IMG/VR virus record: IMGVR_UViG_3300032116_000129
Source: an uncultured virus (IMG/VR IMGVR_UViG_3300032116_000129)
Lineage: Duplodnaviria > Heunggongvirae > Uroviricota > Caudoviricetes
Length of the DNA: 64,000 nucleotides
Strand: one strand, 5' to 3'
The translations under genes and the position numbers were made by a program. Below, one piece after another: positions 1-64,000 of the stretch (position 1 is its first letter; every line of letters starts with the position of its first letter). The notes below the pieces were generated by a model. It was given only the letters and a program-made list of their open reading frames with translations, had not been told where the DNA came from and did not search any database.

Positions 1-1581
1 ATGAGTGTTTTGACCATTACGATGTCCTGGCTTAACCCAATTCTTATATACATGTTTTACTCTTTCTAACAAATCAGATGCAGACTCGTGACGAAGAATA
101 GCTCCTGCAGGTGCTTTTTGTGGAATAGAAATTACTGCAGTGTCGTGTGGACGGAAATATTCATCTTCAATTAATTCTGGATGATAAATAGATAGATAAG
201 TGTAAATTGCTTCATTCTTACCAACTCTAATTCTGCGAACGTAATAATCGTTATGCCAAGCGTGAATACCAGAACTACAACCTAAAGTTAATGAGCTAGT
301 ACCTGCAGGCTTAACGGTTGTTGTTCTTGCAGCGGCATTAATACCTAAGATAGATGCTACTCGAGTATTTTCTTCTTTAACCATTTCAGCTGCTTGAGTC
401 AAATCATATTGCTCAGCTTTACCTGATCCGATACCTGTCATTCCAACTCCAATCAAAGCGTCTTTCTCTGTAGTGCGTTGCCATACTGGACGAAGATAAT
501 GGAAATTGGTATAACCTGCTTGAAGTGTTCCAATTAAAGCAGCTGCCTTAACTCTGGCATTCAAATCTTCTTGAGAAGTAATGTCTGATACATTTACTTC
601 ACAAAGGTTACAGAATTGATATGGACGAAGTGCAATTTCACAACATGGATTAGTTCCCCAATCTTTGTCATTAGATAAATAGATACCAGGCTCGCCTGCT
701 CCAGAAGCTTCAATCTTTTTCCATAGACTCAAGAAAAACTCTTTGGTAATTTTATTACGAAGCAATACTGCCGAGTTATTGGCACGTCCTCTTTGTGGAT
801 TCAATTCCCACCAATTACCTGATTTACAAGAAATCATTTCTTCATCATCCGCAGAGAAAAGAGATATAAGGGCTGCACGACGAATACCGCCAGCAAGTAC
901 AGCGTCAGCAACGTGACAAACGATATCGTGCACTTCAATCGGCGATAATTTTTCTCCAGTTTCTTTTTGACTAAGTATTCCATCAATTTTGATTAAACAT
1001 TCTTTAAGTGGTTGAGGTCCTGGAGCTTTACCACCTGATGTAATCAATCTAGCTCCTTTAGGACGAATATCTGAAAAATCAAAACTGATTGTTGAGCCTC
1101 CTTCGAAGTACGACTTCATTAACATTTTAATTGAGTCGGCCCAGCCCTCAATACTATCACCAATTAAATATCTTCTATTCTTATTGGCATTAGGTTTACG
1201 AATCTCTGGCAATTTATCTACATGATGTCTTTGCACTGAGTATCCTACTCCGGTACCGCCTAATAACAAAAACATAACCTCGCCAAATGCTCTCCAATCG
1301 TCAATAGGAAGATAGGCGCAATTATAGATACGATTAGGCGATATTTCAATTGGCTTACCACCGAATTGCAAACTACGCATTGAAGGCAAAACTTTTTTAT
1401 CGTATACAAATTCATAAGCAGCTTCAATCTCATCTGTGAAATTTGGATACTTTTTCAAATGCATTTCCTTGTTTCGTGTGACTAATTCGTCCCACGTTTC
1501 TCTGCGTTGCAGAACTTCATTGTACCGAGCATACTTCATGTACACGGTTATATCACTTAAGATATTGTTTGATAACTCCAT
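1..1581 (-). CDS. nrdJ: Class II (adenosylcobalamin-dependent) ribonucleotide reductase, partial (runs off the left edge; absent from the ORF track)
   Basis: Manual translation from ATG 1581: MELSNNILSDITVYMKYARY...RRETWDE...VLPSMRSLQFGG...NCAYLPID...LLLGGTGVGYSV...GGIRRAALISL...GEPG...TNPCCEI...CNLCEVN...TTVKPAGTSS, the motif set of monomeric RTPR-type NrdJ. Confidence 0.9.
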   Translation of the reverse strand, partial: MELSNNILSDITVYMKYARYNEVLQRRETWDELVTRNKEMHLKKYPNFTDEIEAAYEFVYDKKVLPSMRSLQFGGKPIEISPNRIYNCAYLPIDDWRAFGEVMFLLLGGTGVGYSVQRHHVDKLPEIRKPNANKNRRYLIGDSIEGWADSIKMLMKSYFEGGSTISFDFSDIRPKGARLITSGGKAPGPQPLKECLIKIDGILSQKETGEKLSPIEVHDIVCHVADAVLAGGIRRAALISLFSADDEEMISCKSGNWWELNPQRGRANNSAVLLRNKITKEFFLSLWKKIEASGAGEPGIYLSNDKDWGTNPCCEIALRPYQFCNLCEVNVSDITSQEDLNARVKAAALIGTLQAGYTNFHYLRPVWQRTTEKDALIGVGMTGIGSGKAEQYDLTQAAEMVKEENTRVASILGINAAARTTTVKPAGTSSLTLGCSSGIHAWHNDYYVRRIRVGKNEAIYTYLSIYHPELIEDEYFRPHDTAVISIPQKAPAGAILRHESASDLLERVKHVYKNWVKPGHRNGQNTH

Positions 1582-1640
1582 TGTTTAATACTTTAAAATG
1601 TTAATATTTTGTTTTCCAGATCCGGATATATAACTATCCA

Positions 1641-3002
1641 TTATCCTAAGGAATCTCCAGAAATTTCTTTATATTTATTCAATAAACTTTTGCGCAATAG
1701 CGACTCGCCATTGTCCATGTCTTTCTTAGTTTCTTTTCCTTGTACAGACGTTTCTTCATAGATATGAATTTGACCATTACTCATATTCATCTTACTAGGA
1801 AGAGTAAGTCCATCAGGACCAAAACGATTTTTAATAATATGCCAACGGCCTGTACCTGCTATCTTATCAGTCACTTTTCTTGACAGTGATAACACGAAGT
1901 CAGCAATCATTACTTTAGAATACGACTCAGATATCTTACCTGCTTCAATAATGTCATCTTCTAATGCACTTCTGTTTGCTTGCGATGCTGTAAATAAGGG
2001 AACTTCATATTCGCCCGCTATACCACGAAGATCTTCATATATAGATTCTAATTCATGTCTCATTTCTTTTCGAGCAACTGAACCTCTTAACAAATCTGCA
2101 TAGTCGACAATTACTAAATCAGGTTTCTTACCTACAAGTATCATCTTTTCAATATGAGCTCGAATTGTGGAACACGACGCTGTCTTTGTTGGATAATACT
2201 TAATAATCAAATTACCTTTTAATTTGCCTACAGTACTTTCTACTTCATCAATATTATACTTTAAGTTTTGATTGGCAATGCCGGTCAATACAGCATCGTA
2301 TCGCTGACCAACATATCCTTCATTTAACTCTAATGTATAATGCACTACATTCAACCCAGCTTTAACTGCATTAGCTCCAACATTAATAAGACCCCATGAT
2401 TTACCAATACCTGCAGGAGCTACAAACACTACTAATTCACCTTTACCAAAACCTCCGTCTGCTAAATCGTTAATAACAGGCCAAGGAGTTGGTATTGTAG
2501 ATCGCACATTATCTTTATATCGATCTGCAACTGACTCGTTATATTCATGCCCAACTTCTTTATCAGCTCCTGCTTTCATAGCTGCATCTATAGTTGCTTT
2601 AATAGAATCGTAATCACCTTTCTTTAACAAATCAACTGAGTCTAAGATTGCTCTTTTAACGCATTGATTTTTACAAAACCCTACCGTTTCTTCTTTTACA
2701 AAATCTAAATCTTGAGACTCTAAAAATTTATAAGAGTCTTTCAACGATTCAATTATAGCAGTCTTTAATACATCTCTATCAATCTCTTGCACCTTAATCT
2801 TAAACACATCTAATGTCGGCGCCGTTGTGTAGTCTTGAAAATACTTTATTGTAGTTTCTACAATCCATTGATTCGACTCTGACTCAAAAAACTCTGGCAA
2901 CAAAATATCAGATACTTGTTGTAAAAAGGCTTTATCAGTTAAAAGAGATGAAATAATTTTTATTTGGAAATTATAACCAAAATTGCTTAATTTATCTGAC
3001 AT
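1641..3002 (-). CDS. Replicative DNA helicase (DnaB/T4 gp41-like)
   Basis: Walker A APAGIGKS, YTLEL, Walker B VIVDYADLL, TASQANR, KNRFG. Confidence 0.93.
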   Translation of the reverse strand: MSDKLSNFGYNFQIKIISSLLTDKAFLQQVSDILLPEFFESESNQWIVETTIKYFQDYTTAPTLDVFKIKVQEIDRDVLKTAIIESLKDSYKFLESQDLDFVKEETVGFCKNQCVKRAILDSVDLLKKGDYDSIKATIDAAMKAGADKEVGHEYNESVADRYKDNVRSTIPTPWPVINDLADGGFGKGELVVFVAPAGIGKSWGLINVGANAVKAGLNVVHYTLELNEGYVGQRYDAVLTGIANQNLKYNIDEVESTVGKLKGNLIIKYYPTKTASCSTIRAHIEKMILVGKKPDLVIVDYADLLRGSVARKEMRHELESIYEDLRGIAGEYEVPLFTASQANRSALEDDIIEAGKISESYSKVMIADFVLSLSRKVTDKIAGTGRWHIIKNRFGPDGLTLPSKMNMSNGQIHIYEETSVQGKETKKDMDNGESLLRKSLLNKYKEISGDSLG

Positions 3003-3005
3003 ACT

Positions 3006-3037
3006 TTAATATATGATATTTGTTTGTAAAATACAAA
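3006..3037 (-). promoter_or_regulatory. Bacteroidota-type promoter TTTG-N20-TATATTAA upstream of the helicase (near-leaderless)
   Basis: Minus strand TTTG (3037-3034), 20 nt, TATATTAA (3013-3006); ATG at 3002. Confidence 0.55.
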
Positions 3038-4099
3038 TTATTCTTTTGAACTATATGCAGCTAACGAATGAAATGTATTGGCTAACCAAGTATCTAAATT
3101 TGGAATAGCTGTATACGCTTTGTCTAACATAAACATTCGTTTGAAGTTGAGTTTATCCAATACTGGAATTGGTCTGTCTGCCATTTCCGCTATCATTAAT
3201 TTAATATGAGCTGAAATGTCTAAATTTCGCAAATCCATTAAATCGTGATTGAGTTTTATAGTAGCTTCGCTATCTACAATCGTTTTATATATCTTATGCT
3301 CATCAATTCGAGCCTTGCAATATTCTAATACATCATGCATATCAACTACATCTGGACCTAATACAGTAGGTATTTTACTTTGTAAAGTTTTAATACCAAC
3401 ACCATTGATGCCTTTGATATTATCTGAAGCGTCACCCATAAATACTTTATAATGTATAAAGTTATGAGCAGGTACTCCAAACTTTTCTAAAACTTCTTTA
3501 GTACTGTAAAATTTCTTTTCAACTGGTCTCCAAATAGAAGTTCGTTCATCTACCAGCTGCATGAAGTCTTTGTCGTCTGACATTATAATTACTTCACTTT
3601 GCTTTGGCTGAAACACTTCAGTAGTTAAATAAGCAATAGCATCGTCAGCTTCAATATTATCAATTGATATCAATGTCATAGGAAGACATTGCAAATATTC
3701 TGCTAATCGACCAAATTGCCATTGCATAGAAGCCAATTCAGTATCTACAGTTTGCTCACCGACGTCATCTCTTCTTCTAAATCGCGTAGACATTACACGA
3801 CCTTCTTTATAACCAGAGTGCATTTTCTTTCTTCTTGCTGAACCTCCTTTACCGTCAAACACAATAATACATCTAGTTGGTTTAAATTGTCGAATTACAG
3901 CTCCAATTGATTTCATGAAGCCTGTCAATCCTCCAATATGTTCTCCATCGTCATTAACAGATGGGACTGCACTAAAGACTCGAATAAAAGAATTCAGGCC
4001 ATCAACAATTAACACCTTACTGTCTTTGTCTAGGCCTGAATTTCCTTTTTCGTGGTCTTCGCGAATTTGTCTTAATAATTCAGCGTAACCTTTGTTCAT
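3038..4099 (-). CDS. 5'-3' exonuclease / flap endonuclease (T4 RNase H / PolI 5'-nuclease family)
   Basis: LIVDGLN, VFDGKGGSARR..Y K, EADDAIA, SDDKDFMQL, GDASDNIKGINGVGIKT (H3TH). Confidence 0.92.
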   Translation of the reverse strand: MNKGYAELLRQIREDHEKGNSGLDKDSKVLIVDGLNSFIRVFSAVPSVNDDGEHIGGLTGFMKSIGAVIRQFKPTRCIIVFDGKGGSARRKKMHSGYKEGRVMSTRFRRRDDVGEQTVDTELASMQWQFGRLAEYLQCLPMTLISIDNIEADDAIAYLTTEVFQPKQSEVIIMSDDKDFMQLVDERTSIWRPVEKKFYSTKEVLEKFGVPAHNFIHYKVFMGDASDNIKGINGVGIKTLQSKIPTVLGPDVVDMHDVLEYCKARIDEHKIYKTIVDSEATIKLNHDLMDLRNLDISAHIKLMIAEMADRPIPVLDKLNFKRMFMLDKAYTAIPNLDTWLANTFHSLAAYSSKE

Positions 4100-4102
4100 A
4101 AC

Positions 4103-5251
4103 TTACGATTCTTCGTTTTCAAATTCTGTTTCAATTTTAATATCATCGATACCAAAATCTTCTCCAGCTCTATAAGTAAGAATATACTTATCACATATTG
4201 CTTTGTATACCTTATCACGCATTGCAGGATCGTCCATCAATTTACTTTGAAAGTCCTTTGATTGGAATTTGATCATTTCACCAGTCTCTGTATCAGTATA
4301 TGTATACCATGCACCGGCTTGCGTAACTAAATTATACTCTTTTAGCATTGTCAACCAACTTCCGAAGTCGTCAATACCTGAATCAAAATAAATGTCGTAG
4401 TCTACGCTGCGCAAGGGAGGCCCCATACGATTTTTAACTACTTGAGCTCGAGTTGTAATTCCTAAAATTTCATCTCGGCCATCTACTTTCATTTTAATTT
4501 GTCCTACTGACTTTAAACGAAGCCTAACTGAAGAGTGAAATGCAATTGCCTTTCCTCCCGAGGTAGTCCATTGGTCTCCAAACGATACACCTAAACGAGT
4601 ACGTAACTGATTGGTAAAGATTAAACAAATACGAGACCTACCAACGAAGTTAGTAATCTTACGCATTGCCTTGGATAGAATAATAGCTTTACTAGTAGCC
4701 CATCCGTCTTTATCATAATCAGCTGCCATCTCTTGTTTAGTGGATGCACCTGCAACCGAGTCAACTACTATAGTTACCAATCTATCTTTAGATCCTTTTC
4801 TAACAGATTCAACAATGCTATCAATAGCATCGAATATGTCTTCAATAGTTTCCAAAGGGACATATAACATATCCTTTAGATTGATACCAATAGCTTCTAG
4901 AAATTCTCTAGAGATTGCGTTTTCAGTGTCAATATAAACTGCTAGCCCGCCTTTACGTTGAGTATCGGCTAGGGCATGAGCAGCTAATAATGATTTACCT
5001 GAAGCTTCTAATCCAGTAATTTCAATAATTCGGCCAACAGGAAGTCCACCATTAGGTCTATTAGCGATTGCTAAATCTAACATAGTTGATCCTGTCGATA
5101 TCCACTCAGTCACATCTGACGGTGAATCAGAATCTCCTTCTAGAAAATAAGCAACTTTATAATTAGAACTCTTAAACTTTTTGTTTAGGTTCTCTGCTAG
5201 CACGGACGCTAAGTCGTCCTGTACCACAGCTTCCTGTACTTTCTTTGCCAT
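4103..5251 (-). CDS. recA: RecA-family recombinase
   Basis: ISTGSTMLDLAI, GGLPVGRIIEITGLEASGKS (Walker A), YIDTEN, VVDSVA, IFTNQLR, GGKAIAFHSSVRL, VVKNRMGPP. Confidence 0.93.
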   Translation of the reverse strand: MAKKVQEAVVQDDLASVLAENLNKKFKSSNYKVAYFLEGDSDSPSDVTEWISTGSTMLDLAIANRPNGGLPVGRIIEITGLEASGKSLLAAHALADTQRKGGLAVYIDTENAISREFLEAIGINLKDMLYVPLETIEDIFDAIDSIVESVRKGSKDRLVTIVVDSVAGASTKQEMAADYDKDGWATSKAIILSKAMRKITNFVGRSRICLIFTNQLRTRLGVSFGDQWTTSGGKAIAFHSSVRLRLKSVGQIKMKVDGRDEILGITTRAQVVKNRMGPPLRSVDYDIYFDSGIDDFGSWLTMLKEYNLVTQAGAWYTYTDTETGEMIKFQSKDFQSKLMDDPAMRDKVYKAICDKYILTYRAGEDFGIDDIKIETEFENEES

Positions 5252-5253
5252 AA

Positions 5254-6033
5254 TTACTTATTAAATAATGAATCAAATGCTGACGCAACGTCATCGACAT
5301 TGGCTACCGGAGCAGCTTCTTCGATACCAGCTTTATTTGAATTGCTAGCCTTTGCAGGCGCCGCTTCTTCTGCTGGAGCGTTTTCTGGATCTAACCAATT
5401 ATGAAGCATTTTGGTCATTTCTTCATAAGAGTGTTCTTTAAACAAATCAGTGATTTTAGGTTGGTTAGCCAACTTCTCTAATATTGATTTATTATCAGTT
5501 ACTGGAGTTTGGTTAGGCTTAACACGGATTGACGTCTCTGGATAAGACTTACCGGTTTGATCTGCAGCTTTAAATTCAACTGCGATGTCACGTCCTGACA
5601 TTGGATCTGTAATATCACCGTAGTCTGGATCTGCAATAAATCCTAACAACTCTTGATATACTGATTTACCGAATCCCCAAAACTTAACACCTTCAGATTC
5701 CTTTCCACGGATAATAATAGGAACATAACAACGCATTGTTGGTTCTAATTTTTTACCTGCTTTCCAATCATCAGAATTACCTGTCGATTTCAACTTCTCT
5801 CCAAACTCAACGATTGGGTCAGGACGACCAAATGACATTGGGGATAGGATAGACTTACCACCGAAGTTATAATGAAAATAAAGTTCTAGGAATGGATTCT
5901 CTCTGTTGTGTTGATAAGGGACAATTCTTACAACTTGAGTGCCTGGTTCAGGCTTCCATAAATTGTTTTGTTTGCTCGTTGTGTTTTGTAACGAATTGAG
6001 CTTTTGCTTGATAGCGTCTAAATTAATAGCCAT
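5254..6033 (-). CDS. Single-stranded DNA-binding protein (T4 gp32-like)
   Basis: WKP...VRIVP...PF.ELYFHY, GVKFWGFGKSVY, DITDP..GRD, acidic tail (DDVASAFDSLF); adjacent to recA. Confidence 0.85.
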   Translation of the reverse strand: MAINLDAIKQKLNSLQNTTSKQNNLWKPEPGTQVVRIVPYQHNRENPFLELYFHYNFGGKSILSPMSFGRPDPIVEFGEKLKSTGNSDDWKAGKKLEPTMRCYVPIIIRGKESEGVKFWGFGKSVYQELLGFIADPDYGDITDPMSGRDIAVEFKAADQTGKSYPETSIRVKPNQTPVTDNKSILEKLANQPKITDLFKEHSYEEMTKMLHNWLDPENAPAEEAAPAKASNSNKAGIEEAAPVANVDDVASAFDSLFNK

Positions 6034-6044
6034 GTTTTTAAAAA

Positions 6045-6086
6045 TTTAATTGTTAATGAATAATTAATAATTAGCAATTGGCAATG
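6045..6086 (-). repeat. Six phased 7-nt units (MATT-NNN) in the SSB 5' leader
   Basis: Minus strand: CATTGCC AATTGCT AATTATT AATTATT CATTAAC AATTAAA then TTTTTAA AAAC ATG. Confidence 0.6.
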
Positions 6087-6139
6087 AAATGATATCTGTC
6101 TAGAATAATAACATTACATTTACAACAACTAATGTAACC

Positions 6140-6171
6140 TAAATATAGAAAACTCTTTTACAAGTTCCTAA
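6140..6171 (-). promoter_or_regulatory. Bacteroidota-type promoter TTAG-N20-TATATTTA upstream of ssb
   Basis: TTAG (6171-6168), 20 nt, TATATTTA (6147-6140); same spacing as the sites at 3006 and 7969. Confidence 0.55.
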
Positions 6172-6179
6172 TACTTTTA

Positions 6180-6188
6180 TATAAATAT
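6180..6188 (-). promoter_or_regulatory. Putative late promoter ATATTTATA
   Basis: Recurrent intergenic motif; upstream of ssb. Confidence 0.5.
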
Positions 6189-6189
6189 G

Positions 6190-6573
6190 TTACAAATTAA
6201 TAATTTGATATACTTTCGTTTGAAGTTTTCTCAACTCATTATTAGATGTAACTAATAAACAATTTGCATACTTTGACCAATCAACTGAATATTTTGGATC
6301 AACAACTCCTCCATTCTCACTGCGAATCAAAGCGTTTAATGAATTAATAGTGTACAATGTATTCGTTTCTTTTTTACGATGCACTAACATTGCGGAAGGC
6401 AATTGTTTACGTTGCAATTCCTTTTCAACATTAAAGCTACACACTAATTCATCACTATCTGTAATAGATAAAACAAACACCCTGTTATATATTACTGTGT
6501 AAGTTTTGGATATCATAGTAACTGTATGATCCAATTCTTCTTCCGTGGTAAATAGACAAATTAATTGTAACAA
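6190..6573 (-). CDS. Hypothetical protein (TTG start)
   Basis: 127-aa ORF filling the gap between polymerase and ssb; preceded by the ATATTTAT motif at 6594-6602. Confidence 0.7.
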   Translation of the reverse strand: MLQLICLFTTEEELDHTVTMISKTYTVIYNRVFVLSITDSDELVCSFNVEKELQRKQLPSAMLVHRKKETNTLYTINSLNALIRSENGGVVDPKYSVDWSKYANCLLVTSNNELRKLQTKVYQIINL

Positions 6574-6603
6574 GGTATCTCAATATTTTCATAAATAAAT
6601 ATC

Positions 6604-7956
6604 TTAAAATTTTCTTTCTACGTTAATCATTGCGTGATAATCAGGGCCTATTTGCAACTTAACTGGAAACTTTCCATTTTGTTCCAATTCCTGCTTGATC
6701 ATATATATAAAATCTGCACCGTCAGACTTATTAAAATCCCATAAGAAACTGTCATAGGTATAAAGTATCAGCTTCGAAGAGAACGACTGTGTACGTAGAA
6801 GTATGTTATGAATTACGGCCATGTTCCTCTCAGTTTCAAAAGCTTGTAATAAATAGTTTAACAGCTTAGATGCATTTAAATCGTTAAAGAAGCTGCTAAA
6901 CAGCTTACGACCAAACATAGGAGTTTCAATATACCCTTCGTCATTAAACTGCTTCCATATCAATTTAGTGTATTCATTTACTTGTGCAAAGAACGGAATA
7001 ACTAAATAGTCAGATTGTATACCTCCATATAATTGCTTAAAACTAATTGTCTTTGACTCGTTATACTCTTCCTCTGTTAACGTTTCTTTTTGAAAGTAAT
7101 ACTTACCTAAATGCTCATGCACTGACACGTTGTCAGGGAACTTATAATCAATCAACGAAGCTAGCAATCGTAAGTGATACGCATCGTAGTCAAACTGCAT
7201 CATAAATCCTTGCTCACCAAATCTAGATATAAATGACGCTCTTGAAGTGTCGTCTTTATTTAACGCTGCGTAATTAATACCTCCGTATCTATTAGAAGGT
7301 CTTCCTGTCGTAGTATAGCAATTGTATTCTGTATACGCATATCCATTATAAATTATACCGTTAGGAAATTTATTTTGATATTGTGTTTGATGTACAAACA
7401 TACCATTACGCTCTATTTGAAAGTAATTTTCTAACATTAAATTGTCATACGATGCAAATGAGGCTTCTTCGTGATAGTAATCGTATGCGTCTAAAAATGC
7501 TTGAGATATTTTTTGTGATCGCTCAATATGCTTACTAATAGGAATAATAGTATTTAAGTTTGCAAACTTACTAAACTGCCGAGTAAAGTGTTCGTGTGCG
7601 TTTGTATCAAAGTCGTCTACTATAGGTTCGTTATTATGAAAATACTGAACCATATCCATATCAATAATGTTAGTTCTATTTAAAGCAGTTTTGAATTTTT
7701 TCTTTCCATACACAAACTGTTTATTACTTTCAGGAAACTCTTGCAGTAAATCAACTGGCAATTTCAATCCTTCTGTGTGATTGAATACTATCATATACTC
7801 TTCATCTCTCATTAACACGTACACGTATAATACTGAAAGAGTATCAATGTAAACTGGCTGATTGCCATTGCAATAGGTAGGAACTAATATCCAATCGTAA
7901 GAACTACATTCGCTTATAAACTGATTGTATTCGGATATCGTTTCAATAATTTTCAT
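6604..7956 (-). CDS. Divergent, short family-A (PolI-like) polymerase
   Basis: TTTGRPSN, motif A FDYDAYHLRLLA, motif B SKTISFKQLYG, TPMFGR, LNYLLQ, motif C YTYDSFLWD, FPVKLQIG; no recognisable 3'-5' exonuclease motifs. Confidence 0.8.
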   Translation of the reverse strand: MKIIETISEYNQFISECSSYDWILVPTYCNGNQPVYIDTLSVLYVYVLMRDEEYMIVFNHTEGLKLPVDLLQEFPESNKQFVYGKKKFKTALNRTNIIDMDMVQYFHNNEPIVDDFDTNAHEHFTRQFSKFANLNTIIPISKHIERSQKISQAFLDAYDYYHEEASFASYDNLMLENYFQIERNGMFVHQTQYQNKFPNGIIYNGYAYTEYNCYTTTGRPSNRYGGINYAALNKDDTSRASFISRFGEQGFMMQFDYDAYHLRLLASLIDYKFPDNVSVHEHLGKYYFQKETLTEEEYNESKTISFKQLYGGIQSDYLVIPFFAQVNEYTKLIWKQFNDEGYIETPMFGRKLFSSFFNDLNASKLLNYLLQAFETERNMAVIHNILLRTQSFSSKLILYTYDSFLWDFNKSDGADFIYMIKQELEQNGKFPVKLQIGPDYHAMINVERKF

Positions 7957-7968
7957 AACTTACATTAG

Positions 7969-8000
7969 TAAATATATAATCTAAATTACAAAAAACCAAA
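7969..8000 (-). promoter_or_regulatory. Bacteroidota-type promoter TTTG-N20-TATATTTA at the start of the replication block
   Basis: TTTG (8000-7997), 20 nt, TATATTTA (7976-7969); ATG at 7956. Confidence 0.6.
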
Positions 8001-8011
8001 TATTCTTACGA

Positions 8012-8674
8012 CTATTTTGGTAAATACAAATCTTTAATTGATTGTGGCGTTACCTTACTGTATATTGTTACTTCAGTAAAATCAGTTAAAAATTCTGCTA
8101 ATCCTGGATAGTCATTGTTTTTCAATTGCACCATTCGTAGATTAGTGTCGTATACTCCAAAAACTTTTATAACACCATTATCATCTTTTACGTCACGTAA
8201 CGGTCCTGTTAGTTTCCAATACATCTCAATTCCATCGTATAGCGTTTCGTCAATTCCAAAATTACGTTTTCTCCAAAGTTTAAATTGATCTAAATCAACT
8301 TCGATTATATCTGCTCGGTTATTGTAATTTCTTTTACGAAGAATGTATCGCGTCATAAATCCTTCTGCATAATCGTTTTCATCAGGTAAAGGATAACGAT
8401 ATCGAGGAGCAAACCTAGGCACTGTTGGAAATCTGCTAGCATCGATTAATTGTTTATAAACTCTGTTATACGGCTGAACTACTTGATCAACGTAAGGTAT
8501 TAATTTTTTAGATTCTGATTTACTAAATACAGCTCCTGACATTACAAGCCCTTCAATGTATTTATGATAGTATCCTATATATTCAGTACCGTCTTCAAAC
8601 ATCCATTCTTTTCCATTCGTTATTAAATTATTAACGATGTGTGATTTAGGATAATATATTTTTCTTCTACTCAT
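8012..8674 (-). CDS. Hypothetical protein, probably baseplate-associated
   Basis: 220-aa ORF translationally coupled to the hub-like gene upstream (1-nt overlap). Confidence 0.6.
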   Translation of the reverse strand: MSRRKIYYPKSHIVNNLITNGKEWMFEDGTEYIGYYHKYIEGLVMSGAVFSKSESKKLIPYVDQVVQPYNRVYKQLIDASRFPTVPRFAPRYRYPLPDENDYAEGFMTRYILRKRNYNNRADIIEVDLDQFKLWRKRNFGIDETLYDGIEMYWKLTGPLRDVKDDNGVIKVFGVYDTNLRMVQLKNNDYPGLAEFLTDFTEVTIYSKVTPQSIKDLYLPK

Positions 8675-10371
8675 TATCTTAATAATCTACATACGGTTGA
8701 TAGTGTAGTTGTCCAATCTCCTCCAGATATGGTATGATCTACTTTAGTTACTGTCCAACATACTCTTCCGGCATAACCAGCAGGAAGTTGATTAGTTGAT
8801 ACAGCATCACCAAATTCAAAACCTTCAATACCATCTACAGTGGCAGAAAAGTCAATTGGAAATATTTGTGACTCTTGACTTATTTGAGGTGTTTCAGCTT
8901 TTTTAATTGCTCCTGCCATGTTATTAATATTCTCTGAAGTTAGTCCTCCTTCATTCATTGCTTTCTTACATTCTTCTACAGCTGCGGCACCGTCAGATGC
9001 AGTGTCAGCTGCCGATCCGCCATTTCCGCCTGTCATAGAACTTATATAAGCAGAAGAGTATCCAGTTATAGCAGATGCTCCATTAACAAACGCTGCAGAT
9101 TGCATTTCCGAAGGAACTTTACTTTGCAAAGACATTGCTCGTGTCACCGATTGATTTGTAACAGCAGGTATAGTCAATCCGGAAAATTTTTCTGGTATAT
9201 AATTCATATCAACTAAATGCCATTTAGCTGTTGAGTCAGCTGATATAGCTGGTTTATATAGTCCTCCACTCCTGTCATGAATCATATCAAACACTTTATT
9301 TAAAAAATGCATTACTGTTTGATTCTTCTTTTTATCTTGCTCACCGCCTTGCTTAGCGTAATCTTCTTTTAATTTTTGTATAAAATCAACTCCAATATAT
9401 AATTGATCTAAATGTGAAACTGGACTTGCTCCAACAATACCACAATTTAAAACGTCTCCGTAATTATCTCTAAACGGCACTAACAGTTCCATTGGATTAC
9501 TAGATCCTACTGAAGCAGCATGTTGATTACATTCATCATGGACGCCGTGATTGATTGCTAAATTAGCGTTACCAGCTTTTTTAATAATTTTTTCGTTTAC
9601 TAAATCTATAAATTGACCTAAACGAATATAATAATGTATTTTCTTTTTAGTAAGATCTTTTTCAGGAGCCGTTTCTCCTTCACCTGCAGGAGCAGGCGGA
9701 TCTGTAATCGCTTCTGGCAATTCAACTGCAGCATAATTTCCATCTGATGTACCTGCTGCGGGTTTAGCATTTTGCACAGCAACTGTTATGGCACTAAATA
9801 CATTATGATCTGATATTGTGATGCCGGCTGGATCAGCTACTGAATTTGTACCTGGGCTTGCTCCTTGTATTGAAAATCCTAGTGAATACACTCCTTTTCC
9901 AATTGCATACGAAGTGCAACTAAAACTACCATCAGTATTAATTGAGTAACTATAATTATACACTACTCCAACAAAGCTACCATTGGATCCCGCAGCTGCT
10001 GCATTAGCCCAACCATAGCTGATACTCATATTCGCACTTAATTTAAAAAATCCTGACATCGCTTGTAGCGATCCTAAATCGTAAACAGTAAAATCTACTT
10101 GCGCCTTACGTAAAGTTCCAAAGTCACCTTCATTAGATATTTTTACTGATGTGATATGAGGATCTGGTAATCGATGTTTTCCGTGATACATTCCAGCAGC
10201 TCCAATACCACCTGCAGTTGGGGTACCTAATGCAGATCCACCAGCAGACGCTCTTGCATACGCAATTTTCTTTGTTAACCAAGCGTGTGCGTTAGAGTCT
10301 CGGTACATTGCCGAGTAGTATTTCGATCGTAAACCAAATCCAACCTTAGGATTTTTAAAAAATAACGACAT
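8674..10371 (-). CDS. Baseplate hub-like protein
   Basis: Follows the tape measure and LysM genes; C-terminal VDGIEGFEFGDAV...WTVTKVDHTISGGDWTTTL resembles hub (gpD/gp27-type) C-termini. Confidence 0.55.
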   Translation of the reverse strand: MSLFFKNPKVGFGLRSKYYSAMYRDSNAHAWLTKKIAYARASAGGSALGTPTAGGIGAAGMYHGKHRLPDPHITSVKISNEGDFGTLRKAQVDFTVYDLGSLQAMSGFFKLSANMSISYGWANAAAAGSNGSFVGVVYNYSYSINTDGSFSCTSYAIGKGVYSLGFSIQGASPGTNSVADPAGITISDHNVFSAITVAVQNAKPAAGTSDGNYAAVELPEAITDPPAPAGEGETAPEKDLTKKKIHYYIRLGQFIDLVNEKIIKKAGNANLAINHGVHDECNQHAASVGSSNPMELLVPFRDNYGDVLNCGIVGASPVSHLDQLYIGVDFIQKLKEDYAKQGGEQDKKKNQTVMHFLNKVFDMIHDRSGGLYKPAISADSTAKWHLVDMNYIPEKFSGLTIPAVTNQSVTRAMSLQSKVPSEMQSAAFVNGASAITGYSSAYISSMTGGNGGSAADTASDGAAAVEECKKAMNEGGLTSENINNMAGAIKKAETPQISQESQIFPIDFSATVDGIEGFEFGDAVSTNQLPAGYAGRVCWTVTKVDHTISGGDWTTTLSTVCRLLR

Positions 10372-10374
10372 ATT

Positions 10375-10695
10375 TTATAATGTTTGATTTAAATCACGTA
10401 ATTCGTTTAATACTGTATTATAATCTCTAGGTATTCTTACTTGAGTATTTGGCTCTAAAAATACTGATCCTTTAGGTATATCAGGATTAGCAGCTGATAA
10501 TACCCACCATAGTTGTGCGTTGTTATAATACTGCCATGATAACAAATCTAATCTATCACCGTAAACAGATACTACGTAAATATCATCATCATTAAACGGA
10601 ACTGTAGGATATATGATAGTTTTATAGTATCGTTTCTTTAAATTAGTATTTAACTTTACTTGCGGAGTATATTGAAAGTTTTCTGAGTAACGCAT
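10375..10695 (-). CDS. LysM-like baseplate wedge protein (T4 gp53 / P2 gpX-like)
   Basis: GDRLDLLSWQYYNNAQLWWVLSAANP...LEPNTQVRIP. Confidence 0.8.
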   Translation of the reverse strand: MRYSENFQYTPQVKLNTNLKKRYYKTIIYPTVPFNDDDIYVVSVYGDRLDLLSWQYYNNAQLWWVLSAANPDIPKGSVFLEPNTQVRIPRDYNTVLNELRDLNQTL

Positions 10696-10697
10696 TT

Positions 10698-13600
10698 TTA
10701 TTGTGGGTTTTCTTCTGGTGTAATATCAGCATTTGATTCAGTTACATTAACTTCTGTTTTAGCAGGGTCAGCTGGTAAAGGTTCTTTTTTCGCAGCAGTT
10801 TCAGTTGTGGTAGTAGTTTCTGCAGGAGTTTCAGTTACAGCTGCAGCAGCATCATCATCAGCTTTTTTCTTTAACGCTGCTCGATCTGTTTCATATTGTT
10901 CAGAATCTTCTTTAGCCGTAGTTGCATTAACTCCAGAATCCCATAACCAATCGTTTGTTCCTGTTGTTGTTTCAGCAAATAAACTATATACTCTTCCTTT
11001 AACCTGAGGACGGAAGTCAGCAATTACAGTATATCCAACAGACACTTCAACAATATTTGGCAACTGTTTTGCTTCTCCAGTTCTATTATCGGCATCAACG
11101 TCCCAAGTAGCTTCGTCAGGTATAGTGTATGATAATGAATTAAGAAACCCTGGAGTATTCTTAAATAAATTTCCTATAGTTAAACGCATAAATGGACCTG
11201 CGGGTCGACCTCCCGCGCGGAAGTCAGGCATTGTATACGAGGCTAAATAATTTAATTTACGCCACATAGGAATCATTTCAGATTTAGTTGTTGCTGCTGC
11301 AGTAAATGTAAACGACACTTGACGTTCAAAAGATGAATATAAATACGCTCCGTCTGGACGTCCCATGATGTCTATACGATTCCAGCTAGGACTAAACGAA
11401 TCAGAAAATCCTGTCATAGTACATCTAAAAACCATTACGTTAGTTCCTTGTGCACCGTCTTCAAAATAAAACTCAATTTGATCTTTTTCTACAGGATATA
11501 CTTGATCAGTAGTTAGTGCAACTGCACGAACGTCTAATGCAGTTATTTTATCGCCTCGGAAAGTTGTTAATCCTGCTAACGCTCTTCTTGACTGTCCAAA
11601 TCCTTTAACAGTTCCTGCTCCTTTACTAGGTGCTAAAAACTCTAATGGATTAGACCTATCAGCTCCAACAGCTCCTTGTGTACCAAATCCTTTTTGAATT
11701 TCTAGATTTTTATTTGCATACGACATTTTCGTTTCATTATCTTTAATAATTTTTCCTGAAAATGCTTTTGAGTCGTCTGACAATGCTGTTCTAAAATCAT
11801 TACGCTTTCCTATATCTTTTGATTTAGGAATTTTATTATATGCTAATACTTCATAGTTATTAATTGGATTTACTGGCGCATCGATATACGTCTTTGCTTT
11901 TAAAGTATTCGATTCTAATTGAGATAAAATATTATCTTTTTTAGACCCAGGAGTGTAATCACTATAATCATAATCATTTTCTGTTCGATTGCGTAGTGAT
12001 AAAGGATCGTCTGAAGTTTCAATTTTAGAAACTGTATTCTTTTTATCGTCTTTAGATACGTCATATACGTTATTAGTAGTTGCTCTTATTCCGCCAGCAT
12101 ATAAATTTTTATCATTGAATCTAGTAGCAAATTGAGCATTTTTAGCATTATTAACTGCATCTGTAACTGTATCAACTACTCTACGTATTGGTGTTGAGCC
12201 TACCCCATATACAGATTGCGGTCCTAATATACCTGACAATTCTTCAATTTCTCCGCCTTTAAACCCTTTAGCTGTTTGTATAATAGCTTTTTGTGATACT
12301 GAAGTTAAATTTCCAATTGACTGTAAAAAATTTAACGTTACAGTACTTGAACTAAATAAATTATCTTGAAGACTAACTAATCGATTTGATTTTTTATTTG
12401 CTCTGTATAATAATGTTTTAGCTATTTGTACATTTCCATAACTAGCAGCTTCATTTGCAAACGGAATTCCATGACGAGTGAAGTGTAACCCAAATGCAGA
12501 ACCAGGTACTGACAATAAAGATGCGACCCCTGTATGTATTCTTGTTTGTCGGTCTAATGCAGAGTCAGTTATAGTTTCTACTTTAGGATTAGTTAGTCCT
12601 AAACCTACTTGTTTAACTACCCATAAAATACCTTTAGGAGATGCTAACCACTTTGCAATACGTACAGTATCTAATGCTGAACGCTCAACTGCTGCTGTTA
12701 TACCGCCACGAATCAATCCATCGTCAAAACGTCCTATACCCCATAATTGCGGTTCTTTTTTATCTTCACGTTGAATACCACGAAGTACATACGGTTGCTT
12801 TATATACGAGTCGTATATATTTTTAGTGTCGTCACGTAAATTAAGTTTTTTATACTGTTCTGATAACACAGTATATCCATTAGCTTCAGTTAACTTTTTT
12901 AATATACTGTTTGATTTTGTTACTACTGATCCGTATTTTTTAGAATTGTTATATCCTTCCTGTGAAAACGTTACACTTTGTCTAGCATCTTTATTTTCAA
13001 TGTAATAAAATTTAGATCCATTTCCCAATTGAGTTTGCATTGTACTAATACCGTCAATTGGATATTTTGTGTTTGTTAATGGTAAACTAACTACTGAAGA
13101 TCCATGTACCCCTATCACGCTCGTTGGATAATCATATGTGCCTGCAGCAACGTTTGCACCAATAAATGCAGTATTGTTTTTATTAACGGCGCCGACTACA
13201 AATCCAGTAGCACCGGAACGTTTATCATCAATACCATTTGCTGCTGGAGGCGTTTTTCCAACCCATCGATCGCTAGTAAATGGTATTGTTTTTTCAGATT
13301 TATATTTTGACGGTGCCTTTCTTTGTTGAGTCGCGCTATCTGGATCGCCTGTCCAAAATTTAGATAATGAGCTATCAATATTAAATTTAGAAGGAGCTAC
13401 CGTGTCTTTTGTCCAGGCAGTAGTACCACTATATCTAACTGGTACTGAGTCAATATTAAGTTTAGACGTTGCTACAAATTTAGGTAAAAATTTAGTACGT
13501 CCTGTGTATTTAAGAATAGCGTCTGCGTCTCTGTTCAATTCGGATCTTTCAACTTTTGCATTAGTCCAAGCAGTTCTTCTATTGTATACTTTAGGAGCGG

Positions 13601-13706
13601 AGTCAATATTCAACTCACTTCCTTTATTAACTGTATCTTCTAAAGGCTTCGTAGTAAACGAACTCCTAAAGTTAGCCAGGTTAGATTTTAAATCAACTAA
13701 TGCCAT
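10698..13706 (-). CDS. Large baseplate / tail-tube initiator-like protein with N-terminal peptide repeats
   Basis: C-terminal tube-like domain FSDSFSPSWNRIDIMGRPDGAYLYSSFERQVSFTF...PFMRLTIGNLF...PGFLNSLSY; lies between tape measure and LysM genes. Confidence 0.6.
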   Translation of the reverse strand: MALVDLKSNLANFRSSFTTKPLEDTVNKGSELNIDSAPKVYNRRTAWTNAKVERSELNRDADAILKYTGRTKFLPKFVATSKLNIDSVPVRYSGTTAWTKDTVAPSKFNIDSSLSKFWTGDPDSATQQRKAPSKYKSEKTIPFTSDRWVGKTPPAANGIDDKRSGATGFVVGAVNKNNTAFIGANVAAGTYDYPTSVIGVHGSSVVSLPLTNTKYPIDGISTMQTQLGNGSKFYYIENKDARQSVTFSQEGYNNSKKYGSVVTKSNSILKKLTEANGYTVLSEQYKKLNLRDDTKNIYDSYIKQPYVLRGIQREDKKEPQLWGIGRFDDGLIRGGITAAVERSALDTVRIAKWLASPKGILWVVKQVGLGLTNPKVETITDSALDRQTRIHTGVASLLSVPGSAFGLHFTRHGIPFANEAASYGNVQIAKTLLYRANKKSNRLVSLQDNLFSSSTVTLNFLQSIGNLTSVSQKAIIQTAKGFKGGEIEELSGILGPQSVYGVGSTPIRRVVDTVTDAVNNAKNAQFATRFNDKNLYAGGIRATTNNVYDVSKDDKKNTVSKIETSDDPLSLRNRTENDYDYSDYTPGSKKDNILSQLESNTLKAKTYIDAPVNPINNYEVLAYNKIPKSKDIGKRNDFRTALSDDSKAFSGKIIKDNETKMSYANKNLEIQKGFGTQGAVGADRSNPLEFLAPSKGAGTVKGFGQSRRALAGLTTFRGDKITALDVRAVALTTDQVYPVEKDQIEFYFEDGAQGTNVMVFRCTMTGFSDSFSPSWNRIDIMGRPDGAYLYSSFERQVSFTFTAAATTKSEMIPMWRKLNYLASYTMPDFRAGGRPAGPFMRLTIGNLFKNTPGFLNSLSYTIPDEATWDVDADNRTGEAKQLPNIVEVSVGYTVIADFRPQVKGRVYSLFAETTTGTNDWLWDSGVNATTAKEDSEQYETDRAALKKKADDDAAAAVTETPAETTTTTETAAKKEPLPADPAKTEVNVTESNADITPEENPQ

Positions 13707-13716
13707 ATATTAATAA

Positions 13717-16653
13717 TTATGAAAACGCTCCATAACCTCTATCAGTTTGACTACTGTAAGATTTTTTCAAATTGATTTGACTTTCAAACTCATCTATAGT
13801 TTTAGTTCCAAATTTAATAACGGTAGGCTGATCTACTTTTTTAATTAATTCTTGTATTGAAGCGTTAACGGTAGCTAATGAAACTGCATTTGCTCCGCCT
13901 GCTCCGGCACTTGATGCGTCGCCGCCTCCTGAAGTTGACACTTGCTCTACTTTTGGCATAACTGACTCAACCCATTCAAATGCTGAATCAAATATTGATC
14001 CTATACCGCTAGCGACTGAATTGACTGCCTGCTCTACTGAATTGTCTGACATAGTATCGTGTAATTCAATAACTTTATCTATAGTACCGTCAATTGAGGA
14101 AGTGTCTCCTATATTACTAACAGCTGCATTAAAACTAGCAAACGCTGCTCCTAAAGCTGTTATTGCATTTGCAACTGCCATTAATCGTTCAGCGTCAATT
14201 GTAGCAAAACGATTAAATTTTTCTACAGGGTCTTCGTCAAAAAATGATGCAAATGCCGAACCTAAAGCGCCTATACCCGAGCCTCCTCCAAATGCAGCTA
14301 ACGCTGCTCCAACTGCTACAATTCCAGCAGCCGTGCCTATTAACTTAGCTGAATCAATATTTTGAAGTTTAATAATCGAAGACGTAATAGTTTCAATTAC
14401 CAATGCAATTGACTTTCCTACTGTTTCAATTATACCTCCTATTCCATTAAAAAATGCTTCAATTCCTGGAGCAGCTGCTCCGATTCCTTGACCTAACCAT
14501 TGAAATGCTTTTCCTAGTCCCATTAAAGCTAATGTAACAGCTGCCATTCCTATAATAATTTCAGGCGTAGCTAATGCAGCCATTGGCTTAAAAAATGCAA
14601 CTAGCGCTTCTCCTAATCCTCCTAACACGTCTTTAATAACTCCCATTGCACCTTGCGCAGCGTTACGTAATATATCAAAAAATGCTTTAACTGTATCTCC
14701 TAATCCTTTAAGACGATCAGCCATAGACTTTCCTTGTTTAGCTGCTGCATCAGCACCGCCCTCTGCGTCGCCGCCGCCTCCAGTAACTTTATCCATTAGC
14801 CCGCCGCCGCCAGCACCGCCGCCCATTAATTTTGAAATACCACCTTTAGCCATTTTAAAGATTTTCCATCCTGCCATGGCTGCTCCGATACCTAAGGTCC
14901 ATTTTAAAGCAGTCGACATTGATTTTTCCATTTCAGATGTATTTTCTTTAATTGGAAACATAACTCCATTAATTTTTTCAATTCCTAATGTTATTACATC
15001 TATAACGTTTCCGATGTATCCAAATGCAACGCCTAACGCTTCTACTACAGGCATAGCTATTTTTTCAAACGCCATCATGAGCTTGTTTAGCGACTCTTGA
15101 AACTTTTGAGTAGCTTCTTGTTGCTTCTTCTCTTCTTGTTGCATTTTATAAAATGCAGCTTCTTTACCTGTAAGTGCAGCTGCCTGGCCTTCTTCCAATG
15201 CTAATATTTCTTCCGCACGTGCCGCTGATAATCCGTAATCATCATTTAATTGCTTTGATTTAGTAAGCATTGCGGTCATTTCTTCAACTGACATATTCAT
15301 GGCCTCTGCCATTGCTTTTTGCTGCAATGGCCCCATTTTTTGAAACTCTTCTAAAGATCCAGCTTGCTCTAAAATTTCATCTTGCAACTTTCCATATTCT
15401 CCAGTAAGAGCGTATTGTCTAGCAGCGTTTAAATTCAAAGATTTACCTGTTAATACTTGTGCAGTAAATTGTTTTTCAATGCTAGATTCAATATCTAACA
15501 TACCTTCACCAATTTTAGATACTTTTTCTAATGATAATCCTAAAAGCTTTCCTTTAATAACAGCTTTTTCTAATTCTTTACTCGTACCTTTAAATCCAAT
15601 AACAACTGATTTAGGTATTTTTGCAATTTCTTTCAACGTTTCTTTAGCTCCTAATAAACCTTCGCCCATTGTACCAGCTTCAGCTGCTAATTGATCTACG
15701 GACATGTTTAGTGCTGTAGCAGTATCGTAAAATGCTTGTGACTCTTCAGCAGTCATACCCATTTCAGTACGTAAAGCTGTCATACTTTTTACTAGCTCAT
15801 TAGATTGCTCATTAGCCATCACTCCCATACTTTTACGCATTTCTACGAGTGTGGTTTCAACTTCTTTGCCTGTCACTCCTACAAGATGCATTTCATGAGC
15901 TAAATGTTCTGCATGCACTGATAAGGCTAATGCATCATCTTTTGCTATGTCTAAATCTTTAGAAAATTTAGTAAGCTCTTTATCAAATTCAAATGCTTTA
16001 TATACTGCTGCTACTGCTAACATTAGTGGTAATAGTGGTGCTAGCGAAGCTAACATATTTTTACCAGCCATTTTACTAGCTGTTAATTGATTGACTACAT
16101 TTTCTTTTATTTTTTCCTTAATTTTATCTAATCCTAAAGCTGTTGATAGTAGTCCGCCGCCTGGCAACGTTTTAATCCATGAGTCTAACTCATCAATTGG
16201 CTCAAGCATTTCCTCATACTTTTCTACTAATTCTTCGGCATGGTGAACTGCTTTTTTTAATGCTTTATTATGTTCTAAAGAAATTTTAAGCTGCTTTTCT
16301 TTACCAGTTAAATATTGCATCTCATTTTTGAGACGTTTTTTCTGCATCTGCATTTCTTTAACTAATTCTTTACCTTGTAATCGTTGTTCACGAGTCTGAC
16401 CTTTTAAAAGTTCAGACATTGTACGTGCATAATCATTATATTCTTTTACAGCTTCTTTTCGTTGTTGAGCAATTTTAAGAATATCTTTTTCTTCTTCTAG
16501 TAAAGTTTTAGATAAATCATTTTCAATTTGGCGATCGCGAATAGCTTCTTTACGCTGTTTGGTTTGTTCTTTAAGAAATTCCAAAAACAGTTTTTGATCT
16601 TTCTCATTAAGTTTAACATTTCCGCCTGACGTATTTGAAGTATTTTTTTTCAT
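13717..16653 (-). CDS. Tail tape measure protein
   Basis: 978 aa, coiled-coil N-half, Ala/Gly-rich hydrophobic C-half; downstream of tube and chaperone. Confidence 0.85.
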   Translation of the reverse strand: MKKNTSNTSGGNVKLNEKDQKLFLEFLKEQTKQRKEAIRDRQIENDLSKTLLEEEKDILKIAQQRKEAVKEYNDYARTMSELLKGQTREQRLQGKELVKEMQMQKKRLKNEMQYLTGKEKQLKISLEHNKALKKAVHHAEELVEKYEEMLEPIDELDSWIKTLPGGGLLSTALGLDKIKEKIKENVVNQLTASKMAGKNMLASLAPLLPLMLAVAAVYKAFEFDKELTKFSKDLDIAKDDALALSVHAEHLAHEMHLVGVTGKEVETTLVEMRKSMGVMANEQSNELVKSMTALRTEMGMTAEESQAFYDTATALNMSVDQLAAEAGTMGEGLLGAKETLKEIAKIPKSVVIGFKGTSKELEKAVIKGKLLGLSLEKVSKIGEGMLDIESSIEKQFTAQVLTGKSLNLNAARQYALTGEYGKLQDEILEQAGSLEEFQKMGPLQQKAMAEAMNMSVEEMTAMLTKSKQLNDDYGLSAARAEEILALEEGQAAALTGKEAAFYKMQQEEKKQQEATQKFQESLNKLMMAFEKIAMPVVEALGVAFGYIGNVIDVITLGIEKINGVMFPIKENTSEMEKSMSTALKWTLGIGAAMAGWKIFKMAKGGISKLMGGGAGGGGLMDKVTGGGGDAEGGADAAAKQGKSMADRLKGLGDTVKAFFDILRNAAQGAMGVIKDVLGGLGEALVAFFKPMAALATPEIIIGMAAVTLALMGLGKAFQWLGQGIGAAAPGIEAFFNGIGGIIETVGKSIALVIETITSSIIKLQNIDSAKLIGTAAGIVAVGAALAAFGGGSGIGALGSAFASFFDEDPVEKFNRFATIDAERLMAVANAITALGAAFASFNAAVSNIGDTSSIDGTIDKVIELHDTMSDNSVEQAVNSVASGIGSIFDSAFEWVESVMPKVEQVSTSGGGDASSAGAGGANAVSLATVNASIQELIKKVDQPTVIKFGTKTIDEFESQINLKKSYSSQTDRGYGAFS

Positions 16654-16665
16654 TTATTAAATGTC

Positions 16666-16974
16666 TTATTTTTCCCATTTCTCTAGGTCAGAACAATCTT
16701 TAATTTTGATGCCCATCTTTTTTGCTGCAGCAACTTGTTTTTTACATTGAGCTAAATATCTTTCTAATCGACCATTCCATAATTCCATTTCATCTCTAGT
16801 AGTATTTATTTTATGTATCAACTCTTTCCAATCTGGAGAGTTTTTTAAAATATTTACATCTTTTTTAATTTTTGGAGATAGAAACAGCATAATAAGCGAA
16901 TCAATAATTCCTTCAGAAATTATTAATTCTTCCGTTACTTCTTGCATTAATTGTTTTAGTTTACTACGTTTCAT
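16666..16974 (-). CDS. Small protein with capsid-targeting-like leader (MKRSKLKQLMQEV...IISEG)
   Basis: ORF with its own ATATTTATA motif at 16997-17005. Confidence 0.7.
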   Translation of the reverse strand: MKRSKLKQLMQEVTEELIISEGIIDSLIMLFLSPKIKKDVNILKNSPDWKELIHKINTTRDEMELWNGRLERYLAQCKKQVAAAKKMGIKIKDCSDLEKWEK

Positions 16975-16996
16975 ATAGTAGATAGTATTCGTTTAA

Positions 16997-17005
16997 TATA
17001 AATAT
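16997..17005 (-). promoter_or_regulatory. Putative late promoter ATATTTATA
   Basis: About 22 nt upstream of ATG 16974. Confidence 0.6.
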
Positions 17006-17019
17006 CAAACAAAAGAAAA

Positions 17020-17256
17020 TTACCTTGGTCTTATAGCAGGTCGTTGTATTTTAGGCACGTTTGGAGCTGACATTTTTTTGCTAGCTTTTTTCTGCGCTTC
17101 TAAAGTTTCAGAAATTAATCGTATGTAGAATTTACGTAACCAAACTGGAAACGAATACACGGCATCCCAAGTGTATCCTCCCTGCCCATGATACACTAAA
17201 TTGAAAATTTCAGTATGTAATATTGGTCGATAACTAGGATTTAGGCCAAAAAAAGC
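17020..17256 (-). CDS. Start-less frame: C-terminal extension of the tail assembly chaperone (gpGT-like), reached by frameshift
   Basis: Open from GCT 17256 (after TGA) to TAA 17020: AFFGLNPSYRPILHTEIFNLVYHGQGGYTWDAVYSFPVWLRKFYIRLISETLEAQKKASKKMSAPNVPKIQRPAIRPR; overlaps the T7 run at 17248-17254. Confidence 0.7.
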   Translation of the reverse strand, partial: AFFGLNPSYRPILHTEIFNLVYHGQGGYTWDAVYSFPVWLRKFYIRLISETLEAQKKASKKMSAPNVPKIQRPAIRPR

Positions 17257-18094
17257 TCACATCCATAGGTACCTCCATTACCTGACTTTCTCCTGTTTGA
17301 TTAGAAGTAAATACAAACGTCATATCCAAATCAGGAGTTAGACGTTTGATTTCATCACGAATAAATCTAGAGTCTTGAGCAAATAATTCATTGTCAACAA
17401 AATTGGAAATGTATTGTTGCTCCTTATTACCATCAACTGAAGTTAATAGATATTTCATTCGTGTAGTCAATTCTTTATCAATACCTGTTAATTTAGTCAT
17501 TTTTAATTGACCTTTAACAGCATCACGTACTTTTTTATCTAATCCATGAGTCATTAATTGAAACGTAACTACTCGTTTTGACACTGGAAGAGTTAGCGTG
17601 AATTCGTTTTGATGCGGAGTAAGTGAGTCGTAATCGTATGGTTTAGCTTGAATACCTGTCAAATCAATAACAACTTTCTGTTTATCGTCTTGAGAAAACG
17701 GATCTGTAATTTCAACTTCATAGTCTTTACCGTATCCTAAAATACGAGCTGCAATCATAATTGCATTTTTATCTCCTACTAACAATTCGTCGTAATTAAT
17801 TGGAGACACGATTAACGATTGAAATAAACGATCTAATACAACCCCTTGCTTAATTAAGCTAGAAGAAGTTAAAATGTCTTCTTCTTTTGCGGTCATATAT
17901 TTCATTTCAACTTTTCCTGACGCTAAAGCACTGTCTGCACTATAAAGCAACCCTTTAGATGGTAGCTCAATTATTTCGGTAGGAAATTTTGAATTTTGTG
18001 CTTCTTGACGTTGCATGTTTTGAATAGCTAATTGCTTTAATTCTGCGTCAGATAGCTCGTTTTGATTTGGGTAATTGTTGTTAACTATTGCCAT
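17234..18094 (-). CDS. Tail assembly chaperone / baseplate hub assembly protein (T4 gp26-like)
   Basis: ELPSKGLLY...MKYMTAKEEDILT...LLVGDKNAIMIAARILGYG...C-terminal FFWP; between tube and tape measure. Confidence 0.75.
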   Translation of the reverse strand: MAIVNNNYPNQNELSDAELKQLAIQNMQRQEAQNSKFPTEIIELPSKGLLYSADSALASGKVEMKYMTAKEEDILTSSSLIKQGVVLDRLFQSLIVSPINYDELLVGDKNAIMIAARILGYGKDYEVEITDPFSQDDKQKVVIDLTGIQAKPYDYDSLTPHQNEFTLTLPVSKRVVTFQLMTHGLDKKVRDAVKGQLKMTKLTGIDKELTTRMKYLLTSVDGNKEQQYISNFVDNELFAQDSRFIRDEIKRLTPDLDMTFVFTSNQTGESQVMEVPMDVSFFWPKS

Positions 18095-18115
18095 AACTAT
18101 TAGTTTATTATTTTA

Positions 18116-18124
18116 TATAAATAT
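18116..18124 (-). promoter_or_regulatory. Putative late promoter ATATTTATA
   Basis: About 21 nt upstream of ATG 18094. Confidence 0.6.
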
Positions 18125-18138
18125 GATGCTTGTAAAAT

Positions 18139-18711
18139 TTACAAGTCTCCTGATTTAGCTGTAAAGTGTATATCCGCTTTATCTTTTAATTTTGCAGAGT
18201 CATTAAGCCATTTGCCTAATAGTTCGTCCATATTAGGTAATTCTTCAGACTCAGCTCCTGGCGATTTAAGTTTAGGCATTATTACTTGATCAATAAACGC
18301 TTTTTCTATTTTATCATCAAGCAATTGAGACACTTCCGGAGATAATTTAATTGCTTCCCAAAATGGTCCTGTCATCTCTTTAAATTCTGATGACTTAGGG
18401 TTTTTTAATTCTTTTGCAGTAACTGACTTTCCTAAATCTAATAAAAATGCTCCTACGTCTTCTCCGTGATCAGCTACTAAATCTATTATCAATCCAGCAG
18501 TGCCTCCAGTAACTAAATTAGCTGCCCATTTAGCTCCTGCCATTCCTACTTTTTTCAAACTAGACTTTGCAATCTCTCCGGTCGCTCCTTTAGCTCCTCC
18601 TGTTTTTTGAGCGTCTATCATAGCGTTTAAAAACGTTTGAACGTCACCCCAAGTTACTTTTTCATCAGCTTCTTGTAGTATATTTTCAACTATTGACTTA
18701 AGCTTGATCAT
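18139..18711 (-). CDS. Hypothetical protein with MIKLKSIVENILQEA leader (putative internal head protein)
   Basis: Leader type shared with other ORFs in the window. Confidence 0.7.
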   Translation of the reverse strand: MIKLKSIVENILQEADEKVTWGDVQTFLNAMIDAQKTGGAKGATGEIAKSSLKKVGMAGAKWAANLVTGGTAGLIIDLVADHGEDVGAFLLDLGKSVTAKELKNPKSSEFKEMTGPFWEAIKLSPEVSQLLDDKIEKAFIDQVIMPKLKSPGAESEELPNMDELLGKWLNDSAKLKDKADIHFTAKSGDL

Positions 18712-19042
18712 TAGAATCTACTGTTTTTAATACTCCTTTAATCTTAGATACGATTTGAGAAAAATCTTTTTCGGATATTCCAAATGCAATAGCAATCGCT
18801 CCCATTAATGCAGTACGTTGTGCTGGACTACTTAATGCTTTCGCAGCTCCAGGATCTTCAATTAAGTCAATTAATTTAGTACGAATAGAAGCGTCAATAG
18901 CTTTAACTGCCATGTTTAAGTTACGTATTACTTGTTGATCTTCAATCTTTTTACCATCAGGTCCTACTGGTACTACATCAGCTTCTGTTAAAGCTTTACG
19001 AACTTCTTCTCGTATTACTTTCCTTAATTGAGCGTTATTCAT
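18698..19042 (-). CDS. Hypothetical protein with LRKVIREEVRKALTEA leader (start revised to ATG 19042)
   Basis: The track start at 19231 overlaps the tube gene and its terminator; ATG 19042 follows the promoter motif at 19058-19066. Confidence 0.72.
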   Translation of the reverse strand: MNNAQLRKVIREEVRKALTEADVVPVGPDGKKIEDQQVIRNLNMAVKAIDASIRTKLIDLIEDPGAAKALSSPAQRTALMGAIAIAFGISEKDFSQIVSKIKGVLKTVDSNDQA

Positions 19043-19057
19043 AATAATCAATTTATT

Positions 19058-19066
19058 AATAAATAT
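19058..19066 (-). promoter_or_regulatory. Putative late promoter ATATTTATT
   Basis: About 15 nt upstream of ATG 19042. Confidence 0.6.
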
Positions 19067-19076
19067 CTTAAACATG

Positions 19077-19097
19077 AAAAATCCCTCCGGAGAGGGA
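19077..19097 (-). terminator. Rho-independent terminator after the tail tube gene
   Basis: Minus strand TCCCTC-TCCG-GAGGGA-TTTTT. Confidence 0.75.
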
Positions 19098-19124
19098 CTT
19101 TCGTATATAATATCAAGATGCAGA

Positions 19125-19613
19125 TTAGAACTGCAATATTGCGTAATCGTATTTAATTGTAAGCTGAATGTTAATTGCGTCTTCTGTGCTCCAGTCAAAG
19201 TCACCAAAGTTAGCGTCTCCAATATAAGCACCTTTCAAAGTCCACTCTTCAACTTTATCACCAACAGGTCCTAAAGCGTTAAAAGTAATGTCTTTCTTAT
19301 AAAAGTCAGAGTATCCATTACGACCGGTAACAGACTCGTGAGATAAACGAATCCATTCCATTACAGCTTGAGCTGCGGAAGGAACAACTGGATCGTAAAG
19401 AGTAATGCTTACGTCATTCCATCTTCCTTTTCCTTTTAATTTACGCTCAACGTTGATGTGATCTAACACGACATCGCCAAAAGTAATACCTGGTCGGTTA
19501 GCTGCTTTAATTAAGTAAGAAGGAATACCTTCAACGTACATGATGAAACGGTTAGCCACTTTTGGTTCAAAAGCGGTAAACATTATTTCGGTTGGGTCTA
19601 GCAATTCAGCCAT
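19125..19613 (-). CDS. Tail tube protein (T4 gp19-like)
   Basis: FEPKVANRF...LKGKGRWNDVSITLYDP...YKKDITFNALGPVGDKVEEWTLKGAY..DANFGDFDW...LTIKYDYA. Confidence 0.9.
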   Translation of the reverse strand: MAELLDPTEIMFTAFEPKVANRFIMYVEGIPSYLIKAANRPGITFGDVVLDHINVERKLKGKGRWNDVSITLYDPVVPSAAQAVMEWIRLSHESVTGRNGYSDFYKKDITFNALGPVGDKVEEWTLKGAYIGDANFGDFDWSTEDAINIQLTIKYDYAILQF

Positions 19614-19647
19614 GTTAAATTCGTTTTAAGTTGTTACAATTATTTTA

Positions 19648-19656
19648 TATAAATAT
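19648..19656 (-). promoter_or_regulatory. Putative late promoter ATATTTATA
   Basis: Upstream of tube ATG 19613. Confidence 0.6.
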
Positions 19657-19674
19657 CGATCTTTTGGAAAAAAA

Positions 19675-19911
19675 TTAACCTATTACACGTAAATCAGATT
19701 CATGAAAATAAGCCAAGCCTGATTTTAATTTAACCATGTAAAATTTTCCTGAAGGAGCTTCGTCTTGCACTTCTCCGGTTTTATTATAATCAGCTAACTC
19801 TGGAGAAGACACTTTTACTTTCGCTCCTATTTCTATTTTTCCTTCGGTCAAAGCTTTGCGTACCTCTTCGTTAACCAACTTTCGTAGGGCAGATATACTC
19901 TTGTTATTCAT
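19675..19911 (-). CDS. Small SH3/KOW-like protein with LRKLVNEEVRKALTEG leader
   Basis: IEIGAKVKV...KTGEV...YMVKL...FHESDLRVI pattern of a small beta-barrel. Confidence 0.65.
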   Translation of the reverse strand: MNNKSISALRKLVNEEVRKALTEGKIEIGAKVKVSSPELADYNKTGEVQDEAPSGKFYMVKLKSGLAYFHESDLRVIG

Positions 19912-19932
19912 TATAGTATCAGTTTATATACT

Positions 19933-19941
19933 AATAAATAT
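19933..19941 (-). promoter_or_regulatory. Putative late promoter ATATTTATT
   Basis: About 21 nt upstream of ATG 19911, just after the sheath terminator. Confidence 0.6.
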
Positions 19942-19951
19942 GGAGGTATAT

Positions 19952-19985
19952 AAAAAGAAAAAGCCCCTGTTTCCAGAGGCTTTTT
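19952..19985 (-). terminator. Rho-independent terminator after the sheath gene
   Basis: Minus strand AAAAAGCCTCTG-GAAA-CAGGGGCTTTTTCTTTTT. Confidence 0.8.
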
Positions 19986-20004
19986 ACTAAATATATTATA
20001 CCAA

Positions 20005-22458
20005 TTAAGCTCCTGGGAAAGCAGCTCCGGTTGGTAAAATGTTGAAGTCAATAATAATGAATTCAGCGGTCTTCGCAGGTTGCAAGAAGATTTGACCATA
20101 CATAATGTTTCTGTCGATAACGTCAGGAGTATTATTAGTCTCGTCCATTACAACTTTAAATGCATACAAACCTTGACGTTGTTGAACTGACTCTAAATAT
20201 GGATTAACAATATTTAAGAATCTGTTACGAGTTGCTGCTGTATTGTTTTCAAATACTAAATACTTAGTTGCAGATGCAATAAATTTCTTAACTGCAATCA
20301 ACAATCTACGTACATTAATACGATCCAATGCTGATGGTTTAGCTTGAAGAGTCTTTTGACCCCATACACAAACGCCAACGCCTGGGAAAGTAGCAATTGG
20401 ATTAACACGTCCTTCATACAACTCATCTCTTTCGGCGTGAGTTAAACGAGTATACGCGTCTAATACTGAAGTCAATCCACCACGATTTAAACCTGCAGGG
20501 GCATACCATTCAGCAGCTACTCTGTCGTTAAATGCTAACACACCAGGAATAACAACACTAGGCGGTACCCATACTGGCTTATTAATATTAGTGTCTACAA
20601 TTTTAACCCATGGATAATAAGTAGCTCCGTAGTTATTATCTAATGCTGTTACAGCGTCTGTTGCTGAAGCAATATTGTCAGTTAAACCAACGCAGTCAAA
20701 TACAAAGAAAGTGTCTCCTCTGTCTTGACACATATTAGCAGCGTAGTCAATAACTGCTGAGTGCTTGCTTTGAATAACACCTGGCATTACTAACATGTTA
20801 ATGTCTAATTCATCAACGTTGGATACAGCGTCAATTGCATTTTTATAAACTGAGTAGTCTTTACCAGACGATCCATTTAAATCGTATCCTTGAGTATTGG
20901 CAGCAACAATGTCAGCTCCAACTAAAATTCTACGATTTGGTTGAACTCCATCACTTCCACCTTGGAAAGGTACAATAAACTTACGAGAATCAACGGTAGT
21001 GTTGCTAGATAAATCAATTGCTCCAGAGTATGCAGCTGCAGCAGTCGGGAAATTAGCTGATGCATGTTGATTAAAGTTTGACAATAAGAAATTAACATTT
21101 GAACCAGTCGTTGTACTTGTTGCCGGCAATGGTTTCAAATAATTAATATTATCCGTTCCAGACAAATCGTAATCAAATCCAAAATGCTTACGCTTATTGT
21201 ATATTCCATTAACTGTTTGAGTTGCAACGTAGCTAGCAGCAGGGAACCAAGTAGCAGTTCCTAACGTGCTAGGTATTGTATTAAATAGTGCTTGGAATCC
21301 AAAAGGAACTAACTGATTAGAATAGTTGCCTTTTGCAACGTTTTCATCAACTTCAACGTATACGTATTTAGATTTATTTGGATAATCTCCGTATACAACT
21401 GTTTTACCATTGGTAAATGTTTTATAACGATCTCCAATTTTTCTAGCTATGTAATCTGCTGAATTAGGATCTAAGTTAACGTTGTCAAAAGTTTCAACAA
21501 TGTTAGGACGTACGTCAGAGTCAGTTGCTTCGAATGGAGTACCTAATGCTTTTAAATAGGTAGTGTCTACTAAACGAATAGCTACTGCAAACGATCCGTA
21601 TTCAGAGCCTGGTACAGTTCCAGCTGGCTTAATATTGCTAATAGCAACTTTGATTTCGTAGTTAGTGTGAACTCCATGAGATATAGTGTGAAGCTTAAAT
21701 AACGTGTTAGTAGACCCGTTAACTGTTTGAGAAATTATCCAAGGAGTTTCAGCTCTATTATATGTAGTTAAAAAATCAAATGATCCAGAATATAACTCTA
21801 ATACACACGCTGGTTGAGCTGCTAACGAAGCAGATGCTGCTTTATTAAAGATGTTGTATAAATACACAGGATCTTTAGTTGCAGTTGCTTTTTGTCCAAA
21901 TACTTTAGTTAAGTAATTATCGCTATTTGAATTAATTGATGAACTATATAAAGCAGTTCCATTTGATCTGCCACTAGGGAACGCTGCTGTATCAACGGTA
22001 TAACTACCAGATACGCTAATTACTGCAGCTCCAGATACGTTAGATGTTAACGCAGACTTTTGAAATAATGCGGTAGTACCATCGTAAAATGCGTCTGTCT
22101 GAGATAGAATTTGAGTAGGATGAAGAACAGCTACTAACCTTCTTCCACCCGAACCTGAAGCAACAACTGCTATAGGGTCTTGAAGTTTGTAACCGTCGTC
22201 ATGTAAAGTACGAACAACTGTTAGCTGTCCTGAATTTTGTAAATATTCCTTAGCTGTGTAAGGTAAATATAAATTTGGGTCTGTATCACCAAATACTTGC
22301 ACAAACTCTCCATAGGAAGTTACGCTGGTCGGTACCATTGCCGGTCCTTTAATAGTAGGACCGATAAAAGCAGCACCAATATTCGCAATTCCTTGTGGTA
22401 AGAAAGACAAGTCTTTTTCCTCGGTAAACACACCAGGGCTGACTATTTTCTCTGCCAT
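20005..22458 (-). CDS. Contractile tail sheath protein (T4 gp18-like)
   Basis: SPGVFTEEKDLS, FIGPTIKGP, YYPWVKI, VPPS, WYAPAGLNRG, VNPI, WGQKTL, RINVRRL, FENN. Confidence 0.95.
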   Translation of the reverse strand: MAEKIVSPGVFTEEKDLSFLPQGIANIGAAFIGPTIKGPAMVPTSVTSYGEFVQVFGDTDPNLYLPYTAKEYLQNSGQLTVVRTLHDDGYKLQDPIAVVASGSGGRRLVAVLHPTQILSQTDAFYDGTTALFQKSALTSNVSGAAVISVSGSYTVDTAAFPSGRSNGTALYSSSINSNSDNYLTKVFGQKATATKDPVYLYNIFNKAASASLAAQPACVLELYSGSFDFLTTYNRAETPWIISQTVNGSTNTLFKLHTISHGVHTNYEIKVAISNIKPAGTVPGSEYGSFAVAIRLVDTTYLKALGTPFEATDSDVRPNIVETFDNVNLDPNSADYIARKIGDRYKTFTNGKTVVYGDYPNKSKYVYVEVDENVAKGNYSNQLVPFGFQALFNTIPSTLGTATWFPAASYVATQTVNGIYNKRKHFGFDYDLSGTDNINYLKPLPATSTTTGSNVNFLLSNFNQHASANFPTAAAAYSGAIDLSSNTTVDSRKFIVPFQGGSDGVQPNRRILVGADIVAANTQGYDLNGSSGKDYSVYKNAIDAVSNVDELDINMLVMPGVIQSKHSAVIDYAANMCQDRGDTFFVFDCVGLTDNIASATDAVTALDNNYGATYYPWVKIVDTNINKPVWVPPSVVIPGVLAFNDRVAAEWYAPAGLNRGGLTSVLDAYTRLTHAERDELYEGRVNPIATFPGVGVCVWGQKTLQAKPSALDRINVRRLLIAVKKFIASATKYLVFENNTAATRNRFLNIVNPYLESVQQRQGLYAFKVVMDETNNTPDVIDRNIMYGQIFLQPAKTAEFIIIDFNILPTGAAFPGA

Positions 22459-22500
22459 TGAATTAAGATTTAAAGGTTAAACGTTTAGATTAATATTACT

Positions 22501-22509
22501 AATAAATAT
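22501..22509 (-). promoter_or_regulatory. Putative late promoter ATATTTATT
   Basis: Upstream of sheath ATG 22458. Confidence 0.6.
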
Positions 22510-22531
22510 GGTAATAAAATCTCAAACGGTT

Positions 22532-22786
22532 TTATTTAGACGCTGTAAATTCGCCGGTTTGAAGATTTAAAGTACCGTCGCCGTATTTAGCGTTTAACTC
22601 TTGACCTAAGGCGTTTTCCTGCTCTTTAAGAGCCTGGTAGTTAGTCTCTAAAGTGTTTTGATAAATTTTTAAATTGAGTTGTTCAATATGAACCTGACCT
22701 AATTTAGCTGTAATTTCAGCATACTGTTCTTGTAGCTCTGTAATTTTAGCTAACTCTTCTTGACTGATTGTTGTAACGTTTTCCAT
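22532..22786 (-). CDS. Small coiled-coil protein
   Basis: Heptad pattern ending KYGDGTLNLQTGEF. Confidence 0.7.
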   Translation of the reverse strand: MENVTTISQEELAKITELQEQYAEITAKLGQVHIEQLNLKIYQNTLETNYQALKEQENALGQELNAKYGDGTLNLQTGEFTASK

Positions 22787-22875
22787 AAAGTTTAAATTAT
22801 TATTTTTAATACTATTATACTAATTAATATAATATTATTTATTTAATTATAATTATATACACCTTTCACGAAACA

Positions 22876-23844
22876 TTACCAACAAACTAAAATAACTAAT
22901 CCATCACCTCCGTTACCTCCTCTGCCGCCAGTAGTTCCGGCTCCACCACCACCACCACCACAACCAATTCCACCATTACCACCATTACCACCAACACCAG
23001 TATTATTTCCTGCTCCTCCAGCTCCTGGAAGTGATAAAAATGTTGGTTCAAAAAGTGTTATACCATCTTCTCCATTCGCTCCTGCAGATGCCCCTCCTAA
23101 TAAATTTCGACTCCATATAGAGTTCACAGATGTTGTAGGAGCAAATACATTACCACCATTAAAAGTTATACCACTTGATACTCCTCCACCTCCGGCTCCT
23201 CCTTGCGGTCTTCCTAGAAACGGAGCGTTATTACCTCCAGCTGCAAATCCACCGTTTTGTCCAGCTCCAGTTGATGCCGGAGTCTGTGAAAAATTACTAA
23301 ATCCTATTATTCCAGGTTGTGTTGTTGTTGTTGATATTGTTGCAGCTGCTCCTCCATTCCCTCCTGCAAGAGCTGTACCGGTTCTACCAGAAGTAGTACC
23401 AGTTTGAGTACTTGCCGGATATGCATAGTAAACTCGACTTGTATTTACTGTTGTTTGACCTACTTCTGGATACCACAATCCAGATGCTAAGGTTGGAAGA
23501 CCTCCTGCAGTAGAAGCAGCTCCACCCAACCCACCTCTACCAACAGTTACAGCTAGTGTATCTGGCACTACATAAGCTGGTTGTATAAATTGTATCACTG
23601 GGCCAGCATCCCCTCCTCCACCCCCACCACCGGCAGTTCCTGCTCCAAAACTAAATCCTCCTCCTCCTCCGGTACCAGGTGATATTAGTATTCCATATAC
23701 AAAATTTATTCCTTGTGGTTTGTTCCATACTGTCATTCCTCTCCATGGAGGTACGCCGCCACCGCCTACACTTGTATTTTCAACCGTAAACACATATGTT
23801 TTAGCATTTCCTTTTGCTATTGGTAAATTCAAACTTCCTATCAT
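22876..23844 (-). CDS. Glycine-rich adhesin-like protein (paralogue 3)
   Basis: W.KP.G..FV....I..G.GGGGG, P.TL.V.VG.GG.GG, C-terminal GG.GGDGLVIL. Confidence 0.7.
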   Translation of the reverse strand: MIGSLNLPIAKGNAKTYVFTVENTSVGGGGVPPWRGMTVWNKPQGINFVYGILISPGTGGGGGFSFGAGTAGGGGGGGDAGPVIQFIQPAYVVPDTLAVTVGRGGLGGAASTAGGLPTLASGLWYPEVGQTTVNTSRVYYAYPASTQTGTTSGRTGTALAGGNGGAAATISTTTTQPGIIGFSNFSQTPASTGAGQNGGFAAGGNNAPFLGRPQGGAGGGGVSSGITFNGGNVFAPTTSVNSIWSRNLLGGASAGANGEDGITLFEPTFLSLPGAGGAGNNTGVGGNGGNGGIGCGGGGGGAGTTGGRGGNGGDGLVILVCW

Positions 23845-23848
23845 AACT

Positions 23849-24754
23849 TTATCCGCATGTTATTATTACTAATCCATCTCCTCCACGACCACCCGCTCCT
23901 CCTAATCCAGGACCTACACTTCCACCACCACCTCCAGAACCAAATCCTCCCCAGCCTCCAGTACTTCCACTTATAGTGGTTGATGAACTTGCCCCTGTTC
24001 CTCCAGCTGAAAGAAATTGTATTAGATTTTCAATCTTTGCGCCAGCACTACCAGCTGGTAAACTAGCTGCTCCTTGTAGAGCATAATCACCGGCCATAAG
24101 AATAGATGACCCTGCGCCTGCAACATTAGCTGCCGAATTTCCACTTCCTCCTCCACCTCCTGTAATTCTATAAACTGCTGTTACAACAGTAGCACCATTT
24201 TGTCCACCGCTTTGACCATTTTGACCAGCTAAGTAGTTTCGTAAACCTACTTGTGATATAGGCATAGATGTGGCAGTGGCAGCTACTGACCCCCCACCTC
24301 CAATTGCGCCTGCTGTTCCAGCTGGCACCGTGCCGGCATTACCAGGACCAGCTGAGCATAAAGCATATCCTGCTGATTGTGCTGGATAAAAAGTAACAAA
24401 TGTAGAATTAAATCCAGAAAATCCTGCATTAGCTGTACTAGCAACGTTGGAGGATGTTCCTCCTGTTCCACCAATACCAATATTAACATACAAGGTATCG
24501 GGAACTAAATAAGCTGGTAAAAATACAGAACTCAATGCACCGCCACCACCGCCAGATCCACCTCTAGCAGCAACGCCCGCAGTATAAGGAAATGCTCCCG
24601 ATCCACCCGCTCCTGCTCCTATACAAATAATATGTACAAAACTTATACCAGGAGGTTTTGACCAAGGCTGAAATCCGTTTAGTGGTCGATTTTGAGATGT
24701 ATAAACCCAAAAACGTTGATCTTGTTGTGAAGGTAAGTGTTGAAATCCGTCCAT
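23849..24754 (-). CDS. Glycine-rich adhesin-like protein (paralogue 2)
   Basis: Same framework: WSKPPGISFVHIICIGAGAGG...GGRGGDGLVIITC. Confidence 0.7.
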   Translation of the reverse strand: MDGFQHLPSQQDQRFWVYTSQNRPLNGFQPWSKPPGISFVHIICIGAGAGGSGAFPYTAGVAARGGSGGGGGALSSVFLPAYLVPDTLYVNIGIGGTGGTSSNVASTANAGFSGFNSTFVTFYPAQSAGYALCSAGPGNAGTVPAGTAGAIGGGGSVAATATSMPISQVGLRNYLAGQNGQSGGQNGATVVTAVYRITGGGGGSGNSAANVAGAGSSILMAGDYALQGAASLPAGSAGAKIENLIQFLSAGGTGASSSTTISGSTGGWGGFGSGGGGGSVGPGLGGAGGRGGDGLVIITCG

Positions 24755-24755
24755 A

Positions 24756-25700
24756 TTAACTTATTGATATCATTATTAAACCATCACCGCCTTTGCCACC
24801 GGTACCGCCAATGTTGCCTGCTGCTCCTCCTCCACCACCGCCACAGCCATAAGCTCCATCGCCTCCATTTCCACCATTATTAGCTCCTATAGCTCCGCCA
24901 CCTCCACCTGCCCCGCCAGTAGCTATAAAAGGTCTCCATGAAAAATATCCACTAGATCCGTTACCACCAGCTGCGCCTACACCAGCAGCCCCACCATTAA
25001 TAGCAGTTGTTACATAGGCATTTATACTAGCCATGGTTACACTACCACCAGTACTACCGTTAATAGCAGCTGCTGTCTTACCAGCACCTCCTGCTCCACC
25101 AGTTAATAATCCAGTATATGTAACAGAGCTTCCATTACCCAATCCACCAGCTGATGCCCCTAGTTGTGCTACTGTATTACCTACTATACCTAACCATTTT
25201 AAATTTAATGAATCAGCTATTGTTATAGCTGTGCCAGCTGTTCCTGACGTAGAACCACCGGCTCCGCCTCCTGGAGCTGTATTACTTGATTGTATTACCG
25301 CTGAACCAGGGTTAATTTCAGGATATAAGCAAACATACGAAATAGTACCACTTTGGCCAGATTGTCCTGCTACCGCTTGGTTATTACTTCCCGTACCAGG
25401 AGCTCCTCCATACCCTACTTGTAAATATAAAGTTTTAGGAAGTAAAATAGCAGGTATAGAAACTGATACCATACCACCGGGAGCTCCGCCGCCACCTCCA
25501 CTTCTACCAGCTGCTTGTGCTGTTCCACCACAACCTCCTCCTCCTCCAGCTCCCCCGCCTATTACAGTGAAGTGCAAGAAAGCAGCGTGTTCAGGTACGC
25601 TCCAAGCTTGAAAGCTTCCAGAGGTACTGCCAGATGCATTTGCATAAAATACAAAAGTGTTTTGATCTGATTTACTAGGTAAATGGCCGAATCCATTCAT
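24756..25700 (-). CDS. Glycine-rich adhesin-like protein (paralogue 1)
   Basis: WSVPEHAAFLHFTVIGGGAGGGGG...GGKGGDGLIMIS. Confidence 0.7.
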   Translation of the reverse strand: MNGFGHLPSKSDQNTFVFYANASGSTSGSFQAWSVPEHAAFLHFTVIGGGAGGGGGCGGTAQAAGRSGGGGGAPGGMVSVSIPAILLPKTLYLQVGYGGAPGTGSNNQAVAGQSGQSGTISYVCLYPEINPGSAVIQSSNTAPGGGAGGSTSGTAGTAITIADSLNLKWLGIVGNTVAQLGASAGGLGNGSSVTYTGLLTGGAGGAGKTAAAINGSTGGSVTMASINAYVTTAINGGAAGVGAAGGNGSSGYFSWRPFIATGGAGGGGGAIGANNGGNGGDGAYGCGGGGGGAAGNIGGTGGKGGDGLIMISIS

Positions 25701-25715
25701 AACTGATTATAGGTA

Positions 25716-26129
25716 TTAATAATCACCACCGATTGTAGTAACATCCAATCCACCACCTAATGCAGTTGCTTGAGTACTAAATAAACGATAATTAGCCGGT
25801 AAGGCAATATTCATTGGCATTTCAAAATCATTTTGAGCTAAAGTATTACTAACAGTAATTGCTGGTAATGAAATTTCTCCGTAAAGAATATTATTATCAC
25901 CTACAGTTGTATCGCCTGCATTGTTAATAAACACACGAATTACTGATGCAGCAGTTGAGCCGGAAGGTTTAAAACGAATTTTGCTAATATAACTACCGGA
26001 TGCTCCTGCTGTAAACAAAGAAGCGCTTATACCAGTTGTCATTGTCATATCCGTATTAGCTCCAGATGCAACATGACCTATTCCTATTCTAGGAGTTTGA
26101 GTGAAAATTGGTGCTGTGTTTTGTGACAT
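25716..26129 (-). CDS. Small beta-rich virion protein, possibly a fibre-tip adaptor
   Basis: 137 aa between a fibre gene and the Gly-rich trio; variant motif ATAATTAT at about 26147-26154. Confidence 0.6.
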   Translation of the reverse strand: MSQNTAPIFTQTPRIGIGHVASGANTDMTMTTGISASLFTAGASGSYISKIRFKPSGSTAASVIRVFINNAGDTTVGDNNILYGEISLPAITVSNTLAQNDFEMPMNIALPANYRLFSTQATALGGGLDVTTIGGDY

Positions 26130-26153
26130 ATCTTATTCTCTTTTATATAATTA

Positions 26154-27470
26154 TCAAGGCATTAAATAACCTAATGAAACTGCATATACTAAACCTAAGT
26201 TTGTTCCTCCTCCTCCGCTTCCTCCAGTATTTGTAATTGTTACGTTACCAGTTGATTGATCTACCGATATACCATCTCCTGCAGTAATGCTTGTTACTCC
26301 TCCTGCTACTCCTGCACTAGATAATGCATATGAAGCTGTTAATGCTTGAGTTGCATATGATGCCGTACCGGCAAAATAGCTTGCTGCTGAGCCTGTCCAA
26401 GCAGCAAATATTGGATCTGACTCTGGACCACTACTTCCTCCGCTACCAAATCCAGATGCAGCTGCTGATGCAGAAATAAACGTCGGGTCTATGTAAGAAG
26501 CCGTTACTGCATTACTTGCCCATGAAGCTGTTGCTATTACATTTCCAGTAACAGTTAAACTTCCAGTCACTATGTGAACTGAACCGCTACTGAAAATTTG
26601 TGTATCGTTTAAGTGATCTCCTCCATCTCCTCGAGTAATAAACCATTTTGTTAAAGTAGGTTCATCTCCTAACGATCCTGTATTTCTAGGACCTGACATA
26701 AACATACCACCTGAATACGTTGAGCCAGAAGCGTTTTGATACACCCAATGATTGTGCAATGAGTCCCAAAAGAAACTAGCGGTTGCTTGATGTGATAGTG
26801 ATCCAGAATCGTATACTATCAATCCACCAAATCTTTCAGCTGGTTCCGCTACGTTAACTGATATTGTATTCGTACCTACGTCTAATTGCGATGCTGATAA
26901 TAGTGTGTAAGAAGCTGTACCAATTACGTTTAAGTTACCGACTATGTTTAAGTTCTGGTTAAGGTCGTTTAAATAGGAAGCCGTACTAGCAAATGAAGCT
27001 GATGTCGCATTTGTTACTGTACCTGCGGATGTTAAAGCATATGATGCTGTAATTGCATTTGTAGCCCAAGATGCAGTTCCTTGTAGTGACGCTGTTATAT
27101 TAGTTGCTGATATAGTACCAGCAACTGTAAGTCGATTTATGCTAGGATCGTATATTATTCCGTTATGATCGTAATACACTTCACTAGGCCCATCAGCTGG
27201 ATTAAGCAACGCTATTCGATGAGTACCAGTACCTGCCTGTGATCCTGATACTGTTAATGCTAGTGAAGCAGTTTGTGCAGTAGTACCGCTGCCGCCGGAT
27301 CCAAAACCAGATGCAGCTGCTGATGCTGATATGAAGGTTGGGTCTATGTAAGAAGCTGTCTCAGCTGAAGTTGCTAGTGGTACCGCTCCATCTACGTTAC
27401 CTCCAGCAATATATTGAGCATCTGCTGCTGATATACCTAATCCGTTTATTTTACTTATATAAGTTGGCAT
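26154..27470 (-). CDS. Fibre protein with [ST]AS[YFW]A repeats
   Basis: TASYA/SASFA repeats; two copies of the ASYIDPTFISASAAASGFG module. Confidence 0.7.
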   Translation of the reverse strand: MPTYISKINGLGISAADAQYIAGGNVDGAVPLATSAETASYIDPTFISASAAASGFGSGGSGTTAQTASLALTVSGSQAGTGTHRIALLNPADGPSEVYYDHNGIIYDPSINRLTVAGTISATNITASLQGTASWATNAITASYALTSAGTVTNATSASFASTASYLNDLNQNLNIVGNLNVIGTASYTLLSASQLDVGTNTISVNVAEPAERFGGLIVYDSGSLSHQATASFFWDSLHNHWVYQNASGSTYSGGMFMSGPRNTGSLGDEPTLTKWFITRGDGGDHLNDTQIFSSGSVHIVTGSLTVTGNVIATASWASNAVTASYIDPTFISASAAASGFGSGGSSGPESDPIFAAWTGSAASYFAGTASYATQALTASYALSSAGVAGGVTSITAGDGISVDQSTGNVTITNTGGSGGGGTNLGLVYAVSLGYLMP

Positions 27471-27485
27471 ATTGTTATCTTATTT

Positions 27486-30400
27486 TTATATTTCATACCA
27501 ATCATTAGATGGTCTAAATTTAATCATGTAGTTATCAGTTACATTGCTACCTCTAGCTACTACGTGCCCAACCACTCTTACATATCCAGATGATGGAATT
27601 GTACAGCTAAACGAATTTCCAGGTGACCCATCCGCGCTTTCAATAATGTAAACTGGTCGGCCTAATAAAGGATTTGTAATGTATACGTCAATTCCGGCCT
27701 GAGGATTTGCTGCATCGGTCATTATTAAGAAACCGTCAGTTAATACAGTTGGGTCAGCTCCTTTTCCTTGAGTATTAACACCTAAAAAGTTGATGCATGA
27801 ATTAGTAGTCTGATCTACTACTGTCCATTTGTTAAGTGTATAATCTAGATAAAGTAAATAACCAGCATCGTAGTTAGCGTCTAACGTATAGTTATTATGT
27901 ATTTCTCCTGCATAAAACGAATGTGTATCGTTTAATGCCTCAGCCCACGAATTACCATTTAATGTAGTTGTTACATTACCTATTACAGTGAATTTGTTTC
28001 TATTATCGTAAGTTGCAATTTCATTGCCAGCAATATCATATAAGCTACGATTTTCCCAATTAATACTTGGTATTGCTCCGTTTGAATCGTTTAATGCACG
28101 ATTGCCCCAATCAACGCTAACATCGCCACCTTCAAGTAAGTAACGGTTTGTCCAGTCAATACTTTGAGTTTCTGCTAATCCTAAAATACCTAGATCCCAA
28201 TCTACTTTTTGTACATTATTAACTTTTAATTTATACTGTGCAGTGTCAATTGCACTTGAAGTAACGTGGCCAGTTAACGATCCAGTAAACGATGCCGATA
28301 CTGATTGTGCAGTAACAGATGCTGATACGTTTACTGATCCAGTTACCGTAACGTTTTGATTTAATCTGTTAACAAACGAAGCTGTGTTGGCAAATGAGGC
28401 AGATGCCACACTTCCTCCATAGAAAGAAGCTGTGCTAGCAAACGAAGCTGAAGTAACACTTCCTCCATAGAAAGATGCTGATACTGCTTGAAGTACGTAT
28501 GATGCGGTAGTTGCTAAAGTTGATACTGATGACGTTAATGCAAATGAAGCTGATGTAACACTGCCGCCGTAATACGATGCCGTTTGTGCTTGTATTGCCC
28601 AACTTCCTGTACCTTCTAATGAAGCTGTTATACTATTTGCTGAAATAGTACCACCAACCGTTAACGTATTTGTTAGTGCATTATACGTTATACCTTGGTG
28701 ATCAACATATATTGGTGATGTGTCATATCCGCCGGCCACTCCAGGATCTAACAAGGCTACTCGATGAAATCCATTACCAAGACTTCCACTACCAGCTTGT
28801 GATTGCGATACTGTTAATGCTATTGATGATGTTAAAGCTTCTGCTGCAGTAAGTCTGTCAATAGTATTCAAAATACCGCCACTGCTATGACGTAATGAAA
28901 GAGTAGTACCAGAATTAGATAAACTAGCGCCTAATGTAGTTGAGAATGAAGCTGTTTGAGCAGTTCGCACAAAGCTAGCAGTTGCTGCAAATGAACTACT
29001 TAATACTGACATTGAACTTGTACTTGCAGTTAGTACATATGGATTTAACATTGAAGCAGTAACGCTATTTGTTACATAGCTTGAAGTAGCTGATGTTAAA
29101 TTATCTACTTGCGTTTGAATGGATCCTGTAAATGTATTCAATGCCGATATATCAGTGGCAGAACTAAATCCAGAGGCGGCTACCGAAGCTGATATAAAAT
29201 TAGGACTGATATACGAAGCGGTTACAGCATACGATGCAGATATAACACTGCCATTATAATACGACGCGGTGCTAGCATAACTCGCAGACAAAACAGTCAT
29301 AGAGCTCGTTACACTTAATAAAGTATAAGGAGCTAACATAGACGATGTGATGCTATTAACTACGTAACTAGAGGTAGCTACGGCAAGATTATTTACCTGA
29401 TTTTGTATTGATGAAGTAAACGCATTAAACGATGCAGTGCCTACTAATGCTGATGTATCTACGGTAGGAACGTTGAGAGCATAAGATGCTGTTAATGCGT
29501 ACGAACTGCTTAGTACGCTCATTGAGCTCGTTGCACTATTCAAGACGTAACTTGAAGTTGCTGCATTTAAGTTATTAACTTGATTTTGAATCGAAGACGT
29601 AAATGCTAGTATTGAAGCACTAAAATTATTTAACGGTCCTAAGTAAGTTGCAACATCTCCAATGTTTGCTACAAAAGCCGTTGATGATGTAGTGTACAAT
29701 TGTCCAGTTGTCGTATCAATGGTAATAACACTATCAGCAATGTCTTGCGACAATCCTGTCATAAGGACGTCTTGCGTTAATCGAACTTGATTGTTACTAT
29801 ACTCTAGTAGCGTTGTAGAAGATTCGTCACGAAGCTCTCTACTATTGTAGTTAATTGATGGTATGTTTAGATTGTCATATAATACTCTGTCAGCCCAGTC
29901 AATACTGGTGTTTGTGTTAAAGTCGTATAATCGACGTATTCCGGTTGATGTTTCAATTGAAACTATCGAATCGGAGTCGTATATTGTTTGGTTTCCGTAA
30001 AAATTATTACTTCCAGTGGTAGCAAATGCTGATGGATCAATTGCATTAGGAGTGAATGCACTTGAAGCTGTGTAGTATAATTGGCCCGTTGTGGCATCAA
30101 TTGATACTAGATAATTTTGTGATGATTCTTGCAATCCTGTAAACTGTACAGAACCAGTTGTCACTAAATTTCCGTTTATAGTAGCGTTCCTTGTTGTCGT
30201 TGATCCTGCTGTTTGGTTTAATGATCCAGATACTAGTACACTTCCTGTAAATTGATGAGTATCTAAACTACTAGATCCAAATTTGTTAGAACCAGTTGCA
30301 TGAAATATCTCAATAATAGTTGTTGTAGATTGAGTAACAAACGTTTGGGCAGTAAAGGTACCTGACGTGTATATGTTAGGTAACTCAATAGCTCCGGCCG

Positions 30401-32078
30401 GTGTTGCCGATATTTTAGCTAACTCATTACCTGAGTCATCTACAAAGTGAATAGAAGATGAACGAACCCAGATTCTATTCCATGCTGCAGTTGGTGATCC
30501 TAATTCAAAAGAAGATGTTAGTGTTGCATCTGCGTTTGGTATAATTGATCCGCTTATGTAAAGCGATCCTGATATTGTAACAGTTCTAGCAGTAAAGTTG
30601 CCTCCTATTAAAGGATTACCGGCTGTGTTTGCAATGTATAGTTGGTTATTCACTACTGTCTTTGCACCTCCACCAGATATAGCAGGTCCGGCATTGTATC
30701 CGATAAAGACGTTTCCTCTACTTGATGATATGTATCTTCCTGCACCATATCCAATTGCAGTGTTGTTATTCATATCGTTTAACAACGCACCTGCAGTTGC
30801 CCCTTCAAGAGCATAGTATCCAATAGCAACGTTACCACTACCTGACAACAACCTACCTGAATAGTATCCAATGGACGTATTATCGCTCCCAGAAGCGTAG
30901 AATAGTGCACTACTGCCTATAGCTACGTTGTTGGAACCAATCACATTTCTAGTTAATGCTGCATACCCAACTACCGTATTGTCGTTACCAGTAGAGCTAA
31001 ATTGCGATGAGTTATCTCCAATAGCTACGTTTCGTACTCCGGTGTTTGCGTTGCCAACTACACCTTGTAGCGCCTTGTACCCAACCGCTACACTAGCTGC
31101 AGTTATCATAGTGCCGGTGTCAGTGGGATACTGATTTAACATTGCTGACTCACCGATTGCAACAACTTGCTGAACTCGTTTTGCGTTTTGTAGCGCAACT
31201 CGACCGATAGCTACTACGTCATTTGATTGAGAAATAAACTGGCCAGCTCTGTTTCCTATGATTGAGTTTCCAGAACCCACCTTAAGCTGCTCAAGGGATT
31301 GATATCCAAATGCCAAGTTTTGACCAACTGTACCCGCATTGAACATGGATCGATATCCGATTGCCATGTTGAAATCTCCATTTACGCCACCACCATTACC
31401 ATACAAAGCTTGGTATCCGATAGCCACTGATAATCGAGCTCCGGTTGATCCAGCAGACTGGTACATGGCTTGGAATCCAATTGCTGCATTTCTACTACCA
31501 GTCATAAACCTTCCAGCTTGGTATCCTATACTAGCATTACCCCAATCATTCTCTGCCACTGACGATGAAGCAAACTCCATAGCACCGGCTCCAATTGCTG
31601 TATGAAATCTCTCTACACGAGGACTTTTTAACGCAAGGTTTCCAATTGCAACGTTGCTAATGCCTGTAGTATTACTTTCTAAGGATGCTGATCCAATTGC
31701 TATGTTGGTGGATACGTTACCACCTCCTAAAGATATAAAAGTTCCGTTAATTGATCCAGATACTCCTAACGAGCCAGTTACGCGTAAACCAGAACCTGAT
31801 ATTAATAGCGATCCCGTAATAATTGCACTACCTGAGAATGGGAATCCGGTTCCAGAACCTCCCCCTGCACCAAATCCTGAGGCAGCTGCTGATGCTGATA
31901 CGAAGGTTGGAGATATATAGGATGCTGAGATTGCTAGATTAACGTATGATGCTGTTAATGCGTAGCTTGCGGATCCTAATAACGATCCAGTGATACCGCT
32001 AGATATACTTAACGATCCAGTTACTTGCGAGTCTCCTTTTGAATGGAAACCATTCTTAATTACAAATTCATTTGCCAT
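27486..32078 (-). CDS. Long fibre protein with YadA-head-like NxAIG repeats and TASYA repeats (1530 aa)
   Basis: Many N.AIG..A repeats, [IV][TS]GS repeats, IDW..R.L.D repeats near the C-terminus. Confidence 0.75.
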   Translation of the reverse strand: MANEFVIKNGFHSKGDSQVTGSLSISSGITGSLLGSASYALTASYVNLAISASYISPTFVSASAAASGFGAGGGSGTGFPFSGSAIITGSLLISGSGLRVTGSLGVSGSINGTFISLGGGNVSTNIAIGSASLESNTTGISNVAIGNLALKSPRVERFHTAIGAGAMEFASSSVAENDWGNASIGYQAGRFMTGSRNAAIGFQAMYQSAGSTGARLSVAIGYQALYGNGGGVNGDFNMAIGYRSMFNAGTVGQNLAFGYQSLEQLKVGSGNSIIGNRAGQFISQSNDVVAIGRVALQNAKRVQQVVAIGESAMLNQYPTDTGTMITAASVAVGYKALQGVVGNANTGVRNVAIGDNSSQFSSTGNDNTVVGYAALTRNVIGSNNVAIGSSALFYASGSDNTSIGYYSGRLLSGSGNVAIGYYALEGATAGALLNDMNNNTAIGYGAGRYISSSRGNVFIGYNAGPAISGGGAKTVVNNQLYIANTAGNPLIGGNFTARTVTISGSLYISGSIIPNADATLTSSFELGSPTAAWNRIWVRSSSIHFVDDSGNELAKISATPAGAIELPNIYTSGTFTAQTFVTQSTTTIIEIFHATGSNKFGSSSLDTHQFTGSVLVSGSLNQTAGSTTTRNATINGNLVTTGSVQFTGLQESSQNYLVSIDATTGQLYYTASSAFTPNAIDPSAFATTGSNNFYGNQTIYDSDSIVSIETSTGIRRLYDFNTNTSIDWADRVLYDNLNIPSINYNSRELRDESSTTLLEYSNNQVRLTQDVLMTGLSQDIADSVITIDTTTGQLYTTSSTAFVANIGDVATYLGPLNNFSASILAFTSSIQNQVNNLNAATSSYVLNSATSSMSVLSSSYALTASYALNVPTVDTSALVGTASFNAFTSSIQNQVNNLAVATSSYVVNSITSSMLAPYTLLSVTSSMTVLSASYASTASYYNGSVISASYAVTASYISPNFISASVAASGFSSATDISALNTFTGSIQTQVDNLTSATSSYVTNSVTASMLNPYVLTASTSSMSVLSSSFAATASFVRTAQTASFSTTLGASLSNSGTTLSLRHSSGGILNTIDRLTAAEALTSSIALTVSQSQAGSGSLGNGFHRVALLDPGVAGGYDTSPIYVDHQGITYNALTNTLTVGGTISANSITASLEGTGSWAIQAQTASYYGGSVTSASFALTSSVSTLATTASYVLQAVSASFYGGSVTSASFASTASFYGGSVASASFANTASFVNRLNQNVTVTGSVNVSASVTAQSVSASFTGSLTGHVTSSAIDTAQYKLKVNNVQKVDWDLGILGLAETQSIDWTNRYLLEGGDVSVDWGNRALNDSNGAIPSINWENRSLYDIAGNEIATYDNRNKFTVIGNVTTTLNGNSWAEALNDTHSFYAGEIHNNYTLDANYDAGYLLYLDYTLNKWTVVDQTTNSCINFLGVNTQGKGADPTVLTDGFLIMTDAANPQAGIDVYITNPLLGRPVYIIESADGSPGNSFSCTIPSSGYVRVVGHVVARGSNVTDNYMIKFRPSNDWYEI
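30228..30570 (-). repeat. Fibre cassette of about 110 aa, with further copies at about 35770-36115 and 32840-33170
   Basis: SGSIIPN...FELGSPTAAWNRIWVRSSSIHFVDDSG.ELAKISATP.GAIELPNIYTSGTFTAQTFVTQSTT...HATGSN.FGSSSLDTHQFTGS. Confidence 0.85.
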
Positions 32079-32110
32079 ACGTCAATCTTTTCCCTTTCCA
32101 AGATTATATT

Positions 32111-32119
32111 AATAAATAT
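32111..32119 (-). promoter_or_regulatory. Putative late promoter ATATTTATT
   Basis: Upstream of ATG 32078. Confidence 0.6.
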
Positions 32120-32126
32120 TCAAATG

Positions 32127-35100
32127 TTAAATACTTCGAATAATTGTTTTAATTGTCCAGCCACTTGATGGAGCTGTAAAATTAATTAATGCTGTTGAGT
32201 CTGTTAGAGCAGCTGATAAGTTAGCACCTGTAGTGTCGCCAATGTCGACAGTTGCAATTTCATTATACACTATATTACCATTTAACCAAGTTGCAGTCAT
32301 TTGACCTGCTCTCATATTACTAGCATTTTTTATAGTGTAGTCTAAAAATAGCGAGTCATATGATGCAGTACTTACACTATACACTGTAATTGGCGTTGTT
32401 GTACTAATTCCATATGCTGTATTATATAAAGCGGGTACTGTTAACTGACCTACAGAGAGTGAGCCGGTTATTTGAGTGTTATATGCAACCCCTACAGTGC
32501 TAGCATCGATTTGAGTAAATCCAATACCTGGATCTCCTTGCGGTCCTTGAGATCCAACGGGGCCTGGAGGGCCTGTTAATCCAACTTGACCTTGAATACC
32601 TGCAGGTCCTTGCTCACCTTGAGATCCTGACGGACCAGGAACGCCTGCTAGAGATTCAATAAAATCTTGTTCTGTACCACTATTTCCTAAACCTATCCAA
32701 GTATCGTATGCGCTAGAACCTGCTGGACCTTGCGGGCCAACTAGAGATAAAGATGAGGTATAGTACAATCTACCACTTCCAGTATTAAAAGTGATGATGT
32801 TATATCCAAAAGCAGGCTGTATATCAGAAACATACATTGCACCAGATACATACATACTACCAGTAAACTGATGAGTATCTAAGCTACTGGATCCAAATAT
32901 ATTTGAGCCAGTAGCATGGTATCGCTCTACTATTATCGTCGTTGATTGAGTAACAAACGTTTGCGCTGTGAAGGTACCAGCAGTGTATATATCCGGTAAT
33001 ATAATTTGGTTGGGAGCGGCTGATATCTTGGCTAATTCATCTCCGTTATCGTCAATAAAGTGAACACTGTTTTTAGAAAAATACGATGCGCTCCAAGGTC
33101 TTTCCGGAGTACCTAGCGTAAAGTTATTTTTTCCTGATGCATTTACTGTGGGTACAATCGATCCAGATACTGTTACAGTTCCGTTAATTTCCAGATTACG
33201 TGTGCCAAAATTTCCTCCAATCAACGGAGACATGGAGGATGTGTTGTGTATGAAAAGACGACCGCTTCCCATATTCGTGCCGAAAGTGAAAGTAGTTGGA
33301 CCACCGCCACCGAGAAAAATTGACTCTGATATGTTAGCACCAACGAAAAATCCAGCTTTATTACCAATAGCTACGTTATTGTTTGCTCCTTGTTGACCAG
33401 TATTACCGTACAAAGCTTCGGTTCCAATTGCAACGTTTCCTTGCGATCCGCCAACATTTAACAACGCGTTACTACCAATAGCAATGTTATTTGATCCAGT
33501 GCGTATAAATGATGCAGCGTATCTACCAATTGCGATGTTTCCTGACCCACTTATGAAACGATAGATATCGTAGGTAGTAGCAGAAAACCCGTATAATGCT
33601 CGCACGCCCATTGCAAGATTTTCATTACCCGTTTGTAGACCAATCATTGCATTTGCTCCAAAGGCCATGTTACCGTTACCTCGAAGTGGTGCGGTCGGAT
33701 TTCCTTGTAACGCTCGATATCCTAATGCTAAATTTTCAGATCCATGATATAAATTTCCTAACGCCTGAGATCCAATAGCGGTGTTGTATTGACCGCCTGA
33801 TCCAGTTTTAAATTGTGCAGGTACTGTGGCCGACGATGGATCTAATCCAAGAAGTGCATTAACTCCTAATGCTACATTTCCTCCTTCACCTCGGCCGGTC
33901 ATTAATACCGCGGCACCATTAGACCAACTTGATCGAGACCCTAAGAAAAATTTCATGCTACGATAGCCAATAGCAACATTTTGGTCAGAAACTCTTCGAT
34001 CAGCTGCATCACGAAAATACCAATTAACACTTCCACCGGGTTGAAGAGGCGCAGCTAAGGTTATGGTAAACGTTTGGGATGCTTTTGTGACTGTAGCTGA
34101 GTTGCTTGCAGCATCGACTGGGTCTGTAAAGGAACACGATACATTGTATGTAAATACTCCAGCTTCATTTGCAAATGACGCTCCATTCATTTGTAATTCA
34201 GTTCCACTAGCAGATCCACCAAAAGGAGCAGGTTGCCTCATACCATAGCTAGCTGATGCTGGATTACCTCCAAACGATGCTGATGCTATGGAGCCAGTTG
34301 CTTCTATATACTTTTCACCTGCGCCTAAAGCTTCAAAACCAAGTGCAAGGTTGTTACTAGAATTTGTGTTGTATAATAACGCGTTATTGCCAATAGCGAT
34401 TGAGCTGTTTGGTGTTCTTATGTAACGCATTGCTTGGAATCCAATTGCAACGCTATTTGCAGCGTTACTAGTGTCGTAGTTTGCATTGGCCATAGCTGCA
34501 TATCCAATTGCAACACTACTATAGGTACCTAATGAAGCGGACATTGCCAATGAACCAATAGCGACCATGTTTACCGCGTTAGAAGCATCATTAGCTTTAG
34601 TTGCGGCATATTGACCAATGGCAATAATTTCTGCATTTGCAGGTGCTACTCGAGCTGCATACGATCCGATAGCTATAGTTTTAGATGCAACTGTAGAAGT
34701 GTCTATAGCTGCATATCCAATGGCAATGTTTTCAGCAGCACTGGCGTTTGATAGTAGCGCCATTGTATTACCGCCAATACCAATGTTGTAGTTTGCTGTT
34801 GTTATAGCCCTTAACGAATTTCCTCCTATTGCAATAGTATACGATGCAGCTGTCGCATTTTGCATTGCATTACTAGCAATAGCAACGTTGAAGACTCCTG
34901 TTGTTCCTTTTTGACGCGAACCACTTCCTATAGATACGTTTGTTAGTTTGTCGGTAGCTGTCGATGTTGATGGACCGGTACCAATGTTAAGTCCAGCTAC
35001 AATAATATCTGCACTAGAAGTCATTGAACCTGATATCCTCAACGATCCAGTAATTAAAGCATTGCCTATGAAAGGAAATGCCGAGCCTCCTCCGCCGCCT

Positions 35101-38012
35101 GCACTTGTAATAATAACATTACCCGTGGTTTGATTTATACTTAAACCACTCCCAGCAACGTTTATACTAGAAACTCCGCTGGCACCAGCATTTAAAGCAT
35201 ATGAAGCTGTTACGGCATACGAAGCAGATAATACTGGATTAGTAGAAGTAAAAACACTTCCAGTAATGTATGAAGAGGAAACTGCAAAACTTGAAGAAAT
35301 TGATCTTGAGGCAGATACTGCAAAAGAAGCTGTAGTAGCGAAACTTGAAGTTAATGAATACGATGCAGATGTTGCAAAAGACGCACTTAACGACGCAGAC
35401 GTAAATTCAGAGTAACTAGCAGTTGTTGCATACGATGCAGATAATACGGTTAATGAGCTCGTTTGATCAGAAGTTAAGTACACTCCTGAAGGCAATGAGC
35501 CATACAAAGAGTTTATAAAATCTTGTTCAGTGCCTACGTTACCTAAATTTAACCACGACTGATATGACGACTGACCGGGCCCTCCTTCCGGACCTTGCGG
35601 CCCAGGTTCACCTGCACTTCCTTGAGCGCCTGTAGGTCCTGTAGCTCCTGTTGGACCAGCTGGGCCTATTAATGATGTTGATGACGTGTAATATAAACGA
35701 CCGTCTCCAGGATTATACGTTAATACGTTTGTACCTAGCGCCTGCTGCACGTCCGTCACATACATTGCACCAGATACTAGTACACTTCCAGTAAACTGAT
35801 GTGTATCTAAACTGCTCGAACCGAATATATTTGATCCAGTCGCATGATACTCTTCTACTATAAAAGTTGTCGATTGAGTTACAAACGTCTGAGCTGTAAA
35901 GGTGCCCGAGGTGTAAATGTTAGGCAATTCAATAGCTCCTTCAGGAGTAGCTGATATTTTAGCTAACTCTGTTCCAGAATCGTCTACAAAGTGAATGGAA
36001 GATGAACGCACCCAAATCCTATTCCAGGCCGCCGTAGGTGATCCTAATTCAAAAGATGACGTTAGTGTTGCACCGACATTTGGTATAATGGATCCGGAAA
36101 TTAAAAGTGATCCTGAGACGCTTAATCCATTAGTAATATTTGCAGATCCACTAACAATTAATCTGTGTGGGCTAGTTGCAATTACGGCACTGTCAGTCAA
36201 TCCTCCTAGGTGTACAGTACCTAATCTACTAGGAGTACCATCGGCAGTTATTCGATTAGCATAAATTAAATTACCAATGTTTAATAAATTACTTCCAGAA
36301 TTTCCAGGTAAATTAACTAAAGCGCCTATTAATATATTATTACTTGAATTGACTCCAGACGCTTGCTGATCGCCTGCTCGATATCCTAGATATGTATTAT
36401 AGTCACCAGCGACTCGAGTTGTTCCAAACCTATTACCAGTTTGTCCGCCTAAATACGTATTATACGAGCCAGTTATTCCCACTCCAGTTCTAAATCCTAC
36501 TCCAACATTATACGCTGCATTATGATTTATTATATTTAATGCCGAATCTCCGATCGCTGTATTGTAATTTAATGATGTGTCTGTACGAACAACGGTACGT
36601 AATGCCGAATCACCAACAGCAACATTGCTAGAACCAGATACGTTTTGATTAATAGCAGTATAGCCAATTGCAATGTTATTAGACCCAAATACATTAGCAT
36701 ACGCGGCTTGATATCCAACAGATACACTATTATTACCAGTTCTGTTACTATACGCTGCATCAGTTCCTATAGCTACAAAACTATTACCTCGAGTGTTTAA
36801 CGCCCCAGCTCGTACACCTAACGTTGTACCAAACTCATAAGTTAGTAACGACCTATTACCAGCACCTATTTCTAAAAGACCGGCTGTTGTATTTGGATAT
36901 CGATAAGTCCAACTAGTAGCATTAGTTATATTTTGTTGAGTTTCTGAAATTGTATCTGTATATATAACCTCAGAATTACCGGGAATAGTAGCTAGTTCAT
37001 AACAAAAGCTTACTTCAGTACCGTCAAAATTTGGAGCTGTTATACTAGCAGTAGCAGGCCGTGATCTCCAAAGTTTACGACTCGTAACACGCGCATCAGA
37101 GCTAGTAGGCACGGCAATTAATATAGCACTATTTGATTGCGTAACATCGGCGTATGGCGTAGAAGTTAATCCTTGTCTAACGTTATAATTAAATGCACCA
37201 GTTTCTCCTTCAGCTGATACAAACGTTACTTGATAAAAATATCTTGCTCTTGTATCTCCTGTTTTTAATGTTGATAAAGACGTGCCTTGCAATTGACCTG
37301 TTATTCCAATATTACCTCCGGTAGTTACAGATATACTACGAGACATGTATTGAGCTTCGGCACTTCCAGGATCGGCTACTTGCTGTAAGTTTATATTACC
37401 GCCAACATCCATTGTTCTAGTATTCACACGAGTATTATCGCCTTGACCAAAACGAACTCGTCCAGGTACGAATAACATTGTATTAGAGTTAGGTACTCCA
37501 TTAATACCGATTGACCCTGATACTAATATTGATCCAGTTACTCGTATTCCTGATCCTGATACTACTATTGAACCTGATACTACTGCTGGTACAGTTCTTC
37601 CATCATACGGAAATCCATTGCCAGTGCCACTGCCTCCACCTGAACCAAATCCGTAACTTGCAGCAGATGCTGATATAAAAATTGGAGCGATATAAGATGC
37701 TGTGGTAGCAAAACTTGCAGTACCAGCAAACTGACTAGCGCTAGAACTTGTCCATGAATTAAAACTACTAGTAGTAAGCAAACTGCCTGTGATATTACCG
37801 GAATTAATCAACACCCATCCAGTATCGTTACCAACATTAGACGTGTCGACTAAAACATATAATTCATTAGTATCTTGTTGATACATTATAAGACCTTCGT
37901 ATACCCCGTTAATTGAATAACTTAATCGTTCAGTACGATTCGCAGCAGTAAATCTAGCATCTGCTGGTTCAACGTTTGTAATTAAAAGACCTCCTCCAAG
38001 ATTTAATGGCAT
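32127..38012 (-). CDS. Long fibre protein with NxAIG repeats and collagen-like segments (1961 aa)
   Basis: Two NxAIG arrays, G-X-Y tracts, two S.Y..W..LGN.GTEQDFI.SL motifs. Confidence 0.75.
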   Translation of the reverse strand: MPLNLGGGLLITNVEPADARFTAANRTERLSYSINGVYEGLIMYQQDTNELYVLVDTSNVGNDTGWVLINSGNITGSLLTTSSFNSWTSSSASQFAGTASFATTASYIAPIFISASAASYGFGSGGGSGTGNGFPYDGRTVPAVVSGSIVVSGSGIRVTGSILVSGSIGINGVPNSNTMLFVPGRVRFGQGDNTRVNTRTMDVGGNINLQQVADPGSAEAQYMSRSISVTTGGNIGITGQLQGTSLSTLKTGDTRARYFYQVTFVSAEGETGAFNYNVRQGLTSTPYADVTQSNSAILIAVPTSSDARVTSRKLWRSRPATASITAPNFDGTEVSFCYELATIPGNSEVIYTDTISETQQNITNATSWTYRYPNTTAGLLEIGAGNRSLLTYEFGTTLGVRAGALNTRGNSFVAIGTDAAYSNRTGNNSVSVGYQAAYANVFGSNNIAIGYTAINQNVSGSSNVAVGDSALRTVVRTDTSLNYNTAIGDSALNIINHNAAYNVGVGFRTGVGITGSYNTYLGGQTGNRFGTTRVAGDYNTYLGYRAGDQQASGVNSSNNILIGALVNLPGNSGSNLLNIGNLIYANRITADGTPSRLGTVHLGGLTDSAVIATSPHRLIVSGSANITNGLSVSGSLLISGSIIPNVGATLTSSFELGSPTAAWNRIWVRSSSIHFVDDSGTELAKISATPEGAIELPNIYTSGTFTAQTFVTQSTTFIVEEYHATGSNIFGSSSLDTHQFTGSVLVSGAMYVTDVQQALGTNVLTYNPGDGRLYYTSSTSLIGPAGPTGATGPTGAQGSAGEPGPQGPEGGPGQSSYQSWLNLGNVGTEQDFINSLYGSLPSGVYLTSDQTSSLTVLSASYATTASYSEFTSASLSASFATSASYSLTSSFATTASFAVSASRSISSSFAVSSSYITGSVFTSTNPVLSASYAVTASYALNAGASGVSSINVAGSGLSINQTTGNVIITSAGGGGGSAFPFIGNALITGSLRISGSMTSSADIIVAGLNIGTGPSTSTATDKLTNVSIGSGSRQKGTTGVFNVAIASNAMQNATAASYTIAIGGNSLRAITTANYNIGIGGNTMALLSNASAAENIAIGYAAIDTSTVASKTIAIGSYAARVAPANAEIIAIGQYAATKANDASNAVNMVAIGSLAMSASLGTYSSVAIGYAAMANANYDTSNAANSVAIGFQAMRYIRTPNSSIAIGNNALLYNTNSSNNLALGFEALGAGEKYIEATGSIASASFGGNPASASYGMRQPAPFGGSASGTELQMNGASFANEAGVFTYNVSCSFTDPVDAASNSATVTKASQTFTITLAAPLQPGGSVNWYFRDAADRRVSDQNVAIGYRSMKFFLGSRSSWSNGAAVLMTGRGEGGNVALGVNALLGLDPSSATVPAQFKTGSGGQYNTAIGSQALGNLYHGSENLALGYRALQGNPTAPLRGNGNMAFGANAMIGLQTGNENLAMGVRALYGFSATTYDIYRFISGSGNIAIGRYAASFIRTGSNNIAIGSNALLNVGGSQGNVAIGTEALYGNTGQQGANNNVAIGNKAGFFVGANISESIFLGGGGPTTFTFGTNMGSGRLFIHNTSSMSPLIGGNFGTRNLEINGTVTVSGSIVPTVNASGKNNFTLGTPERPWSASYFSKNSVHFIDDNGDELAKISAAPNQIILPDIYTAGTFTAQTFVTQSTTIIVERYHATGSNIFGSSSLDTHQFTGSMYVSGAMYVSDIQPAFGYNIITFNTGSGRLYYTSSLSLVGPQGPAGSSAYDTWIGLGNSGTEQDFIESLAGVPGPSGSQGEQGPAGIQGQVGLTGPPGPVGSQGPQGDPGIGFTQIDASTVGVAYNTQITGSLSVGQLTVPALYNTAYGISTTTPITVYSVSTASYDSLFLDYTIKNASNMRAGQMTATWLNGNIVYNEIATVDIGDTTGANLSAALTDSTALINFTAPSSGWTIKTIIRSI

Positions 38013-38025
38013 TTAGTATTTTTTT

Positions 38026-40599
38026 TTAAGTTATAGTTAAGTTATATGATATCGTTAATGGATTACCTCCGGGTAATGATTGTATAAATTTAGTTCTATA
38101 CACTTTATATGACCCGACAGTTACAACAGCGTTCCAGTTACCTGAAATTACAGATGTAGTACCAACTCTAATATCCGTAATAGTTCTAGCCGAATCGACT
38201 ACAAGGTAATAGTACTTATCAGCCCCTGAGTGTGTAAACGACACGGACGGAGATCCATTTGCAATTCCAGTGCCTTTATAAATTGTTCCTATAGACCCTC
38301 CTAATGTAGTGTCCCACAATGCTAGATTATCTAAATCAGCTTGAGTTAACGAAGCAGCTGTATAAGCTCCTGCACGTAAACTGCGAATTTTAGTGTAAGT
38401 AGTAGCCGAATTTCCTGTATTTGTTATAACTGAACTATGCAATACCCCTGAGTTGTAATTAGCAAAAGCGTTAAACGTAATATTAGACGATCCAGTTGCA
38501 GAACCTGTTACAAAAAATGTTGATGTATTTTGCGTTCCATTAGCATTTGCAAATAATGGTACTGCAGTAGCTCCAATTGAACCAGACCCTCTAAAATTAG
38601 TTATAGTCCATCGATTTGCAGATCCTGTCGACATAGTTACAGATATACTGCCAGTTGCTCCTTGCTCAATTTGACTCGAAGCAGCATTTAATTGAACTGT
38701 TGGAGTAGCCGATATAGTCGATACTGCAGGAGCTACTTTATTTAACGTACCTGCTACAGTATGAAATGATGAAGTAACTACTCCATCTAACGGACTACTA
38801 GAAGTCAATTCAAATCTATACGTATGAGATCCTATAGATGATGTTGAATGTGCTAATGGAGATCCTACGCCTGTCTGAGCTAGTAATGTATTTCCTTCAA
38901 ATATAGAAGCGCTAATTAATGTGTATCCATTAATATTCCAAGTGCTAGTAACTGTAAACTCATCTAATTCTAAATCAAAACGATCGGTGTTAAAAGTATT
39001 ATTAAATGATATTACTTGATTGCTAGCAGTTGTCGGAGTACCAAATATAAATTTTAATCGACCATTAGTAAATGTCACAGCTACGTTATCTGAAAAGTCG
39101 GCTACTTCAATACCTGTTAACGATTGAATGCTATTAGTTACGTATTGAATGGCCGCTGACGATGCAAAAGATGCTGTTGTAGCAAACGACGAAGATGTTG
39201 ATATCGATGCGGTTACTGCAAAACTACTAGTTAAATTTTGTATTGTAGTTTCATTTATACGAGCGTATCTAGCATCTGCAGCTGTTTGATCTAAAGGAGC
39301 AATTTGATACCAAACTCCGACTGATCCTGAATCGTATACATACGAAGTACCATTTTTTGATGCAATAGGATCTTCCGATACAATCCAAACAGTGCCTTCT
39401 GCTAATCCTCCAGTAGCATAAGAAGCTAGCGATGCAGAAGTACCAGTTAATACAGCTGCTAAAGAAACTGCGACGTTGCCAGTGACTGGGTCAGGAGCAT
39501 TTCCATTTACCGTACGCAACTTAGATGACACGGTCATTCCTGAAACTGAAATTCCTTCGCCTGCTGTGATTGATACAAAGTCAGCTGTTTGTGCACTAGT
39601 AGCAAACGATGCCGAATTAACAGTCATTGAACTTGTTTGTGAAGTAAGCACATATGGTGCTAAATACCCTGGCATTTCATTTGCAGGAACGTAGCTTGAA
39701 GTAGCTGCAGTTAAACTATCGACTTCAGATTGAATAGAACCCGTAAATACATTTACTGTTTCAAATTGACTAGCAACTGAAGAAGTATAATCATTAAACG
39801 AAGACGTTGCTACTAATGCAGAAGTGTCAATTTCTGGAATATTAAGTGCATACGAAGCTGTATCAGCATACGAGCTACTTAATACAGACATTGAAGCTGT
39901 AATACTGTTAGTAACGTAACTTGATGTAGCAGTCGTTAAGCTACTTACTTGAGATTGTATTGATGAAGTAAATGTATTAAATGAACTAGTTACTACAAAA
40001 CTACCAGTTTCAATTACTGGAGCGTTAAGTGCATACGATGCAGTTAGTGCATATGAAGCGGACCCAAGCAACGAGCCTGTTATTCCTGACGTAACTTGAA
40101 GACTGCCTGTTAATTGTAAACTTGCAGTTACCTTTAAATTTTCAGAATCTAAAAATGTAAGACCTAACCCAACTGGTCCTTGTGGTCCTGTAGCTCCGGT
40201 AGCTCCCGCCGGTCCTTGAATACCCTCAGGTCCTATCGGGCCCATGGGTCCAGGCTCTCCTGCTATTCCTTGTGAACCAATAGGACCTTGTTCTCCTTGC
40301 GGTCCTTGAATACCTTGAACACCTTGTGGCCCTTGACTACCAGACGGTCCTTGAGATCCTGAAGGTCCTACTGGACCGACATCTCCTTTAGGCCCTAACA
40401 ATCCAGTTTTAACTTCAACAACTTCTATAGCACCAGACTCTAACTGTATTGGTTGAGTACGAATTACTTCCACTTCAACAATGTTAGTAACTTGATTGAT
40501 AACGTTAACAGTATTATTATCAGTATCAATTACATTAACATTGGTGTTGTTAGTGTTAACTGTAATATTATGCTCGTCTGTTTGAATTTGTTGTGACAT
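38026..40599 (-). CDS. Collagen-like fibre protein (857 aa)
   Basis: Long G-P-X tract near the N-terminus, TASYA repeats, beta-rich C-half. Confidence 0.72.
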   Translation of the reverse strand: MSQQIQTDEHNITVNTNNTNVNVIDTDNNTVNVINQVTNIVEVEVIRTQPIQLESGAIEVVEVKTGLLGPKGDVGPVGPSGSQGPSGSQGPQGVQGIQGPQGEQGPIGSQGIAGEPGPMGPIGPEGIQGPAGATGATGPQGPVGLGLTFLDSENLKVTASLQLTGSLQVTSGITGSLLGSASYALTASYALNAPVIETGSFVVTSSFNTFTSSIQSQVSSLTTATSSYVTNSITASMSVLSSSYADTASYALNIPEIDTSALVATSSFNDYTSSVASQFETVNVFTGSIQSEVDSLTAATSSYVPANEMPGYLAPYVLTSQTSSMTVNSASFATSAQTADFVSITAGEGISVSGMTVSSKLRTVNGNAPDPVTGNVAVSLAAVLTGTSASLASYATGGLAEGTVWIVSEDPIASKNGTSYVYDSGSVGVWYQIAPLDQTAADARYARINETTIQNLTSSFAVTASISTSSSFATTASFASSAAIQYVTNSIQSLTGIEVADFSDNVAVTFTNGRLKFIFGTPTTASNQVISFNNTFNTDRFDLELDEFTVTSTWNINGYTLISASIFEGNTLLAQTGVGSPLAHSTSSIGSHTYRFELTSSSPLDGVVTSSFHTVAGTLNKVAPAVSTISATPTVQLNAASSQIEQGATGSISVTMSTGSANRWTITNFRGSGSIGATAVPLFANANGTQNTSTFFVTGSATGSSNITFNAFANYNSGVLHSSVITNTGNSATTYTKIRSLRAGAYTAASLTQADLDNLALWDTTLGGSIGTIYKGTGIANGSPSVSFTHSGADKYYYLVVDSARTITDIRVGTTSVISGNWNAVVTVGSYKVYRTKFIQSLPGGNPLTISYNLTIT

Positions 40600-40625
40600 G
40601 TACTGTTTAGTAGAATATTCTCTTT

Positions 40626-40634
40626 AATAAATAT
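40626..40634 (-). promoter_or_regulatory. Putative late promoter ATATTTATT
   Basis: Upstream of ATG 40599. Confidence 0.6.
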
Positions 40635-40657
40635 CCAATTAAAACATAGTTTGATTT

Positions 40658-41539
40658 TTACGCTATCTGAGTTAATGTAGCAATTACTGAAGGCACTACT
40701 GGAATTGCTACTGGACTCGTCCTTGCTGCACGCGCTACCATTGAAATGTCATTACCTGTAGGAGCTACTAAAATTTCAATGTAACTTCCTGATGATAATT
40801 GAGTTACAAAATTCCAAGCAGCTACTAAACGTTCTTGTTTAGCTAACGTTATATCTGTTGCTGAATTAGCTACATTACTTCCTGTAATTCTAAACCAAAT
40901 AGCAATATCATCAGTTGTGTTGCCGTCATGATAAAATTGCGAAGAAAATTGTAAATTATACAATCCAGTATGAGCAACAGTTATACGAGTATTATTTTCT
41001 ACTGAAATTCCAGAAGCTATGTCAGTCGTGTCATACGACATTGAATATATTTGATTAGCTACGGTCATTGGCTGTGTGATAGTACTTGAAAATGCTCCGT
41101 AATTAAATAATTTATTACCCCATAAATAAATTGAAGAGCCACTGATTACGTTTAAATTTCCTTGAATATTAGTGTTGCCTAAAAAGTTACTTGATCCAGT
41201 AACAGTGAATGAGCTGTTATGGAAGTTTGACGATCCACTTACCTCTATACTACCACTTAATGTAGTATTTCCAATTAAAGTATTATTACCAGTTTGTAAA
41301 GTAGATCCTGATACACTAAATGATCCAGTTATAGTATTACTACCAAGTTGAATAAATGAAGCGGATAAATTTAACGAGCCTGATAATTGTAAGCTACTAG
41401 TCGTTCTCCATGCTCCACTTCCTAAATTACTAAACGGTATAGAAGGTCCTTGAATGCCTTGAATACCTTGCGGACCAGTATCTCCCTGCGGACCAGTTAA
41501 TCCAGGAAGTCCAACTGAACTAATAATTACTGTTGCCAT
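40658..41539 (-). CDS. Short collagen-containing fibre with C1q/BclA-like C-terminal domain
   Basis: GPQG repeats, xSGS repeats, YGAFSST...ITVAHTGLYNLQFSSQ...YIEI pattern. Confidence 0.65.
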   Translation of the reverse strand: MATVIISSVGLPGLTGPQGDTGPQGIQGIQGPSIPFSNLGSGAWRTTSSLQLSGSLNLSASFIQLGSNTITGSFSVSGSTLQTGNNTLIGNTTLSGSIEVSGSSNFHNSSFTVTGSSNFLGNTNIQGNLNVISGSSIYLWGNKLFNYGAFSSTITQPMTVANQIYSMSYDTTDIASGISVENNTRITVAHTGLYNLQFSSQFYHDGNTTDDIAIWFRITGSNVANSATDITLAKQERLVAAWNFVTQLSSGSYIEILVAPTGNDISMVARAARTSPVAIPVVPSVIATLTQIA

Positions 41540-41919
41540 TATCGAGTTACTTCTTTACTCAATCTAACTTTACCTTCTAATAAGCGAGCTACGAAACTGC
41601 CAGAGTAAATTTCTAAATCGTATACTGCCTCTGAAAACGTTAAAGCTGATGAAGACACTGCAGATATATACACTCCTATAGATCCAGATGCAGGTGGAGT
41701 AGATCCATTAGACCCACTAAAATTTAATCCAGTACCGTCATCAGCCCTTGAACTACTTAATTGAAGAAGTACTGTTGAGTCAGATACTGACGAGCGTATT
41801 TGCATCCGACCACTGTATTCAGATAAATTAATTGGATCGTTATTAGCGTCTTTATATTGAAGCTCTAATTGAAAAGTAGCTCCTTGTTCTATTGTAAATG
41901 AATATTTTCCTGCTGCCAT
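41539..41919 (-). CDS. Virion structural protein (BppU-N-like fibre attachment domain)
   Basis: IEQGATF...PINLSEYSGRMQIR...AVYDLEI...RLLEGKVRLSKEVTR. Confidence 0.65.
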   Translation of the reverse strand: MAAGKYSFTIEQGATFQLELQYKDANNDPINLSEYSGRMQIRSSVSDSTVLLQLSSSRADDGTGLNFSGSNGSTPPASGSIGVYISAVSSSALTFSEAVYDLEIYSGSFVARLLEGKVRLSKEVTR

Positions 41920-41930
41920 ATAAACTTTTT

Positions 41931-41939
41931 TATAAATAT
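41931..41939 (-). promoter_or_regulatory. Putative late promoter ATATTTATA
   Basis: About 11 nt upstream of ATG 41919. Confidence 0.6.
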
Positions 41940-42721
41940 TAAATACTGCCTGTTATTTCTGCTATAACGACATTTGTAATAGTAGGCAATTTATATATTA
42001 CCGGTGCCTCCGAACCTTTGGTATTGAGGATGTACGCTTTTGTACGCATAGGCATACTGGCTCTTACTACTCTATCTTCCCCAACATTATTCATATTTTC
42101 AAATTGAGGCGGGTCTATATGAGTAATAAATTTATAAGTGTCGCCAAATGCTTTACCATCAAACCACATTAATTGTTCTACAATTTCGTTTAACTGCATT
42201 GTGTTGTTAGTCCAACACATCATATCGTATTCTACGTTAACAAACTTAGGAACGTCAATTGAATAAAATTCTTTAACTGGTCTTTTAGTAGTAGCTGAAA
42301 ATCGATCGTAACGATTTTGCATAGAATACTTTTTTTCAAATGTAATTCTTGAGTCTGGGCTTTCTCGAACTTTTAAATCTTGAATGTCTTCTCTTTTAGA
42401 CACGCCATTTCGTTTAATTACAATTAAAGGAGTAAGCAGTTTACCTTGATTGTCACGCAAATAACCGTGTCGTTGTATCGACGCCCATTTTTCTCCGTTA
42501 GCAAATAGTACAGGCACTGTTACAACAGTATTTTCTTCGGTTATAGTACATCGAATTACATTTTCTAAATGCCATTTTACATTATAATCAACATCGTATA
42601 ACGATACACGAACGTCTTTTACGTTGTCAGTATCTCTGCGTATGTTAGAAAGCCCAGCTAATCGCTTAAGTTCTTCATCTGAGATAAAGCTGCTTTCTGA
42701 TCTGTCTGGTTTTTCTTTCAT
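41939..42721 (-). CDS. Tail terminator / sheath stabiliser (T4 gp15-like)
   Basis: VPVLFANGEKW...LTPLIVIKR...VPKFVNVEY...QLNEIVEQL; follows the neck genes. Confidence 0.65.
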   Translation of the reverse strand: MKEKPDRSESSFISDEELKRLAGLSNIRRDTDNVKDVRVSLYDVDYNVKWHLENVIRCTITEENTVVTVPVLFANGEKWASIQRHGYLRDNQGKLLTPLIVIKRNGVSKREDIQDLKVRESPDSRITFEKKYSMQNRYDRFSATTKRPVKEFYSIDVPKFVNVEYDMMCWTNNTMQLNEIVEQLMWFDGKAFGDTYKFITHIDPPQFENMNNVGEDRVVRASMPMRTKAYILNTKGSEAPVIYKLPTITNVVIAEITGSI

Positions 42722-43254
42722 TATATATTATTTGGTAAAATTGTATTTTTGTTACTTGCTACTGAATTTCCAAAACGAGTTTGCACAATATTAAGTTTGG
42801 ATTGACGAGTTAAATGAGCATCACATATAATTGACACGTTATAACCATGGCTATTGCCACCAAACCAACTATCTGGATCTTTACCTGCTACAAATTGATT
42901 TTCTTTAAAAGAATCAATTTCATAAAATCCAGATTTATACTCTAATACATCTCCTATTTGTGGCAATAAATCATTTTCAATTAAATCGTCACGTAGAAAT
43001 CCAAACGTTGCATTTTGCGTTAATTCCATTCCATAGTCGTCGCCTCCCCATACCTGCTCTTCCAATGTTACGATAGAATAAATTAATTTAGGAGCGGTAT
43101 ATACTTTTTTATCTGATTCGTCATAAATATTCGTTGACGTTGCATCTAAATTTAACTTGTAGAATAACACTTCAGTATCAATATACTTACGAAGCATTTC
43201 TTTGTTAACACTTCTAAACAACGACATATCTCTTGCAGATCCGAATATAGCCAT
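42721..43254 (-). CDS. Neck / head-closure protein (T4 gp14-like)
   Basis: NIYDES...PQIGDVL....FYEID; follows the gp13-like gene. Confidence 0.65.
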   Translation of the reverse strand: MAIFGSARDMSLFRSVNKEMLRKYIDTEVLFYKLNLDATSTNIYDESDKKVYTAPKLIYSIVTLEEQVWGGDDYGMELTQNATFGFLRDDLIENDLLPQIGDVLEYKSGFYEIDSFKENQFVAGKDPDSWFGGNSHGYNVSIICDAHLTRQSKLNIVQTRFGNSVASNKNTILPNNI

Positions 43255-43255
43255 A

Positions 43256-44404
43256 TTATCCTATATAAATTGGTAATGGAATTTTGTTTAATTGTGACTG
43301 CATATTATCAGCTTCTTCTGTTAATTTAGCAATCTGAGCTTGACGAGATACTGCATCTAAATTTTCTCTCATTTGAGTTATAAGAGCTTCTCTTTCTGTT
43401 TGACCTTGAGAAACTAAATCAGCTCCGTTAAGAGTTAATTCAGATCCTGGAATTGGAATCGAAGAATATTTGTTACGAATGTTTCCTAACACTTCTTTAA
43501 CCAAAGCTAATGTATATTTGAATATCCATTGCTTACCTGCAGGATTAATATACTTATAGTTATGCAATTCGTATGGTACGTTTGAAAAATCGCTAATACC
43601 ATTAGCAGAAGTGAACATTAAATTGTTTCGCTCTTCAGTAGTGATATAATTAATAAATAATTTATAATCGTATGATGGTATAGGAAATATTCTTAATTTT
43701 GTTCCATGCACTTCAAAGCTATATCCTGATCTACGAATCATATCGTTAAACTCAATAGCTTGTAAACGAATTAAATCAGCATACATTGGCATCATTAAAA
43801 ACGATACACCCGGAGAGTAACTTCCCCAGCCAAACGATTCCATCATTTGCTGCGAACCTAAACCAGTACCAACAAATGGATCAAAATATCTTACGATAGC
43901 TGGAGGAGTTTCGTGAAATATTTTTTTAATTTCTATATTCTTAGAAGCGTCACTACCAGTTTCAAAAGTAAACTCTGACATATCATATACCTGTTTGCCT
44001 GGAGTAATGTCTACTGAAGCAGATTTATAGTTTAAATATCCGCCACTACCTGCTTCTGTTCCGTAATTTTTAGCTATAGATATTAATCTACCTAATCCAG
44101 GAGTAAACGTTTTTCCAGTTAAATTAGATCCTGTAGGAGATCCTTGCAACTGAAACATGTTATCTCGTATAGAATATTGATTTACTTGATTGGAATATTC
44201 TAATATAGCTTCTTCAAAACAAGCGTAGATTTGATAACTTTGAATTTCTATGTCTTGAATTGGATATCCTAATCGTTTAGCGCACCAATCCGTTATTTTA
44301 TCAGCATCGGATTGAAACGATAAATCGTAGTCAAAGTATCCAAAGGGAGTATCCCCTGGAAAAAATGAACTTGAACCTGGATAGATTGGAATTGTTACTG
44401 CCAT
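43256..44404 (-). CDS. Neck / head-tail adaptor protein (T4 gp13-like)
   Basis: KRLGYPIQDIEI...WIFKYTLALVKEVLGNIRNKYSSIPIPGSELTLNG...IYIG. Confidence 0.8.
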   Translation of the reverse strand: MAVTIPIYPGSSSFFPGDTPFGYFDYDLSFQSDADKITDWCAKRLGYPIQDIEIQSYQIYACFEEAILEYSNQVNQYSIRDNMFQLQGSPTGSNLTGKTFTPGLGRLISIAKNYGTEAGSGGYLNYKSASVDITPGKQVYDMSEFTFETGSDASKNIEIKKIFHETPPAIVRYFDPFVGTGLGSQQMMESFGWGSYSPGVSFLMMPMYADLIRLQAIEFNDMIRRSGYSFEVHGTKLRIFPIPSYDYKLFINYITTEERNNLMFTSANGISDFSNVPYELHNYKYINPAGKQWIFKYTLALVKEVLGNIRNKYSSIPIPGSELTLNGADLVSQGQTEREALITQMRENLDAVSRQAQIAKLTEEADNMQSQLNKIPLPIYIG

Positions 44405-44438
44405 GGCATTCTTTAATAATAAATATCAAAGAATGCCA
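44404..44438 (-). promoter_or_regulatory. 11-bp hairpin covering the translation start region, with the late-promoter motif (44418-44426) in its loop
   Basis: + strand TGGCATTCTTT (44404-44414) and AAAGAATGCCA (44428-44438) are a perfect inverted repeat; loop AATAATAAATATC. Confidence 0.65.
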
Positions 44439-44459
44439 AATGACACTAACTTAAATGAC

Positions 44460-45098
44460 TTACTTAATATCGGATGATTCGATAAGAGTGTAAGTAAAGG
44501 AATTACCATGAACGGCAGAAGCTTTTCTCATAATTTCCATAAACTCGTTGAAATCTTTTGCACGCTTAAATACTTGACATCCTTCGCTCCAATTTTCTAC
44601 GTAAGTAGAATCTTCTCCAGCTTTGTGAATATTGATACCGAATACACCTTCTTGAATTTTATTTTCATCATAGGTTAAATCTTTGTTAGCATCACGATAA
44701 ACTTTAACATTAGCTTTTTGTCTTAACGCTTCGTATTTACCTTGATGTAAACCTAACATATGCGATCCACGATATTGACCTTCTACTAAACGAGCAACTC
44801 CTGCTGCATTATGATACTGCTGAACACCTTTCTTTCCAGGATCCGTAGTGCATACCCATTCTTTGTAAATCCAATTTCCATTTTCTTTATAAGAAACAGA
44901 AATGCGATCATCAAATAAATTAGTTACTGCTTGACCTGTAGCAGAATTTCTGATACCAACAATGTTTACATCATAACCTTTGTTTGCTGCGTCTTCAAAC
45001 CAAACATAACCTTTGGCCTTTACCGCTGATTCAATTTTTTCTTTTGAATAGTTCATAGTTTTAACAATTTTAAAAAATTTAAGTAGTTGATTTATCAT
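44460..45098 (-). CDS. L,D-transpeptidase (YkuD)-like cysteine enzyme, candidate peptidoglycan hydrolase; alternative start ATG 45056
   Basis: GINIHKAG...WSEGCQV (H...SxGC catalytic pattern). Confidence 0.6.
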   Translation of the reverse strand: MINQLLKFFKIVKTMNYSKEKIESAVKAKGYVWFEDAANKGYDVNIVGIRNSATGQAVTNLFDDRISVSYKENGNWIYKEWVCTTDPGKKGVQQYHNAAGVARLVEGQYRGSHMLGLHQGKYEALRQKANVKVYRDANKDLTYDENKIQEGVFGINIHKAGEDSTYVENWSEGCQVFKRAKDFNEFMEIMRKASAVHGNSFTYTLIESSDIK

Positions 45099-45104
45099 AA
45101 CTTT

Positions 45105-45788
45105 TTAATCTCTATATTCAGCATAAATGTTAAGTATTGGCTCTACAATCTCATGACGATGATTAGTTTTAAGTGTACATACACGAACACCTTTAACGTT
45201 TTCTTCTAAACGAGTAAAAAAGCTAATACCAGAATCTTTTTTATTTTTTAAATCAGTTTGACTAATGTCTCCGCAGAATACCATTTTACCGCCTTTGCCA
45301 AGACGACCTAACATCATTTCAGTTTGCCCATGAGTTATGTTTTGACACTCATCTACCAATACAAATGTATTAGGAAAGGTACGACCTCGCATAAACGCAA
45401 AAGGAACAATTTCAATATACCCTTCTGCTGCCATTTTGTCTACACCTTCTCTATTATACAGCATATACAAGTTAGCATAGATAGGAGCTAACCATGGATC
45501 CATTTTTTCTTTTAGATCACCTGGAAGAAATCCAATATCCTCTTTGGCTACTGTTGGACGAGTAATAACAATCTTTTCAATTTCTCGTTTAAAAAACATA
45601 TCTAAAGCACATTGACAGGCTAAAAGTGTTTTACCTGAACCTGCTTGACCTTTAATTAAAACAACTGGATTGTCAAAAATTAATCCTTTAGCATTTTTCT
45701 GCTCTTCATTAAGTTCTAATTTAAACTTGACAGGATTTTTCGGCTTACGCTTTTCAGTGTTTAATTTTTTTGTAACTTCATTTTCCAT
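45105..45788 (-). CDS. phoH: PhoH-family ATPase
   Basis: GQAGSGKT, ITRP, IGFLPGDLKEKMDPW, FMRGRTF, VDECQN, RLG, GDISQTDL, NHRH. Confidence 0.93.
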   Translation of the reverse strand: MENEVTKKLNTEKRKPKNPVKFKLELNEEQKNAKGLIFDNPVVLIKGQAGSGKTLLACQCALDMFFKREIEKIVITRPTVAKEDIGFLPGDLKEKMDPWLAPIYANLYMLYNREGVDKMAAEGYIEIVPFAFMRGRTFPNTFVLVDECQNITHGQTEMMLGRLGKGGKMVFCGDISQTDLKNKKDSGISFFTRLEENVKGVRVCTLKTNHRHEIVEPILNIYAEYRD

Positions 45789-45797
45789 AATTAATGT

Positions 45798-46046
45798 TTA
45801 AGAGTGATTTTCTGTCATATACTGATGTACGCTATGCACGTAGTCAGACGCTAGCGTTATATATCCTGATACCCAACCTGGCAACTCTTGCCCTTCTTGT
45901 ATCATTTGATATAATTCTGCTCCTAGCTTTACCATATCACGCAACTCACCACGTGCCATTTTAGCTTCGTGATCAGGATGTTGCATGTTAGGCAATTCTT
46001 CTTGAATTACTTCTCTAATAATGCTTCTTAACTGTTCAGTTTTCAT
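45798..46046 (-). CDS. Small protein with MKTEQLRSIIREVIQEE leader (start revised to ATG 46046)
   Basis: DHEAKMARGEL...ELPGWV..YI..A.DY domain; promoter motif at 46061-46069. Confidence 0.7.
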   Translation of the reverse strand: MKTEQLRSIIREVIQEELPNMQHPDHEAKMARGELRDMVKLGAELYQMIQEGQELPGWVSGYITLASDYVHSVHQYMTENHS

Positions 46047-46060
46047 ATTATTACCTTTAA

Positions 46061-46069
46061 TATAAATAT
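46061..46069 (-). promoter_or_regulatory. Putative late promoter ATATTTATA
   Basis: About 14 nt upstream of ATG 46046, after the capsid terminator. Confidence 0.6.
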
Positions 46070-46092
46070 CGTAACAATCCATTAATTCAGTA

Positions 46093-46118
46093 GAAAAGGG
46101 GCTTTAACACCCCTTTTC
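46093..46118 (-). terminator. Terminator after the major capsid gene
   Basis: Minus strand GAAAAGGGG-TGTTAAAG-CCCCTTTTC. Confidence 0.75.
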
Positions 46119-46145
46119 ATTTATTAAGAAATAAGATTTAGACTA

Positions 46146-47843
46146 TTACACTAAATTCAAACCGTGAACTTTAATAGTTCCGTAGAATTCAGGACGAACC
46201 ATCTTCTTAGCATAACGAGTCATTACACCTTTACGTGGAGTAAAGTTGGTTGGATCGTATACTAATGGAGTCATGATCAATGGAATATATGGAGCATATA
46301 CAGCACCTGTTTCCAAGAACTGGCTACCACGATATCCTAATAAGATCAAGTTCTCAGTCATATATGGGTTTTTGTATACAGTAAAGCGGTTATTTAAAGC
46401 ACCAACTTTCTGAACACCCATAGCGAACTGCATTTTATCACCGTTAGTGTCAGCAGCGTATCCTGGGATAGACTCAAGGATAGTTGCAACGTCTGGAGAA
46501 CAAACTAAGAAGTTAGCACCACCACGCATTGTCTTTTGGTGAATTTTATTAGATACTTTCTGGATCTTAGTACCTAAAGTTTGGAACCAAGTACCTTGAT
46601 TATAAGCAGAAGCGTACTGACTAGCAGTTAATGAAAACGTGTCGGTAGATGCTACATACTCATATCCAATTTGAGCAGACCACTTATCAGTTGTCACAGC
46701 ATTTTGAATCAACATATCTAAAATTTCTAAGTCGATCTCTTGAGAGATATACTCAGACAACATAGAAGTTAATTCAGCTTCAGCGTCAATTGAGTGATAA
46801 GCGTTCAAGTCTTGAGCAAATTCTGGACTCCAGATTGCTTTCAACTTACGAGTCTTAGCAACGATAGCATCGCTACGTAACTCAACGTTGATTTCTGGGA
46901 TATTGATATCTGTTCCGTTTCCGACAGTATCTTCAAAATCACCACGACCGCTAGCAGCTGGCTGTTTGTGATACTGTACAGCTAATGGAGTAGCAGCGGT
47001 AGCAGCTGTAATAGATCCAGACACAATAAATGTAATAGATGTTCCAGAAACTTTAGTAAATTGTGGGAAGTAAGCTTCAATTCTACCAGAAGTTGATGAA
47101 GTTACTGCATAAGCACGAACTCCATTATAATCAGGATTACTTAAAGCAGAACCTGTGATAGTAATTTTCTTAAAGTGACCTGCGGCGATTGAAGCTGAAT
47201 AAGCACTAGTAAATGTACTATCGTAGTTAAACTCATCAAAATCAGCGTCAGCTGCCATATTCAATGCAGTACTAACAATAGCGTGAGTATCTGATGGAGC
47301 AGTTTGAGTAATGTTTGAACCAGTAGCAGATAATGACTTAATAGCGTCGTTAATTGAATAACCGAAACGACCGGCACCATAAAGACCTTGAGAAACGTCT
47401 CCGGTAGTGTTAGTAATACCGAATACAGAATCATTCTGATATCCAGTTACGGTTGGGTTTTCAGATGTGTTGCTAGTAGTGAATCCTGGCTGAGCTGTAT
47501 TGTATTTGAAATCCATATAGAATACAAGACCTGATGGTAAATTCATAGGCTGTACACTAACGAAATCTTTAGCAGCAATCTCAGCGAATACACGACGTAC
47601 TAATGGAAGAGCTACACCAGACCATTCTTCTGCGTTACCAGAAGTACCAGTTGAGTTAGCTTCAGAAACTAATTGCTTAGCTTGGTTTTCAAGCATGATA
47701 GCCATACCGTGCTTCTCATACTCGTTGGATAGACCTTCTAACAAACCTGTCTTATTCCATTTTGAAACAAGACCTTTAGTCTCTTCCATTTGGCGACGGA
47801 TTGCAGAATTACTATCAGTTAAAATGTTTGATAATTTTGACAT
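46146..47843 (-). CDS. Major capsid protein (T4 gp23-like)
   Basis: KW...LLEG...LENQ, LVRRVF, VQPMNLPSGLVF, AKTRKLKAIWSPEFAQDLNAYHSIDAEAEL, YAPYIPL, P.KGVMTRYA. Confidence 0.96.
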   Translation of the reverse strand: MSKLSNILTDSNSAIRRQMEETKGLVSKWNKTGLLEGLSNEYEKHGMAIMLENQAKQLVSEANSTGTSGNAEEWSGVALPLVRRVFAEIAAKDFVSVQPMNLPSGLVFYMDFKYNTAQPGFTTSNTSENPTVTGYQNDSVFGITNTTGDVSQGLYGAGRFGYSINDAIKSLSATGSNITQTAPSDTHAIVSTALNMAADADFDEFNYDSTFTSAYSASIAAGHFKKITITGSALSNPDYNGVRAYAVTSSTSGRIEAYFPQFTKVSGTSITFIVSGSITAATAATPLAVQYHKQPAASGRGDFEDTVGNGTDINIPEINVELRSDAIVAKTRKLKAIWSPEFAQDLNAYHSIDAEAELTSMLSEYISQEIDLEILDMLIQNAVTTDKWSAQIGYEYVASTDTFSLTASQYASAYNQGTWFQTLGTKIQKVSNKIHQKTMRGGANFLVCSPDVATILESIPGYAADTNGDKMQFAMGVQKVGALNNRFTVYKNPYMTENLILLGYRGSQFLETGAVYAPYIPLIMTPLVYDPTNFTPRKGVMTRYAKKMVRPEFYGTIKVHGLNLV

Positions 47844-47871
47844 TCTGTTTGTTTTTTTAAAGTTAATTTAA

Positions 47872-48768
47872 TTATTTTAATCCCGCTAATTTTTTAAATC
47901 TAGCAGCTAAATCAGCACCTTCTGCAATCACTTGCTTCTGCGGTTTGGTAGAAGCAATAGGCTTCGAAGCAAATGATTCTTTAATAGCTTTCTTAGGAGC
48001 TTTAAATGATTCAGCTAGAGTGGAAAACACTAACTTCACTTCACGCAAATTGTGAGCTCTGTCAAAGTTTTCAATTACTTTCATTTTCTGACCTTCGTTT
48101 AGAGCGAAATTACGGAAAAGCTTATTAGAGTAAAGCAACTTAGCGTTCAATAAATTTACTTCATTGATTTTGCTTTTCAAGAAACGAATAACGTTGTAAG
48201 CTTCTTCTAATTCAGCTTCTTTAGCTTCTTCTTCCTCTTCAGTCATTTCTTCTTCTTCACCTTCCTCTTCTTCGCGAAGTGAACGAATAATTTCTTCAAT
48301 GTTGACTTCCTCGTCCTCGTCTTCTTCACCTTCAGCCATTGCAGCTTCAGCATCTTCGTCGGATACAGGCTCTTCTTCTTCAGTCATTTCATCTTCAGAA
48401 TGCTCTTCGCCTTCTAATTCGCGAATAATTTCTTCTAAATCTAAATCGTCTTCCTCTTCCATTTCAGGTTCTTCTTCAGGCATTTCTTCATCGTCGCCTT
48501 CAGTTACTTCCTCTTCGTCAGAGTACATTTCGTCATCGCCTTCTGCTACTGGCTCGTCTTCCATCTCCATATCTTCACCTTCCATTGGCATCTCTTCATC
48601 AGCTGGCATTTCTTCGTCTTCTTCAGACATTTCTTCAGCTAATTTAGCAGACAACATAGATTGAAGTCTTGGAGCGAAAGCTTCTTCTAAAGCAAGTTTA
48701 GCATTGGCCAAAGCAGTTTCACGTACAGCTTTTGCGTCCGCGATTGCTTCTTTCAATAGATCTTTCAT
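47872..48768 (-). CDS. Prohead core scaffolding protein (T4 gp22-like)
   Basis: Very acidic centre, coiled coil, multiple x-x-E sites, C-terminal RFKKLAGLK; directly upstream of the capsid gene. Confidence 0.85.
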   Translation of the reverse strand: MKDLLKEAIADAKAVRETALANAKLALEEAFAPRLQSMLSAKLAEEMSEEDEEMPADEEMPMEGEDMEMEDEPVAEGDDEMYSDEEEVTEGDDEEMPEEEPEMEEEDDLDLEEIIRELEGEEHSEDEMTEEEEPVSDEDAEAAMAEGEEDEDEEVNIEEIIRSLREEEEGEEEEMTEEEEEAKEAELEEAYNVIRFLKSKINEVNLLNAKLLYSNKLFRNFALNEGQKMKVIENFDRAHNLREVKLVFSTLAESFKAPKKAIKESFASKPIASTKPQKQVIAEGADLAARFKKLAGLK

Positions 48769-48876
48769 AGTCCTTTTATTAAATAAGTTAATTGGAAATA
48801 AGATTATTAGAAATCTTAATGGATAAGTTTAATTATCGCCTCTTACATAGAATAGTAAGACATTGTGCGTTACGAG

Positions 48877-48885
48877 TATAAATAT
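48877..48885 (-). promoter_or_regulatory. Putative late promoter ATATTTATA for the scaffold/capsid operon
   Basis: About 108 nt upstream of ATG 48768; the leader contains three small hairpins. Confidence 0.6.
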
Positions 48886-48911
48886 GGGCGTGAATGAGAA
48901 AACACGCCCAT
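48884..48911 (-). terminator. GC-rich hairpin, probable terminator overlapping the promoter motif
   Basis: ATGGGCGTG (48884-48892) / CACGCCCAT (48903-48911), 10-nt loop, weak U-tract. Confidence 0.55.
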
Positions 48912-48927
48912 TTGTATAAATTTTATT

Positions 48928-49650
48928 TTAAGCTATTTTTAACTTAGCTTCGTTTTCTTTAATATGCGCAACTATTTCTTTAGTTAATTTAACTATCTCA
49001 ACGCCTTTACCGATTAGGCCTGAAATAGCAAATACTAACAATACTCCTGACGTTATAGACGGGAACACATATACAGCTACAGACAATAATGCTAGAGTTA
49101 TTAATAACACTCCAGACACGCCAGCAATTTTTTGTGCAGCTGCGCTAGCTCCTAATTTACTAGCTATCCATGCAAACGCTTTTTCCATTACTTTTGCAGG
49201 AAATCCAGTAACACTTTTAATAAGTGAAAGTGTTTTTTCTAATTTAGCTTTTAATTTATTTTCATCAATATCTTTAAACCCAGCTTTTTGTAATGCTTCA
49301 GATAGAACATGTAAAAAAGCTGCATTGCCTAGTACATCAGCTATCAAGTGAATTGATCCTAATATGCCCGCAGCTTCAGATAAATATGATCTAGATTCTT
49401 TAATTTCAGTTTTAATAGCATCTATATCAGATACGTCAATACTATTAACTTTTCCTTCCGCATCAATTAATGCAGATAATAGAGCTGCTTGAACTTCTTC
49501 GTCAGTTACATCTTCTCCATCTTTTTTAAGCTCATTGCCTAATGAAAATAATTGTTTTTGTATAGACGCTGCATCTCCTGAAATAGATTCAGTTAACATT
49601 TTAATATAAGCACGTTGTACAACAGTTTGAGCTATTACAGATAGTTTCAT
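48928..49650 (-). CDS. Protein with L-x-E sites and C-terminal hydrophobic (transmembrane-like) helices
   Basis: MLTES, IKES, LSEA; GVSGVLLITLALLSVAVYVFPSITSGVLLVFAISGLIG. Confidence 0.7.
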   Translation of the reverse strand: MKLSVIAQTVVQRAYIKMLTESISGDAASIQKQLFSLGNELKKDGEDVTDEEVQAALLSALIDAEGKVNSIDVSDIDAIKTEIKESRSYLSEAAGILGSIHLIADVLGNAAFLHVLSEALQKAGFKDIDENKLKAKLEKTLSLIKSVTGFPAKVMEKAFAWIASKLGASAAAQKIAGVSGVLLITLALLSVAVYVFPSITSGVLLVFAISGLIGKGVEIVKLTKEIVAHIKENEAKLKIA

Positions 49651-49658
49651 TTGATGAA

Positions 49659-50393
49659 TTATTTAGAATCTTTTACGCCTTTGTCTTTACCTGGTTCTTC
49701 TTTAGCTGTATAGTTTTTATCTACCCATTTAAAGAATTTTTTCTTTTCACCTGGTTCTTCTAAGTCTGAAGGTTCGTTAATTTTAAACTTCTTCATAGCC
49801 TTAGTAAAAAACTTCTGATATTCAGTTTCATTAGCTTCGTTTACCATACCATTAATATCGTAATACTTACCTAACGTTTCTCCAATGTCTTCGTATGCAG
49901 ACTCTAAACGTTGTTGCAAAGTAGTCATTTCATGAGACGTTTTTTCAAAAATCTTAAACGCTTCACCTAAATGTTTCATGTGACGATTAACAGTAGCTCT
50001 GTCAAACCAATCTTCAGTTTCTGAAAGTGTTAAATGATTTGCAGCTTCAATTAATTCGCCTAAATACTGCGCAGTTTCTTTTAAAGAGTGTGATCTGTAA
50101 ATTGAAGGAGCGTGTTCTGCAAAACGATACACAGCTTCCATAAAAGCTTTTTTCTGCTCTGTAGTCATTCCCTCCATTGGGTTTTCACTTTCGTGTAATT
50201 TAAGTAGCGACGCTAATTTAATAGATTTTGGTTTCATATTTTCGTTTTTTAACTTTTTTGTTTCGTGCATATGCAACGCAGCTAAATATTTACGAAGTGC
50301 TTCTTTAGTGCCTTTAGTAGCACCGACTCTTTTACCAGAGTCTTTTTTATACACTACGTATTTACCACCTTCTTTTCTAGCTGTGTAAGGCAT
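49659..50393 (-). CDS. Putative prohead core / internal protein; likely internal start at 50237
   Basis: Basic N-terminal module, then MKPKSIKLASLLKLHES; C-terminal EYQKFF.KAMKKF...KKKFFKWVDKNY motif. Confidence 0.7.
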   Translation of the reverse strand: MPYTARKEGGKYVVYKKDSGKRVGATKGTKEALRKYLAALHMHETKKLKNENMKPKSIKLASLLKLHESENPMEGMTTEQKKAFMEAVYRFAEHAPSIYRSHSLKETAQYLGELIEAANHLTLSETEDWFDRATVNRHMKHLGEAFKIFEKTSHEMTTLQQRLESAYEDIGETLGKYYDINGMVNEANETEYQKFFTKAMKKFKINEPSDLEEPGEKKKFFKWVDKNYTAKEEPGKDKGVKDSK

Positions 50394-50394
50394 A

Positions 50395-50769
50395 TTAGTA
50401 AATTCTTACTGTATACTTTCCATTATCAAAAAATACCACTCCGATGTCCTTTCCATTAGATCCACCGCCTTTGTGTTTCCAATTAGCGGAAATTGCAAAT
50501 GCATATCCTCCAATAGAGTTTGGAACGTTTCTGCAAGCCACGTCTAATGTCATAGCTTCAAATATAGCTAACATCAATGGGCTACGAAGATCTTTAGTCA
50601 CGTCCATTGTGTAATACAATACATCTGGCTTTGACTTAATCAACGTTAACTGAGCGTTAATGCCAGTTTTAATTTTAAGAGCTTTCATAGCTCCTTTAAT
50701 TATTTGCTCTGAAGGCTCAACAACGTTTTCGTTTAAAGTTGATTTTTTAAGTATACTAGTTAATTTCAT
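50395..50769 (-). CDS. Hypothetical protein with MKLTSILKKSTLNEN leader
   Basis: ORF in the head operon with the shared leader type. Confidence 0.68.
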   Translation of the reverse strand: MKLTSILKKSTLNENVVEPSEQIIKGAMKALKIKTGINAQLTLIKSKPDVLYYTMDVTKDLRSPLMLAIFEAMTLDVACRNVPNSIGGYAFAISANWKHKGGGSNGKDIGVVFFDNGKYTVRIY

Positions 50770-50972
50770 TTTGGGCTGTATTTTGATGGAATGCTATCTA
50801 AATTTAATTTAGAAGTGTCTTTTGCAGCTGCAATAGCGCCTGCAGAATTGTAGCGAGCTGGTATTGTGTCAACGTTTAATTTTGACGTGTCTTTAGCAAA
50901 CTGAGTCGTTCCATTGTAAACTATTCCTCTAGAGTTTAAGGAACTAGCTTTATAGCGATCTTCTAAATTCAT
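50766..50972 (-). CDS. 68-aa protein with two KDTSKLN[VL]D.IP..Y repeats
   Basis: Internal duplication; the motif recurs in the N-terminus of 10698..13706. Confidence 0.65.
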   Translation of the reverse strand: MNLEDRYKASSLNSRGIVYNGTTQFAKDTSKLNVDTIPARYNSAGAIAAAKDTSKLNLDSIPSKYSPK

Positions 50973-50978
50973 AATGTA

Positions 50979-51581
50979 TTATTTTATATCAGTTAATATA
51001 TCAGTTATAATACGACTTACTCGATCGTATTTTGAATTGCTAGCTAATTTTGGATCTACTGACTCGTGCATAGGCTTTAAAAACGCTCCATGAGTTGATG
51101 GATTTGACACAAAGTCAAATGCAACTAACTCAAAGTCGTCTTGCACCTCAACAGTATTTTCACCTAACTGCTTAACAGAGCCTAATCCACGAGAACTAAT
51201 ACCTAATTTAATTCCACACTTGAAAAGCTCTTTTAAAATATTTCCTGAAGGAGTTGATAACACTTCTACAGTGCCAACTAAATCGTCTCCATTCCAATGC
51301 ATCTCTACAATATTGTGTGACACGTTGTTTAAGTTAACAATAGAAGAATCTGGATGATCTAATTCTCCTAACGCTCTGCGCTCTCGTATATTTACATCGC
51401 TGTATTTTTTCGCTTCGCGCATTAAAATTTCTCTAGGATATACTCGGCCATTTTGATTTTTAGCTTCGGCTCTTTGAAGTACTCCTTTAACTAATAAACG
51501 TCCGTTATTTTTCTCCATTGACTCTGCAATCATATCTGGAGTAGCGGAAAATACTATAGTGTCTACTAATAATTGTTTCAT
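50979..51581 (-). CDS. Prohead core protease (T4 gp21-like)
   Basis: NQNGRVYP, ALGELDHP, VSH, TPSGNI, GISSRGLGS, DFVSNPS. Confidence 0.93.
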   Translation of the reverse strand: MKQLLVDTIVFSATPDMIAESMEKNNGRLLVKGVLQRAEAKNQNGRVYPREILMREAKKYSDVNIRERRALGELDHPDSSIVNLNNVSHNIVEMHWNGDDLVGTVEVLSTPSGNILKELFKCGIKLGISSRGLGSVKQLGENTVEVQDDFELVAFDFVSNPSTHGAFLKPMHESVDPKLASNSKYDRVSRIITDILTDIK

Positions 51582-52066
51582 GATGCTAATTCTTTAATTT
51601 GTTGTGAAAGACGTAATAATCGTTCATTAATTTTGTTTAAATTTTCTCGAGACGATTTCCAGTACATGGAATTGTCTACATTAGACTCTTGCTTTAATCG
51701 TACGTTGTTGCTAACTATTTTTTCCATAAAACGCAAACCACGATTAATCTCTGCAATAGAATGATTAATTTTTGCCTTTGGAGATCCTGAAGGATCTTTC
51801 TTATATTCATGATAAGCACTTTCTAGAAACATTTCAGAAGACAGTTTCTTAAAAGTTGACTCTTTCACATTCTTTTTTACTTTCTTTGCTTTTTTATAAC
51901 CTAGCATTTCAATAGTATCGTTGCCTAACTCACCAAAAGCGTTAGGAGTTAAATACGGGCCGGCTCCTGCTGAAGTAGACATTTCGTCTAATTCTTCCTC
52001 TTGAGGTTCAGAATCCGCAGACTCGTTTAATAAACGATATTTACGTAATGAATTTAAGTATGACAT
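51578..52066 (-). CDS. Putative prohead core protein with several L-x-E sites
   Basis: LLNES, LDEM, FLES; between portal and protease. Confidence 0.65.
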   Translation of the reverse strand: MSYLNSLRKYRLLNESADSEPQEEELDEMSTSAGAGPYLTPNAFGELGNDTIEMLGYKKAKKVKKNVKESTFKKLSSEMFLESAYHEYKKDPSGSPKAKINHSIAEINRGLRFMEKIVSNNVRLKQESNVDNSMYWKSSRENLNKINERLLRLSQQIKELAS

Positions 52067-52067
52067 A

Positions 52068-52355
52068 TTATCTGTATAATAAATAAATTGATCCTGCTGT
52101 TACGCTATACACTCCTACTTCATGTACAGCAGCGGGCGCATTTGCATTAATTGCTGGTACTGTAAACGAACCTCCTCCTGTTAATGTTACAGTTGCCGCA
52201 GCGGATCCGGATTGATAAAATCCTATTGAGTTTGCATACGATCCAGTAGCTATAAAAGGTGCAGTTACTAGCTCTGAACGATTAAATTTAGCTATGTTTT
52301 GATGATATGTAGTAGCAGGTGCGCTATAAGGACCTGAAATTGGATTGGCTGCCAT
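52068..52355 (-). CDS. Small beta-rich protein, possibly virion structural
   Basis: 95-aa ORF with tight spacing in the head operon. Confidence 0.6.
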   Translation of the reverse strand: MAANPISGPYSAPATTYHQNIAKFNRSELVTAPFIATGSYANSIGFYQSGSAAATVTLTGGGSFTVPAINANAPAAVHEVGVYSVTAGSIYLLYR

Positions 52356-52358
52356 ATA

Positions 52359-53207
52359 TTATACTTTTTTAAGTTCTTTTACTAATTCGTGATAACGTAA
52401 CAAAGAAATTATATGACCATCTTTAACCGTTTTAGATTCTGAAATAGTCTTTAATAAATTAGTTACTTCAGCTATTTTAATTTTTACAACCTTATCAGTT
52501 ATTTTAGCTGCTAACTCTTTTAATTCTTTACGCAATAAAGTTACTTCTTTAAGAATAAACTCTTTTAATTCTACATTTTCAGTTACTGAATTAATATATT
52601 CTTTTAGCAATCTTTTTTGACCAGAATTTAATCCTGAATATTTTTCGTTAAACTTGTCTACTAATATTTTATATGATAATAAACGTACATCTTTGTCTTG
52701 TTTAACAAAAGCTGACATCTCATTAATAGCAGCAGGTTTTGCAGCTGTTGATTTATGAGTTATATGCTCTATTAAAGTATAACGAGAATTAACTAAATCA
52801 ACAGGATTATCTGCTACAGTAAACTCAAATAATTTATATACAGAAGCTAACACTTTGTAATTAGTTACTTTAGCTTTAAAGAATTCTTCCAATACATAAG
52901 TGTCTTTAATCTCTTTAATTAAATTGTATTTTTGACGCTTTAAAGCAGCTTGATTTAATTTATTTTTAGCTTCGACGATTGCAGTTATTAAATGATCTGC
53001 TTTATCTTCTCTAGCAAATTTTTCTTTTACTAGAGACTGATATAAGTTTAATTCTTTAGCTAACTCAGTAGATTTAGAAAAATACTTTTTCAATATTGGT
53101 AAAGCTTTGGAGTCTGTGTTGTTCATCGTGTCCGACGCTACTTGCCTTACTAACAACTCAAATAATACTCCTGTATTTTTGTATTTTGAATGCTTTAACG
53201 GTTTCAT
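52359..53207 (-). CDS. Head-module protein, putative prohead core
   Basis: KHSKYKNTGVLFELLVRQ...; helical and basic; directly after the portal. Confidence 0.65.
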   Translation of the reverse strand: MKPLKHSKYKNTGVLFELLVRQVASDTMNNTDSKALPILKKYFSKSTELAKELNLYQSLVKEKFAREDKADHLITAIVEAKNKLNQAALKRQKYNLIKEIKDTYVLEEFFKAKVTNYKVLASVYKLFEFTVADNPVDLVNSRYTLIEHITHKSTAAKPAAINEMSAFVKQDKDVRLLSYKILVDKFNEKYSGLNSGQKRLLKEYINSVTENVELKEFILKEVTLLRKELKELAAKITDKVVKIKIAEVTNLLKTISESKTVKDGHIISLLRYHELVKELKKV

Positions 53208-53227
53208 TATGTATTTATTTCTTTAAT

Positions 53228-53236
53228 AATAAATAT
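53228..53236 (-). promoter_or_regulatory. Putative late promoter ATATTTATT
   Basis: About 20 nt upstream of ATG 53207. Confidence 0.6.
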
Positions 53237-53251
53237 GTAAAATATGATCTT

Positions 53252-55126
53252 TTAAATTTCTTCTGATAACAAATTATTTTCGTCTAACATGCTCTCGGTT
53301 TTAGGAGATTCTAATAGAACTTTTGAATTTACTTTAACCTTTAACTTAGATAACGAATATTGTTTTTTAAGTGTTTCTGGATCAATGCCTTCTTTAAATC
53401 GCTTTGCTGAATTATGATAGTCACGGCTTCCTAGCGGATCCCATCCTCGAGGATGATCATGAGACTTATACTTCATTACTTCTTTAGGTCGACCGGCACC
53501 GGGCCACCCTCCTTCAGGAGCTTCGGCACGATTTTTACCTTGCTCGTCATATTGTTTTTGAAGTTTTAAATCAACTCCTTCAAATGGATTGCCGCCGCCT
53601 GCTTCTCCTTCAGCTCCACCTGCTTCTCCTTCTTTACCGCCTTCCTCTTCTTTCTTTTGATTTTTAGGATCGGCTGGGTCTTCACCTTCGTCTTCAATCT
53701 TCTTCAATCTCCATCCGTCTTTTGCACTTTGAATCATTTCTTTTTCAATATCTTCAATATCAGCTTCTTGCAAATTGAATATATTTTTATAAATCCAATG
53801 TCTAGGCATTAATTTCTTTTCAATCATATCACCTGCAAGAGTTACTTTAGTAGCGTATAAAGCTAACTTCTCTTGCTCGTAAATTACTGAAGGAGAAGTC
53901 ATCGATAAATCAAAACTAATTAAGTCTGCATTTTCAAAGCCTTGCGCGTATAAATGCACAATAGCAATTTTATGTAATTCAGATAATACAATACGCTGAA
54001 CTCTTTCAATAGTGCGAGCAAAACGAACGTCTTCAGCTGCTAGCGTAGCTTTACCTGATAATCCTTCTTCGTATCCTAAAAATGCTTTAGGTACTTTCAA
54101 CGAAGCCATCATTTTATTACGAAGATATTCAATATCATCGATGCCGGTAAATTCCATACCACTTAACGTGTCAATTTCAGTGCCAGACTGTCCTCCACGT
54201 ACAGGAAGGAAATAATCTTCTAACATGTTCTGTAAATTGAATTTTAAATTGTATTCTCCAGTTTGTTGATCAACATATGGAGTCTTCTTCATTTGATTAA
54301 TGATACGCTGCATGTAAGCGTCAACCTCGTTAGGTGGAATGTTTCCTACGTCAATTTTAAAAATACGTTTTTCGGGGGCACGCATAATACGATGAATCAA
54401 CATAGCGTCTTCCATCATAGTTAATTGTTTCCATACTTTACGAGCTCCTTCTACAATAGATTTACCGTACGGAAGAAAATTAGAATCTGATAGCAAACGA
54501 AAATGAGCTAATTCAAAATTTTCATAAAACACATCTCCTGCTCCTAACTGCTTGAAGCGTACTGAATAAGGATTACTAAGATCAGTTCCTTCTTCACGTA
54601 TAATTTCGTATGCAGATAATGGCGTAACGTTTACAATTCCAATTTCTTCTTGTATATCTAGTTTTAAATACATATCGCCATATTTGCACATATTACGTAC
54701 CCATGGCCATAAATTAAATTCAACGTTTAAAACGTCATAAAATAAGTTATGAAGTATTTTTTTAATGTTTTCGTTGTCTGATCTAATAGTTAATACATCC
54801 CCGAAGTCATCTTTCATTACAGTTTCATCAGCATATATATCTAATGTAGACGCAATAATTGGATCTTGATCCATTATTTCGTAGTCTGTATACAATTCCG
54901 TTTTAGATGAAAAGTAATTGTAATTAGGATTATAAGTATTTAAAGCGTGTGGACGAACCCCATGTAATCTAGTAAAACGATCTATAAAACGAGAGTTGTG
55001 AACGTTACCTGCAGATTGAATGTGGTTGTTATCTATAACACGCAGTTTATCTTTACCTACGCGACGAATAACGACATTAGTGTTAAATAATTTTTTTAAA
55101 CGTCCGTATATGGAAGTATCAGCCAT
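53252..55126 (-). CDS. Portal protein (T4 gp20-like)
   Basis: MMEDAMLIHRIMRAPEKRIFKIDVGNIP, MLEDYFLPVRGG..GTEIDTL, DDIEYL..K...SLKVPK. Confidence 0.95.
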   Translation of the reverse strand: MADTSIYGRLKKLFNTNVVIRRVGKDKLRVIDNNHIQSAGNVHNSRFIDRFTRLHGVRPHALNTYNPNYNYFSSKTELYTDYEIMDQDPIIASTLDIYADETVMKDDFGDVLTIRSDNENIKKILHNLFYDVLNVEFNLWPWVRNMCKYGDMYLKLDIQEEIGIVNVTPLSAYEIIREEGTDLSNPYSVRFKQLGAGDVFYENFELAHFRLLSDSNFLPYGKSIVEGARKVWKQLTMMEDAMLIHRIMRAPEKRIFKIDVGNIPPNEVDAYMQRIINQMKKTPYVDQQTGEYNLKFNLQNMLEDYFLPVRGGQSGTEIDTLSGMEFTGIDDIEYLRNKMMASLKVPKAFLGYEEGLSGKATLAAEDVRFARTIERVQRIVLSELHKIAIVHLYAQGFENADLISFDLSMTSPSVIYEQEKLALYATKVTLAGDMIEKKLMPRHWIYKNIFNLQEADIEDIEKEMIQSAKDGWRLKKIEDEGEDPADPKNQKKEEEGGKEGEAGGAEGEAGGGNPFEGVDLKLQKQYDEQGKNRAEAPEGGWPGAGRPKEVMKYKSHDHPRGWDPLGSRDYHNSAKRFKEGIDPETLKKQYSLSKLKVKVNSKVLLESPKTESMLDENNLLSEEI

Positions 55127-55143
55127 AAATTTCTACAATTTAA

Positions 55144-55152
55144 AATAAATAT
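55144..55152 (-). promoter_or_regulatory. Putative late promoter ATATTTATT
   Basis: About 17 nt upstream of portal ATG 55126. Confidence 0.6.
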
Positions 55153-55158
55153 CGAAAT

Positions 55159-56739
55159 TTATAATAACCAAGTTAAATCTTCATCTTGGTTGTTAGCAGT
55201 AGGCATTGTCCAGCCAGTTCCTTTAAGATTGCCTGAGTTAGAATTATACATTAAAGTTTGATTGCCTAAATAATCTAAAGTTTTACGATTTAAATCTAAT
55301 CCTTGCTGACGAAGCTTTAATGCTGTGTCTCGTATCCATAAACCTGTGCAAAACGACATTACTAAATCGTCATTATATCCATGTTGTGCTTCAGCTCTAG
55401 ATCCATTCCAAATAAACACAAACAATTCATCCATTAATCGACGACTGCGAATAACTGGCACTCGCTCTCTCATGTAAGTGTCTAATTTAGATATAACAAG
55501 AGGTCGTGTACGAGACGACATTGTAAATCCAGGAGTCATTTGTGAAGTGTCTTTTAAATCTACATATCTTGCTAATTGTTGAGATACATCAGACACCCCT
55601 CCATCTTTAGGAGAATAGTATAAATTTCTGTAATTTCTATCAATAGCTACTTGAATAGTAGCCCAGCCTATATTAGCATTTTCAATTACTAGTAATGCGT
55701 CATTATATTCAGTAGCTACGTTTACTAAAAGATTTCCGTAATCCTTAGTATTTATTTGACCTTTATATTCTGCAACTTGAGTAACAGTTTCTACATCAAT
55801 AACGTGAAATGCTGAATGGTCAGCACCATCACCTCGAGCAACGTCGGCTACTATTATATAATCTTTTTGATAGTCTGCAGGTTCCCAAATCCATAAATTA
55901 CTATCAATACCTCGTTTCTCTATAGGATCTTGCACTGTTGTTTGATTAAACCATTGCAATAAAGCTCCGTCAACAACGGTATGACCTGAAGATATAAAAT
56001 CACAATCACACTCTTGAGCAGCTCCTTTAGGACCTAACAATTCATCTTGTTTATCTCTCCAAGATTGATTTCTATCAGGATGCACTGACCAATGCAATCG
56101 AATAGTGTTAAATCGATTAGTACCTGACTCAGCCCCTACCCATGTTTTATGAAAAAAGTTACCAGTACCGTTGGGGGTTGATAATATAATAGCACCTCCT
56201 CCAGTTGCTAGAGTTTGTTGTGCTGATATCCAAATTTCTTCTACATTAGAAATAAATGCGGCCTCGTCTATGATTAATAGTGATAACGCTTCGGAACGAC
56301 CTGAGTCGCCTGACGAAGAAGTTGCTTTAATTTGAGATCCGTTATTTAAACGAAGCGATAATTTATTATCTTCAACTGCCGGCAACTTTAACCAAGAAGG
56401 TAAATTTTCATACATCACTTTTACCTTTAACACTAAATTCTTAGCTACTTCTTGTTTAGTTGCAATAACTAATATATTTTTATCCCCAAAAAATGTCATA
56501 AGCCATAGTGCATAGCCTGCACTTAGAGTACTGATGCCTAATTGTCGTGACTTGAGAATGATGTTATAATCGTGATCTCGAAGGTCTCTGAGGGCCGACT
56601 CCTGAAACGGGTAAAGATGAAATGGTATTTTACCTTTTTGTGGGTGTTGTATTTGACAATACTTTTTCATAAAGTGCACAGGATCCTGTAAACACTTTTT
56701 GTATTCTTCACGAATAATATCTTTTAATGACTGTGACAT
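55159..56739 (-). CDS. Terminase large subunit (T4 gp17-like)
   Basis: LYPFQ, KSRQLGIST (Walker A), LIIDEAAF (Walker B), STPNG, QECDCDF, ADVARGDGADHS, HGYNDDLVM. Confidence 0.95.
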   Translation of the reverse strand: MSQSLKDIIREEYKKCLQDPVHFMKKYCQIQHPQKGKIPFHLYPFQESALRDLRDHDYNIILKSRQLGISTLSAGYALWLMTFFGDKNILVIATKQEVAKNLVLKVKVMYENLPSWLKLPAVEDNKLSLRLNNGSQIKATSSSGDSGRSEALSLLIIDEAAFISNVEEIWISAQQTLATGGGAIILSTPNGTGNFFHKTWVGAESGTNRFNTIRLHWSVHPDRNQSWRDKQDELLGPKGAAQECDCDFISSGHTVVDGALLQWFNQTTVQDPIEKRGIDSNLWIWEPADYQKDYIIVADVARGDGADHSAFHVIDVETVTQVAEYKGQINTKDYGNLLVNVATEYNDALLVIENANIGWATIQVAIDRNYRNLYYSPKDGGVSDVSQQLARYVDLKDTSQMTPGFTMSSRTRPLVISKLDTYMRERVPVIRSRRLMDELFVFIWNGSRAEAQHGYNDDLVMSFCTGLWIRDTALKLRQQGLDLNRKTLDYLGNQTLMYNSNSGNLKGTGWTMPTANNQDEDLTWLL

Positions 56740-56742
56740 AAC

Positions 56743-57051
56743 TTAACTAATTTGTGCTTTTGGGGACGGCTTTGATGTTACCGTATTAACTTTACCTACT
56801 CCTGATGTTTTAGCTACAACTGATACATTACCAGCTAATCCTGTAACATTTTGTCCAATAGCATTTGTACCAGTTGATTCTTGACCAGGTGGTATAATAA
56901 TTGTTGCTGATTTTATATAAGCGTCAATAGCTTCTGTTAAATCTCGAGACAACTCTTCAATTGATTGCTCAGGAGTATTATTTTTAGCGGTAAATAACTT
57001 TTTAAATGCAGATTTTATCTGCGATTCCAAAACTGCTTTTATTAACGCCAT
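56743..57051 (-). CDS. Hypothetical protein
   Basis: 102-aa ORF with tight intergenic spacing. Confidence 0.6.
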   Translation of the reverse strand: MALIKAVLESQIKSAFKKLFTAKNNTPEQSIEELSRDLTEAIDAYIKSATIIIPPGQESTGTNAIGQNVTGLAGNVSVVAKTSGVGKVNTVTSKPSPKAQIS

Positions 57052-57055
57052 ACAT

Positions 57056-57559
57056 TTATTTTTTATCTTTTATCGGACCGCCAGTTACCCAAGCGTCGCA
57101 AGTACGAGATCCAGCACACTTAAATTTAAGAAATGTGCAATATCCTAACTTTCCGGCTTCTATAGTATCCCAAGCGTCTTTTTCTGCTCCTTCAGTATCG
57201 TCTAATTCTGGTTCAGTTACTGGAGCGTCTTGCTCTTGCATTTCAGGTTCGGTGACTGGCACTTCTTCTTCGCCAGACGTAATACCTTTTTCAATACAAC
57301 TAAGCATTCTAGAAGTAATGTTAAACGCTGCACAATTATTACAACGAGACGACTTAGCTTCTTCCATAGAATCTAGTTGCCACTCTTCTGCTTTCTTTTT
57401 CCAAAATTTAATGTTTGGATTGTTTGGGTTTAAAGGGCCATAGCCGTATTCATCAATAGCTTTTTGACGATGTTCAAGATTAACAGAAATGTCCTGCGTT
57501 GCCACAGGACACTTCATTTCTTCTTCAGCTTCTTTTAATAAATTAGCTAATTTAATCAT
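57056..57559 (-). CDS. Cys-rich HiPIP-like protein with MIKLANLLKEA leader
   Basis: RCNNCAAF...GYCTFLKFKCAGSRTCDAW. Confidence 0.65.
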   Translation of the reverse strand: MIKLANLLKEAEEEMKCPVATQDISVNLEHRQKAIDEYGYGPLNPNNPNIKFWKKKAEEWQLDSMEEAKSSRCNNCAAFNITSRMLSCIEKGITSGEEEVPVTEPEMQEQDAPVTEPELDDTEGAEKDAWDTIEAGKLGYCTFLKFKCAGSRTCDAWVTGGPIKDKK

Positions 57560-57560
57560 A

Positions 57561-58499
57561 TTACTTAACTTTGATTATTGATTCTTTTAACATAGAGTCC
57601 ATACGTTTATTTACTGACTCTTGTTTAAATGGAGGCATATAATTAAGCTCACCCGTCTTAGCAATATTTTGCCAATTTTTAGCGTCATCTGTCTGAGGCA
57701 TTACGTCTCTTTTAGGAGCTCCGTCAACTGGCGTTGAAGTTTTTTGCATTTGTTGTACATTAGCCCAAATGTAATTAGCTGCTTGCTCTAAATTAGTTCC
57801 ACTTAAATTATCAGCGTCTTTGTTACTGTTAACTTTAACGACACCAGCTTTAACAAAAACTTTCATTACGTCTTTAGTAATAGTTTTTCTTACGTACTCT
57901 TTTAAATCAGCCTCAGAGATAGTAATTAAGTTTTTAGATCCTTTTGCAGTAGCCGTTGGCACTTTACCAATATCAGCAGCTATAGCTAATTGCGTTACCT
58001 TTAAAAAATCAACAGGTTTAGACACGGCTTTTGAATCCATATCAGTTACTGCAATAGAAGCTTCTTTATTCATTGCATATAACTGAGACCATCTATGATG
58101 ACCGTCGATAACGTATTGACCTTTAGCAGTTACTATACGTTTACCCGCAATTGCAACGGTTCCTCCTTTTAAGCATTGCATTGCAGATTTTGGGTTTGTT
58201 AATGGAAAACTTAACGATTTATCTAAGGCAATTTCATTTTGAGTAGGCCTTAAATCTTGCACAGCAATAGCAGTATCTTTTAACGAGATAATTTCATCGG
58301 CAGGCTGACCATCTTCTTTACCTTTATTTAATAAAGCCTGAATTTTTGTATCTTGTGCATTAGAGCCTAATTGAGCTACAAATTTTTCATACGAACCTGC
58401 AGTTACGGTAGCCTTTAAATCTTCAGCTTCGTCTTCTTTAAGAAGTCCAGCTAATTTTTGCAATCTAGCAGCTTCAACAATTAAATTATTTTTTTTCAT
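57561..58499 (-). CDS. ParB/sulfiredoxin-like domain protein with RLQKLAGLLKED leader
   Basis: LRPTQNEI...IVTAKGQYVIDGHHRW. Confidence 0.72.
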   Translation of the reverse strand: MKKNNLIVEAARLQKLAGLLKEDEAEDLKATVTAGSYEKFVAQLGSNAQDTKIQALLNKGKEDGQPADEIISLKDTAIAVQDLRPTQNEIALDKSLSFPLTNPKSAMQCLKGGTVAIAGKRIVTAKGQYVIDGHHRWSQLYAMNKEASIAVTDMDSKAVSKPVDFLKVTQLAIAADIGKVPTATAKGSKNLITISEADLKEYVRKTITKDVMKVFVKAGVVKVNSNKDADNLSGTNLEQAANYIWANVQQMQKTSTPVDGAPKRDVMPQTDDAKNWQNIAKTGELNYMPPFKQESVNKRMDSMLKESIIKVK

Positions 58500-58517
58500 T
58501 ATATTACGTTTAAATAG

Positions 58518-58784
58518 TTACCATGCTCTACAACTCCAATAACGTGCTTTCCATCTTGGGCCTGGGTTGTCACAATTATGACGAGCTCGAAAAGATTTTC
58601 TTCTTTCAGGATTGTTCTTTTTAATTTTCATTCCTGGTTCTCCAAATCCTACTTTAACTACATTGCCTTTGTCATTGGTAACGTAAACAGCACGCTTTCT
58701 AGGACCTCCAGGAGTATAAAAAGGCTTACCTAATTTTACTTTACGGCCTCTGTATTCAGCTTCTTTTATTTTTTCCTCTGAAAC
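58518..58784 (-). CDS. Start-less frame encoding an 88-aa basic domain, in the -1 frame of 58766..59173
   Basis: VSEEKIKEAEYRGRKVKLGKPFYTPGGPRKRAVYVTNDKGNVVKVGFGEPGMKIKKNNPERRKSFRARHNCDNPGPRWKARYWSCRAW*; entry at the A9G run 58784-58793; missed by the ORF track. Confidence 0.75.
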   Translation of the reverse strand, partial: VSEEKIKEAEYRGRKVKLGKPFYTPGGPRKRAVYVTNDKGNVVKVGFGEPGMKIKKNNPERRKSFRARHNCDNPGPRWKARYWSCRAW

Positions 58785-59173
58785 TTTTTTTTTGATTCCA
58801 TGTAAAGTTCGGTAGGCGACTCTTTAGGCATTTTTTGCTTTTTATCGTAGTCACCCATTTTAATTCCTTTTTGTTGAGACTTTTCTCCAAATGCCATAGT
58901 CTCTAAATCTTTTTCCTCTGGCATTTCGGCTACTTCCTCATTCTCAAACCAACCAGCTCTCATAGCAGCTTTATTCATAGCCTGAGCTACGTCATCTTGA
59001 TCTTCATCAGGAAACTTTTCAAAAGCTAGCTCGTAGAAGTCGTCCCATTCATCTTCATCAACGAGTTTTTCTAGCTTCTTTTTGTTTTTATCAAAGAAGT
59101 CTGATATAGCATCATGAAGAGAAAGAACCTTTGGCTCTTCTGCTTCTTTTAATAAATCTTTTAATTTAATCAT
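58766..59173 (-). CDS. Acidic protein with MIKLKDLLKEA leader; frameshift donor
   Basis: Ends ...ATG GAA TCA AAA AAA AAG TTT CAG AGG AAA AAA TAA. Confidence 0.72.
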   Translation of the reverse strand: MIKLKDLLKEAEEPKVLSLHDAISDFFDKNKKKLEKLVDEDEWDDFYELAFEKFPDEDQDDVAQAMNKAAMRAGWFENEEVAEMPEEKDLETMAFGEKSQQKGIKMGDYDKKQKMPKESPTELYMESKKKFQRKK

Positions 59174-59526
59174 TTCTTTAACTTTTTTAAAGTTTCAGTA
59201 ACTACTCTACGAACTTGTTTACGTACAATATACTCTTGAATTTTATGATCTAATAAATCATAAATGTCTTCATCTGGCTCAGTAGCTAATAAACGATGAA
59301 AGTTAGCATCTGCTGCTGCTAACACTTGCTCAGCAGCTTTTAACTCTCGGTTAAGTTTAATTAACTTTGGCTTAATTCTTTCTTTTCTAGTAGGATCTGT
59401 TTCAGATAAAAAAGCTTTTTTCATTACCATGATTTGCTTTTCCAATTCCTGTTTAGTTAACATAGCATTTTGTAATGCGTCTGTTGCCTTTTTAAGTTGT
59501 CTAGATACGTTAACGTTTGGTTCCAT
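59170..59526 (-). CDS. Coiled-coil protein with a C-terminal IQE-YIVRKQVRRVVTE motif
   Basis: Coupled to both neighbours by overlapping stop/start codons. Confidence 0.65.
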   Translation of the reverse strand: MEPNVNVSRQLKKATDALQNAMLTKQELEKQIMVMKKAFLSETDPTRKERIKPKLIKLNRELKAAEQVLAAADANFHRLLATEPDEDIYDLLDHKIQEYIVRKQVRRVVTETLKKLKK

Positions 59527-59855
59527 TATTTAGATAATTTAGGTTCTGTTCTAATTTTTACAATTGCACTTTTATCATGCTTTTTAGCATAGTCAGATAC
59601 TTTTTTAGATATACCAGTAGCTGAAGGTCCGTTTAAATCGATAATTAATGTATTATCTTTTACTGCTGGTTTAAATACAATCTTTAAACTAGCGTATTTA
59701 GATTTAAAGTCAGGGGCTTTCATCATGTTATTGATTTCCTGCTCTATAGCGTCTTTTTTAGGAGATGTAATAATAACTCGTCTCCAAGCTCCTACATCTT
59801 CTTTAATTACTTTCGCTATCTCCTGGCGAATCAGCGATCTCAACTCTGTTATCAT
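59526..59855 (-). CDS. Small protein with LRSLIRQEIAKVIKED leader
   Basis: Shared leader class. Confidence 0.68.
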   Translation of the reverse strand: MITELRSLIRQEIAKVIKEDVGAWRRVIITSPKKDAIEQEINNMMKAPDFKSKYASLKIVFKPAVKDNTLIIDLNGPSATGISKKVSDYAKKHDKSAIVKIRTEPKLSK

Positions 59856-60435
59856 CTTTTAATTTATTTATAAAGTTCTCTTTAAACGTAGCAAACTCTT
59901 TTTCAATTTTATCAGCTAATTCATCAGCGTCAATACCTCCGGCCCATTCTTCAACAGTGCCATCTGAATTAGCAAATGCTAATTTGCTTCGTATAGCTTC
60001 TACAATTTCTTTTGCTTCTTGCTCAGCGTCTTTTAGCCAAGCTTCGGCATTTCGCAATTGTATATTTTTAACAAACTCATCATACGTTCCGTTAAGCGTC
60101 ATTTCGTGTTCAGCTGCAACTTGACAGTCTAAACAGTGCTTGTACAGCTTCCACATTTTTTCATGCGCCTTTCCTTTCATTTCTCTACTACACTTTGGGC
60201 ATACAGCAGGCATTTTCAACGATTGTAAATAATTGCGAAGTGCATTTAATTTACCTTTATTGATTTTATACCCTTCTTTCTGTTCCCATTCTACTCCATT
60301 TTCGTCTTTCCAAACGTCGCCAACATTACGTTTAATGTTTTGTTTTTCGTAACCAAAAGTTTTTTTACTTTGCGATTTATGAGTGCCGTCAAGCATCTTT
60401 CGTATCGCTTCTATATTTCGTAACTTATTTGCCAT
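59803..60435 (-). CDS. Zinc-finger-containing hypothetical protein (start revised to ATG 60435)
   Basis: GDVW...WEQKEGY, CPKC...HCLDC; variant promoter ATAATTATT at 60439-60447. Confidence 0.7.
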   Translation of the reverse strand: MANKLRNIEAIRKMLDGTHKSQSKKTFGYEKQNIKRNVGDVWKDENGVEWEQKEGYKINKGKLNALRNYLQSLKMPAVCPKCSREMKGKAHEKMWKLYKHCLDCQVAAEHEMTLNGTYDEFVKNIQLRNAEAWLKDAEQEAKEIVEAIRSKLAFANSDGTVEEWAGGIDADELADKIEKEFATFKENFINKLKDDNRVEIADSPGDSESN

Positions 60436-60448
60436 ATTAATAATTATC

Positions 60449-62386
60449 TTACTTTCTAAAACTAGTTGCCAAACCACCTAAAATAAACTTACCTGTTATT
60501 TTAAACGGTTTACTGTATATAGATTTATCTCGTATAACAATACCTTCATGCTCTGTAACTGGACCTAACGGAGAAGTTAATTTTTCTAACACTGCATCCC
60601 CTAACTTCATAGTAGCCATGTAAATAGTAAATCCATCAATCGCTAACTGATAATCTTTAGGATCTGCTACCCATTCTGATAAAGGAACTCCGTCAGCTAT
60701 TTTAATTAACACTTCTTTAGAAAGTGCACCAATGTCTTTACCTTCTTTAGTTTTAATTCTAGAGTCTTTAGGATTAGTTGCCTTTGACAATAGAGTCTTA
60801 AGAGACTTAGTTACTTTTTTGTCAGGAGTTAAATTAATTGTATACGTTTTACTTAACGCTGCATCTAAATTAGGAGTACCTTCTAGTTTAGTAGGAACTG
60901 ACCCTAACACTTCGTATCCTTGTTTACTAGCAACAGGAGTTAAGTTAATAATTAACTGCTTCATTACAGCTTTATTATAACTTTTTTCTGAAGTAGCTCT
61001 TTTAGTTGGAGTTACCTGCTTAATTTCTAATAAACCGTGAATAGCTAAAAAGTTCTTACCATAATTTAATACGTTAGTTGATCCTGCAACGTATTCAATA
61101 TTAAACATAATATTTGGATTGTCCCAAAGACCTAATTTCTTTAAGTCTGAAGTAATAGCTGGTATAGCTTCGTTAAATATGTCTAACACTTTGCCACCTA
61201 CTATAATCATTCCATGGCCAGCTCCAAATCGATCTTCTAGTTCTGCTTTGGTAATACCTTTTACATCCAATGGTTTATTGGATCCTCTATCCATTACAAA
61301 CGTCTTTCGACCGTCAATTTCTACTAACCGTATAGAAGCGTTTACGCCGTCTATTTTAACCGATGCTGCTGTCTTGGATAAGTAATCCACTGATTTGTTA
61401 AAGACGGAAATTAAGTCGGTTCCGCTAGTAACTGTAGGTATATCAAAGGGGTGCGCCATATGTCCTCCAGCTCCTCCCTCTTTTAGCAACTGCTCATACA
61501 TTGGTACTCCGTATACCGTTTTAGGAAATTGATTAAAATTATAAGCAAACTCTTTTCCTATTTGCTTACGAAGAAATGCTTTTAACTTTTCTATTTTAGC
61601 GTTATGTGCTTGAGCTTGCTCTGGAGTTGGATACCCTTCAGATACAGACTCTGGTACGCAATTAGGCACTTGCTTCTTTCCTTTCTTTTTCATTCCTACT
61701 TGTTTATAGCCGTCCCAGCAAGGGTCGCTATCTTCGTCTAGGTTTAACGACTCAGACCACCAGTCTTTAGTAAAAAGATTCATTTCAGATTTTATTTTTA
61801 GTTTGTCAAATACCAGTTTAGCAATTTCAGGATTCCATGTCCCAAAAACTCCTTTAAAAACTTTTTGCTGATTTTCAGAAGATAAGTCGCTGCTTAACAA
61901 TTTACGTAAACTTGTTCCTGACATTTCACCATACCCAGGAACGTTTAACGACACATGAGGCGCTACAAACAAGTATCCATGTTTATCGTATCCTTGTAAA
62001 TTGTTTTTATTAGCTTCGTATGGTTTGTAAAACGATTCAGATCCGTCCTTTTTAGGTTTCATAGCAAACCGAGGATCTTCTCTCATATCTTTTTCTCCTA
62101 CCATAAAAACAACAGCTGTTGTGTTAGGATCAAATTGTTGCAATATTTCTGTTGCAACGTAAGGTTGTTTAGTTAGCACAACGTCGTCTTGCAATCCATA
62201 TAACGATAAAATTTGCTTTTTATCTTTAAATGTAAACGGAGATTTAGGAAATTCTACTTTGTCACTAGTTGCTATATATGTATTAGCCTGTCCGAATTTT
62301 TTCTGAAGAGCTCGGTAAGCAGTTTCGTGGTGCTTACCAAACGGTTGAAAACGTCCAGGATAAATTGCAATTACTTTTGATATCAT
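60449..62386 (-). CDS. Multidomain protein: HIGH-superfamily nucleotidyltransferase + short CWxGY..PNCVP module + ATP-dependent ligase-like (covalent nucleotidyltransferase) domain
   Basis: N-term IYPGRFQPFGKHH, FMVGEKD, MSGTSLR; linker with LDED, VSEG, LLKEG; C-term SVKIDG, FNIEY, HEGIVIR, PFKITG. Confidence 0.7.
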   Translation of the reverse strand: MISKVIAIYPGRFQPFGKHHETAYRALQKKFGQANTYIATSDKVEFPKSPFTFKDKKQILSLYGLQDDVVLTKQPYVATEILQQFDPNTTAVVFMVGEKDMREDPRFAMKPKKDGSESFYKPYEANKNNLQGYDKHGYLFVAPHVSLNVPGYGEMSGTSLRKLLSSDLSSENQQKVFKGVFGTWNPEIAKLVFDKLKIKSEMNLFTKDWWSESLNLDEDSDPCWDGYKQVGMKKKGKKQVPNCVPESVSEGYPTPEQAQAHNAKIEKLKAFLRKQIGKEFAYNFNQFPKTVYGVPMYEQLLKEGGAGGHMAHPFDIPTVTSGTDLISVFNKSVDYLSKTAASVKIDGVNASIRLVEIDGRKTFVMDRGSNKPLDVKGITKAELEDRFGAGHGMIIVGGKVLDIFNEAIPAITSDLKKLGLWDNPNIMFNIEYVAGSTNVLNYGKNFLAIHGLLEIKQVTPTKRATSEKSYNKAVMKQLIINLTPVASKQGYEVLGSVPTKLEGTPNLDAALSKTYTINLTPDKKVTKSLKTLLSKATNPKDSRIKTKEGKDIGALSKEVLIKIADGVPLSEWVADPKDYQLAIDGFTIYMATMKLGDAVLEKLTSPLGPVTEHEGIVIRDKSIYSKPFKITGKFILGGLATSFRK

Positions 62387-62399
62387 GTATTTGATTTAT

Positions 62400-62408
62400 T
62401 ATAAATAT
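62400..62408 (-). promoter_or_regulatory. Putative late promoter ATATTTATA
   Basis: About 13 nt upstream of ATG 62386. Confidence 0.6.
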
Positions 62409-62423
62409 TAATTAAGTAATATA

Positions 62424-64000
62424 TTATCTTTGAAACTCTATACTACCATTTTCTGCAGTCATACGCCGCGTTGCCGTAATTGTGACATACTTTACGAAAT
62501 TTGATATAGTAGGGGTTGTAGCGAGATTTGTTGTGTTTTGCATCTGTAATACTAATTTAACAGTTTTTCCTCCTCCGTTGCCAATTCCCCATGAAGAACT
62601 AGGAAATGTAATATGCGAGTCTTGATCCATCGTCCACCAAATAGATCTAGCATTAGTCCCAAGCAATGATAATTCTTTAGTACTACTAGTACCTCCGGCA
62701 ATCCAATTATCGTATCTAGCGTCGCTATTCTGCAGCGACCCTGAATCGGCAGCGTACATTTGAAATCTTACCTGACCTTTATTATTTGTACTAGTAGCAG
62801 ATCCTGAAACGTAATGATTGAATGATATTAATAGATGCGTTTCATACGGTAATAAATGAAATACAAACGTACCTTTATCAATCCAACCGGTATCGTCTGA
62901 CGTTGATATTAAACTATATTCAGTTGATATAGTAGCGGCAACTTGTCGACCTAAATTAAAAAAGTCTGCATATCCTTCATCGGTGTTAATATTTGTATAT
63001 AACGGATTGTTTCCTATTTTTGTGCGAATTAACAAAGACGACCCTGATATTGTTCCATTAGATTTTAAATCTAATGCAGCTATCGATTGCGTAACGTTAG
63101 TTGTTGAGTATATTCGAGATGCGTCTAATGCAAATCCACCTATTTTTCCTCCGTCAAATAATACATCTGATCCTGTAATTTGTCCATTACTCTTAAGTAT
63201 TAAATTATTTCCAGTATCGTTTATTTGAGTTGAAGTTAATGCAAATCCACCAACAGTACCTCCGTTAAATAAAACGTTAGATCCAGTTATTGTACCATCC
63301 TGCTTAACATTAAATCTTGATGAAGATATAAAAAATGCAGATGCAGGGGTACCTCCTACAGAGCTTGATATAAAGAAAGTCGAACCTGCAGTAAATGCGT
63401 CATTTGAAAGAGTAAATGAACCTATTCTACCACCGTTAAAAAACACGTTTGAACCTGATACTGTTCCATCTTGTCTTACATTAAATCGGCTACTGCTTAT
63501 AAAGAATGCTGACGCTGGGGTACCGCCTACTGATGAAGATATAAAAAATGTACTTCCTGCTGTCAATGCATCGTTAGTTAAAGCAAATGAGCCGATTCTT
63601 CCTCCAGTAAATAATACTTGAGATCCAGTTACATTTCCATTTGCCTTTACATTAAAATTAGAAGCTGATATAAAAAATTGATTGCCGGTAGCAGATCCTG
63701 ATATAAAGAAGTTTGTGCTATTGGATAGAGTATCTCCGCTTATTGTAAATCCAGCAATAGTATTCAACGATCCTATGCTAACTAATCTAGTATTACCTGA
63801 ATTGTAAATTTCTAAGTTATCTCCGGTGAACTGCATACGAGCACCGCCTTGATCCCCTACACGGAAATTGTTAGTGGTATCTTTGCTCATGTATATACCA
63901 TCACCATTAGTGAAACTAGTAGCGCCTCCTAATTCAATTTCACCGGCAGTTGTGTTTACTGCAAAGTTTGTAGCGGTTAGTGAACTCGCTCCTATTGTAA
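62424..64000 (-). CDS. Tail fibre/spike-like protein, partial (frame stays open to the right edge)
   Basis: No stop upstream of track start 63890 (...TIGASSLTATNFAVNTTAGEIELGGATSFTNGDGIYMSKD...); GG.IG.F.L and G.ITGS repeats. Confidence 0.7.
   Translation of the reverse strand, partial: TIGASSLTATNFAVNTTAGEIELGGATSFTNGDGIYMSKDTTNNFRVGDQGGARMQFTGDNLEIYNSGNTRLVSIGSLNTIAGFTISGDTLSNSTNFFISGSATGNQFFISASNFNVKANGNVTGSQVLFTGGRIGSFALTNDALTAGSTFFISSSVGGTPASAFFISSSRFNVRQDGTVSGSNVFFNGGRIGSFTLSNDAFTAGSTFFISSSVGGTPASAFFISSSRFNVKQDGTITGSNVLFNGGTVGGFALTSTQINDTGNNLILKSNGQITGSDVLFDGGKIGGFALDASRIYSTTNVTQSIAALDLKSNGTISGSSLLIRTKIGNNPLYTNINTDEGYADFFNLGRQVAATISTEYSLISTSDDTGWIDKGTFVFHLLPYETHLLISFNHYVSGSATSTNNKGQVRFQMYAADSGSLQNSDARYDNWIAGGTSSTKELSLLGTNARSIWWTMDQDSHITFPSSSWGIGNGGGKTVKLVLQMQNTTNLATTPTISNFVKYVTITATRRMTAENGSIEFQR
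63260..63605 (-). repeat. Tandem intragenic duplication of about 57 aa (171 nt)
   Basis: GGRIGSF.L.NDA.TAGSTFFISSSVGGTPASAFFISSSRFNV.QDGT..GSNV.FN occurs twice with mostly synonymous differences. Confidence 0.8.

Follow-up and report, generated by a model that had tools for sequence, protein, structure and literature searches.

A conserved run of nine adenines between an acidic protein and a basic domain in T4-like phages as a probable slippage site for two isoforms

Cases of productive slippage by RNA polymerase on homopolymers are on record for RNA viruses, IS elements, and a small number of cellular genes. Excerpts of PMC5009743 and PMC1088944 describe how Thermus thermophilus dnaX yields its tau and gamma forms by slippage on a run of nine, and give nine as the length at which both slippage and counter-selection begin. 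A further case, tssM, is covered in part of PMC4256274: the Citrobacter rodentium gene carries an A11 run and is out of frame, that of Yersinia pseudotuberculosis an A9 run in frame, and slippage amounts to 15-25%. For ribosomal frameshifting, the sections of PMC5009743 used here name A_AAA_AAG as the most shift-prone lysine heptamer in Escherichia coli, and describe phage Ig-like extensions as indifferent to the direction of the frameshift or to being encoded in frame. Within the open-access titles and abstract beginnings that we searched, there was no account of the gene family presented below, of its site, or of slippage in a phage head-cargo gene. Nor do we know of any use of recoding by the internal proteins of T4.

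Here, we describe a run of nine adenines (A9) that separates an acidic protein, ORF A, from a basic extension in another frame (Table 1). The window, by which we mean the whole 64-kb stretch of viral DNA that was analyzed, represents the late region of an uncultured, T4-like freshwater phage, with terminase, portal, and prohead protease at 50979-56739 and a major capsid protein that shares 59% identity with that of Microcystis phage Mel-JY01 and 58.5% with that of Flavobacterium phage immuto. Gene starts throughout (1641-63890), most virion genes included, are A/T-rich without an evident Shine-Dalgarno motif, which would fit a Bacteroidota host, and no tRNA genes were found in the window.

Table 1. 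Features at the A9 junction and in the head gene module, in window coordinates
Feature	Position	Strand	Remarks
ORF A	58766..59173	-	135 aa, acidic, pI 4.8; default short product of the window genome
10-residue leader, L-K-E at positions 8-10	59144..59173	-	resembles T4 capsid-targeting propeptide (putative)
A9 run	58785..58793	-	T9 on + strand; G follows; conserved slip site
A_AAA_AAG heptamer	58784..58790	-	zero frame; shared by all 15 junctions of the window's frame type
TAA stop, short form	58766..58768	-	6 codons after A9 run
Start-less extension, -1 frame	58518..58784	-	88 aa from run to stop; basic; phrog_7595
I-K-E, candidate prohead-protease site ahead of basic domain	58761..58769	-	I-K-E-A in window; motif seen in sequence, function putative
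T4-type prohead protease gene (Peptidase_S77)	50979..51581	-	profile matches; putative processing enzyme
Portal	53252-55126		between prohead protease gene and ORF A
Terminase	55159-56739		between prohead protease gene and ORF A

A preliminary description of this DNA had proposed that ORF A ends on an A9G run reading TCA AAA AAA AAG and that a start-less -1 frame of 88 aa, closed upstream, fills the gap to the next gene, and both observations were borne out. The -1 frame is open from 58823 down to 58518, with a stop at 58824-58826 just upstream of it, has no ATG, GTG, or TTG ahead of its conserved part, and terminates 18 nt before the ATG of the next gene. The only internal ATG noted in the basic domain lies at residue 49 of the 85-aa query and would yield a product of just 37 aa. 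With one base added to the run, the product is 218 aa long, just as in-frame orthologues such as P0128 are, while in both non-productive frames the short form ends soon after the run (6 and 9 codons in the window). The I-K-E-A sequence reported at the beginning of the extension is likewise present. ORF A itself has no match in Pfam, PHROG, or NCBIfam, its N-domain has 164 homologues in the protein collection, and leaders like its own are found on the genes that start at 57559, 18711, and 48768.

Several neighboring genes have features of their own. The adjacent gene at 57561-58499 (312 aa) begins on an A8 run, at which sequencing run X9 has a 3-base insertion, and shows a weak match to a ParB-like nuclease (PF08857, E 0.0014, below cut-off). 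Upstream of ORF A, a 118-aa gene (59170-59526) is a separate ORF in the window, and in several relatives (L001, L090, and L150), it is joined to the acidic domain as an in-frame fusion, displacing the leader. The gene at 60449-62386 encodes 645 aa with a weak cytidyltransferase match at the N-terminus (phrog_395) and, at residues 217-258, a short mobile module common to many unknown PHROG families.

An assembly error behind the A9 run, a trap to which the preliminary description had pointed, is unlikely. The Logan contig of run X1, a possible source of the window, spans 58596-59700 with 0 differences and 0 gaps, that of run X4 spans 58605-58973 with 1 difference and 0 gaps, and both carry A9; the viral contigs L081 and L082 are identical to the window, and 8 contigs, drawn from three sources, have a record of the short protein, so that we discarded this candidate. 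The X9 contig (58627-58829; 18 other letters, no gap, 91% identity, the letters themselves not being visible) apparently carries the same frame break in a relative, as judged from a contig that reaches only 36 letters beyond the run. The closest relative among the run contigs compared, X11, has one extra base, which places the gene in frame with nine A's still present. The comparison used contigs of DNA runs, and as contigs drop rare variants, minority alleles are hidden in it; the RNA-labeled runs X18-X20 contributed small shares (6-8% of words).

We found the run to be conserved across the gene family. Searches with the acidic domain returned 154 loci, many of them repeats, which reduced to 52 distinct junctions; four loci that stop short of the domain (L085, L106, L107, and L147) were left out of the junction count, while L094, which has a zero-frame stop, no run, and a damaged look, was kept in the count and left out of the tree. 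In 35 junctions, the two parts are in frame, 15 need one added nucleotide, one needs the loss of a nucleotide (L166/L181), and L094 is aberrant. At least nine A's (9-11) are present in 49 of the 52 junctions, with the longest run being exactly nine in 41, and this holds in all three frames: the in-frame junctions carry A9 in 28 cases, A10 in 6, and no such run in 1, those needing an added nucleotide A9 in 13, A8 in 1, and A11 in 1, and L166/L181, a single DNA haplotype, A10. The upstream DNA of these junctions has a median identity of 70% and falls into 23 clusters at 85%, 22 of which contain the run. As the run occurs in differing codon contexts (AAA AAA AAA G, A AAA AAA AAG, and A AAA AAA AAC), it is kept as nucleotides. 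Conservation of the heptamer together with the frame break, which the preliminary description had put forward as a check, thus held for the run and failed for the heptamer, since a zero-frame A_AAA_AAG is found in all 15 junctions that need an added nucleotide, in just 4 of the 35 in-frame junctions, and in none (0/1) of the opposite type. Judging by this pattern, the conserved unit is the homopolymer and not the heptamer, and A9 stands as a genuine slip site that its gene family has retained.

The same description had taken in-frame homologues as grounds for rejecting recoding. Such homologues do make up 35 of the 52 junctions, yet 34 of these 35 retain at least nine A's, which points to slippage of the polymerase, an alternative named there as well. 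It also bears on a further reading, in which there is no program at all and a fused gene has a Lys-Lys-Lys linker that breaks by recurrent homopolymer mutation or assembly error, with leaky rescue at most. This reading accounts for the in-frame state of most orthologues and of the X11 relative, and for the number of A8G sequences in the window, where 1 was seen against 4.58 expected from shuffles, i.e., not above chance. The significance of the site lies in its conservation and in the way such runs are otherwise avoided genome-wide. One silent change to AAG would be enough to abolish the risk of slipping, as it does at an earlier Lys triplet of the gene, and the persistence of the run in 34 of 35 in-frame genes argues against a lack of program, as do the two runs kept by genes with an inserted module, the 48 short forms among the 120 listed protein clusters, and the agreement of several independent assemblies on A9. 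Run conservation in in-frame genes already largely refutes this reading, which we regard as very improbable.

Controls indicated that runs of A are avoided elsewhere. The coding strands of the window hold four A-runs of at least eight, two of which begin genes and one of which is intergenic, leaving the junction as the only gene-internal one and as the sole gene-internal run of nine in the 64 kb. All other lysine triplets in the window avoid AAA-AAA-AAA (0/9, at 77% AAA use), as do nearly all in related loci (2/75 with it, at 83% AAA use), and the N-K-K-K-L-E motif earlier in the ORF A family gene is written AAA AAG AAA in 19 of 35 cases and with three AAA in 2. Upon searching for DNA that encodes the same peptide pattern, at least nine A's were found in 3 of 105 unrelated versus 13 of 14 related sequences among the matches listed. 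Two runs of at least nine occur in the 132 kb of G003, both within the ORF A orthologue, and three in the complete 181.6-kb G002, where only that of the junction is gene-internal. The rows are related, and nominal P values therefore overstate the case, but other lysine codons of the gene do show turnover at their silent positions.

The preliminary description had interpreted the site as a programmed -1 ribosomal frameshift on A_AAA_AAG. What stood of this proposal is a real, selected recoding site that joins an acidic, leader-bearing protein to a basic domain; what fell is a dedicated -1 frameshift as the general mechanism, given the 35 in-frame junctions, the alleles of opposite type, and the absence of a hairpin. 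We consider it unlikely that such a frameshift produces most of the long form in the window genome and other out-of-frame lineages. The zero-frame heptamer is present in each of the 15 junctions of the window's type, as the base behind the run is G in 48 of 50 junctions, and it arises automatically when an A9G run changes phase. The heptamer needs merely A8G with three lysine codons, but the preceding base is A in 13 of these 15, and 31 of the 35 in-frame junctions lack a zero-frame A_AAA_AAG, yet 34 keep at least nine A's. Moreover, the L166/L181 haplotype and 7 of the 48 short proteins (those with tails of the +1-nt kind, as judged by the residue after KKK) need the opposite shift and are irreparable by -1, and the -1 relation of the frames is not conserved among the 52 orthologous junctions. 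No hairpin was detected in the 79 nt downstream of the run in the window (z +1.14; -8.7 kcal/mol, a fold matched by 172 of 200 shuffles), and the nine junctions inspected by eye have no upstream Shine-Dalgarno-like motif in common. Nonetheless, the near-constant G, the fact that 15 of 16 out-of-frame alleles are of the type repaired by a -1 ribosomal shift, and the stop directly after the lysine run in 12 of the 48 listed short proteins speak for some contribution of the ribosome and count against slippage of the polymerase alone, leaving room for a ribosomal share. Against polymerase slippage there are also lineages in which the run is dispensable (L117, P0019, and P0032) and the out-of-frame allele L123, which has A8 only.

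The frame state has changed repeatedly. On a tree of 44 rows, built with the junction left out of the alignment and L094 dropped, at least seven changes are needed, each of them imposed by branches with support. Differences in frame are found between near-identical genomes (P0001/P0002/P0125; window/X11/P0128/P0004), all three states occur within the lineage of the window (P0122, P0128, and P0004; P0001, P0002, and P0125), and sister pairs combine A10 in frame with A9 out of frame (L121/L120 and L133/L140). These observations are also predicted by a hypermutable DNA switch, in which replication slippage would turn the basic domain on and off with about one form per genome, and to that extent count against slippage at the RNA level; Campylobacter phages, as the title of one paper reportedly has it, do use hypermutable tracts. 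We nevertheless think such phase variation improbable. Run lengths cluster tightly at nine, with 13 of the 15 out-of-frame alleles keeping exactly nine, and some frame changes lie beside a run that stays at nine (L111 with A9-C-G versus L118 with A9-G). The commonest in-frame allele is TCT-A9 (13 cases), from which a switch would generate A8 off alleles by plain loss of one A, and no T-A8-G was seen among the 15 junctions that need an added nucleotide, an absence that refers to junctions read as DNA, records such as P0001 being of protein only, with the Ser codon hidden.

Bearing further on this point is a clade in which all seven haplotypes are out of frame, although the run itself has undergone a substitution among them. 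Two of its members, L102 and L123, have different bases ahead of the run; between them, the domain shows 6 silent changes and 2 of the K/R kind (P=0.0016 if evolution were neutral), and the region upstream of the run 14 silent and 5 replacement changes. Hence, by this count of substitutions, the domain is under purifying selection in a clade where it would always be off, which argues against a silent off state. The comparison of L102 with L103, with 13 silent and 2 replacement changes in the domain and 1 change upstream, suggests recombination, which would be able to refresh a silent domain, and weighs less.

Short proteins without the domain account for 48 of the 120 listed (of 164), and all 48 end at most 14 residues from KK[KN]. 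I/L-x-E precedes the domain in 49 of the 52 junctions and V-x-E in 1, with no such motif found in 2. Some relatives contain an extra helical module (L177/L178, L332, L336, L343 [G003:C1:92741, 92982], P0052, P0085, and P0104) and have two A9-A10 runs, one ahead of each added module; four junctions with an inserted module hold two runs, and short proteins of this type terminate at the second. Up to three products per gene are possible in these cases. In an X4 contig, a 299-letter module is inserted between the run and the basic domain (at window 58765-58815), and L131, L133, L135, and L140 have extra modules in that place, with the insert in L131/L133/L140 resembling a short Cys-Trp module that also occurs in the 645-aa gene.

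The basic domain (last 81 aa) has a pI of 10.7, a small beta+alpha fold, and invariant H-x-C and W-x-C. It matches PHROG 7595 (phrog_7595) at 5.9e-12, occurring in 26 phage records, and that of the window protein has no match in Pfam, NCBIfam, or the PDB. The likeness to DUF5754 and DUF6321 suggested in the preliminary description survived in part: DUF5754 (PF19058) is a weak, family-level resemblance, with 17 of 27 aligned relatives, and not the window protein, matching at E<=1 (best 0.00087), and DUF6321 was absent among the profile matches of the window protein and its aligned relatives. An AlphaFold model of the domain (pLDDT 83) gave a best Z of 3.7 among 48,161 PDB representatives, with a best sequence E of 0.18, a comparison that on the model indicates neither a known nor a new fold; matches in BFVD were uncharacterized phage proteins, two of them labeled XkdF and ChaB, and those in the ESM Atlas were unnamed clusters of 41-46 aa only. 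Our best guess, from charge alone, is that the domain may bind nucleic acid.

No relatives were found in contigs of prokaryote genomes. Among the best 80 viral loci with the domain, 79 are other genes in which the frame that encodes it is open and has a start upstream, and L001 alone is a true orthologue, without a start for the domain. None of the 79 non-orthologous genes has at least nine A's within 150 nt upstream of the domain, so the domain does not need the run. In the cultured relative immuto_2-6A, another gene encodes the domain in frame, its longest A run being 6, so that this phage cannot test the site. The domain (window 58521-58775) is also present in pelagiphages, in roseophages (labeled HVA1 family), in Melnitz and immuto, and in two spindle-shaped viruses of Nitrosopumilaceae, spanning very different virion types. 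As candidates for independent expression, we rejected an own start of the domain, for which the window offers an ATA that overlaps the stop, and some relatives an ATT or ATC, with no codon shared and none of seven candidate codons in L120, as well as the internal Met, which would drop the conserved N-terminal half, itself showing a silent-site excess.

Both frame types could in principle also be served by the ribosome sliding on consecutive AAA codons, in either direction, to give trans-frame products. As reported in the portion of PMC4363877 drawn on here, E. coli ribosomes slide in several frames on AAA runs in vitro, which explains the avoidance of AAA codons there; in the same account, sliding is slow relative to normal elongation and is seen under forced pausing. 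The relative G003, whose record is 70% complete, has an array of 21 tRNAs for most amino acids (G003:C1:39200-42300; L360) in which tRNA-Lys was not found, a gap that would favor sliding. Apart from the array, G003 has one more tRNA-Glu, and two weak Rfam matches that were not called by ARAGORN. The run is, however, kept at nine even in phases with only two whole AAA codons, and we hold sliding to be quite improbable as the source of the products.

We therefore return to slippage of RNA polymerase, which we regard as the probable, if far from certain, basis of a programmed site that would yield two isoforms in a ratio that flips between lineages. The locus shares the sequence features of programmed transcriptional slippage: a run of at least nine within a coding sequence, its retention against avoidance, and early stops in the other frames. 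On the nine A's, the RNA:DNA hybrid of the host RNA polymerase would realign, adding or dropping an A, and a mixed pool of mRNAs would result. In the window genome, most mRNAs would be translated into the 135-aa acidic protein, and those with an additional A into the 218-aa form with the basic domain, while about two thirds of the relatives have an in-frame gene, for which the long form would be the default and slippage would yield the short one. The sub-stoichiometric dose of the domain that the preliminary description had envisaged thus fits the out-of-frame third of the family and not the rest. Selection would hold the run at 9-10 A's and tolerate any frame, so that lineages could flip the short:long ratio, and a -1 shift of the ribosome on the A_AAA_AAG of out-of-frame alleles may add to the yield. 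Slippage is presumably transcriptional, with both forms made; nothing above chance was detected for an internal promoter or terminator at the run, and no Rfam match at the site. The rules applied here come from E. coli, Thermus, and enterobacteria and may not be those of the host. The readings weighed in this work range from probable (polymerase slippage) through unlikely (a -1 ribosomal shift; DNA-level switching) and quite improbable (ribosome sliding) to very improbable (no program), and the mechanisms may act together.

As for its role, ORF A likely serves as an acidic carrier that would be packaged and take the small basic domain along into the head, where the domain would be cut free. 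The sequence has the hallmarks of a processed internal protein of the T4 type, with a leader containing L/I-x-E, a prohead protease, and L/I-x-E before the module; the agreement of leader and I/L-x-E with T4 rules hints at such processing, the motifs being short and common. The leader would load both forms into the prohead, the protease would free the basic domain at I/L-x-E, and the short:long ratio would thereby set the number of domain copies packed. More tentatively, it is possible that the A9 tract acts as a modular dosing valve for capsid cargo in the T4-like phages of this group, such that any domain placed behind it is packed at a set fraction, stacked tracts give three forms, and one-base changes flip between mostly with and mostly without the domain, neither form being lost, which would couple a ratio set at the RNA level to an evolutionary switch in the DNA, perhaps tuned to the host strain.

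The family constitutes a natural experiment, with dozens of alleles in three frames around one conserved A9, and this allele set could separate polymerase slippage, ribosomal frameshifting, and DNA switching. It also matters for annotation: about 40% of the listed protein clusters (48/120) bear the annotation of truncated proteins, and the start of the domain is wrongly placed at its internal Met, so that gene callers lose the domain.

By analogy, the mode of action would be like that of Thermus dnaX and tssM. As with E. coli dnaX and the IS elements, the window genome carries the A_AAA_AAG heptamer, and, as with the capsid extensions of phages T3, T7, and A2, an optional C-terminal domain extends a head-region protein (both comparisons drawing on parts of PMC5009743); unlike the E. 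coli cases, no stimulators were found at the window site, and it is the homopolymer of nine, and not the zero-frame heptamer, that is conserved. The T4 internal proteins, in the excerpt of PMC9026906 consulted, resemble ORF A in a 10-residue leader that ends in L-x-E at positions 8-10 and gp21-type cleavage, and also in I/L-x-E before a small basic domain and a prohead protease in the same module, whereas no sequence family link was found, and packaging and cleavage are here putative. In the extracts available, Thermus dnaX has a run of nine in an in-frame gene, nearby stops in both other frames, and an optional C-terminal domain, which matches the in-frame majority of the phage family, with the difference that it encodes a cellular replicase with a measured 1:1 ratio. 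The polarity and mechanism of dnaX differ, on the same partial accounts, between distant bacteria, whereas the phage frame differs between close relatives. In tssM, as far as the part of the source used here describes it, a poly-A run likewise leads to a short and a long structural protein, and homologues differ in their default form; for tssM, experiments established both how the slippage works and that the ratio is needed, and the site is rare among tssM genes, whereas in the phages, where it is known from sequence, it is found in nearly the whole family with at least seven flips. New here is that the family has flipped repeatedly between all three frames while the length of the run has stayed at nine.
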